In this document: piece by piece, positions 1-64,000 of the stretch
Position numbering within the stretch: position 1 is the stretch's first letter
Layout of the letters: each line of letters starts with the position of its first letter
Source of the DNA: Lytechinus pictus
Lineage: Eukaryota
Assembly (NCBI RefSeq): GCF_037042905.1
Contig: NC_087253.1
Span: forward strand, 25,048,001-25,112,000
Reading direction: 5' to 3'
Length of the DNA stretch: 64,000 bases
Position numbers and translations under genes: made by a program
The notes under the pieces: generated by a model
Told to the model about the DNA's origin: nothing
Seen by the model: only the letters and a program-made list of their open reading frames with translations
Databases searched by the model: none

Positions 1-12602: not shown

Positions 12603-13509
12603 GGACAAATCACCATGGATACAACAACCATCGAATCGTCAGGGTTTGGATTTCCGGTTATAGTCAGATCCGGGTGTCACGAGCTTTCATGGAATAATTT
12701 TCTGATACCAGACTTTAGGAAAAGCTTCGGAAATGCCTATAAAAGAGATATATATTGGCCCGTCATTGGGGAAAATGAAATAGGTTTACCATCGAGAAAT
12801 TAGGCCTATATAATCCTCATTACCAGGTCCCTCGATCGCCGGTAGACCTTAAGCCGTCGGTCCTCTGATTACTTGCTTACAAGCATTATGCTAATTTCTT
12901 GGCAATCAGGTAAAACATCACTAACCACCAATTATTGGGCGAAAGCTCTGCTCCTTCTGGCAACTGTCATGCATGGTGGAAAAAGCATTTACCATAAGGC
13001 AATTTCCTGTAGCATATGTCGTCTGCTGGTCGTAAATCTCGTTCTACTCTGTCAGATTTGAAATTAGGAGATGATATTCGAGCAATAAGATAATAAAGTA
13101 TAATTTTTACGAATTAAGTATGCTGGTTATTGTGAATCTAAATTTAAAAAAATCCCCTATAAGACCATTTCTACAATGAAAATTAATTTGTTTTTACTGT
13201 ACACTTTCCGACACTTTGTAAAGTCGATCCCCCCTTCCTTTAATGTATGCCATGTTTTGTGCAAATAAAAACATAATTTTTATGATAATGATTGAATTGT
13301 GACTATATTTTTAGATTATCTATTTTCATTTATTTTCTCATTGGGGTTGACGTTGATCGATCAATATGGCATTTTTCAATCCCATTCACATTTTGATTTT
13401 CTTATGTCTTTATATTGTAACTATTTATATTTGTATGTATGTATTTTGTTTGTACTAATATATTTTTTTTTACTCAAGATGTGGAAAATAAATTGAATTG
13501 AATTGAATT

Positions 13510-14025
13510 GAAAGGAGAAAAGGGGGCGACAGGTTGACAGAGACAGAAAGAATGTGAGAGAGGGAGAGAAAGAGAGAGAGGGGAGAGAAGGAGAGGACCA
13601 AGGAAGAGAGGGGGAGAGCTAGGGAAAGGTTACAAAAGGGGAGAGATAAACAGACAGACAGGAAGAGTGAGAGAGAGAGTAGGGGGCGGGGGAGAGAGAG
13701 AGGGAAAGGTTACAAAAGGTGAGAGATAAACAGACAGACAGGGAGAGTGAGGGGCGAGGAAGAGAGAGAGAGGGGGGGGAGAAGGTTAGAAAGGGGGATA
13801 TTAGAATGTGCATGTGAGGATGGGTGTGTCCGTGAGAGAGGTCGGGGAAAAAATGAGAGAGGGAAAGGTTAGAACAGAGAAAAGTGAGAGATAGAGTTAA
13901 AATAAGAGCGAGGGAGAGAGGGCGGATGAATAGAAAGAGAGGAGGGGGGGGGGGAGGTTAGAAAAGAGAGAGAGAGGGAGAGTGTGAGAGGGGGATCGGC
14001 CAGAGAGGTGAGGGGAAGACAGGAT
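13510..14025. repeat. GA-rich polypurine tract with internal duplications
   Basis: AGGGAAAGGTTACAAAAGG unit repeated; GA runs. Confidence 0.85.
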
Positions 14026-14558
14026 GGGTTTATATGGACATTATAGACCAAACCAAGATTTCCATCATAGTTGTTTTAAATTTATTTATCGGGGAAGGGC
14101 AAACCTACTAAATGGGAGCGTCTATTTTTTTTCAACAATAAAATTATATAATTAAACATACCCTCTTTTCTTCTTCTTCTTCTAATTTTTATTATTATTA
14201 TTATTGTTATTATTATCATTTATTTATTCATTCATTTCATTCTTTTTTTCTTATTTTTCTCCTCTATGTATAAGTTGGGTAGTCACATGTGCTCTGCCCC
14301 ATTTTAGCACCATTCCTGCCTATTATGCACTGACTCAGACAAAGTCAAGCCTTAAAAAACATTTGCCTACCAAATGTTCAAAAGAATGTCACAATAATAA
14401 TGGCAATAATTATAATTAATATGTTAAGAAAGCCATATTCAGTGCTAAATCAATATATTTATAAAAAATAAAAACGGAGAATAGAAAATATGGAGAAAGA
14501 TGGTGCTTTCCCACACCATCTTTATATGCATAAGTAAACAGATCAATATTGCTATTAA

Positions 14559-15151
14559 AGGTCATGTCCACCCCAGAAAAATGTTGATTTGAATAAATAG
14601 AGAAAAATCAAACTAGCAAAAAACTGGAAATTTCATCAAAATTTGATGTAAAAAAAGAAAGTTATGACACTTTAAAGTTTTGCTTATTTTTCACAAAACA
14701 GTGATATGCACAACCCAAATGAGAAAGTCGATGATGTCCCTCACTTACTATTTCTTTTGTTTTTTATTGTTTGAATTATACAATATTTCATTTTTTATTG
14801 ATTTGACAATAAGGACCAACTTGACTGAATCATATAGTATTAAACAATGCTCGTTCAACATGTTCAGGAAGGAATTAATCGTTGTTTCACTTGACAATAA
14901 GGAGAAAAAATAGAATATTCCCTATTTCATATAATAAAATACAAAAGAAATAGTGAGTGGATGACGTCATCAGTCTCCTCTTTTGCATACCCGCCAGGAT
15001 GTGCATATAACTGTTTTGTGATATATTAAGCAAAACTTTAAAATATCATAACTTTCTTATTTTACATCCGATTTCGATGAAATTTTAGCGTTATGCTTGT
15101 TGGATTTTTCTCTTTTTTTTAATCAACTTTTTGTTTGGGTGGACTTGTCCT
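14559..15151. mobile_element. TTAA-flanked ~600-bp MITE (Kolobok-like)
   Basis: ttaa|aggtcatgtccaccc...gggtggacttgtcct|ttaa; close copy at 17460-18070. Confidence 0.85.
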
Positions 15152-15570
15152 TTAATTTAGGACGAAAATTATTACAGAAAATAAGACCGTTCTGTTTATT
15201 GCACCAATCTTCAGTTTTGCCCCGTTCACATTTTCTGCACCCGGCCGGCCTCCCGACAAACATATTTTGTAGGATCTAGCTTCCTCCCGGGGGGCGCATT
15301 AGGGTTAGTTTGGGGGCGATGATTTAATTTTCAGTTGAAGTTCATTAAAATATATTAATTTTGCAGGCCTATATGACCAAGCCCACGCAATTCCTTCCCC
15401 CCCTTTTTTTCTTCTCCCTTCTCTTTTTACTATTTTCAAAGTCGCCCTGCCCAACACCCCCCCCCTTCCGATACTTATTTTGTCCATTAGCCACGGAAAA
15501 ATATCCGTGGGCGCGCGGCGGCGAGATACTTTTTAGATCGAAAAGAAAAAGTTTGAGACACTGACGATTC

Positions 15571-15667
15571 TGCGCATGCGTGAAATTCTATGTTGCCTTG
15601 TCAACGCTGGTCAATCAAGAATCTTTTTCCAATCTAGAATCCTACATATTTCTTCCGTCACGTAAGT
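15571..15667 (+). promoter_or_regulatory. ROPN1L proximal promoter and non-coding first exon: NRF1-like site, RFX X-box, donor site
   Basis: TGCGCATGCG at 15571-15580; GTTGCCTTGTCAAC X-box at 15592-15605; gtaagt donor at 15662; acceptor at 16964 just before the ATG. Confidence 0.7.
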
Positions 15668-16985
15668 ATATTTTAGGAATTTGTTCTAAAAATAGTAAGA
15701 AATAATAAGTCTTCTCATTCCTAGGTTTCTGTATGTTTGCTTTATTGCAAAAAGTTGCATTTTATGTGTGATTAGTTTTCCCAGTTTCGAGTAAATTTAT
15801 TTGTGTAGTCCCATACATAGAATTTCGTGTTGGATTTTTGACCCAGAATGATTTCTATTGTGTCGGTTTGTTTTTCTCTTGTAAAATGTAAGTTAAGACT
15901 AAGTGATATTCATATGTATCTTTAACGATTCTTATGTTTGTTGTGTTGGTGAGTTAATTCATGACAAAATCTGGTCGTGAGTCAGTGGAGTTCGACGTCT
16001 AAACTAAAAGTAAAACGTCTCACTCTCAAGAACAGAGATGTGAGAAACAGAAAAGAAAGAGAGAAAATTGCAAAATGAGTTGGCTCTTCTCCCCCTTGTT
16101 CTCTTTCGTCATGCAAATCTTTTTTACCTCTCCAGTCTTGTTCTTGTCCATTTTATTTATCTTCCTCCTGCACCTAGATCTATTCCTTTTTTACTTTCTC
16201 TTTTTCTTCCCATTTCTCAAAGTAGGGTGTCTGGAGAAAAAAAATATTTTTCTTATTTCAAGAAAATATCACATTTTCTTTGTGAATTTGAGGGGAAATG
16301 ACCTTCAGACTGACAGAAATGTAACATTTTTGAAAAAAATCAAATTATTGGATGCAAAAAAGAAGAATGAAATTAGGTAAATTTTCAGCATTTCTCTGCC
16401 ATAGACTGTGTAGTTAAGAAATGGACACACACAAATCCGAATTTTTAGCTTCCGAGAGCTGTTATAAATTTATTATTAATGCCAAAAACTTGTCCATAAA
16501 GAGTCCAATAGGATTTTTTATGCTCTATCTGATGGTATGATTTTTATAAAGATTTGGAAACCAGATCACAATGAAAAATTGCGACAAAGTGAAAAAAATT
16601 GTGCAAAACAGAAATTTCATTTTCCCATAGAAAACGCATGGAGAAATGGCAATCTCAACACACACAAAAATAAGGGTTTGCAATTTATCTCTAAATCCTT
16701 ATTTAAAATGATCCTATAAACTTGTCCTTACTGTCAAAAGAAGCCCCTGAATTTTCTCTTTCCATACATGCCAAACACAAGTTAATAATCAATTCAGATC
16801 ACATTTTTCTAGTAGCCTGAACTTCCCCGAAAAAAATGTGCCATATTTTCCCCTAAATCAGCCTGTTTTATGCTGACACTTTTCAGTGTGGCTTCAGACA
16901 CCCTACTCAAAGACTCAAGCCTCCCCACTTGATTAAAAAAATTCCCCTTTCTCTCATTCTACAGACTCGCAAAATAAGAATCAAG

Positions 16986-19900
16986 ATGCCAGGAGTAGGT
17001 GATGACGTACCTATGTACTGCTCACAGCAGATAAACATTCCCCCTGACCTACCTGATATCATGAAGCAGTTCACCAAGTCTGCCATCAGGACCCAGCCGG
17101 CTGATGTCCTTCAGTGGTCAGCAGCGTAAGTCCAAATCAGTGGCCTGTTTCGTAAAAATTTTTATGAAAAATTTGGGCAACAACAGATACTGAAATCCTT
17201 CCATATAATAGTAAATTTGTTACAGGAAAAGTGCATATGTTTTGATAACATTTCTTTATGAAATCCGACCCAGGATTTTAGGATGGGGCAGTGTCTGGAT
17301 ACTTATATTGATGTCATTTTTTTATAGCAGTAAATTCTTGACATGCATGCATTAATATAAATAATTCTAATAGTTTATATTTGTAATGTTGTCTTACATT
17401 ACATTGCTTTCAAACAATTTATGAAATATTAATCACGACGTTCCCAGGATTTAATGCTCAATTAACTCCATCACAGAAAAATGTTGATTTGAATAAATGG
17501 AGAAAAATCAAACTTGCATAACATTGAAAATTTCATCAAAATCGGATGTAAAATAAGAAAGTTATGACACTTTAAACTTTTGTTATTTTTCATAAAAGAT
17601 TGATATGCACAACTCGGTGACATATATGCAAATGAGACAAACAATGATGTCCCTCACTCACTATTTTTTTTGTTTTTTACTGTTTGAATTATACAATATT
17701 TTATTTTTTACAGATTTGACAATAAGGACCAACTTGACTGAACCATATAGTATTAAACAAGGCCAACTCCTCATGTTCAGGGAGGAATTAATCATTCTTT
17801 CACTTGACAAATGACAATGAGGAGAAAATAAAAATATTTCATATGATAACATACAAAAGAAATAGGAGTGGATGATGTCATCAGTCTCCTCATTTGCATA
17901 CAAACCAGGATGTGCATATAACTGTTTTGTAAAATTATGCAAAACTTTAAAATCTAATAACTTTCTTAATTTACATCTGATTTTGATGAAATTTTCAGTG
18001 TTATGCTTGTTGGATTTTTCTCTTTTTATTATAAAAAATTAACTGTTTGTTGGGGTAGACTTGTCCTCTAAAACAACCTGTCTTGACATACGACAACTGG
18101 GTACTTCTGAAATGGGGTAACAATTATGAAATTAAGTTCTTTCAATTTAAAAACAGCATATTGTGAGCAGAAAACCATTTGCCTAAAATTCCCAAAATGT
18201 TTGTTTTGCTGAGCAATAACCAAAGTTATTTTCTTGGCAGCCCCACTTTTGACCCAGTTTAAATTGCAGTTAACCCGGAATCGTTGTCGTTACCCAGTGT
18301 CTTAAAAAGATTTTTAGCTTTTAATTTATTGGCTACCCAGTATCCACAAGGTTTGCAAGACTGAGATAATTGATTCATACTTTCAGTAAAACCAGAGCTT
18401 AGAATACAGCCTTTTGTCCTCATAGACTTGTCCTCATTTATGAATATTTAGTTGTTGTTACAGATAGCTTTTCCCCTTAGATTTCCGCATGAAAAAAACA
18501 TTTGTGTGTTCCTATTTTGCAGATATTTTCATGCCCTTGCCAATGGGGAGACACCCCCAGTGAAGGAAAGGCTTGAGATGCCCATGGCCACACAGAAAAC
18601 AGACACTGGACTAACACCAGGAATCCTCTCAGTGCTTAACAGACAGGTATGTTCCCAAGGCTATTTTTTTTAAAATCATTATAGATGGCAATGTCATCAA
18701 TATTCAAATCTTAACCAAGGTTAAGTTGTTTAAATGTCATATCTCACAAAGTATATGGACCTAGTTCATTAAACTTGGACATATTGGTATTGAAGTTTCA
18801 CTGACCATTTGGCATCAGTTTAGTTGTTTAGATAGATATACCCCTTTGTGTTTCTCTAATATAATCATTTTCAATAGTATGAAATATAAAGCAAACTATC
18901 TCTTTTGATTACAGTAGATGCCTAAGACAAATGATCACTTCTGTGCCAATATCAATGTATATGAGATCTTTCCTCAATTTTGCTTTGAAAAGATTCATGT
19001 AGCTCCAGCTAGGGAGTATTTCATGAAAGGTTTTGTCAGTGATATTCATTTATTTGCTCTTAGCCAATCAGATGCAAGGATTTCAGAAACCTATAACAAT
19101 AGGTAGTCAATGAAAATCATTGACTATTGACTATATATGTTTCATGAAAATGCTCGAAAGAATTGATAGTTTGTCCTCTTACCTACACAAATGAGAGCGA
19201 AGTTAGCTCAGTCGATAAAGGGTCTGACCGTCGAACCAAATGTTGTAGGTTTGAGTCCACCCCGGGCGGATTACTGAAGCCTGCGTTGTTTGTGAATGTA
19301 GCTCCACTGTTCCATAGATCCAGGCTGTGTTATAGTGGAAAATATTCTGTCTCTTGGATAGGGCATTAGATTGAGGCCCCCTGTAGAGGAGAGTTGCCAC
19401 CTTCGCATGTTATAAACCCACTGCACTATTGGTATAAGAGTAGGGCGAAACCCAGTGTAGTGGTTCACCTGCACTCCCCCAATCAGTTATATCAGGAGAG
19501 ACCTGCGGGTCACAGTAATTCAGTTCGCTTTTCGCCTCCCATGCACAGGTGATGCCAAACAAATGATAATAACATTTGCATACGATTTGTTTTTTTCATC
19601 CCTCAGCTTGGTCCTAAGAAGAAAATCTCACTGGAAGAACTTGAACAGAAATGGAAGGATAACTGTCTCCCTAAGGAGAGAATGTTCAGCTTGATTCAGA
19701 TTGGTAGCTTCGGGGATGAGATCGAATGGCCAAAGTTCTTTGCCCTTGCCTGCTCAGCTCTCGCAGGGGTAAGTTTTGTTGTTCTTTTTAAGCCTCAGGA
19801 CATGCTGGATGTAATGCATCAAAAAGGAATTGTTTTGATGATGAGATGATGATGATCCACATCATTTATATTGCATCATATTTCTGTTGAAACATTCATA

Positions 19901-21546
19901 GGCACAGGCTCATCCAATTAAGCTAATTGCTAAAAGTGGGATATCTTAAGTCATGCTTCTGTAACAATTGTTCCTTTTCAATCTTCCATGTTCTGTGACT
20001 AACCTTTCTCTAATCGTAAATGTAAACTAGTTGGATGTCTCACAAAACTTCAAAAAGTTAAATTCCAATTCAAGCGCAGTTCCTTTGATAAATAAAATAT
20101 AACAGATTTTTTATTCAGTCGCAACTCGGCTTTCTTGTAACACCCCATTAAGCTTGATTTGGGGACTTTGCTTGATTTGGAATGGAACTCGAGTCTCTTG
20201 CAAACTCTGTAAAACTCCCTAGAAGCTCCAAGTTGAAGCTTTTATCTTTAAAAAGCGCACATGAGCCAGAACAATTATAGCAGAAAAGTCTGATCACATT
20301 ATAAGCTTAAAAATCACTGCTGTTTGCAAGGTTGCACTTTATATTTGATTGTTAAATCTAAAAAAACATTCAGACTGTAGATCACCAGCACAGAAAAGTA
20401 CATGTGGGACAATGTATAATTGTTTGTTAGACAAATATGCTACACCTTGCTGGAATGCACTGATTATCATACTCATTTCTGTGTGACCTTTGACCTTTAA
20501 CCTCCAGAACATCACCTCTGCTATGAAGGTCATCTGTGAGATTTTGACCAAGGACCCAGAGGGCGGTGCAGCGAGGATACCCTTTGACCTCTTCAAGGAG
20601 CTCTATACGTACCTGGCTCAGATTGACGGAGAGATCTCGGAAGAGCAGATAGAGGGCGTCTTCACCTACCTGCAATACCATGTGTAAGTCATAACTAATA
20701 AAACATTTGTGTGCTGCTTTTAAAAGTAAAAGGCAGTAGTTGTAGCAAATAATTATTTCATGAAAAAGCCTTTTAAATCAAGGTTAATTGTCAAGATATT
20801 TTCATACAACTAGATCTGGTACGTTAATGTAAACCTATCATTGTAAAATCATGAAATCTTAGCTCAAATTCGATAATTCTGATGATCACTAACACAGAAG
20901 AGCATATATGGGACAGTGTATTAATATTGCGTTGAAAAATACCGGACATTTGATGGAATTCCGTGCCTATTTTGCTAATTTCTCAGCTATTTCGTATTTT
21001 TCTTCGGGATTTATTTGGCACATATTTTTTATTTATACATACAAACACTTTGGTGGTAATTTCATTGGATACGGTTCGAACTCATATTGAGATTGTTACC
21101 ACAACTGGTATTTATCTTTCATGCTGTTCACCCATATTCACAAGTTAAAGACAATTGCCCATATTCTGAGCTACCACAGGATGTCGTCTAAATCTGTGCT
21201 CTGAATAGGAGCAGCCATATGTGATAGAAATCCCCTACTTTTTGGTTTATCAGAATCTTTGTTAGTCAATTTCAGGCATGTTATATCTAATTACTAAAAG
21301 AGAAAACTCAATTCTGTGAAAATTTGTAGGTTTTCAGTCAATATGATCAGAAATTTTATGATAAGTGTCCATGAATTGTAACTTTTATCTTGTGTTTATG
21401 AAGAGTGTTGTATCATATTTTTGTTTCAGTTACAAATTGGTATTTCATTCTTATATTTTTGTGTTTGATATTACAGTGACAAACAGAATGGCGCAGTGCA
21501 ACCAAGGAACTTCCTCCATCCCGACTGCCCCAAGCTTGGCCTGTGA
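16986..21546 (+). CDS. ROPN1L: Ropporin-1-like protein (RIIa D/D-domain, AKAP-binding, radial-spoke RSP11-type), 223 aa; exons 16986-17125, 18523-18646, 19607-19768, 20508-20683, 21477-21546
   Basis: [71 protein letters not shown] and ICEILTKDPEGGAARIPF are characteristic ROPN1L segments. The exons join in frame (672 nt) with GT-AG introns. Confidence 0.95.
17460..18070. mobile_element. Second, more decayed copy of the 14559-15151 MITE in a ROPN1L intron
   Basis: Colinear similarity over about 600 bp. Confidence 0.8.
19197..19570 (+). mobile_element. tRNA-derived SINE of a second family in a ROPN1L intron
   Basis: TAGCTCAGTCG A-box-like and GGTTTGAGTCC B-box-like head followed by a GC-richer body. 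Confidence 0.55.
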
Positions 21547-21671
21547 GCAGCAGCTATCAAACGGACCATCATCGACCAATCATCTCTGTTAATATCCTTG
21601 TTTTGTTATGTCTGTTGAAGACTAGGGGGCATTCCGGGGAGGGGGGGCATTGAAGATGTAGAAGAGACCAG

Positions 21672-22040
21672 AGGGTCGTTTCATTTTACTGTTCATAAGT
21701 TAAGAGCGACTTTAAGAACAGCTGGTGATCCTTTCCTATGGTAAATGGTATCTACACCAAAATGTTTTAAATGGTTTAGCATGTAAGAAAGGTTCACCAG
21801 TCATTCTTACAGTCGCTCTTAACTTACAAACAGCTTTATGAAACACTCACCTGGGGGTTGTTACATTGTACTGTTCATAAGGTACACAAGACTTTAGTAT
21901 ACAAACGACAGGTGAACCTTTCTTGTAATGAACCATATACCCCAAATTGTTTATTGGTGTTGATATAGCCCCCAAGAAAGGGGTCACCAGTCAAGCGTAA
22001 AGTCGTTCGTTACTTATGAACAGCTTTATGAAACACTCAC
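21672..22040. mobile_element. Two tandem copies of the ~185-bp palindromic MITE just 3' of the ROPN1L stop
   Basis: Similarity to 48175-48357; both copies end in CAGCTTTATGAAACACTCAC. Confidence 0.7.
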
Positions 22041-23750
22041 AAGGGGGTTGTTAACAAAGATTTAAGTCTGGCTAGAAATAACACTCAGATTCCCAGTTGT
22101 GTGTGGTTTATAATGCATCACAGCATTGGTCAAATCATCATGCTCAGAAGATGTGCACTACTGGATATCAATCAATGTAATTTACATTACACGTGTAAAA
22201 TCATGTGCTCGATGAAACTTAAGCATGAAATTAAGTCAGGTTTGGATCTATGTGAACCACCCCTAGTTGATATAATAACTGTTGGGCAATGACAACTTTC
22301 ATGAAGTTATGCATAAACATGCATAATACAACTAACTGGGAAAGAATGATATGCTCAATTTCATTTTCTCCCTTGGTCATCGTCTTATTGCATGCAATCA
22401 ACACATTTTTACATCATTTGCGTTTATTTTCTCCATTTATTGTGTTAAGGCCTCTCTGGGTCTTGCCATATCATTTTTTTTTTAAATGTATAAATGCTTC
22501 GTACTGTTCATTGATCATTTAAAAGGTCATCAGTTTACATATAGGATTTATTTGTAGTTAATTTGCTATCCATCGTGTGTTCAACAATCAGCACTTCGAT
22601 TGATTCATGCTCTTCTGTACTAGAGTGACAATGATTTACTCTTTTTAATGGCCCTAGTCTTTAGCAGATAATATTGTCACTGGCAAAATGTTACAAAGTG
22701 CATACATAGGTATCTTTTTGAAAAGAAAATGCTTCAAAACTTTCAAACTGAATCTAATTTAAGTGTTTAAAGCAAGCGTTTAAAAGTTCCACATTGGTGA
22801 ATATCCAGAGGAGGTAGAAATTTTCTATGATTGATGTGCTTAAATCCTTTTCCATATAGATCTTTCAGAAGTTTCACTTCAGATATTTTTGGGATAGTTT
22901 GGCTTCACTCTCGCTTGCAACTGAAAAAAAAAAAAAACATACTTTGTAACATTTCTGCCAGGCAAGTAAGTTTATGCTCTTTTTTTACATGTATGTACAT
23001 AAGAAAAGATTATCAGCATACGTCCAAGCACCAAAATAGTGCTCTAGATTTTTAATGTGCACAACTTGGATGGCCACTGTATTTTCTTGAGGATATGGCC
23101 TTTCAAGTTGTCATTTGTTTTTTTTAATCTCTTTGTTTTCCTCCTGTAATACTTATTTGGTCATGACAATTACAAATGGAGAGGGGGGGGGGTCCTGTCT
23201 TTGATATTGAGAGCTCTTCTGAAAGTGATATTTCATGGAATTTGTAGCTTCATCAACAACATTGAATTTTTATCCTTGTTTTCATTAAGACATGGGGAAA
23301 CTATTTTATTTATTACTAGTATACCATGTTATAGAATTAAAGATTGGCAATCCTCCAGAAAACAATGTTTAAGTTGACTTTTCCACAATTGTCGTGGAAA
23401 TTTGTGTATCATCTGTACAGCCTCCTTGTTATACTTCTCTTTCATAGCATTTATTCTTCATATGATTGTCTTCAGAAAAGTGCCTTCTGTAGAGACACAA
23501 CGTATCTACTTAAATAAATGTGCAGAAAAGCAGGGGCATTGCTATGGGGAGGTCGGGGTAGCTGACAGCTGTAAGGGGGAAGATCACCCCGTATACATTT
23601 TCAAGAAGAGAAAAAGAAAAGATTAAGAGATAAAAGAATAACAAAACTGGAGGAAGAGAGAAGAAAGAAGAATGTAAAATATACACAGAAGTACAAGTCA
23701 TGTCATCTTAAAGTCTATATTACCCTTGTTATTCAATTTAGGGAAAAAGA

Positions 23751-24156
23751 TATTGGCCCGAATTCACAAAGGTGGTTTTGAAAACCCACGGTTGAGTCCA
23801 TGGTTTATGCAGATTTCCTGTATAAAATACGCTTAATTTAGCGCGTATCAGGCGCGTGTATAAAACATGTCCAATGCTGCTGCGCGCCAAATTGACGCCT
23901 GTTACCATGATGAGATACGCTATTTTATTCATGAGTCCACTCTTCAGACAGTGGACTCATGAATAAAACAGCGTATCTAACCATGGTAACAGGCGTCAAT
24001 TTGGCGCACTCTGACAAAAGCGCGCAGCAGCATTGGACATGTTTTATACACGCGCCTGATACGCGCTAAATTAAGCGTATTTTATACAGGAAATCTGCAT
24101 AAACCATGGACTCAACCGTGGGTTTTCAAAACCACCTTTGTGAATTCGGGCCAATA
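23751..24156. mobile_element. Near-perfect 400-bp palindromic MITE (fold-back, PIF/Harbinger-like GGCC ends)
   Basis: 23751-23886 is the reverse complement of about 24021-24156; the inner arms also pair around the loop at 23941-23950. Confidence 0.9.
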
Positions 24157-25643
24157 GGTCTGGTTCTGCTCCTCGAGGAATAGCAAGTATACGGTATAAT
24201 CATCATGCATTTAAATACTAGTAACGTTTACATCAATATGTTATATGTGCATGTTGAGCATGCAAGCTAGCTGTTGTGTAATTCCCTTTGCTTCATTATT
24301 GGTCATTGATACATTATTATATTCACATCCTTTAATCAAACTATTGTTCTATGCATAGGACTGACGTTAGCATTAACAAGATTATTTTGTCAGTAGAATG
24401 ACACATTTTTCTGAACAAAGAAAGTAGAAAATAGAAACAAGAGATTTTCAGCACAAATGTTTTTTTTTTTACTTGTTAAAACGTTTTAGCAGTGTATTTT
24501 CTATAACAGCACATGTATTGTGTTTAAGCATCAGGGCAGGGGTCCCCCATTTCTTATAAAGCAATTTATTAATTACACAACTTTATGCATGACTGGTGAC
24601 CACTTCTTGTGCTAAATGATATATCCCTATGTAGTGGACTTAGCGACCAAGAACACGTCTCATTTGTCTGTAAAATCTTGTTTTGCAAAAAATGTTTGAG
24701 GGAAGCACCACCCAGGACCCTGTTTTACAAAGAGTTGTGGTTGATCCGATCATTTACAACTATGAAAAGTATACTATGCCAACATTTCAACTGCATAGAA
24801 CCATTCAAAATTATTTTCTAAATAAGAGGTATACTCATACAGCACACCTTTGTCTTGAAAGGTCTGTGTATACCTCTTTTAATCCAAACGGACATGGTAT
24901 GTAATACAGTAATACATTTACCATATGATTATGAAAATGACATTGATGGTTTTCCACAATTGACATTGAATTGGACAAATCATGATGCTTTGTAAGACAG
25001 GGCCTTGGTCTATTAATTAGCTTTTGTTTTTGTTTTGTAATGTAATAGTAACAAACTCAAGTTCTTTCTAACAGTTGGTTTATATATTGACAAATTGTTC
25101 ATGTACATGTAAGTCACAAATATAGGTTTTATCAAAGAATTAAGGGTAAATTTTCAGCAGAAATCTTCAAATTAAAGCAAATGAAAAAGTTATTGCTATC
25201 AGATCTAATCACATGGTCGTTGACAGTGTTAGGGTAAACTACGATGGTGGTGTTAAAGTATTCACAAGAAAAGGAAACCTTGACGTGTGTAATATAGCAT
25301 TTGTTTGTTTGTAAAGTGCTTGTAAATATGTTATATTTTTGTTGGATATTATATTGCACCTTTTGCATTAAAAAGATCCATTTCAAATGCATATGTCATG
25401 TGTGATTAATAATAAATGATATTTTGGGGTGTTAAATCAGAGAACAAGATGATCAGGGTCCCTTTGCAAATGGTAACTACCATGGTAACAAGGCTCAACA
25501 GCCAATCAAAATCAAGGGTTCCATGCAAGTTGCAATGTTACCATAATAGTAACTTTAATGCAACAGGGCCCTGATATTCAGATAATCTAATGATGGATAA
25601 ACCCATTTGGTCTACTATTAATTATAGCACGTTGAAAGAGTAC

Positions 25644-25773
25644 AGGGGCCTGTTGCAGAAAGAGTTGCGTTTAAACGCAAGTCAAAAATGCGCGCTGTTG
25701 ATTGGTTGAAAATCAAGTTGCGCATGATTTTCAAAGTTGCAATTGATTGCAACTCTTTCTGCAACGGGCCCCA
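25644..25773. mobile_element. Short palindromic MITE (GTTGCAGAAAGAGTTGC arms)
   Basis: Inverted arms; a related short element lies at 25455-25572. Confidence 0.7.
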
Positions 25774-28700
25774 GTCAACATAAGAAACAAAGTTGAAATT
25801 TTCTGCTTCCCATATGTTTAGCACAGAGCTATATACCATGGTTTAAGTTGAAACGGATTTCAGAATACAGGCAAAAGAGTGTACCATTGTTTCAGACAGT
25901 GGTTAGCCTGTCCAGTTTGTTGTCTGATGAAAACATCGTGGTGAGAGATCTTGAAAACCAATAGAATTGTGCACTGGCTGAGAATTGGTTAAAAAACTTT
26001 GGANNNNNNNNNNNNNNNNNNNNNNNNNNNNNNNNNNNNNNNNNNNNNNNNNNNNNNNNNNNNNNNNNNNNNNNNNNNNNNNNNNNNNNNNNNNNNNNNN
26101 NNNNNNNNNNNNNNNNNNNNNNNNNNNNNNNNNNNNNNNNNNNNNNNNNNNNNNNNNNNNNNNNNNNNNNNNNNNNNNNNNNNNNNNNNNNNNNNNNNNN
26201 NNNNNNNNNNNNNNNNNNNNNNNNNNNNNNNNNNNNNNNNNNNNNNNNNNNNNNNNNNNNNNNNNNNNNNNNNNNNNNNNNNNNNNNNNNNNNNNNNNNN
26301 NNNNNNNNNNNNNNNNNNNNNNNNNNNNNNNNNNNNNNNNNNNNNNNNNNNNNNNNNNNNNNNNNNNNNNNNNNNNNNNNNNNNNNNNNNNNNNNNNNNN
26401 NNNNNNNNNNNNNNNNNNNNNNNNNNNNNNNNNNNNNNNNNNNNNNNNNNNNNNNNNNNNNNNNNNNNNNNNNNNNNNNNNNNNNNNNNNTACAATAGTG
26501 CTGATGATCATAATGGTGTTCATAACAATGATCATGATGGTTTTAAGGAAGATGGTAGGAATGATGTCACAATCATTATAGTTTTCTTTTCACTATATAA
26601 GATCAAGAAAGCAATACTGCATACAAATATCACATTTGACCTTATCTAAAACAAATGTAGTTTACATGTCATTGGACAAAGGAAATAAGAATCAAATAAC
26701 AAAATGAAAACAATGTTTCATAATAACAAAACAATATCCTTTTTTATTGAGGTATGAAACATATGAAAGAAATTGGCAAGATGAAAGTACAAAACTTAGA
26801 ATATTTTGAAAGAAAAAGTAGTTATATATATATATATATATATACCAAGGCATCTTAAGGCAAGTTAAAATAATCAGTATGAACATGAACAAAGCAACAA
26901 TGTAACTGTCATAATACATTATTTGAAAGAATGAGATAAAGGTATTTAGACTTAAAATACATAATGTGTGGTATGTTAATGTTAAAAGTACCGTGATAAA
27001 ACATTAAGATGAAAACAATATCCAAACGGCTCAAAACTGTTTTTTCGTCAACATATATACATTCTGTACAAAGATTCACATTCATTCATACACAAATCAT
27101 TTATCTTCAGTATTAAATTTTGTTTTCTTTACACTACTCGGTGACAAATAGTAGGCCTACAGTTACCCAGGACAAACACCATGCCCTTATACAAGGCTCA
27201 ACATTAGCAGTGGCCTGGGGCAACCAAAAATGAGAATTGGGCCTCCAAAATTCTTTAAAGCCAACACTTAATGGCCCGGTTTGGCTACCAACGTTTTGAT
27301 AAATTGTATTGTTTTCTATTGTTTCAGGCCACTAAATTTGCTCTGCGGGCCACCAACAAAAAAAATTAATGTGGAGCCTTGCCTTATGTGAGCTTTATTT
27401 TACCAAACAAACATTATAATGAATGCTTATCAAACAAATTATGTCTAACTAATGTTTAGTAACCATATGTATAACAAGTAGGGCAATGAGCAAAAAATAC
27501 AATACAAGAAGTACTATTTACTTTATCGTTTGCAACTTTGCAATAAGCATGAAACATGAGTATGTACAGCATTATATCAGTTGGTCTCTTTGTCAATCAT
27601 ATCATGTAAGGCTTTTAGAAATATAGTATGATAGGTTTAGACATATGGCAATATTATCAACTATGAAAATAAATGTCTTTTGATGAATAATATATTATTA
27701 AATTACTCCATATGCAAGGGCAAGAGAATTGTAATTACAATAAATTATCTTTATTTACATACAATTATTGCTTTATATCGGCTAACTTCACAAAATACAG
27801 TGGCATGAAAACATTCATTTAGAAGAGTATTATTGTCTTAGATATGCCAGAATCACAAGGTTAACAAGACCCCCCAACTTTGCTTTCTAGTATACCGAGT
27901 GAAAAGACTGGTTGTATCAAGCCTAGCACCTCTTCTTCTACATACATGCCATGCCTACATCCCTGTCAATTTTCAACCAAATGGTAATTTTCATATCTTT
28001 TCACAACTTTTTAAAAGAAGAAAGTATTAATTTTGCACCCTGGGTGCCCCTTTAACATTAAACTTAGTAATTAATTGTGGGGGCTGATTTTACAATTGAT
28101 CATACACAATTATCAATGCAATCAATCATATAAATCATGGGGCCCTGGACAGATACAGTAGATCCATCCCACTGTATTTCACTAGCTAGACCATCATAAA
28201 AATTATTAATTCCAACATATTTACATCAACATCTTTGTATCCATTTCAATGGATTTCAGTAATACTTCTTTATACAAAGTGAAATGTGATTTTAGTGCAC
28301 TTCTTTATACACATAAAATACTTTGGTGCAGAGAAAATAGAAAGAGGATGGCTTGCATAGTAAGTACAAACAAAAATTAAAATTTCAGGCACAGAATGTC
28401 ACGGTAATGATCTATACAAAATTAGATACAGAGTTAAAGAAACGTCAATATACAAGAAAAGTAAAAACATTTGTATAAAACTCTTCAACACATTTTCAAC
28501 TGTTGTTTATCGGTGTGAGAACTAATGCTATTCAGATCAGTTTCATAATAAATGAACTATAAAGAAATGACAAATAAAAAAAAATATGCCATTTTTAATG
28601 GGCATCTACATAATGACACTTTTAAGCATTAATATGACACATAGAATCATAAAAATATACTAAACATAATTTGAATAAGAGAAACAATATACACTTTTTT

Positions 28701-30313
28701 CCAAGGTTGAATACTGATGCTTTGTTAATAACAAAGATTAAATTTAAGAGGAAGTCGATCATGACATCCACATGGGTAAAAAAAAATTAGAAACTGGGGG
28801 ACTATATCAAAGACGGTTTACGAAAATCCAAACAAAATCATAACTTTGTTGTTCTTTATTGGATATTTGCAACACCTTCATTAATACACTTCTCTTATAT
28901 CACTGCTTTTAAAGGAAACTTACCCTTTAATTAACAATTTCAACGATGAAATCCACTGCCTAAAAAATTATTAGGCATTCATTCTTTGGAGGAACATTTC
29001 TTTGGTTTGACATAAATAAAAATAAAAACAAAATCTATTTCAATGATAAAGCTTTAACAGATATATTCTTAATACGGCGTGCACAATTTGCACAGGACAT
29101 TGCAACAGACACATGTAACTTATTGCCACATAATTGTGAGAAAAAAAAGCAACAGATACTGTATTTTTACTGCTGCTATTGTTTTCAAAGACTCATGAAG
29201 ATTTTTTAAAACTTTTTTTTTTAGGTTGTAAATTTGATGTGTTTCATCATGACAGCACTGGGCCAAGTTGCATAAAAGTTACTATCATGGTAACTTTACC
29301 ATCCAATGGTAACTATTGTACAACGCCTACTTAGTTTGTTGTACGCGTGCAAATGGGAGGCTGAATGTCAAACATTGGTACCGTTGCACTCAAAGACGTA
29401 CAATCCAAAATGTACCGTTGCACGGCTTTAGGAGGTGACGTCACAATACGATTTAATTCATTGCGCTCGGTAAAAATGAACAATACGCGTATAAGCCAGC
29501 TGGCTAAATGCGCAAGGCTGCCCAAGGTCATGTGCGCTTGTGGGATTTTGCTTTCTGCTTTCGGTATTTTTGCTCCCTTTTCATAGATTACTATAGGGAT
29601 AAACTCTTTGTTTTTTCATATTTTCGCTAAATTCCCAGGCGTTGTACAACACAAATAGCGAATATTCTTATTCGTGCTCACGCCTCGTTGAATAGAGCAT
29701 CTTTCTTTCACCTCATGCGAAATCTCGCACCATCGCACTCATGCCTATTCGCTATTTGTATACTATCATGGTAACTTTGCCATCCAATGGTAACTACCAT
29801 AGTAATGCTGATCAACAGCCAATCAGAATCAAGGATTCCATGCAAGTTACCATTGCATGGCAAGTTACCGTAATGGTAACTTTTATACTAGAAACAACTA
29901 ACTAGAAAGTGTGCATCCACAAGAACCTCTACTCTTTATTTTCTTAAAAAAGTAAGTTTCAACCTTTTTTTTTTTTGGGGGGGGGGGTTTGACAGTGCAT
30001 CTTTATTTCAGAAATTCTTTGGTGTATCTTCATTTCAGAATGGCTTGTAGATAGAATAAACATACATCAGTCTATACATACATAAACACACATCAGTCTA
30101 TACATCTATGCAAGATAGAATTTACAAGAGATCTTGGATCTTACAAAACTTGTCAGGTTTATCAATATTTTAACTGATTTTGGTCCTCCAAACAAAGAAT
30201 AGCTGGGATTTCTGTAATTATAAAACCACATACATTACATTCTATGTCTTCTGGTTCTAATGACCTGTCCTGAGCAATGTTGAAGTGGAATGAAAGATGT
30301 TTCTGGTTATGAT

Positions 30314-33300
30314 CTAGGCAAGGACCGGATTATTGACAATGCTAGACTTGCGCCTCTTACGCTCCCGGCCGCCATCCGGTTCCTGACTGCCGGCCAACTC
30401 AAAGTTATGTTTCTGTAAATTATTATTAGCATCAGAAATAGAATGGGTTAGCTAGTGCATATATTCAGATTATTATCATCACAAACTCTCTGTACAGGTA
30501 CACATAAAACCAAGCCTGCCAAATTATGCTTTTGTAAATAATTATTAGCATCAGAAAGAGAATGTGTTAGGATGCATAAATCAGATTATTACCTTCATAA
30601 CTAGTTGATACAGATGCATGTTAATACCAGAAGCTGTTTGAAGGGTTGACATGTTTCTATCACATCATAAAAATTAATGAAACATTACGGATGGTTGTGC
30701 AAGCATTGCACAATTCAATAGAGCAGAAGTGATGTAACATTAAAATGTCCAATATGTTAAGGAATGCAGAGCTGCCAAGTTGTATTTTGCATTTTCAGTA
30801 TTCTTATCCCTCAAAATCAGTATTTTGACACAAAAATCAGTATTTTTACCATGTGAGATAAATATTTAGTATTTTTCCCACAAAAAGTGTATTTCATAAT
30901 AAAATGTTTGGCGCACTCGCCCATCACGGCGCTCAAGCTGCATGCAAGCTAAAATGTGCACTGCTCTTGCAGATGAAAAAAAAAACCATTGAAACTTGTG
31001 TATATCTCACCCTGGTTTTTACAAAATGATTGAAAAAAAAACAAGTTACCTGAAATTACATTGATCTAATAACCATATTTGTGTACGTTTTATGAAATAG
31101 AGACAAATAGAGATGATTTTTCTCAATAAATTACGATTTTGTAAAAATAAAAACGTATTTTTTAAAGAAAAAACGTACTGCCGTAATTTGGTTGCAAAAA
31201 CATACTAAATACGGCTAAAACGTACTGGTTGGCAGGTCTGGGAATGTCAAGCATTTTCAGAAATTCACATTAAAAAATATACAGTATACTTGTCACATTT
31301 TTTTTTAAATATTGGATATTCCACACCCCTCATGTATACAAGTAGAATTAAAGAAAATGAAAGAACTACCCTAGAAATCATAAATATTATCTTCTTACAA
31401 AGTGTCTCAGTACCAATTCATTTAGAAACCCTAAAACAGGGTGCTACATAAGCACTTGCCCGATTGCCCGCCGGAGCAAGTAAAAGTTAGAGTCGGGCAA
31501 GTCTTTTGAAGTAAAGACCAAAACTACTTGCCCGAATTGGGCAAGCAAAATTCACAGAGTAGAAAGCAAAATTCTCACAGTAAAATGACCAAAATTAGGT
31601 TCGATAATATATGATATGATATTGACCCTAATTTTGGTCATGGCAGGCAAGATAAAATCAATTTGGAAAAAGAAATGCAATAACAAGGTAGATCAGTTCA
31701 TGTCAAAAAAGAGAAAAGGGTCAATGGTTTATAAAACCGCAAAACTTTCTTTTGAAGAGGTAAAACTTTTTTTTTCAAGGATTTTTTCGGGCAAGTGAAA
31801 TAGATTTTTTGGCAAGTATATTCCAACTATTTAAAAATTTACTTGCCCAACCGGGCAAGCGCTTCTAAAAAGTTATGTAGCACCCTGCCTAAAATAGAGC
31901 CATTATACTCCTGCAGATGTTTCTGACTAAGTTTCATACTTAAAATTTCCATTTGCTTGGGGTATATGATACATCACTGTAGTGGTCAAGATCATTCAGG
32001 GGACTTGAGCTATAGTGTATTAATTGTGAATTGGTGCTTTGTGAAAAACACTCGGGTAAATTCTCTTATAATACAAAGGAAATTATGGTCAATTTACTTA
32101 CCCCATCTAGGGAAGCGGCACTCCTCTTTTTAGACCTTGTTTGCTTTGATAATTCCTAGTAGAGAAGAATAGGAAAGATGAGAGGAAGTACTAATGATGA
32201 TGTAATGTTCGTTTTTGTACGGAACAATCAAATGAAGGAGTGATGTTAAAATGTACATGGACATCAGAGATCAATGAAAATATGTATGATAACAAGAATT
32301 TGTTCATTTAGAAAAAGTGTAATCAGCATCAGCAACGTCAAAATAAACATCNNNNNNNNNNNNNNNNNNNNNNNNNNNNNNNNNNNNNNNNNNNNNNNNN
32401 NNNNNNNNNNNNNNNNNNNNNNNNNNNNNNNNNNNNNNNNNNNNNNNNNNNNNNNNNNNNNNNNNNNNNNNNNNNNNNNNNNNNNNNNNNNNNNNNNNNN
32501 NNNNNNNNNNNNNNNNNNNNNNNNNNNNNNNNNNNNNNNNNNNNNNNNNNNNNNNNNNNNNNNNNNNNNNNNNNNNNNNNNNNNNNNNNNNNNNNNNNNN
32601 NNNNNNNNNNNNNNNNNNNNNNNNNNNNNNNNNNNNNNNNNNNNNNNNNNNNNNNNNNNNNNNNNNNNNNNNNNNNNNNNNNNNNNNNNNNNNNNNNNNN
32701 NNNNNNNNNNNNNNNNNNNNNNNNNNNNNNNNNNNNNNNNNNNNNNNNNNNNNNNNNNNNNNNNNNNNNNNNNNNNNNNNNNNNNNNNNNNNNNNNNNNN
32801 NNNNNNNNNNNNNNNNNNNNNNNTATTATAACCATAGCATCCTCAACCATACCTCAACCTGCATGAGAGTTCCTGGTCCTGACGAGTGTTTAGACCGGGT
32901 CCTAGTTCCTGATACAGTAAGATCTGCAGCCTGGTCGGTTAACCTCTCCACCTGAACCGAATGAAACATTTAGGATGAAATCACCCATCTATACTTGCAT
33001 TTTCCCCATAGGCAATAACTAGCTCTTGCAGTTTTATTTCATTTCTAGAATGTATTCTACTCCTTTTAAATACCATTCACTCATTCCTCCCCCCCCCCCT
33101 TTTCTCCCCTTCCGCCAACTCTTATCCCTCTTCTTCCTCCTGCTTTGCTAAATTTCACAAAACAGTTATATGCACAGCACAGACTACAAATGTTTGAGGG
33201 AACTAATGTCTCCCCCTCACTATTCTTTTTTATTTGATCATATAAGATATGAGTGAGTGATATGAACTCTCCCATTTGCATATCACTCATGTTGAGCATA

Positions 33301-36300
33301 TACAGTAACTGTTTTGTGAAAATAAGCAGACCTATAATGTCATAACTTTCCAGTTTCACATCTTATTTTCATAACATTTTCAGTGTCATCACAGTTTCTA
33401 AATTTTAAGGGGGGGTAACATAAAGATTTGCATAACATTTACAGTCCATTGTAAGTTATACAAAGTTCACCATCGACTTACAGTTACACTAACTGAACAT
33501 CTGATTGTATATTATATGTTACAGAATCCTGAATTTATACATCAGGGGATAAAAGATTACATGGGGGCTCGTAGTGACTTCTCCCCCGAATCATAAAAAA
33601 AAGCCCTGGAAAATTCTCATTCATAGTAATGTAGAAGCTTATCCAATGTTGCATATTTACAGGCAGTAAGTTGTGAAAAGTAGCCACCGAAAATATGAAA
33701 TTAAATTTTTGCCTGATATACGTACCTCAGATCTTTTGACACCTTTCTTGCGCTGGAGACTTGTCTTGTTCTTCTTATTCTCCATTACTTCCTTCTCTTC
33801 CACTAGCTCAGCCTCCATATCTTCCAGTTGTTCTTCTCTTGGGGATTGTTTACTCAGGTATTTCTGGAAGCCGTGCTTCAAGATTCTTTCCTGGTCCACG
33901 ATCTTCACCAGCCTTGTGAATTATGATTACAATTTAGACAGAGAGATGAACAAATATTCAGACATCGCAAATTTGCTCTCAAAAGATGCCAGACTTAAAA
34001 CAAGTGAAACAGCTCTGGCTACCTCGCCAGCATTACACAATATAGAAGCAGAGCCCACTTTGAAAATGGCTAAGATGAATATTTTTTCAAAAAGTGAGTA
34101 AAAAAAAAGATTCATTTGATAATGAAATAAGCGGCTCCTATAGTCTCGCTTTGCTATGCAGGTAAGAAAACAAATTGTGAAGCACCATGGCAAGAGCTTT
34201 TTGTGTTGCGAACAAATCACACAAAATAGTCCAGAGGGTTGATTCATTCAACAATTTTAGGGTTATCAGGCACGGTCGGGGAGGGGGCACATTTTCAAAG
34301 AAAATTGATATTTTGTTTTTGTTTAACAGTAAAGATTGTGTGAATAGACAAAAAAAACCCACAAATGTCAATGTTCTAGGTTTGAACAGAAAATGGAAAT
34401 ATCATGAGTCTCTTTAATATTTGCACTAGGTTCATATCTGCAATAGATAGCTAGGACTATCAATGCTATATAAACAATACATTTTATTTATGCAATGCCC
34501 TTGTAATTATACAATGCCATTTCTTCAGACATGGCAGGCAGGAGAAAGCAAACTTTTTGATCAATTGGATACAATGCATAAACTAAAATTGCAGAGGGAA
34601 GAGACCTTTTTATTGGTGTGTGCTACCAAATTTTCATTCTCAGAATGAAAAATGAAAATTAAATCCTTAAATTGGCAATATTTCTTCAACTCACCTCTTG
34701 TTCTTAGCATCCACCTTGCAGTATCCTTCCTTCTCCAGCCTGTTGAGAAGGGTCTGGGCTACCCCGATCTCCACCCCCAGCCGTTTGGCCAAGGTTGGTG
34801 CTGTCACCCTGTCCATGTCTTTACCTGATTCCAGTGTGCGCCGCCAGAGGCAGGCGGCCCTGACCTCGGCAGGGTCTATTTTGCTGAGGTAAGGGTCCGT
34901 TGGTTCACAGCTGGGATCTCCAATCTGAAAACAGAATAGAGAGTTTTTGCATTGCAGTATGGTGGATATGTGCACAATATACAAACCCTATATTATCATC
35001 AGTATCATTATCTACTGAAGACAGACGGACAGTCAATCTGCCCGAAACGTCGAGTCTACTCTGCTGCTCTTGCTACTACTCCAGCAAGCCTCTCTTATCT
35101 ACTCAAGAAACTCACCCTGCCTACTACTCAGGACTATACACTCATTTGTAAAGAATAATCTAATTCCCAACTCCACTTTCTCGCTGTTCCATTTCACCTC
35201 CATTTGTATCCACTTTATCGGTCCTTCCTGGACTTTACACATGGTGTACCGTAAACCAGTTCTTGTATTGTGCAAATCTTCAAACATCATCATTATTAGC
35301 ATATCAAATTGAAAAGAGAGAAAAAACACACAGAGGGAAAAAAAAAAAAACAGACAAAAAAAAAAAGATGTCAATAATAAACAGAAAATAGTGATCACAC
35401 TTCTCATTAGACCACAATCTTACGTCTCCAAAGACATTACAATATTGATTAGCATATCTACTCTAGCCTTCTTGTAATAGCTACTCAGTATATTCAGAAT
35501 CTAACCTTGCCACATTGGTTACAGTTGTTTCTCAGGTACGTCATCCTTGTGTAGGATAATAAAACAAACTGCATGCTGCCAGTAATGACACTTCTCATTA
35601 TTAGGCATTCAATATCCCTCTCAACATACATTACAATATAAATCAACAAAGCTTTTCTAGCTAATGAAACATTCTTTTCACAGCTACTCAGTAGATTCAA
35701 AATCTTACCCTGCCACATTGTTTACAGTAGTGTTTCTCTGGGACATCATCTTCGTGTAGGATCATGAAACAACTGCATGCTTTCCATTAGATCATTATCC
35801 TACCTCTCAACATACATTACAATATAGATCAACCAAGCTTTTCTAGCTAATGAAACATTCTTTTCACAGCTACTCAGTAGATCCAAAATCTTACCCTGCC
35901 ACATTGGTTACAGTAGTGTTTCTCTGGGACGTCATCTTCATGTAGTATCATGAAACAGACTGCATGCTGCAAGTAATGACACTTCTCATTAGGCATTCAA
36001 CATCCCTCTCAACATACATTACAATATAGATCAACCAAGCTTTTCTAGCTAATGAAACATTCTTTTCATAGCTACTCAGTAGATTCAAAATCTTACCCTG
36101 CCACATTGGTTGCAGTAGTGTTTCTCTGGGACGTCATCTTCGTGTAGTATCATGAAACAGACTGCATGCTGCCAGTAGTGACACTTCTCACACTGAATCA
36201 TCAGACCATCATCCTGTAAAAAAATAGGTCACCATTTATAAACATTTTCATTGCATCTGAAATATGACGTAATTCTCATGGCCTGTATCCTTGACTCGGG

Positions 36301-39300
36301 TTTAATTCAAACTCCAGACTAAAGTTGTGATTTAAAAATGGACAGGCAATTGTGACATAAATCTTTAACAGAACAGGTTCGATATATCAGCTCATCTACC
36401 ACTCACATCATTATGACTGTTTGGGAATAACTGAATTAGTTTCCTCTGGCATTATAGCATAATGAAAGAGAACAGTGAACATAAAAAACAAACATTTACA
36501 AAATTTTGAAATTTTCGGCACCCATAATTATAGCAAAGAGTTACACCATGGCCTAAATTAAACCTGCACTCAACCCTGGTGCCCATCTCATACAGGCTAT
36601 CGATTATGGTAACTGCCTTGCAGGGTTCAGTTACCTATCAAAATTAAGGTTTCCATGGTAGTTACCATAATGGCAAAGTTACCATGAATTGTAAGTCTAT
36701 TTGAAAAAAGGCCACAGGTATAGCAAAGGGTACCTGGCAGGAATATTCATTCCTTCACACACTTGTACGCCAGAATAGCGGCCGGGCTACAGTGAGGTTG
36801 AGAATAAAGATTACAGAGCTGCTAACCTTCAGGAGTACAAGGAAGTAATCCAGAAGCTCAAAATTTATAATTTTGAGATACAAATTGCTGTTCCTGTAAA
36901 TAAATGTTCCTCTAAAATCTTAAAATATATCCAGTGACAAATGTTTTGACTCCTTATCACCTACAACATACCACCATACCAAGTTTATGATATAACATAC
37001 ATATTAATACAACAGTGACACTTTCAGGGGATTTCCCCCAAACTTAAAAGGAGACTGATCATTTCTTTACCTCATTGCATCCACATGGACATTGGGGAAT
37101 GGCTTCTTCCTCAACATCTCCCTCTACATCGCCTTCTTCCTCACCAGTCTTACTGCTCTGTGAAGCCTCATCTACAGATCCTGTGATAATGAAATAATGC
37201 ATAATAAAGTACAATACAAACACCAAAGATATCATATACATAGCTAACATCAATGGATTGAAGGATAGATAGACAGAAATAATAACAATAAAAAGATGAA
37301 TATAGTAATGGATACACAGATACATACATACATAGGCAGACGGACAGACAGATAGATAGACAGATGGACAGACACACAGAAAGAAAGAAAGACAGAAAGA
37401 AAGAAAGAAAGGCAAACAGACAGATAGACAGACACACAGAACAAAAGACAGATAGACATACACAGAGAACGAAAGACAGATAGGCTAGATAGATAGATCG
37501 ATCGATCGATCGTTATAATTGCATTCTTATTTTACCTGGTACATTAGGGCTGCTGTCCGGTACATCCTCAGCAGTCTTGGGACCTTCTTTCAATTCAGAT
37601 TCCTCTTCACAGATCTGATATGGAATATTAAAACAAATAAATTCAGTAGGCCTAACTAGCTACTTGGTCTTCAACCAATTCATCTACATTCTGTTTGATT
37701 TCATCCTGCATGGTCTCATTCTACTTAGAACTAGTTCATCTTCAAAATAATATCATTTGTCTTATTGCCATTCTGCCAATATTTCCATTTAATCTATAAT
37801 TTCCAGTTTATTAGGCTATACCAATTTAATCTAATATAAACTTGGTCATCAGGGTCAGATGACAAAAAATGTACAATTTGTTATATATGTCTGACTGGAA
37901 GGGGGAAAATGAGGATCTGATGTAGAAAATGTTACATTTCATTGTAAATAATTATTGCATAATGTAACAGTGGCATATCTAACCAGATTCAACACAATAC
38001 CAAGTTAGGGGCCATATTATTTTTACGCAATAGTCAGGCTCTAAATCTGTTGAGAATCCAGCTGAATCTATGCCTGCCCGAGTATCTAGCCCATTTTACC
38101 TTCTCTTTCTCATCCATCTCTGTTTGTTCTTGATCCTTCATTTGCTCGCTATCCATCTCCTTCTCTTCCATCTCTTCTTCCTCTGCTCCTTCTTCTCCTG
38201 ATGTCTTCATGTCAAACTGCTTCTTGTCGGTCGTTATCCGAAGTTTCACCCTATTTTTAAAAACGGAAGAAAAGTACTTGGCATCTGCACAGGTTTGGCA
38301 ATACTAGGGGTGACACGATAATTGCTCCTGCGACATTTGTTTCGGTCTTAATAACTCAGAGGGCATAGGGTTAGAATTAGAATTGCAATAGACTTATTTG
38401 TTCAGTATATTGTCAAGATAAGGATTAAGGATTTAGTTTGGGAGGATAAGTTTAATGTTTGGTTTAACGTGCCATTTTTCCATCGGAGAAATTGTCGCCG
38501 GAGCAAATGTCATGGAACCAAACTAGGTCCTCTATCAGAGTCTCAGATGGTATAAATCTCAGATCGTCTAACACCATCAAAGCTAAACCAACTTGGTCTA
38601 CTATCAATTTGATCCACTTGCAACTTGTTCCAACCATCACTAGGGCTATTCAAGCGTCATTTTAACATATGATTTGATTTTTCTTGTTCAATTATTAATT
38701 ACAGAGGACCTATAATTTGGAATAATTTGAAATCAGAACAGAAATCTTGCCAGTCAATGTCTCTTTTTAAAAGACATTACAAATCATCTCTTATTAATCA
38801 ATCGTTCATTGAATAGACTTTCAGTTGCCTGTTTGCCCTTTTTTTGTATTGGTGTATACTTTTAGGGGACTAGCCTTGATAGGCCTTCAGCCCTTGCTGG
38901 TCCCCTGCATCCGGTACATGTAAGTTGTGCTTTCATTAGTTGTAATTGTTATCTCTTAAATTGTATTTTGCTTTATTATCCCTTGCCTCTTTATAATTTT
39001 TAAATATTGTTTTATCATGTTAAATGTATAATTTTTATTTTGGATGCAAATAAAAGGCCATATCGGCCAATCAATCAATCAAAATATAAAACAGAAGTGG
39101 CTATTAGACAAAATATTAGAGCTTGTGCACAGTAAAATGCTTGCTGGGCTACAGCCAAGGTATAATATGCAAATAAGTCCATTTGAAGCGCATAGAGATA
39201 TTAAATGACAACATAATATGTGCTTTACAAGAACCAAATGTCATTATTTTTATCATTATTATCATCATTGTTATTATTCTTCTAAATTGTACAAGTATTT

Positions 39301-42300
39301 CAACTTACGTGTGGAAGGGCTGAAAGGATAAAAAGGATAGAAAAAGGATACCCAATTAGTACAGCATTTTCGTCAATTAACATTATTTCAATTAACTAGC
39401 CATACTATACGTCTTGTATTTCATATAAGGACTGTGATGTATCATTTGTCTTGGTAAAGATATCAGTCTTTGCAATAGAAATAAATATGAATTTAGTATT
39501 TCAAAGCATATTGTTGTTTCTGCCTAACACAAACTTTTGAAAATAGAAACTATCATCCTCAGACATTCCATTCAAATGTAAGCAATAACAAAAACATATC
39601 TTTCAAATCATATTTGTACATCAGATTGATTATCGAACAGATGAATACATTAGTAAGATAAAAATTGAGGGAAGCAATCAATTAAACAAATAGGAATTTT
39701 ACTGACTAGTCGTAACAAGCTCCTGAAATTCTTGCATCTAATTAGCCCAGAGCAAAACACTTCCCTGGCCCTGGGGTTACCAATTTGAATAATTGTATGA
39801 TTTAGACTTTAGAATCTAAATCATTTTCCAATACAAATGAAAAAATTTAACTGTATGCTATCTAAGTAAGATGTGAAAGCATTGTTCATTAGTTCAAGAA
39901 AATAATTTGATGTACAAAAAATTCCAAACTCATTGATTTTTAGTTTAAAAATAATGTATTGAGGCATATTGTTTGTGGTCTGGTTGTCAAAACTTGTTAC
40001 CTGGCAATGTGAATTCCAACTGATGTCTTTATAGCTAGACTGTACCTTGCATGTACTTTTGCCAAAACTGATCAATAGGAAAATAGCATCGAAGGGTAAC
40101 AAAAGTATCAAATGGGCCCCATTTTGTTACAGATTCAAATTAAACTCAAACTGATTAGATCTAATAAACTTTCTATCTCTTAAAGGGGAATCCAGCCTTG
40201 GCCATAAAATGTTGTGTTGGGAAGGAGAAAAATAAACAGAATGGTGAAAGTTTGAAAGAAATCGGACAAGCAAAAAGAAAGTTATAGCTGCTTTAAAATT
40301 GAGATCACTAATATTATGTAGATTTCAAATTGGCAATTGAGTAAGTAAATTAAGACACGGGGCAAGGACAACTTTCCCATAGGCCATGTACTTTATTATC
40401 ATGGATTTGTGGTATTCTCCTAAGTACCCATTCCCCTGGGGCAGTAATCTAAATATAACCCCGGTCGTATATTGTTTTATGTCCTCATGAAAGAAAAATA
40501 TAATTTGAAATAAAACTTTTAGGGAAAATGACATTTTAGCCATAATATGTATTGGAGTACATGGAAGAGTAGTTCTTGCCTTACATCACTATGACTTCCC
40601 ATATGCGGCCAATTTGAAGTCTCCTTGGGTATAGTGATTACCAACGTTCTCGCCAGGTTCAGTTTCAAGGTTGTCGTAGCGAAGCTCCGACGTGCCGCGC
40701 AGCGGCCTCGATGCGTGCGAAGCACGCATAGGGGGGTGGGTGCGGGAGGGCGGATGTGCCCCCCTCCCTCGCGAAGCGCGGTTAGCTTTTGACATTATCC
40801 GTATCGAAGAGCTTATATTGCAGCTAAATGCATCACATTAACCACTTTGCTGCGGCGGATAAATGATTTTTTTCGGCGGCTTCGGCATTGAATTCTATCA
40901 GCTAATTACACACAGGTCACAGCGCAATGTTGAACTGACAAACGAGCCGAGATTCTCGGCGAGTGGCGAGAGTTCGTGCCCCAACGTCTACCGAGCCTTG
41001 CCGTGGAATCCTGACCATGTGGCCGTCTATTCGATTGCGTTGGTGGAATATTTGTCAATTATTAAAATTGTAGGCCTATTACTGTTCCATGTCTCGTAAT
41101 CTGCATCAATGAAGAATTAAAAAGTTATTCCTTGTTTGTAACCTTGTCCGTATTAGATGTAGATTTATCTCTCTAGTACTAAGTTAGTAGTAGCCCCTTT
41201 CCTTGCAAACCGCACAAGAACCCTGCCGTTATCGTCAAAGACTTAGTGATAATCCTTCGATCGATCAAAAGGCGCAGCTAGCGCACAGGCGAAGGCTTCA
41301 AGATCTTTTTCATTAGCTATTATTTTGCGTCTTTCGATTCAACTTTACAGTTGGATTGGACGCAGTTAATTTATAACAAATGGAATAATTATATGTATTA
41401 CGAAATCGCATTTTAATGATATCACTCGTTATTAAAAGAAAATGGGAAATTCAAGAATCTACACCTTTGGTTTTCATGTTAAAACTGAGGAAGAAAGACT
41501 GAAAGAGAGTGAGAGCAAGAGAGACACTGAAAGGTCCGAACTTGATTAAAATGAGATCAACTTGATACTCACTCTGTCATGGGTCTTTCATAATCACAAA
41601 ACACGATGCATACTCATTTATTTTATGGGAAAGACTTACTGAATCGTATTTTTTGTCAAACATCTAGGTCTAACTTTTAACAAGAATACAAATCACAATT
41701 TGAGAAAAAGTAACGACTAAATATGACCATAAATAGGTCTATGATATGACATAATCATGATCGAATACACCTCTCTTTTCCAAGTACCGCTGTTCATTCT
41801 GTGTGTCCTAAAAAGGCACTGACTGACAATAAATCCCTTATTCCCAAGGGCCTCATGAGCTTGACCACAGCCAAGGATTTTCACTGCGTAATCATGATTC
41901 GGATCATTCAATTAAGTAGGGCACGCGCCTTTGTTTACAAAACATGCCAAACATGATGCTTGTCTGCAAGTCTGCATATTCAGACTCTATTTTGCTTTGA
42001 ATTTTCTCTAAATCCGCGATTACAAGTTTTCTCAGGTTCTCATCTTTGAATCGAATCATTAGCGATATGTTGATTTAGATATACAAGTAAATTCAATATT
42101 ACAGTTACAGGTTATTGGTTAACAGTACAGTGCAGCCGAATTGAAGATTAAAATTAAAGCAATTGCAAGTGTGCGTTATAGAGAAAGACTAATCACCAAT
42201 TGAACGTGGTTACCAACCAAGGAAAGAAGAAGTGGTCCGATTTCTCCCCACGTGGACATCGTGGCAAATCCACATTCATGGCGAGTCTGCCCTTAGTTAC

Positions 42301-45300
42301 GATGCCGGTGGCGCATGGATGGTCAGTACCTATTCATACTTATTATCATCAACGGACCCATTTATCCCTATTTATTGACATGTTCATGATGTGATTCTAT
42401 TTTGTATTTCTATTTTGTGGTAGTGCGGTATTTCTCATCGAAATCATCTTCAGGATTATATTACCGACCAAGGCAATGTATTTCATCGAACGAGCGAATT
42501 TCGAGAAATTGCATTCTAACAACATTCCCTATTATGCGCGGGAATATGTCCTTAGAGAAGGGTAGGGGTTGCCTTCTGATTTTCCGAGTGAAAATTGGGA
42601 AGGAGGGAGAAAGAGAAAGAATTGTAAGAAAAGTAGGAAAAACAGGAGAGGTTCGGGCGGGTCGTATTATTCTGATATCTCTATAATTCACAAAATACAT
42701 TACAGAAAATCACATTGTCTTACGGCTATTGCCCCCTCCGCATTTCAAGTCAAATATCCTGGCACTCAATGCTCCTGCCCTGCATGCCCCATTGAATTTC
42801 AATCAGAATATGGCAAAAACGGGAATTTATCTTTTTTTTCTCAGAGTGATAAAACGGCTTATTATTGATTTTGTATTTGTTGTTTTTTTAACTGCAACTT
42901 TCGAGGATTTAATATTAACCAAGAACGACTGGTTTAATAATAGTGTCCATCTGAAAACTAGATAAAGACTCAAGCATTGTTTTTGGCAGATGATGACATA
43001 TCCCCACTTGTTCTTATGTATTTTATTAAGGCGGCAATTGCCCTCACGAATACAATTTTTGAGCGAAGAGGAGAGAGGCCACTGCCGCCAAACACGGAGT
43101 CTCGTTAGAAAAAAAAGAAAAGGGGGAGAGACGGAGAGATATCCGCTCTGGGCGATATGCATGCAGCGCATGCTGCACAGTCATGACAGTGGGCCTTTCG
43201 AGCGAGTTGCACGCACGCTAAATAGTAAGGGCACTGATCGAGCGAAAAGCCAGTGAATGGAGAGAAGACGGAATTTAGGAGGGTTCTCTGCTCGAAACCG
43301 AAGCAGACTCAGTGGCGAGGCTCAAATTTCTGACAAGTATGTCTTAAAAACAAAACTTTCATGATGAATCTCGTTCATTTCAAAACTTAGTAATGACAAT
43401 ATCTAGCGTGTTTCACGGTTGTCGGTCAGGGTTGTCGGGGACATTCACGGTTGTCGGCCAAGGCTCACAAAACTTTCACGGTTGTCGGCGGCCGACAAAG
43501 GTGACGCGTGTTGGCGAGAACGTTGGTGATTACCAATATTTACAACTTTTAAAAATTCATAACTTTCTTGTTGTTTGTCCAATATTGTTCAAACTTTCAC
43601 CTATCAACTTGTCTGATTTTTCTGTTCCTTATTTAAACAAGTTTTTATTTGGGTTGGATTCCCCTTTAACTACACAAATCTCAATCAACTTCAAATGGAG
43701 ATTTATTTGAATTTATCGCAACTCTTTGTATGAGAGGGGCCAGGTTGGTATCTCACAAAGCTGTTTGAATATCATTTAGCACAAGAAAGGGTCACCATTC
43801 ATATGTAATATCATGCTTTAAGCCATGTGTTACTTTGTGCGTAATTTACAAACAGCTTTATGAAAAGGCCCCAGGGGAGTGTTTCATCAACATTTTCATC
43901 CGACAAGTTGTCAGATCTGACATCTTTCTCTGATGTTGATTGGCTGAGAGGTACTGTTACTATGGTAACTGTCGGATAAAATGGGACTTGTCAGATAAAA
44001 CGTCCGACAAGTCCTTTCATGAAACGCCCCCCAGATGTGTCAAAAATATTATGAAATCTTCCTTTATTTCAGCTTGATTGGCATCATGATTATTTTGCAG
44101 ATAAGGTAAACAAGATTAAATATGTACTTACCGTTGTGACCTCTCCAACCCTGAGGTTGATAGGTTCATCTTCATAGTTGAAGGTATCGCTCTCAGATGC
44201 CTGAAAACCGGGAGGTTCATAGTCCATAGGCGTTACTGCAGAGGTGATAAATTCACCAGTGAATAGTTATATTATATTGGATGGCTCAGTATGCGATATA
44301 AGAAATATTCAACAAGTTAGGGAATATTGTCAGAAATATTGCACAATTCAAAGATGAGTGCAACATTGGCAACTATCAAGTGGAATTTTTCTGCCATCAC
44401 ATGATGGAAAAGCATGAAATATCAATTGTTATCATCTTCAATGATCATTATTCATCAGACTGAGCAATAATTTTCTTTAGCAAACATTATCCTGCACTTA
44501 ACCCAGGTGAGGTAAATGGGTAAGCTGCAGGAATTTATTCCTTGAAAAACTGTGCATAACACCTGCTCTGCTGAAGCCAGGTTAATTACTAGAATGCTGA
44601 TTACAGTAGAGCACTTTAGAGACCTCTGATAAGTATTAAGCACTATGCAAGCAAGTATAATTATTCGGGGTCCAGCGTATGTTGCAATACGCTCTGAAGC
44701 CTCTGATAATACACAGGAAAATCATTATGACCTAAATATATATTTTTTTTATTGATCGGAGTCCAAACATACCATCATCATAGTAAAGTAGTTTCATAGT
44801 CATCATGACATCATCAGGGAGAAGCTTGAGGGACTGTGTCAGTACTAAGATGGTCCTGAGGAGTTGAAGGGTTGCTCTCTTGGTCTGGGCCTCTGTGTGA
44901 GCCCCTGTAATCTTCTCTTTATTCCTATATCAATATTTAGATTATTTCAATTCAATTCATTTTTTACTCAATTAATTTATATCCACTTTTTCCACAATAG
45001 CATTCAGAATACCTATCCATAATAATTGCAGGTCCCAAAACGCTCAAAATAATTATTACTGTATACATTGCGTAACACATACAGAGAGAGGGACTGTGTC
45101 AATACTCTGATGGTCCTGAGAAGCTGGACTCCTGCTGGGCCCCGTCTTACAAAGAGTTACGATTGATCCGGTCAATCGCAACTATGGACGGCCAGCAACG
45201 TCAACATCTATTCTGCATGTTTGTTCAAAATATTTTTTAGCTATGACGTATATTCATGCATTCCATTGTTTTCTTGAAAATTGACTGTGCTTCTCTTTGC

Positions 45301-48300
45301 ATACAAAGGACATTGTGCATATTTTTTGTAGAAAAAAATTATGACACTAATGGATTTCCATAGTTACATTGATTGGATCAATTGGATCCTCTTTGTAAGA
45401 CGGGGCCCTGGAGGCTTGCTCTCTTGTTCTTGTCCCCACAATCTAACAATATCCAATTGTTTAAAGTACAAAAATGAATATAAAATTAATGATTGTCGTC
45501 AATTTGAGGAGCAACGGCAAGAACTTATGAACGCTCTGAACCTTTATGGATTGAAACGAGTATTCTTAAAACTTTACATACCTGTAGATATCAACATCTG
45601 GTCCATGTTTGGAATAGCTGAACTTGAAAGTGTATGTCTCAATAGCAGTCTGAAAAGTTAAGAAGAAGAGATATAGGACTAGCATAATATTTCAATAACA
45701 TTTCCAAGTCTGTGTAGAGTTCCCCAAGTAATGTTTTAGTGACAACAGTTTATTGCTTTAAAACAGCAATATATTCTTCACATTTAACATTTCTATTCAT
45801 GGTTAAGTCCAAAATGTATTAATAGTAACATTTTTCCAAATATTTTCTCTAATTTTTCAATAACTATTGTAATATAATGTTCATTTTGATACAATTCATA
45901 GAATATTATTGCTGCAAGTTGTATAAAATATTTTCTTCACCATAGGCCTACATGTAGCCATTCATTTTGATATAAAAAGTTTCCATAATTCTTCGCTTCA
46001 TTAACAATGATAGTTTTGTTATATTTTCGTACTCATCATTATAGACATCCTTATAGACAGGGAATCTTATATTAAGTCTTCAGTCTTATACCAGACTATA
46101 GTTAAAGCAAGACATTTTTATTTAAGTCAAAAATCCGAAAACAAAAGGGGTCTAATTGCAATATAAACCTATCTGCTTACATTTTAAAATTACGGCATAT
46201 CATTTTATATCATCTTACTTTGTGACTGAGATAATGTTTACTTACATTAGGATCACTTGGGTCAGTATACATCTGGTGATGGTAAAAACAGAGTTTGTTA
46301 TCTTTCATCTACATATATTAGGAATACCTTATTTATAATTTACAGACAGACATATTTTTATTTTTCCCCAGTGCAATCACACAATTATGAGAATGGTTAT
46401 AATCAGTGGTCCGTAACACAAAGCTTAGCAATGATCGTAGAACATTTTTCTACAATTGATTCCATCGACTACATTGTAAAATCAATCGTAAGAATCAAGT
46501 GTACGATTAATCGCAAACCTTTGTGTTACGGGACTCTTATCTGCAAGATGTTTTTAGGGGGAAAATCAAGGAACATTGACAAAAAAAACAATTACATATT
46601 TTTTTATGATTAGGTACAATGTAATTCGCAATCAGTCATATATCCTCTTAAAAATTCTAATGACAGTGTACTAGCAAAACTTTAAACAAAACTACAATAT
46701 TGATCCATCATGACACAAGCTATTTTCTATTAATTGTACAAGTAATATGTGCTTGCATGAGAAAAAACAAAATAACATAAGTTATATAAAAAAGGGTATT
46801 TCTCTGTTTTTAATTCTTTAAAGAAATACTCTGTTTATAATTTTTGTTCTTTTATTTTACTCATGGAAGCACACATTACTTTATCCCCAAAGAATCATTT
46901 TGCAGCTACCAATATATAAGATTACTGTTATCCCACATATATTATTTTTCTACTCTCTTTTTAAATTTCACCATATGACAATTATTTTATTATTTTCACA
47001 TGTCATTTGTTATCATTACTGATATTGTATATATTGTGTATTTTACTTTGTAACAAAAATCACATTTCAGCCTTTGGCTGCAATGAAATTTTCTTTAATA
47101 ATAAACCACTTAAATTTTAATTAACTTCCTCAACTTCATAAAATATTCCCATTCCTTTATATTTAAAAAAAAAGTAATATGGATCCAAATCAAAAGATTT
47201 GCTGAAATACATCATGCGACCAGTCATTTATTTTACCCGAGAGAAAAATTTGAGACTAATAATACTCATACTAATATGCAACAATTATAGCGCTTAATAC
47301 AATGTTTCCAAGCACTGCATACTATTACCCCAGCTATAGCAAGGCTATCCTGACCGGACGATTGAGTGTTCAAGAAATTCCTTCCTAACAGGTACCCATT
47401 TACTACACCTGGGTGGAGAGTGGCAAATGTAGATAAACGCCTTCCAAAAGGATGCGAGTGCGATTTGGGATTTGAACCCCAGACCATGTGGTTCAAAGTC
47501 TGGAGACTTATCCACTGAGCCACAACACCTTTACTAATGACTAGTGATATTGATGGATCATGTTTTCGAGAAAAAAATAGTTTATCAAATAACAGGGATC
47601 CACATCACTATCTTTTAAAGGCCACCGCACACCTTACGACTGTTCGCGATCTGATTTTGGAACAAATCGCACTTTCTAATTTTCTGAAAATGTGAATGGA
47701 ACATATCTTTTTATTTGACGTTAAAATTAATTGAAAGAATGCTAATATACCGCAGCCATTTTGAAAGATTGTAAACCTTTATTTTGGAGTAAAGGCCAAA
47801 TTAGTTTCAAATCAAGTCATTTTGACTAGATATTAAATTCGCTTTTATTCTAAGAAGGATGATAGCATAGTCACAGATTTGAACATAGGTATTCGTACAA
47901 TGATTTTGAACCTTACACAGTAAGATATTCCAAGTCTCAATATTAGCATGAAATTCTCAACATTTTATTCTGAAATCGGGTCGCAGACCAATCGTAAGGT
48001 GTGTGTTCGCCTTAAGACATAGGAGGATTTAGCTCAGGCATTGATTAGGATAATTACATGTATGTAATCAGTGTAAACAGTGTTGGGCTAATCCTGTATT
48101 CTATTTTATGAAACACAATGAAATGACCATTACACCATTCATACTTTTTTAGGTATCTAAGAAATACAAGCCCTGGTGGGTGTTTCATAAAGCTGCTCGT
48201 AAGATAAGAGCGACTTTAAGAACGACTGGTGATCCTTTCTTTTGGTAAATGGTATACACCATACATGCCATAGACGATGGTTTAGCGCGTAAGAAAGGAT

Positions 48301-51300
48301 CACCAGTCGTTCTTAAAGTCGCTCTTAACTTACGAACAGCTTTATGAAACGGGCCCCTGATTTTAATTTAGGTTTCACTAGTTTTGTTTTTCTGCAGAAG
48401 CCTCTTTTCCAATTTATTGTACAAAGTAGTCATTGAATACTTTGTTATTTTCCAGACATGCTTATTTTATCAACTTTGTATTGTAATCTAATTATACTTT
48501 GTGTATCATGTATGAATTATTATGGATTATGATTATTATTCTTTGTTTATCATGTATGTATTATTATGAAGTATGATCATAATTATTCTTTGTTTTATTA
48601 TGAATTGTAAATGAAACAAGAGTGGGAAAAAATTAATTGAAATCAAACCAAATCAAATCGATTATTTACACTTGCTACCTTTGAAGCAATTCAAACTCCT
48701 ATATCAATACCTCAGGATGTTAGAACTGTTCCAACCCAGGTAAAAAAACCAGTTGAAACCAGTTGAAATTTTAACTGGTTTCAACTGGAGTCAACTGGTA
48801 CCAGTTGAAACCAATTGGCACAACTGGTAAACTCCCACCATACCAGTATATTCCAGTTGAAACCCATTGTCCCAACTGGACATGCTGAAAACATACAAGT
48901 TTATTCCAGTTGAAACCAATTAACTATACTGGTATAAATTAGTACACCAGTTAATACCAGTTAAACCAATAGGCCTTTCTGGTTTATCTACCAATAGATT
49001 CCAGTTTAAAACCCATTAGCCAAACTGGACCATTTGATGCCAGTTGGAACCCATAGAAACCCAATAGGTGTATATACCAGTTAATGCCACCTTAAACCCA
49101 TAAACCATACTGGTATATCATTAAACCAATTGATACCAGTTAGAACCAACATGCATTACTGGTATACCTACCAGTTGATTCCAGTTAAAACCCATTAACC
49201 AAACTGGATCAGAGTGTTCCAGTTGGAACCCATAGACCTCCCATAACCCCACTTGAAACCCATTAACCATACTGGAATATCAAACCAATGGATACCAGTT
49301 AGAACCAATATAGGCATTACTGGCATATCTACCAGCTGATTCCAGTTAAAAGCCATAAACCATACTGGAGCAGATTATACCAGTTGGAACCCATATACCT
49401 CCCATAACCCACTTGAAACCCATTAACCATACTGGAATTTCAAACCAATTGATACCAGTTAAATCCAGCATACATTACTGGTATACTACCAGTTGATTCC
49501 AGTTAAAAGCCATAAACCATACTGGACATATTTTACCAGTTGGAACCCATAAGTTGGAACCCATAGACCTACCATAACCCACTTGAAACCCATTACCATA
49601 CTGGAATATCAAACCAATTGATACCAGTTAGAACCAATAGGCATTACCAGTATATATCTACCAGCTGATTTCAGTTAAAACCCATAAACCAAACTGGAAC
49701 AGATTTTACCAGTTGGAACCCATAGGCCACCCATAACCCACTTGAAACCCATTAACCATACTGGAATATCAAACCAAATGATACCAGTTAGAACCAATAG
49801 GACTTACCAGTTGATTCTAGTAAGAACCTGTATATACATATATAATATATACATATATAATATATACATATATAATATATACATATATAATATATACATA
49901 TATATATATGTATATAAGAGGCAGAGTGGTAATGCATTGTACTTATTTCCAACAGAGTTTATATATACATGTATATATGTATATATATTATATAAGAACT
50001 ATGTTTTCATACCTTTGTTGTTTTATTTGTCGCTTCTCTTAAACTGTAACTGACTTTTGAAATATTTTTGTAATTGTTGATATCTGCAGTAATCATTCAA
50101 ATTTCTTACCCGACAAGTCACTGGATCAATATAGCTGTAACCCACTTTACATTAATATTTATATTTTTTGTACAGATCCTATTACTTCAAAGTCCTCTTA
50201 TCTTTGTTTTTAATTCCTTTTAAAATAATTCTTTATGATTATCATTCATGAATGTGTTTCCTATAACTATTATTATTGTAACCATCAACACAGCGTTACT
50301 TTTCTTAAAAAAGCAAGTATTATTTCATACAATCCACTCTTTAATCTACATGTATTGTTATTTATTCAACATTGGTTAAATATATATTTATGTGAAAATG
50401 TTCATTATGTTAAAGGTATATACATTTAGCCTACTCCCAACCTTTGCCCGTTCCTGCTTTTGACATTACCTCCCCCCCCCCCTGTATACTTTTCTTTTTG
50501 TATCCCCTTTCCAATATTATACATTAGTATACTTTGTTATTTTTTTGTTGCTTATTTGTTTACTGAAATTTTGCTCTGTACAAATTCATGAAATTCAGCC
50601 TTTTACCACAATAAATGCCATGCATTTATCCATCCTATATATATATATATATATATATACGTTGTTGTGATTAAAACAGCTCGATTGAGGATAAGAGGAA
50701 AAAAATATCTACATAATAACGAACTTAATTATTCTTTATGTTAATTTTAATATTTCCACCTTGAAAAGTTTCATTAAAGTATGTGGTTCGATATTACCAT
50801 ATAACTTAAATCGAAACATGTTATTCTCAGTGAAATTTTCTAGTTTACATTTAAAAAATTGTTATCCTAGATATTTGTTGCGAGAAAAAATATTTCTTCC
50901 TATTTAATCCCTTTTTTCTAATTTAAGTTAAAGAGGACTATTTTACACTATTTTTTCAAATCATATAAAAATTAGTGTATTTTTCTTTTTTTTAACTCAC
51001 TGATATTTTAAAAATATTTTTGAAGGTGAATAGAATAGCTATTTTTTTCTATTTATAACGCGCATATTTATTGCTAGTTTACAACCTTGTCATGTTAAGC
51101 AAGGCTATCTTTATCTTTCAAAGAAAAAGAAAATAAATGAAATAGAAATAAAGAACAAATATTAAGCTAATTCATTCTTAAACTTCCAAAGAAAAAAAAA
51201 AAGCTCCAAAAGCTGAGGCAAAAATCGTCATTTCTAGACTGGTTGCCAACTAAAACCAAACAAGAAGAAATTTTTTATGTTAAGAAGTTCGTATATATCT

Positions 51301-54300
51301 ATTTTAAAACTTCTTTCTTGCTTTAGACCCCCCCCCCCCTTCATTATTCCTGACTCAGCAGATCTTCCTTCAATCAACGGGCGCGGGCGGGCCTGCGCAT
51401 GCGCACTGAGTGCCACTGATCGCTATCGTCCGTATAATTATGCAAATTAACCAGCCGCCAAAAGCAAACGCAAACCGCCAGTCCGCCAATCTAATTTGAA
51501 TTTGAAATAGCCATCTTCGCCGCGCCGTTAATTTGCACTGCACTTTTATAGAGTACGATAAAGAAGGGTAAAGAAGGCCGTTTTAATAATAATTCAACCA
51601 CTGAAATCACACGGACCAGATTTGGACAATGACTTGAAAGCTAAGACATTCGCAGTAGGCTCTACAGGTAAGTTAACAATTTTCTATGATTTTCTTTTCG
51701 TAGTTTGTTAAATGGCGCGGCTCGCAGCTAGCTGCGGGGCTAGCTGTAACGTTAGAGTTCGTCAGGACATCCTATTACTGCCCCTCAGCGCTGCCTGCCG
51801 GCCGCGACTACTCGGGCGTGGATGTGTGGCTGCCATGCCGGTGCAAGTCTGCGCACATACATCATATTGACCTTACGATTTGTGTTAAGATTTAACATGA
51901 ATTTCTTTTCATTTCACAAAATCTTTCAGTTGATATTGTTCCATATATTGTTATAAGTAAGTACCGGTATGCAAAATAAATCTATTTAGAAAATGAGAGA
52001 GATATGTGATCGAATGTGAAACTGATTTTCTTGGGAAAAATCTGAGACTCGGCCAGTTATGATTTTCAATTTCAGATTTAACATTATGATAGTTGCCAGT
52101 GCCTCGTGTCTGCGCACCAATAACTTTACACACGATTTGAGGATTTTGATGAGAATCACATGAAATGCCGAAAATCGAAATTCATTATTTTTTCCACCAT
52201 TTTAAGAGTCAGATTTTTTCATGAATAGCTGTTTATCACTTTTTGACTGTGTGTATTTCAGGAGCTAGGAGAGAGGGAGACCCAAAACCACCTGGAGTCA
52301 TACTGAGCCTCGAGGAGGAGATGAAGTCAGTGAACATGACCTAGGGGGCAGCTGGGGTACCGGTAGTTTCCAGAAGAAGGCCCAGCTCAGAACCGCCAGG
52401 AGTGGAGATCCGAATACTTCGTTGCTGCCCTCCATGCGAGGAGGCTGTAAGTTAGGTAATTCAGATGTCAAGTTTTCTTTTGGGGTCTTTGTGTATCTTC
52501 TATTATGAGAATTATGGAAAAGAGATGGTGATTTCATAGTTTTAAAGATGTAAAACAGGGGCCGCGGAACCGGGGGAGCTGGGGGGGCTTCAGCCCCCCC
52601 ACTTTTTTCCAAAACCGTGTACAAAAACGTAAAAATTACCATAAGATTGTGATTTTTAGCATGGTCAGCCCCCCCACTTTGAAAACCGTTCCGCGGCCCC
52701 TGTAAAATATGAAATTCTAGCACTTTTTTTAGGCCTAATAATTTTTTTTGAGGAGCGCGATATTTTTGTACATGACCCAAGCCTAGTTTCACCACAGATT
52801 AATTAATAGCTACACAGCTGTTGCATTTACAATTTTAATAACAATCTACAACAATTGAGCATTTTATAAAATTGAGTGTGTCTAGGAAAGCAAATTCGGA
52901 GGAGCTCGATTGAGCTCCTCAAAAACATAAGGAGAGCCATTTATTGAGCTCCATGGAATTATAAACATGAAGGACTGATCTCTGCGACATCGATTTCAGA
53001 AGTATTCCCAAGACCAAGTGAACTTACTCATTTTTTAAATAAATATGATGATGTGCTGTTTATCATTATAGTTTAATCATTGATTCACAATCCCATGTAT
53101 TTTTCTTAATGTGCAAATGGAATTTTACAACACTTTGTAGTAACCCTTGCTCGCCTTAGGTGTAGACATGTATTGCTATTCACTGTAATATAGACGTATT
53201 TGTTATTCACTGTTCACCGTACTGATTATTTTTCTCTCCATTGTTTAAAAAAAAATTCTTCAGATACATCGCATCTACCAGCAAAGAATGTGTGCCAGTA
53301 AAGGAAAGGAATGTACCTGTCGCACATGAACTCTTCAGAGGCAGTGAGGACAACAAGATCTGCAAGCAAGTGATCCTTTTTGTAAGAAAATTTCCAATTT
53401 GTACATTTTACAATTAATTTTTTTTAAAGCCTTTGTACACATTTAGAGTATCAAGGCTTACAAAATGTAAAAATGTAATGTTTGCCCAAAAATCATTATG
53501 GGGAAAGGTGGATTTCCGAGGGAAATCTATCTTTGTTTACACAGTTGTATGAGCAACCTTATAGGAGGCTTGTCTAGGCTCCGTGATGAAAATACAATGT
53601 AAAAATGATAAAATTATCTTCATGGAGTCCTCTAGGCTAGCCAGTGACATGGGTCCATGCCCATCAATTTTAATTCATGCTTTTGCATAACCAAATGGCG
53701 TGAATTTAAAACTGGAAGTATAATTTCAGATTGACCTCCGAAATGAAACGTGCACAATTAGTCTGAACTAAAATAACATTTCCTGAATTTTTCTTAAATC
53801 TGGAGGCTGAGGTATTTTTGTATCTTTGAAATTAAATTGGTTCTCGTTGTTTTTACCTCTGACTTACCAGTATGTGTAGGGATACCATAGAAGTAGAATT
53901 AAAGGGATGGTCCAGGCTGGAAACATATCTCAATAAATAGAGTAAAATTCACAGAGCAAAATGCTGAAAACTTGATCAAATTGGATAACTAATTAAGGTT
54001 TTGAATTTTAAAGATTTGCATTATTCCGGTGAAATAGTTCTAGGCATGTCTTTATGAATATTCATTAGGTTGACTGATGATGTCATATCCCAATTGCCCT
54101 TTTGTATTTTATTATATGAGATTAGGTTTATTAAGATATTTTTAACCAAGAACTATTGACAATTGGATTGACAACTGATTAGGTGCATTAGTTATTGACG
54201 CAACTTATTTCATTACAATGGAGACGCATCATTTACACATGTATGAAAAAATCAAACATTTATGATTTCATCTAGTAACATAAAAAAAGGAAAGTGGAGA

Positions 54301-57300
54301 TGTGACATCAGCCCACCTAATGAATATTCATGACGAAGTGCATACAACTGTTTTCACAAAATATTGATAAACTTTAAAATTCAATAACTTCTTGTTATCC
54401 TATTTTGATGAAATTTTCATCATTTTGCTCTGTGAATTTTACTCAAGTATTATTTAGATGTAAATATTTTCGGCCCGGACCATCCCTTTAATCCTCGGAT
54501 AAAATTTTGAATTTCAATTTTTTTTTGCTTTGTCTTGCGTTTTTAAACATGCTCTGGGAACTGCTTTTTGAAAGTTGTCAGCATTAACAAGTTGTCTTTT
54601 TCCGACAGTTACCATAGTAACAGTCAGAGGCCAGTGCTTCTCAGCCAATCAAAAGCAATGATTTCACTGAAATAGTCGGCACTGACAATCATGAAATACC
54701 CATCAGATGTTAGCAGATAATGTGCAACATAGACTCCTAGATACATATATGCAAACATACATAGTCTAAGTCTTTATTATTAAAATAAATGTATAGGTAT
54801 AAGGTCGAGGCAATTTCATCTCTGCGATGTCAATTTCAGAAGTATTCCCAAGACCATGTGAACTTACTATACATGTTGTAATAAAAATGATGATGTGCTG
54901 TCTATCATTTATAATTGAATCATTGAAATATGGAACTTAGAGAAGTTTCACTATCCCATGTATTTTCTTTATGTGCAGATATAATTTTACACCCCTGAAA
55001 TTTTGTATTACGGTATTCACTGTACTTATTATTTTTAATTCCATTGTTTTTTTTTTCTAATCTTCAGATACATCGCATCTACCAGCAAAGATCAAGTGCC
55101 ACTACAGGAAAGGAAGGTACCTGTCTCATGTTTCCTCTTCAGAGCCAGTGAGGGCCCCAAGATCTCAATAAATAATAATTAAAAAAAGACTCGTTTATCA
55201 TTCCTTTAAAAATAGTACATATTGAAGGTAAATGCTTAGATGCATTATATTCAAATTTTGTCTCCAAGCTAGCTTGTAAAAATTGGATTGACTACATATT
55301 TACTGTGTAAGTTAATGATCTTTGTTGACACATAATACAAGAATTATACACAGCATGTTACAGTTTGTAACATAATTTTCTTTCATTAAATTCCCAGTTT
55401 TAATACCATATAGATGTTTTTTGTGACTTGTCATTCTCTGATGTTTTTTGGTACAGATTTCAAGAGACTGAGGGATTGATTTACCAGAGCAAGTTTACAG
55501 TCCAATCCTGTTATATTGTGCATGTGGAAATTAACAAGGTTTCAATACAATGCTACAAATTTACCTTGATTCCTTTCATCAGTCCTATGTGCAAGGATAA
55601 TTATTTCACTTGTCCATGCACATTGTTATAACAGGAGTGGACATTCAATGTAAAGATAATTGAAGATAATTAATTGAAATAAGTTAATAACCGCCTGAGA
55701 GGGGGGGGGGGGTGTTGGCACCAATATTCTAATGTGTGTGTGCGCAAGGAAAACGAAGGAGTGATTATACGAGAAGAGTGAAAGATCAGGAATGTACATA
55801 TCCACATGATTCATTTTTGTTTATGCTATACATTGCAGGGTGTTTCTAACTGGTACCACTTGACAATTTGTGTTTCCAACTGGTCCTAACTGGTGCTTCC
55901 AACTTGTTCTAACTGGCACCAGTTGACAACTGGTGTTTCCAACTGGTTTTAACTGGCACCAGTTGACAACTCATGTTGCCAACTGGTCCTAACTGGCACC
56001 AGTTGACAATTGGTGTTTCCAACTGGTTTTAACTGGCACCAGTTGACAACTCATGTTTCCAACTGGTCCTAACTGGCACCAGTTGACAATTTGTGTTTCC
56101 AACTGGTTTTAACTGGCACCAGTTGACAACTCATGTTTCCAACTGGTCCTAACTGGCACCAGTTTACAATTGGTGTTTCCAACTGGTTTTAACTGGCACC
56201 AGTTGACAACTCGTGTTTCTAACTGGTCCTAACTGGTACCAGTTTCCAACTGGTACCAGTTGCCAACTGGTATTTCCAACTGGTACCAGTTACAATTTGT
56301 CAACTGGATTCCAGTTGATTCCATTATTGGAATCAACTGGATTCCAGTTGATTCCAGTATTCCAATTTCCATATTGAATCCAGTTCGCTAACTGGAATCA
56401 ACTGGTACCAGTACCAGTTGGATGAACTGGTACTTAACTGGTTTTTTTACCTGGGAAGGGAAACATTGTGTGTATAATTCTTACCAAATGTCCCTGCTGT
56501 GCATTAGTTATAGATAATATGAATTTTCACACACAACGACTACAACTATTAAAGGGACTTACCCCAATGATCATGGCACGGAGCTGAGTAAAGACGGAAG
56601 TAGAGAAAGAAAAAGAGATAGAGAACATTATAAACAGAACATGGACTTTGAACCATGTAATAATGTGTGTTTGTTAATTGTAAATCATTTCCTTTGATCA
56701 GCTCTGAACATTCCAAGTAGACAAGAACATTATATAAATAGTTATAGAATGTACTTGCAATGTCAATAGAGTCAAGGTGGGTGTTGTTTATAGAGCTGTT
56801 CGAAAGATAAGAGAGACTTAAGGAACGACCGGTGAACCTTTCTTACGTGCTAAATAATCACCAATGAACATTTAATGATGAATATCATTTCCCAAAAGAA
56901 AGGATCACCAGCAGTTCATAAAGTCACTCATAACTTACAAAGAGCTTATGAAACGGCCCCTGGGAGTAAAACTCAAACCATTGAAACATTTGATCAGTTT
57001 ACCAAAAATCAGCAACCGAATACAACTTTTTACACTAAATCTAATGTTTGCCGGATGTTAATTACTGATTTCAAATAATGCCACAATGAAAGGTCAATAC
57101 AGGTACTTACATATCGTTTATCCAATGCATCAAATGCCCCTTTCATCCATTTAATGACTTGGCATGCTCCCGGACAGGCGCTGTCATCTCGAAGAATCTT
57201 CAGATTTAGATCTATGAACGAATAGTGTATGATTTACTGTACAATCCAAAGCAATGTATCATAAAATTCTGACATCCCCATTGGAATTGTGTGCATACGA

Positions 57301-58696
57301 TTTGCATGTGCCAGTAATGGTGATGGCCTCCCATATGATGATTTAATACATTAATAAACAATTGCATGGATTTTGGACAACTATGTCTGCATCCAATAGG
57401 AAAAGAAAAAACAGATTATACAAATTCTTTAAGGTGAAAAGCCCAATAATAAATAAGGTTTCCATCAAAAATACTACAGATCTGTGCTTCATCAGCCTTT
57501 CATTGATTTTGTTGTATTTTCCTTTGACAGGTTCTCAGTGCTCTTTTGAAGATCAGGGGCCCATCTTACAAAGAATTGCATTTGATCAGTACAATTGCAA
57601 CTATGGAAAGCCAGCATTGCACACATCTAAAATGCATGTTTGTTCCAAAAAAATTTTTCTAGATATGATGTATATTCATACATTCGTTTTATTGAAAATT
57701 TGGTGTGTTCGCCTTTATTTACAAAGGACATTTTGCAAATTTCCTGTAGAAAAAATTATGACACCGATGGATTTCCATAGAGTTACGATTGATTGGATCA
57801 AACGTAACTCATTGTAAGACAGGGCCCAGGGGAATATTTCATGAAATAAATCTATTTTTCACTGACTAATTTACTCTGAACCAATCAGATGCAAGCATTC
57901 AGTAGCTTATAACAAATAGTGAAAATACCGTTTCACGAAATACATAATGTAGGCATATACAGATAAAACTTAATCCCATTAATAGACCTACAGTTGAATA
58001 TCCGCAATATCCTTTGAAATGTTTCAAGTAGAGCTGGGAAAGAATTTAAGATAAACTTTGCCAAATAGACATACCTTCAAGAGATCTGTCACCAAATGCA
58101 TGTTCTGGGAAGATTGTCCTCAAATAAGTCACAGTAGAGACGGCTACAGCCAGGAGTTTCTTCACAAAGATGGCCGACTGCTGTTGGGTAACTTGGTCTG
58201 GAGGGAAGATGGCTGACCACTGAGGAAGACAAGAGACATACAAATTGAGTTTATTCATTTTAATCATGTTATTGTTGGTAAGAAGTTTTATTGACAACTG
58301 ACAACTGATGAAATTAGTTGACACTGAATCATTGAAGGAGCAGGGTTCAAATCCTTACTTGATTAAGTATTGAGAAAATAAAATCATTCTAGTCATTTAA
58401 AGATGCTACCAATTGTTTTGAGGGTAATGTCACTCCTGTGGACTTATTCAAGTCAAGCGATGGGTAACAGCTAGGAATTTGTAATACTGTCCCCTTTTTG
58501 TGATCAATGGACAAAAAAATGGTCATCATATTCATCATCATGATCACCAATATCATCATCATCGTCGTCATGGCCATCATCATTCATCACCATCAACATC
58601 ATAATACCTACATGTATTTGTTTTTAATCCAAACATACTAAAAAAGCTTACCTGGCCAGTTTTTGTCTTTTGTCGTATCGCCGTTGCAACTGCCAT
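30314..58696 (-). CDS. HORMAD1: Meiotic HORMA-domain protein (HORMAD1/Hop1 type), 599 aa, 18 coding exons: 58696-58652, 58219-58075, 57211-57111, 56583-56563, 46272-46246, 45649-45582, 44924-44773, 44235-44132, 39319-39309, 38250-38100, 37614-37536, 37180-37071, 36213-36097, 34924-34695, 33912-33726, 32951-32853, 32155-32102, 30412-30314
   Basis: HORMA domain (WSAIFPPDQVTQQQSAIFVKKLLAVAVSTVTYLRTIFPEHAFGDR; WMKGAFDALDKRYL; MKLLYYDDVTPMDYEPPGF; NLRVGEVTTPFH), PHD finger (CPC...CEKCHYWQHAVC...CNQC), winged-helix-like segment, and C-terminal SQE...KRRKSS. All exon phases close to give 1800 nt. An extra in-frame exon in the N gap 32352-32823 cannot be excluded, and HORMAD1 versus HORMAD2 naming is not resolvable from sequence alone. 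Confidence 0.93.
30767..31240. mobile_element. MITE, TIR CAGAGCTGCCAA/TTGGCAGGTCTG, 6-bp TSD GGAATG
   Basis: Imperfect TIR and TSD visible. Confidence 0.75.
31437..31887. mobile_element. MITE, TIR CAGGGTGCTACATAA, 7-bp TSD CCTAAAA
   Basis: Perfect 15-bp TIR; internal ACTTGCCCG/CGGGCAAGT motifs. Confidence 0.85.
35390..36190. repeat. ~200-bp tandem repeat made of the 3' part of the HORMAD PHD exon plus its donor and intron
   Basis: CTTACCCTGCCACATTG at 36092, 35890 and 35704, degenerate at 35500. Confidence 0.9.
37262..37511. repeat. (AGAC/AGAT/AAAG)n microsatellite
   Basis: Direct inspection. Confidence 0.85.
39309..39319 (-). CDS. HORMAD1: 11-nt coding microexon of HORMAD (CCCTTCCACAC, P-F-H-T)
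   Basis: tcctttcag|CCCTTCCACAC|gtaagt. It is required to bridge the phase-0 donor at 44132 and the phase-2 acceptor at 38250, and it supplies the conserved PFH. Confidence 0.9.
40184..43665. mobile_element. TTAA-flanked non-autonomous element (Kolobok-like termini AGGGGAATCCA), split by a nested insertion
   Basis: ttaa|aggggaatcca...tggattcccct|ttaa. Confidence 0.8.
40642..43525. mobile_element. 2.9-kb nested DNA transposon (hAT/P-like), TIR CAACGTTCTCGCCA, 8-bp TSD GTGATTAC
   Basis: Perfect 14-bp TIR; identical 8-bp duplication at 40634-40641 and 43526-43533; subterminal TTCACGGTTGTCGG repeats; no intact ORF. Confidence 0.9.
43873..44033. mobile_element. Short MITE carrying a GTTACTATGGTAAC palindrome and CCAAT
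   Basis: gtttcatc(a)...atgaaacgcccccc arms; related sequence at 54570-54700. Confidence 0.65.
45137..45408. mobile_element. ~270-bp MITE, TIR GGGCCCCGTCTTACAAAGAG
   Basis: Perfect TIR; second copy at 57556-57827. Confidence 0.85.
47283..47527 (-). mobile_element. tRNA-derived SINE, diverged relative of 3997-4268
   Basis: TGGCTCAGTGG / GGTTCAAATCC boxes; shared body ACCCAGGTG...AAATGGGTACC. Confidence 0.75.
48175..48357. mobile_element. ~185-bp palindromic MITE (GTTTCATAAAGCTG...CAGCTTTATGAAAC family)
   Basis: Long inverted arms; related copies at 21672-21852, 21853-22040, 43740-43873 and 56776-56961. Confidence 0.8.
48735..49820. repeat. Left subterminal repeat array (CCAGTT/AACTGG motifs, about 160-170-bp higher-order unit)
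   Basis: CCACTTGAAACCCATTA(A)CCATACTGGAAT recurs near 49249, 49409, 49579 and 49738. Confidence 0.85.
51380..51673 (+). promoter_or_regulatory. Transposon-internal Pol II promoter and first exon
   Basis: GC box at 51385, perfect NRF1 palindrome TGCGCATGCGCA at 51394-51405, octamer ATGCAAAT at 51440-51447, CCAAT at 51486, tandem TTTGAA at 51495-51506, consensus donor CAG|gtaagt at 51668. Confidence 0.6.
52556..52702. mobile_element. MITE with CAGGGGCCGCGGAAC TIRs, 5-bp TSD (TAAAA)
   Basis: TIR pair and TSD visible; second family member at 62867-63012. Confidence 0.85.
53903..54487. mobile_element. TTAA-flanked MITE nested in the 7.7-kb element
   Basis: ttaa|agggatggtcc...ggaccatccct|ttaa. 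Confidence 0.85.
55840..56455. repeat. Right subterminal array: 40-bp tandem units alternating as an 80-bp dimer
   Basis: AACTGGCACCAGTTGACAA(C/T)T...GTTTCCAACTGGT(TT/CC)T repeated from 55911 to about 56240. Confidence 0.9.
57556..57827. mobile_element. Second copy of the 45137-45408 MITE
   Basis: Colinear similarity and TIR remnants. Confidence 0.8.
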
Positions 58697-60994
58697 GGTT
58701 CTGGATAAATTACTAATTAAGAATGAGAAAGAGAATTATAAATGAATACTGGTAAACAGCTTTACATGTATCAGTTTACATTATACTTGGTTTTGCTTAC
58801 AATTCAGAATTTTTCTTTCATATTCTGCAAGGCTCAAATAACTCCAAGGATGGCGTTGTGACTTATTTAAAGCCCATCTCATTGACAATGGAAAATGTTT
58901 GTTCCCATTCAAATTTTTCGTATTTGTGTTGCTCAAGCTTGGTGTTGCTACACTTTTACGTGTCAATTTTAGTACTTGGTGCTGTCAGTTTTACAAGGAT
59001 GAGTCTTTCTGCCTGTACCCTAAAGATGCTGAGGGGGAGGTGAATCAACCCCCCTCAACATTTATCGTGACCATTCCGCTGCGCAAAATTTTTTGACTGC
59101 GCCGCACACTGACTTTTCACTTTTAAGTCTTGCACATCTTTTGAGACCAAATTCACGATGCCTGGGTATGCGGTTTGAAAATTAAGCTATATTACATAAG
59201 TGCATGTCAGACCCAAAATTGCTCTAAAACGTTTGGGTACAAAGTCACTTGATGTAAATTGAATTTTCTCACCTTATTCTTTAAGATATGATTACTTTTA
59301 CTTTTATCAGCTGAAATTTATTGATTTTAGCATTTTAATTATGCTTCAAAAAAGTTGTGCTATAAATTTGGCAAAAAAAACAAAGAAATACAAAAGAAAT
59401 TCATAAAAAAATAAAATACATAAGAAATTCATTTTCAAACCAGGATTTTTTTTCTCATATGTAATTGTTAACAGCGGTATAAAGAATATTTACACCAAAA
59501 ATTAGCACTCTACAATGAATCATGATCATGAGCTTTTTATAGTGAATTAGAGCAAAAAGTATGATTTACGCATAAATTAGCATAATTAATTCATATTTAA
59601 AATCTGATGATTTCAGAAAAATCATCCATACAGCAGAGGCGGCAGAACGTCATGCTCACACAAAGAAAGTGGAGGGGCACCTTCATGTATTGTTTGGCAG
59701 ACAATTAAAAGGTGCCCCTCCACTTTCTTTGTCAGAGCCTGATGTTCGGCCGCCTCTGGCTCTGCCATACAGCCTTGTACATCGATCCACTCTATTTTCA
59801 TGCCCCTTTTCACAGCATTCGCACAATCGGCAGCCGAGGTCTGGGGGGGGGGTTGACTCAATAATATCAATATGAACATATTTTAGAAGTTAAGGCAAAA
59901 GAAATAGATTTTTTTTGCATGATAAATCGAGTGCGTTTCTTTATAGGAACCCTTCTACATTGGGCGACAAAATCAAGAGGTGTTCGGAAAACTTGTGAGT
60001 GTGAGTTTTGTGATATTTTCTTCTTGGCCTTGGGTAAGGTCAGGATCTTTAGAATATTTATCACAAATTAGTGAAAAACAATTTGTTCAAACATTAAAAT
60101 TGGCCTAGTTTTTATCATTTGTAAAAAAAGTGCATAGCTTTATTAGGTCCCCACCCCATCATACACAACACAGCATTTGATCCGAGTTCAATTTCTGATG
60201 TCTTAACGTTCAACGGCCACCGCTCAATTAGTAGGCCTATGTCGGCACCCGGATGGCGACCACGCGGGCTTGAGCGTATTTAACGTTAGGCCTTAGGGCG
60301 AGTGAAAAGTTAGAAGGCACCGCCAGAATCTTAACTCCGCATTAAATCTTCAGCAATTCCCTCAAAACCAGTGCCAGCCCGTATGAGGCCCCCGTTTTTT
60401 GTCTCGCCCGCGGCACATACCTACTACTTTTTTGGTCGAGAACCCCCCCCCCCCCCCTGGGGCGGGGCCACTCCAACCGGTGCCCGGGTAAAATTGGCTA
60501 AAATTAAAAACATCGCCACCCTGACCCTGTGCAGGCTAATTTTAATTTGGGAGTTGTGAACTGTGTTACTACGTATTAAAGTCCTATACGGTAGTATACG
60601 TTAGTCAAACTAAGGAAAGTGATGATACCTCCTCGTTCCAACTCTGTCTGTCTCTGTGAGTGCAGACAGTGCAGGAGTGCCAGTGCCAGTGCAGGTAGAC
60701 GGCCAGCGCCAAGCGGCGTCCAACGGTACCTTCATCGCTGCCTGCGCCGGGAGCAACCCGTGCATGTCGAGCTCGAGCGCTGCACCTCGTATGGAAACGC
60801 TGCTGCCAGGAATTTGAAGGAGTTGACGGACGAGCGACAAACGTAAACACGAGAAATCAACTTCGACAACGTATAACATTCAATCTTAATCCCTTCTTTT
60901 TCACTCTCATCCACACAATCCCATCTTCCATGCATTACTCTTTCAATCACAACCAAGTTTACATCTAAAGTAGATGTAAAAGTACTTTAAAGAT

Positions 60995-61160
60995 CATACC
61001 AATCGGCAATTAATCAGGCGGCAGGCGACAATAATCAATAACTTTCGATCACGATATCGATCGCATACCGTACATAATAATCGTAGAAGAAAAGTTCAAT
61101 GCCCTATATCCCTAGAGGTTTTTGAAAAAATACTTGTTCCTAATTTCGCGCCATTTTTCA
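60995..61160 (-). promoter_or_regulatory. Putative HORMAD promoter and first non-coding exon
   Basis: E2F-type TTTCGCGCC at 61144-61152, CHR-like TTTGAA near 61120, minus-strand donor gtatga at 60999, CpG-richer region 60200-61160; acceptor at 58701 just before the ATG. Confidence 0.4.
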
Positions 61161-61207
61161 GTTCATCTTCAATCGTCTGTTTAGAAAGATAAACTTCTAA
61201 AAATCTA

Positions 61208-62270
61208 CAGGCGCGGATCCAGGAGGGGGCCGAGCCGGCCCCGGCCCCCCCTATTTTTTGACAACCTGCAGAAAAAAGTGTACTCTTTAACTTGATTGAA
61301 ATTATGAAAAACAGAAAGAAAAGTAATAAAGAGGTAGCATACCCATGATGTGTAATTTACAGCCTCGTAACGGCCGGCCCGACCCCGAAAGGAAACAAGA
61401 AAAAGGTGAGGGAAGAATTGGAAAATAGACTTTATATAAAAAATTTCGCTCGCACTTCGCACTCGCATTGCCTGTGTAATGAATCCCATTCAAGAGGATT
61501 AAATGGCACTTATATATCCAGTTCTGAAATCAATTTGCACACAATATTTTAGCTCGCACATCAAGCTTTCATTAATTTGTTTGATTTACACAAATTGTTA
61601 GTATATATCCCAATTTTCAGCTCGTGCTGCGCGCTCGCATTGTTTGATTTGTGAGTTACCTATCCTCTTTGGAAATTCTTACCAAAATTTGTCCAAATGC
61701 TCCTTTATCATGTCAATCAAAAATCAATCAAAAAATTAAGCTCGTGCTTCGCGCTCGCATTTAATTGCTTGAGAATACAGATTTGTTCTTTATTAAAATA
61801 AAAACGCGCTTAGACTGTCCAGTTTTCAGGTCGGAATATCACAAATTTTTAGCTCGCGCTTCGCACTCTCATTATTTAATTGGTGATACTTGTAATCCTC
61901 TTCATTGAATCCTCTTTTCACGTTACTATAATAAAATTTCGACTCGCGCTTCGCGTTCGCATTGTTTAGTTGGATACTTATCTTTTTTCATGATTATAAA
62001 ATCTCCTCAGAATCTTCAGGTCTTGGGACATAAAATATCAAAGAATTTGAGCCCGCGCTTCGCGCTCGCATTATATATTAAGACCACATGAGATACCTTA
62101 ACTTGTTTATAACAATAAAAACTAACATATACTTAAAACTTCAGTCTTTAGTTAGGACTACCCCCTGAAAAACCAACAAAAAATCTGATTATATAGCGGC
62201 CAATCGAGAAAAATGTTGATGAAAATATTTTTCGGCCCCCCCCTATTGGCGAAAGCTGGATCCGCCCCTG
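61208..62270. mobile_element. Non-autonomous TIR element with internal ~120-bp tandem repeats, 5-bp TSD (ATCTA)
   Basis: CAGGCGCGGATCCAG...CTGGATCCGCCCCTG; recurring GCTCGCGCTTCGCGCTCGCATT motif. Confidence 0.85.
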
Positions 62271-62866
62271 ATCTAGGTACCGATGGCGAGCTGGGGCTCG
62301 GGGGTAGGATTACATTTATTCATGTATTTGTTTTATCTAATTGAAGCTTAACTTGAAGCAAGGGAGATATGCCCGGACATGTCAGTAATAAATTTGCATT
62401 GATTCTCAGCCATTTTGAGTCTAACCTGGAGATATGCCAGCTAGATGAAAGACCGGGGTAAAAAATGAGCAAATCATTTTTATGGGATTTGAGTTTCAGA
62501 TGATTGTAGCACATTTCAGAAAATATGTGAGTTCGTGAAAAAGTGGCCTAAAAACCACAATTTCTATAGAATTATTCTGTCTTTAGCTTTTCGATTTTTG
62601 TCCACCTTATCAGTTGAGAAAAAAATTGTTAAAGTCAGAATTAAAAGAAGTCAATCCTGACAAAATAATAAAGGCATTCTGATTCAAAATATAAGTTTTA
62701 AAAGAATAATCAAAGCCAATAGACATGATAGACCTAATCAAGTTAATTTTGTTTTTGACTTGAAATGGTCTACCACTCCGATTTCACAGGTTTTGATGGA
62801 AAAATACCCCCCCCTCTCTCTCACTTTCCAAGCTCACCCTTCATTACCCCACTCTCACATCCCTTC

Positions 62867-63012
62867 CAGGGGCCGCGGAACGGTTTTCAAAGTGGGGGCC
62901 GATCATGCAAAAAATCACAATCATATGGTCATTTTTACGTTTTTGCACACGGTTTGGGAAAAAAGTGGGGGGAGGGGGGCTTCAGCCCCCCCCCCCTTTT
63001 CCGCAGCCCCTG
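62867..63012. mobile_element. MITE, same family as 52556-52702, opposite orientation, 5-bp TSD (CCTTC)
   Basis: caggggccgcggaa...ttccgcagcccctg flanked by ccttc on both sides. Confidence 0.85.
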
Positions 63013-64000
63013 CCTTCCCTCCCTCTATTTCTCTCTCTCTCCCTCTTTCCACTCCATTCCTTTTCTCTCTCTAACCTCCTATTCAGTCATCTCAGCCGAT
63101 ATTCACTACTTCACTCCATGGCCCTGTGAACTTCTTTTTCTTATGTTGGTTTGAGTGGCGATTAATCATATTTGACTATTAATTTTCACCATGTTTATAA
63201 CGTGAGGGTGCTGAGGTAAATTTGAAAAGGAAAAAAAAGTTTCACTGCAAAATGGTCAAATTAGTCCCAAGAAATTTGAAGAAAGAGAGAGAAAAAAAAG
63301 GTTTCACCAAAAAATAAGGACATTTGGTCACATTTTAAAATTTTTACACATCTTCCAGAATACCTGGGGGTGCTGCCTCCTGGTGCTGCCTATGGAAAAT
63401 AATAAACGCAACACCCCCACAGAAATTTTGGGAAATGCTTCAGCACCCCCGCTTCCCAGGGCCATGATTCACTCTTAATTCAAGCTAAAAAAATATGAAA
63501 TAATGTTTTTTTTTACTGTTGGATTAGTCCAATTTTATTTGTTCCTATAACATAATGAAAGGGAAGCCAAGACTACAATACAGTATCATTGCTCCAAACT
63601 AAAAGTTCATTGACCTTTCAGGGAAGGGTTGATAAAAGGATCTTAAAGGTGTTTCAATGAGTGATTTGTCAGTAGTTTTCAAAGCCAGGTGTTATAAGCT
63701 ATAGAAATCATTGTAGCTGATTGGCTAAAAGAGTTTTTGTCAGTAAAAATTTGTTCATGAAACACTTCCCACATCACTCATTTTTTTCATATTGGCAACA
63801 CTAATATTATAAATCCGTTTTTTTTCAATGATGGAACAAACCATGAAATACAATCAAAATATTTTTTGTTGGGAACAAATTCTAATAAAGGAAAAAGTAA
63901 ATATATATGACTAATTCTATAAATAAAGAGAATAAAAAAAATATGAATCAATCATATATATTTGAGTCAATCAGAAAATAATTATTTTTTCTTGTTTTTA

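What the first reader, a model, noticed from the sequence alone, without database searches (positions are those of the whole stretch)
48735..56455. 7.7-kb TIR transposon in a meiotic HORMAD intron carrying its own promoter and a multi-exon antisense unit
Seen: a perfect 20-bp TIR (CCCAGGTAAAAAAACCAGTT), an AA duplication, 0.6-1.1-kb subterminal arrays and no transposase ORF. Inside is a motif-dense CpG-rich promoter followed by a consensus donor (51668) and four further exon-like blocks, all on the + strand and so antisense to HORMAD. Known: animal CMC/EnSpm elements have CCC/CAC termini, 2-bp TSDs and subterminal repeat arrays. Inference: this is a mobile cassette carrying a spliced lncRNA, or the leader exons of a deleted transposase gene. 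It could interfere with HORMAD transcription or form dsRNA/piRNA substrate in the germ line.
Basis: partly seen in the sequence, partly recalled or inferred. Interest (0 to 1): 0.75.

Follow-up and report, generated by a model that had tools for sequence, protein, structure and literature searches.

The report
Transcribed non-coding transposon in HORMAD intron
A real, recently mobile 7.7-kb cut-and-paste transposon with no transposase gene sits in an intron of a sea-urchin meiosis gene (HORMAD1-like); its family of about 60 copies carries its own promoter and makes a spliced non-coding RNA, which is a neat but not unprecedented kind of mobile DNA.

Summary
The 20-bp ends are perfect inverted repeats. 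A 2-bp target duplication flanks this copy and six other copies with both ends in hand. The ends occur about 120 times in the 812-Mb genome, which makes about 60 copies, mostly 7.5-8.6 kb and about 99% alike. No copy examined encodes a transposase.

All copies share a CpG-island promoter. Stranded RNA reads show + strand RNA starting near 51560. They show three GT-AG introns: 51667^52269, 52455^53264 and 53381^55068. The predicted 55227^55457 junction was not seen. The spliced RNA has no usable reading frame.

The reads carry the letters of other copies, so expression is shown for the family, not for this copy.

The host gene is HORMAD1-like on the - strand, so the unit is antisense to it.

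A 24.1-kb relative in the same genome has CCCAG ends, a 2-bp duplication, ACCAGT arrays and a 774-aa tnp2 (PF02992) transposase. This ties the element to the CMC/EnSpm kind. Its cargo is unrelated, and no partner with identical ends was found.

Effects on HORMAD (dsRNA, piRNA) are untested. The scan's notes hold no earlier record of this family on other DNA.

The parts
48733..48734 (.). left copy of the 2-bp target-site duplication (AA)
   Evidence: six other copies have GC, CA, AT, TT, CC and AA
48735..48754 (+). left terminal inverted repeat CCCAGGTAAAAAAACCAGTT
48755..49810 (+). left subterminal array of ACCAGTT/AACTGGT motifs (includes a 329-bp unit x2.2); likely transposase-binding sites (inferred)
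   Evidence: no CpG here
51330..51559 (+). promoter: CpG-rich (observed/expected 1.29), with GCGCATGCGC palindrome, ATGCAAAT octamer and TATA-like TTTTATAGAG at 51545-51554; this copy has a private 14-nt insertion
   Evidence: RNA depth rises from about 1 to 33 just downstream
51330..51880 (.). CpG island (49% G+C, observed/expected 1.13) spanning promoter, exon 1 and the start of intron 1
51560..51667 (+). exon 1 (5' end approximate), donor CAG|GTAAGT
   Evidence: joint 51667^52269, 22 reads at 17 starts in X10, also in an X1 contig
52269..52455 (+). exon 2; looks like a frameshifted relic of a LINE ORF2 C-terminal tail (recollection, not tested)
   Evidence: joints 51667^52269 and 52455^53264 (12 reads); translations
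52549..52701 (.). nested 152-bp MITE in intron 2, private to this copy (TIR CAGGGGCCGCGGAAC, flanked by TGTAAAA repeats)
   Evidence: reads and contigs of other copies skip it (joint 52548-52701)
53264..53381 (+). exon 3
   Evidence: joints 52455^53264 and 53381^55068 (19 reads at 17 starts)
52978..53365 (+). internal duplication, first copy (covers exon 3); second copy at 54818-55168 (covers the start of exon 4), 83-87% alike
53895..54495 (.). nested 600-bp foldback MITE in intron 3 (41-85-nt inverted arms), shared with some other copies
   Evidence: I2, I5, I8
55068..55215 (+). exon 4 (last exon seen); AATAAA at 55168; 3' end unresolved (depth falls after 55215 in X10, but an X1 contig runs on past 55850)
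   Evidence: tables 2, 5 and 8
55840..56435 (+). right subterminal array (40/80-bp units x9.2/4.3) of AACTGG/CCAGTT motifs
56436..56455 (-). right terminal inverted repeat (exact reverse complement of the left one)
56456..56457 (.). right copy of the 2-bp target-site duplication (AA)
58058..58180 (-). host context: HORMAD1-like exon (HORMA profile positions 1-41); the next exon lies at about 57111-57212 (-)
44774..44914 (-). host context: HORMAD1-like exon downstream of the insertion (HORMA profile positions 123-169)

Best explanation
This is one copy of a young, non-autonomous cut-and-paste DNA transposon family of the CMC (CACTA/EnSpm-like) kind. The family has about 60 copies of about 8 kb in what earlier notes of this scan call Lytechinus pictus.

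Shown: 20-bp TIRs starting CCCAG, 2-bp target duplications without sequence preference, 0.6-1.1-kb subterminal arrays of ACCAGTT motifs, no transposase in the copies examined, and copies about 99.3-99.8% identical to their subfamily consensus.

Inferred: the element is moved in trans by a tnp2-type (PF02992) transposase that binds the ACCAGT motifs and cuts at the CCCAG ends. The nearest candidate is the 774-aa ORF of a 24.1-kb relative on contig 19, but its motifs (mostly ACCAGTA) and its TIR (15-16 of 20 identical) differ. The true partner is therefore not identified.

Shown at family level: the body carries a CpG-island Pol II promoter. It drives a + strand RNA of at least four exons with GT-AG introns and no open reading frame, present in one RNA sample and absent in another.

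Inferred: this unit is passenger DNA that rides along without a demonstrated function. It looks like a mosaic of a housekeeping-type promoter, a probable LINE-tail relic (exon 2) and a duplicated exon (exons 3 and 4). It was either captured or left over from an ancestor.

This copy landed in an intron inside the HORMA-domain part of a HORMAD1-like gene, with its unit antisense to the gene. Nothing shows that this copy is transcribed or affects HORMAD.
For: - Ends, duplication and arrays.
- Copy number: 60+62 end matches against 6+2 for the control. The cargo is present in 40 or more loci.
- Target duplications: 2 bp in 7 of 7 copies (AA, AA, GC, CA, AT, TT, CC).
- Youth: subfamily-B copies are about 99.5% identical to their consensus, and this copy has 26 mismatches in 3580 aligned bases against subfamily A.
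- No ORF. The 13-kb and 22-kb copies are ordinary copies with nested insertions and no transposase.
- RNA: depth rises from about 1 to 33 at about 51564. Reads are nearly all first-mate-on-minus. The three GT..AG joints have 22, 12 and 19 reads at 10-17 distinct starts. Contigs of a second study (X1) carry the first two joints. Sample X11 is silent.
- No ORF in the spliced model.
- CpG island.
- Relative with transposase: C19:508574-532683 is 24,110 bp, with TIR CCCAGAAGGAA[A/G]AACCAGT, a GA duplication, ACCAGT arrays at both ends and PF02992 at 36.1 bits (cut-off 28.6). A second, broken copy on contig 2 shows the same linkage of end and transposase.
- Host gene.
Against: - No transposase-bearing element with this family's own TIR exists among the about 122 end matches, and no PF02992 or C19-like hit lies near any of them.
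- Five of the other tnp2 loci fetched show no ACCAGT arrays within the 10 kb fetched.
- The ends are CCC..GGG. The literature gives 5'-CA..TG-3' / CAC..GTG as the usual CMC termini (PMC12730594, PMC4079192).
- The cargo has no nucleotide similarity to the 24-kb relative, and no parental host locus was found, so its origin is open.
- Expressed reads carry subfamily-B letters (50 of 52 at 51811-12). Letters private to this copy appear in about 2 of 206 reads. With about 60 copies that neither shows nor excludes expression here.
- Intron 1's first 230 nt have more depth (48) than exon 1 (33). The transcript model is therefore incomplete.
Confidence: 0.8

Rival explanations
1. The transcription unit is what remains of the ancestral autonomous element's own gene. 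Promoter, leader exons and last exon would have been kept after an internal deletion removed the coding exons. This is the classic Ac/Ds or Spm/dSpm pattern (established knowledge).
For: The unit lies inside the element in a fixed orientation in every copy seen. Exons 3 and 4 keep a short open frame, and in exon 4 it ends in a stop codon right at the AATAAA signal. Earlier notes of this scan describe deletion derivatives of giant EnSpm elements in this genome.
Against: There is no nucleotide similarity between this cargo and the only related transposase-bearing element found, nor with six other tnp2 loci. Exon 2 looks like a LINE relic rather than a transposon exon. No longer sister element with the same ends exists in the assembly.
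Confidence: 0.3
2. The cargo was captured from host chromosomal DNA, as in the Pack-CACTA elements of plants. It would be a housekeeping-type CpG-island promoter with its first exon, plus intronic or repeat pieces, now copied around the genome.
For: The promoter has motifs typical of cellular genes (GCGCATGCGC, ATGCAAAT) and a CpG island. The body is mosaic: a probable LINE-tail relic, an internal duplication and nested MITEs. The first look at the genome finds 177-195 candidate loci for promoter or exon 2, more than the about 60 copies.
Against: No parental locus was identified. All 40 scored hits in each search are element copies or fragments of them. Pack-TYPE elements are described from plants (PMC8903248, PMC6379663).
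Confidence: 0.35
3. The spliced RNA is a selected function. It could be a regulatory RNA that the element needs, or a dispersed promoter whose antisense transcripts regulate host genes such as HORMAD or feed piRNA/dsRNA pathways.
For: The promoter is active and the introns are spliced accurately. Expression differs between samples. All copies keep the full 8-kb body, and no short deletion derivatives appear among the end pairs.
Against: An older copy (88-95% alike) shows no better conservation of exons (22 of 543 mismatches) than of introns (104 of 2070), though a comparison between copies is a weak test. The uniform length is explained by a single recent burst. There is no Rfam family or tRNA inside. 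No expression of this copy is shown, and almost no - strand RNA was seen here. No small-RNA data were examined.
Confidence: 0.1
4. It is not a transposon, but a chance inverted repeat or an assembly artefact around an ordinary intronic lncRNA gene.
For: None found.
Against: There are about 60 bounded copies at unrelated loci, each flanked by a different 2-bp duplication.
Confidence: 0.01

Closest known systems
Non-autonomous En/Spm (CACTA) elements such as dSpm, and the CMC superfamily in animals
   Same: TIRs, a very short target duplication, long subterminal arrays of a short motif at both ends, a size of about 8 kb, dependence on a transposase supplied in trans, and a relative in the same genome that encodes a tnp2/PF02992 transposase.
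   Different: The termini are CCCAG..CTGGG, not CACTA/CAC..GTG. The duplication is 2 bp, where plant CACTA has 3 bp (established knowledge) and Chapaev has 3-4 bp (PMC4079192). The body is not a recognisable deletion derivative of any transposase-bearing element found here.
The 24.1-kb element at C19:508574-532683 of the same genome (giant EnSpm-type element)
   Same: CCCAG...AACCAGT ends (15-16 of 20 identical), a 2-bp duplication, and ACCAGT-motif arrays of 0.55-0.8 kb at both ends.
   Different: It is three times longer and has a 774-aa transposase ORF. Its arrays favour ACCAGTA over ACCAGTT. Its internal sequence is unrelated. Its own short relatives (about 190 end matches) form a separate family.
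Pack-CACTA / Pack-TYPE transposons of plants (PMC6379663, PMC8903248)
   Same: A non-autonomous CACTA-type element whose body is non-transposon-like, transcribed DNA.
   Different: Capture from a host locus is not shown here. The cargo is non-coding. The host is an animal.
Transposon-borne promoters giving lncRNAs or antisense transcripts in host introns (general phenomenon, established knowledge)
   Same: An internal promoter fires independently of the host gene and gives spliced non-coding RNA.
   Different: Here the whole promoter-plus-exons unit is carried intact by a young DNA transposon family, rather than being an exapted fragment of an old insertion.

Membership tests
CMC (CACTA/EnSpm-Mirage-Chapaev) DNA transposons | Terminal inverted repeats | tested here: met
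   20 of 20 complementary at 48735-48754 and 56436-56455.
CMC (CACTA/EnSpm-Mirage-Chapaev) DNA transposons | Short target-site duplication (2-5 bp in the wider clade, PMC12730594) | tested here: met
   2 bp in 7 of 7 copies with both ends held, with six different dinucleotides.
CMC (CACTA/EnSpm-Mirage-Chapaev) DNA transposons | Termini 5'-CA..TG-3' / CAC..GTG ('in most cases', PMC12730594; Chapaev, PMC4079192) | tested here: inconclusive
   The termini are CCCAG..CTGGG, so the usual motif is absent. However, a tnp2-encoding element of the same genome has the same CCCAG termini.
CMC (CACTA/EnSpm-Mirage-Chapaev) DNA transposons | Subterminal arrays of short repeated motifs | tested here: met
   A 1.06-kb array on the left and a 0.6-kb array on the right, both of ACCAGTT/AACTGGT.
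CMC (CACTA/EnSpm-Mirage-Chapaev) DNA transposons | CMC-type DDE transposase, encoded by the element or by a partner with the same ends | tested here: inconclusive
   The element has no ORF above 165 aa. No partner with identical ends was found. A relative with 15-16 of 20 TIR identity encodes PF02992 at 36.1 bits.
Pack-TYPE (Pack-CACTA) transposons | Cargo demonstrably copied from a host chromosomal locus | tested here: inconclusive
   The 40 best genome hits for each cargo query are all element copies. The searches score only 40 of 177-1311 candidates.
Spliced long non-coding RNA gene | Transcribed from its own start site on a defined strand | tested here: met
   At family level. Depth rises from about 1 to 33 at about 51564, reads are more than 10:1 first-mate-on-minus, and the GT..AG joints are on the + strand.
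Spliced long non-coding RNA gene | Introns removed at canonical sites | tested here: met
   51667^52269, 52455^53264 and 53381^55068 have 12-22 reads each. The first two are also in contigs of a second study.
Spliced long non-coding RNA gene | No protein-coding capacity | tested here: met
   All three frames of the 546-nt spliced model are broken by stops, and there is no ATG-initiated ORF of note.
Spliced long non-coding RNA gene | Expression of this particular copy | tested here: inconclusive
   At six sites private to this copy, about 2 of 206 reads carry its letter. Equal expression of about 60 copies would give about 3.
HORMAD (meiotic HORMA-domain protein) as host gene | HORMA domain with best similarity to HORMAD1, exons on the - strand on both sides of the element | tested here: met
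   PF02301 hits at window 58058-58177 and 44774-44914, both on the - strand. The only PDB hit is 8j69_A, HORMAD1, at E=1.9e-7.

The most novel reading that the evidence does not exclude
The promoter-plus-lncRNA cassette is the payload that matters. On this reading it is an animal counterpart of Pack-CACTA elements that has recently copied an active CpG-island promoter and a spliced non-coding gene to about 60 loci. That would create sample-specific antisense transcription through host genes, including a meiotic HORMAD gene. Alternatively, it produces an RNA the element itself uses. In either case it is mobilised by a transposase whose own element does not share its ends.
Probability: 0.12. Interest if true: 0.7.

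Novelty: new member of a known kind. Interest (0 to 1): 0.42.

Why it matters
It documents a very young, probably still mobile DNA transposon family in a sea-urchin laboratory model. The evidence is clean: ends, 2-bp duplications, copy number, and RNA proof of an internal promoter and splicing. The family could serve as a natural insertion-polymorphism marker. Its ends, together with the tnp2 transposases of this genome, offer a candidate transposition system to test. For the HORMAD gene the practical point is annotation: an intronic antisense lncRNA model here would be a transposon product shared with about 60 other loci, not a locus-specific regulator. If the cargo proved to be captured host DNA, it would extend Pack-type gene capture by CACTA-like elements from plants to animals.

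Tried and rejected
- Long copies as autonomous elements. The 13-kb copy on contig 2 and the 22-kb copy on contig 8 are normal copies. They carry nested insertions of 3.4 kb and about 12 kb, the latter with CR1-like reverse-transcriptase pieces, and no transposase.
- tnp2 loci as partners. Loci on contigs 14, 1, 11, 8 and 10 have intact 657-914-aa ORFs but no ACCAGT arrays or CCCAG ends in the 10 kb fetched. Their elements may simply be larger than that.
- Cargo homology with the 24-kb relative. blastn and nhmmer found none.
- Exon versus intron conservation. There is no difference between subfamily consensuses or against an older copy.
- Known RNA families and tRNAs in the element. Nothing reached a gathering score; the only matches were weak hairpin matches in the arrays.
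- LINE-tail origin of exon 2. tblastn of its frame pieces against all DNA held found only other copies of this element. The idea rests on my recollection of the ...GRPK..W...AQ.R..WR...VAAL... tail of LINE ORF2 proteins.
- Atlas look-up of the HORMAD exon gave no usable hit.
- Searches were coordinate slips.
- Literature on 2-bp duplications in Mirage-type elements. No explicit statement was found in the papers read.


Full report
**1. Observation**

- CCCAGGTAAAAAAACCAGTT lies at 48735-48754 and its exact reverse complement at 56436-56455.
- AA stands immediately outside both ends.
- Inside the ends are arrays built on ACCAGTT/AACTGGT. The left array is 1.06 kb and includes a 329-bp unit repeated 2.2 times. 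The right array is 0.6 kb with 40/80-bp units repeated 9.2/4.3 times.
- The longest ORF in the 7721 bp is 165 aa, on the - strand, and runs through a nested MITE. There is no transposase.
- 51330-51880 is a CpG island: 49% G+C and CpG observed/expected 1.13, against 0.47 for the element and 0.62 for the window. It holds 37 of the element's 111 CpGs.

**2. It is a transposon family, and a young one**

- The 20-mer, allowing up to 2 mismatches, occurs 60+62 times in the 812-Mb genome, against 6+2 for the reversed control.
- The listed hits pair up into at least 40 elements of 7.5-8.6 kb, plus a few of 9-22 kb.
- Seven copies have both ends in hand. Their flanking dinucleotides are AA, AA, GC, CA, AT, TT and CC, each duplicated. 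This is a 2-bp target duplication with no sequence preference.
- The internal promoter/exon region is present in every one of the 40 best-scoring loci.
- In a 20-copy alignment of 4.1 kb, most copies are 99.3-99.8% identical to their subfamily consensus. The two subfamily consensuses are 98-99% identical apart from indels.
- This copy has 26 mismatches in 3580 aligned bases against subfamily A. It also has a private 152-bp MITE and a private 14-nt promoter insertion.
- An older, 88-95% identical copy (contig 8, 25.69 Mb) and a 5'-truncated copy (contig 11) also exist.

**3. The internal unit is transcribed and spliced**

One stranded, rRNA-depleted RNA run (X10) was laid on 50900-55850.
- It gives almost no depth upstream of 51563 and depth 33 from 51564 onwards.
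- Outside the two nested MITEs, reads are more than 10:1 first-mate-on-minus. In the usual stranded protocol this means + strand RNA.
- There are three joints with GT..AG on the + strand: 51667^52269 (22 reads at 17 starts), 52455^53264 (12 reads at 10 starts) and 53381^55068 (19 reads at 17 starts).
- Contigs of a run from another study (X1) carry the first two joints. A sister sample (X11) has no signal outside the MITEs.

The exon 2 boundaries are off by 7 and 9 nt. The 55227^55457 intron is not among the supported joints, and an X1 contig runs unbroken from 55068 past 55850.

In X10, depth falls about four-fold after 55215, just downstream of an AATAAA at 55168. The 3' end is therefore not resolved.

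The 546-nt spliced model is closed in all three frames.

'Goes back' joints (53604 to 53079, and 53381 to 53264) also occur in contigs. They fit a 526-bp tandem duplication present in other copies rather than circular RNA.

**4. Whose RNA is it?**

At sites that separate the subfamilies, the reads carry subfamily-B letters (50 of 52 at 51811-51812). At six sites private to this copy, its letter appears in 0/54, 0/12, 0/62, 0/34, 1/20 and 1/24 reads. With about 60 copies, equal expression would give about 3 of those 206 reads. The data therefore neither show nor exclude expression of this copy. The RNA evidence is family-level.

**5. Host gene**

- Pfam HORMA matches lie at window 58058-58177 (profile positions 1-41) and 44774-44914 (profile positions 123-169), both on the - strand.
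- A further exon, reading ...[31 protein letters not shown], lies at about 57111-57212 on the - strand.
- The first exon peptide has a single PDB match: 8j69_A, HORMA domain-containing protein 1, residues 25-61, E=1.9e-7.

The element therefore sits in an intron within the HORMA-domain coding part, with its unit antisense to the gene. Almost no - strand RNA is seen in this part of the intron, 50900-55850, in X10 or X11 outside the MITEs. These samples say nothing about sense/antisense overlap.

**6. Which kind of transposon?**

- The genome holds 12 matches to Pfam PF02992 (transposase family tnp2, the En/Spm type), several inside open frames of 650-914 aa.
- One match, on contig 19, is followed 2.3 kb downstream by an ACTGG/CCAGT array. 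That array ends in the reverse complement of CCCAGAAGGAAGAACCAGTT.
Following that lead, I extended upstream and found the left end, CCCAGAAGGAAAAACCAGT, with its own 0.8-kb array.
- The element is C19:508574-532683, 24,110 bp, flanked by a GA duplication. It has a 774-aa open frame matching PF02992 at 36.1 bits, against a cut-off of 28.6.
- A second, broken copy on contig 2 repeats the linkage of end and transposase and is collinear over more than 10 kb.

So in this genome a tnp2 transposase travels with CCCAG ends, 2-bp duplications and ACCAGT arrays, which is the architecture of the finding. The literature gives CAC..GTG or CA..TG as the usual CMC termini and 2-5-bp duplications for the wider clade (PMC4079192, PMC12730594). 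The CCC end is thus atypical but documented here.

I file the element as a non-autonomous relative of this CMC/EnSpm-type lineage, by architecture and not by a shared protein.

**7. What moves it?**

This is not settled.
- None of the about 122 end matches lies near a PF02992 hit or near a hit to the contig 19 transposase.
- The long copies are ordinary copies with nested insertions.
- The 24-kb relative's TIR matches at 15-16 of 20 positions. Its arrays favour ACCAGTA, whereas this family's favour ACCAGTT.

Cross-mobilisation by that transposase or by another tnp2 transposase is plausible but is an inference.

**8. Where does the cargo come from?**

This is not settled either.
- The cargo has no detectable similarity to the 24-kb relative (blastn and nhmmer).
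- Exon 2, read in three frames, gives ...RGRPKTTW / LEEEMKSVNMT / AQNRQEWRSEYFVAALHARR. I recognise this from memory as the C-terminal tail of LINE ORF2 proteins, broken by frameshifts. I could not test it with the tools.
- Exons 3 and 4 are 83-87% identical duplicates of each other.
- The promoter has motifs of cellular genes (GCGCATGCGC, ATGCAAAT, a TATA-like box).
- Exons are no better conserved than introns, though this is a weak test.

I take the unit to be mosaic passenger DNA. Capture (0.35) and a relic of the ancestor's own gene (0.3) are both open. A selected RNA function is unlikely (0.1).

**9. Comparison and verdict**

The element works like a non-autonomous En/Spm-type element and resembles plant Pack-CACTA elements in carrying transcribed non-transposon-like DNA (PMC6379663, PMC8903248). 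Capture from a host locus is not shown.

It is a new member of a known kind. It is of moderate interest for three reasons: its youth, the RNA-validated internal promoter and splicing, and the missing partner. The suggested effects on HORMAD remain untested.

Noticed in passing
L062+L058+L057 (C19:508574-532683): An apparently complete 24.1-kb CMC/EnSpm-type element. It has CCCAGAAGGAA[A/G]AACCAGT ends, a GA duplication, ACCAGTA arrays at both ends, CpG-rich internal regions and an open 774-aa tnp2 (PF02992) frame at C19:527560-529881. A broken sister copy lies at C2:18858168. Whether it carries a second gene was not examined.
   Followed up: partly
genome-wide: The end variant CCCAGAAGGAAAAACCAGTAAGACCAGTA has about 190 matches (0 in the control). 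This is presumably a large non-autonomous family that belongs to the 24-kb element.
   Followed up: no
window 52549-52701: A 152-bp MITE with TIR CAGGGGCCGCGGAAC, flanked by TGTAAAA repeats, inserted in intron 2 of this copy only. Its family is extremely abundant in RNA and DNA contigs (summed depth 6,000-10,000) and is read on both strands.
   Followed up: partly
window 53895-54495: A 600-bp foldback MITE with nested 41-85-nt inverted arms. It is shared by this copy, two subfamily-B copies (L041, L046) and the older copy L064, and is read on both strands in both RNA samples.
   Followed up: partly
window 48182-48350 and 56787-56947: Two copies of a palindromic MITE of about 165 bp (60-nt arms, 97% complementary) lie in the HORMAD intron, one on each side of the element. 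They are not part of it.
   Followed up: no
window 51668-51900: The first 230 nt of intron 1, which is the second half of the CpG island, have more + strand RNA depth (48) than exon 1 (33). Twelve molecules begin at 51872. Possible causes are an alternative start site, a retained intron or a stable fragment; this is unexplained.
   Followed up: no
L063 (C11:8806100-8811400): A 5'-truncated copy of the element whose similarity begins at the equivalent of window 51525, about 35 nt upstream of where RNA coverage starts. It is unspliced, so it is not a retrocopy.
   Followed up: partly
L054+L055 (C8:16192000-16208700): The 22-kb copy holds a nested block of about 12 kb that includes CR1-like LINE reverse-transcriptase pieces.
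   Followed up: partly
genome-wide: Several other tnp2-type transposase frames are open. Contigs 14 and 13 each hold a 914-aa frame, both about 53% identical to the contig 19 protein. Contigs 1 and 21 hold frames of 849 and 841 aa. Contigs 11, 8 and 10 hold frames of 852, 836 and 657 aa. This suggests several live EnSpm lineages.
   Followed up: partly
window 53079-53604: Reads and contigs join 53604 back to 53079, and 53381 back to 53264. Other copies therefore carry a 526-bp tandem duplication containing exon 3, and they splice exon 3 to its duplicate.
   Followed up: partly
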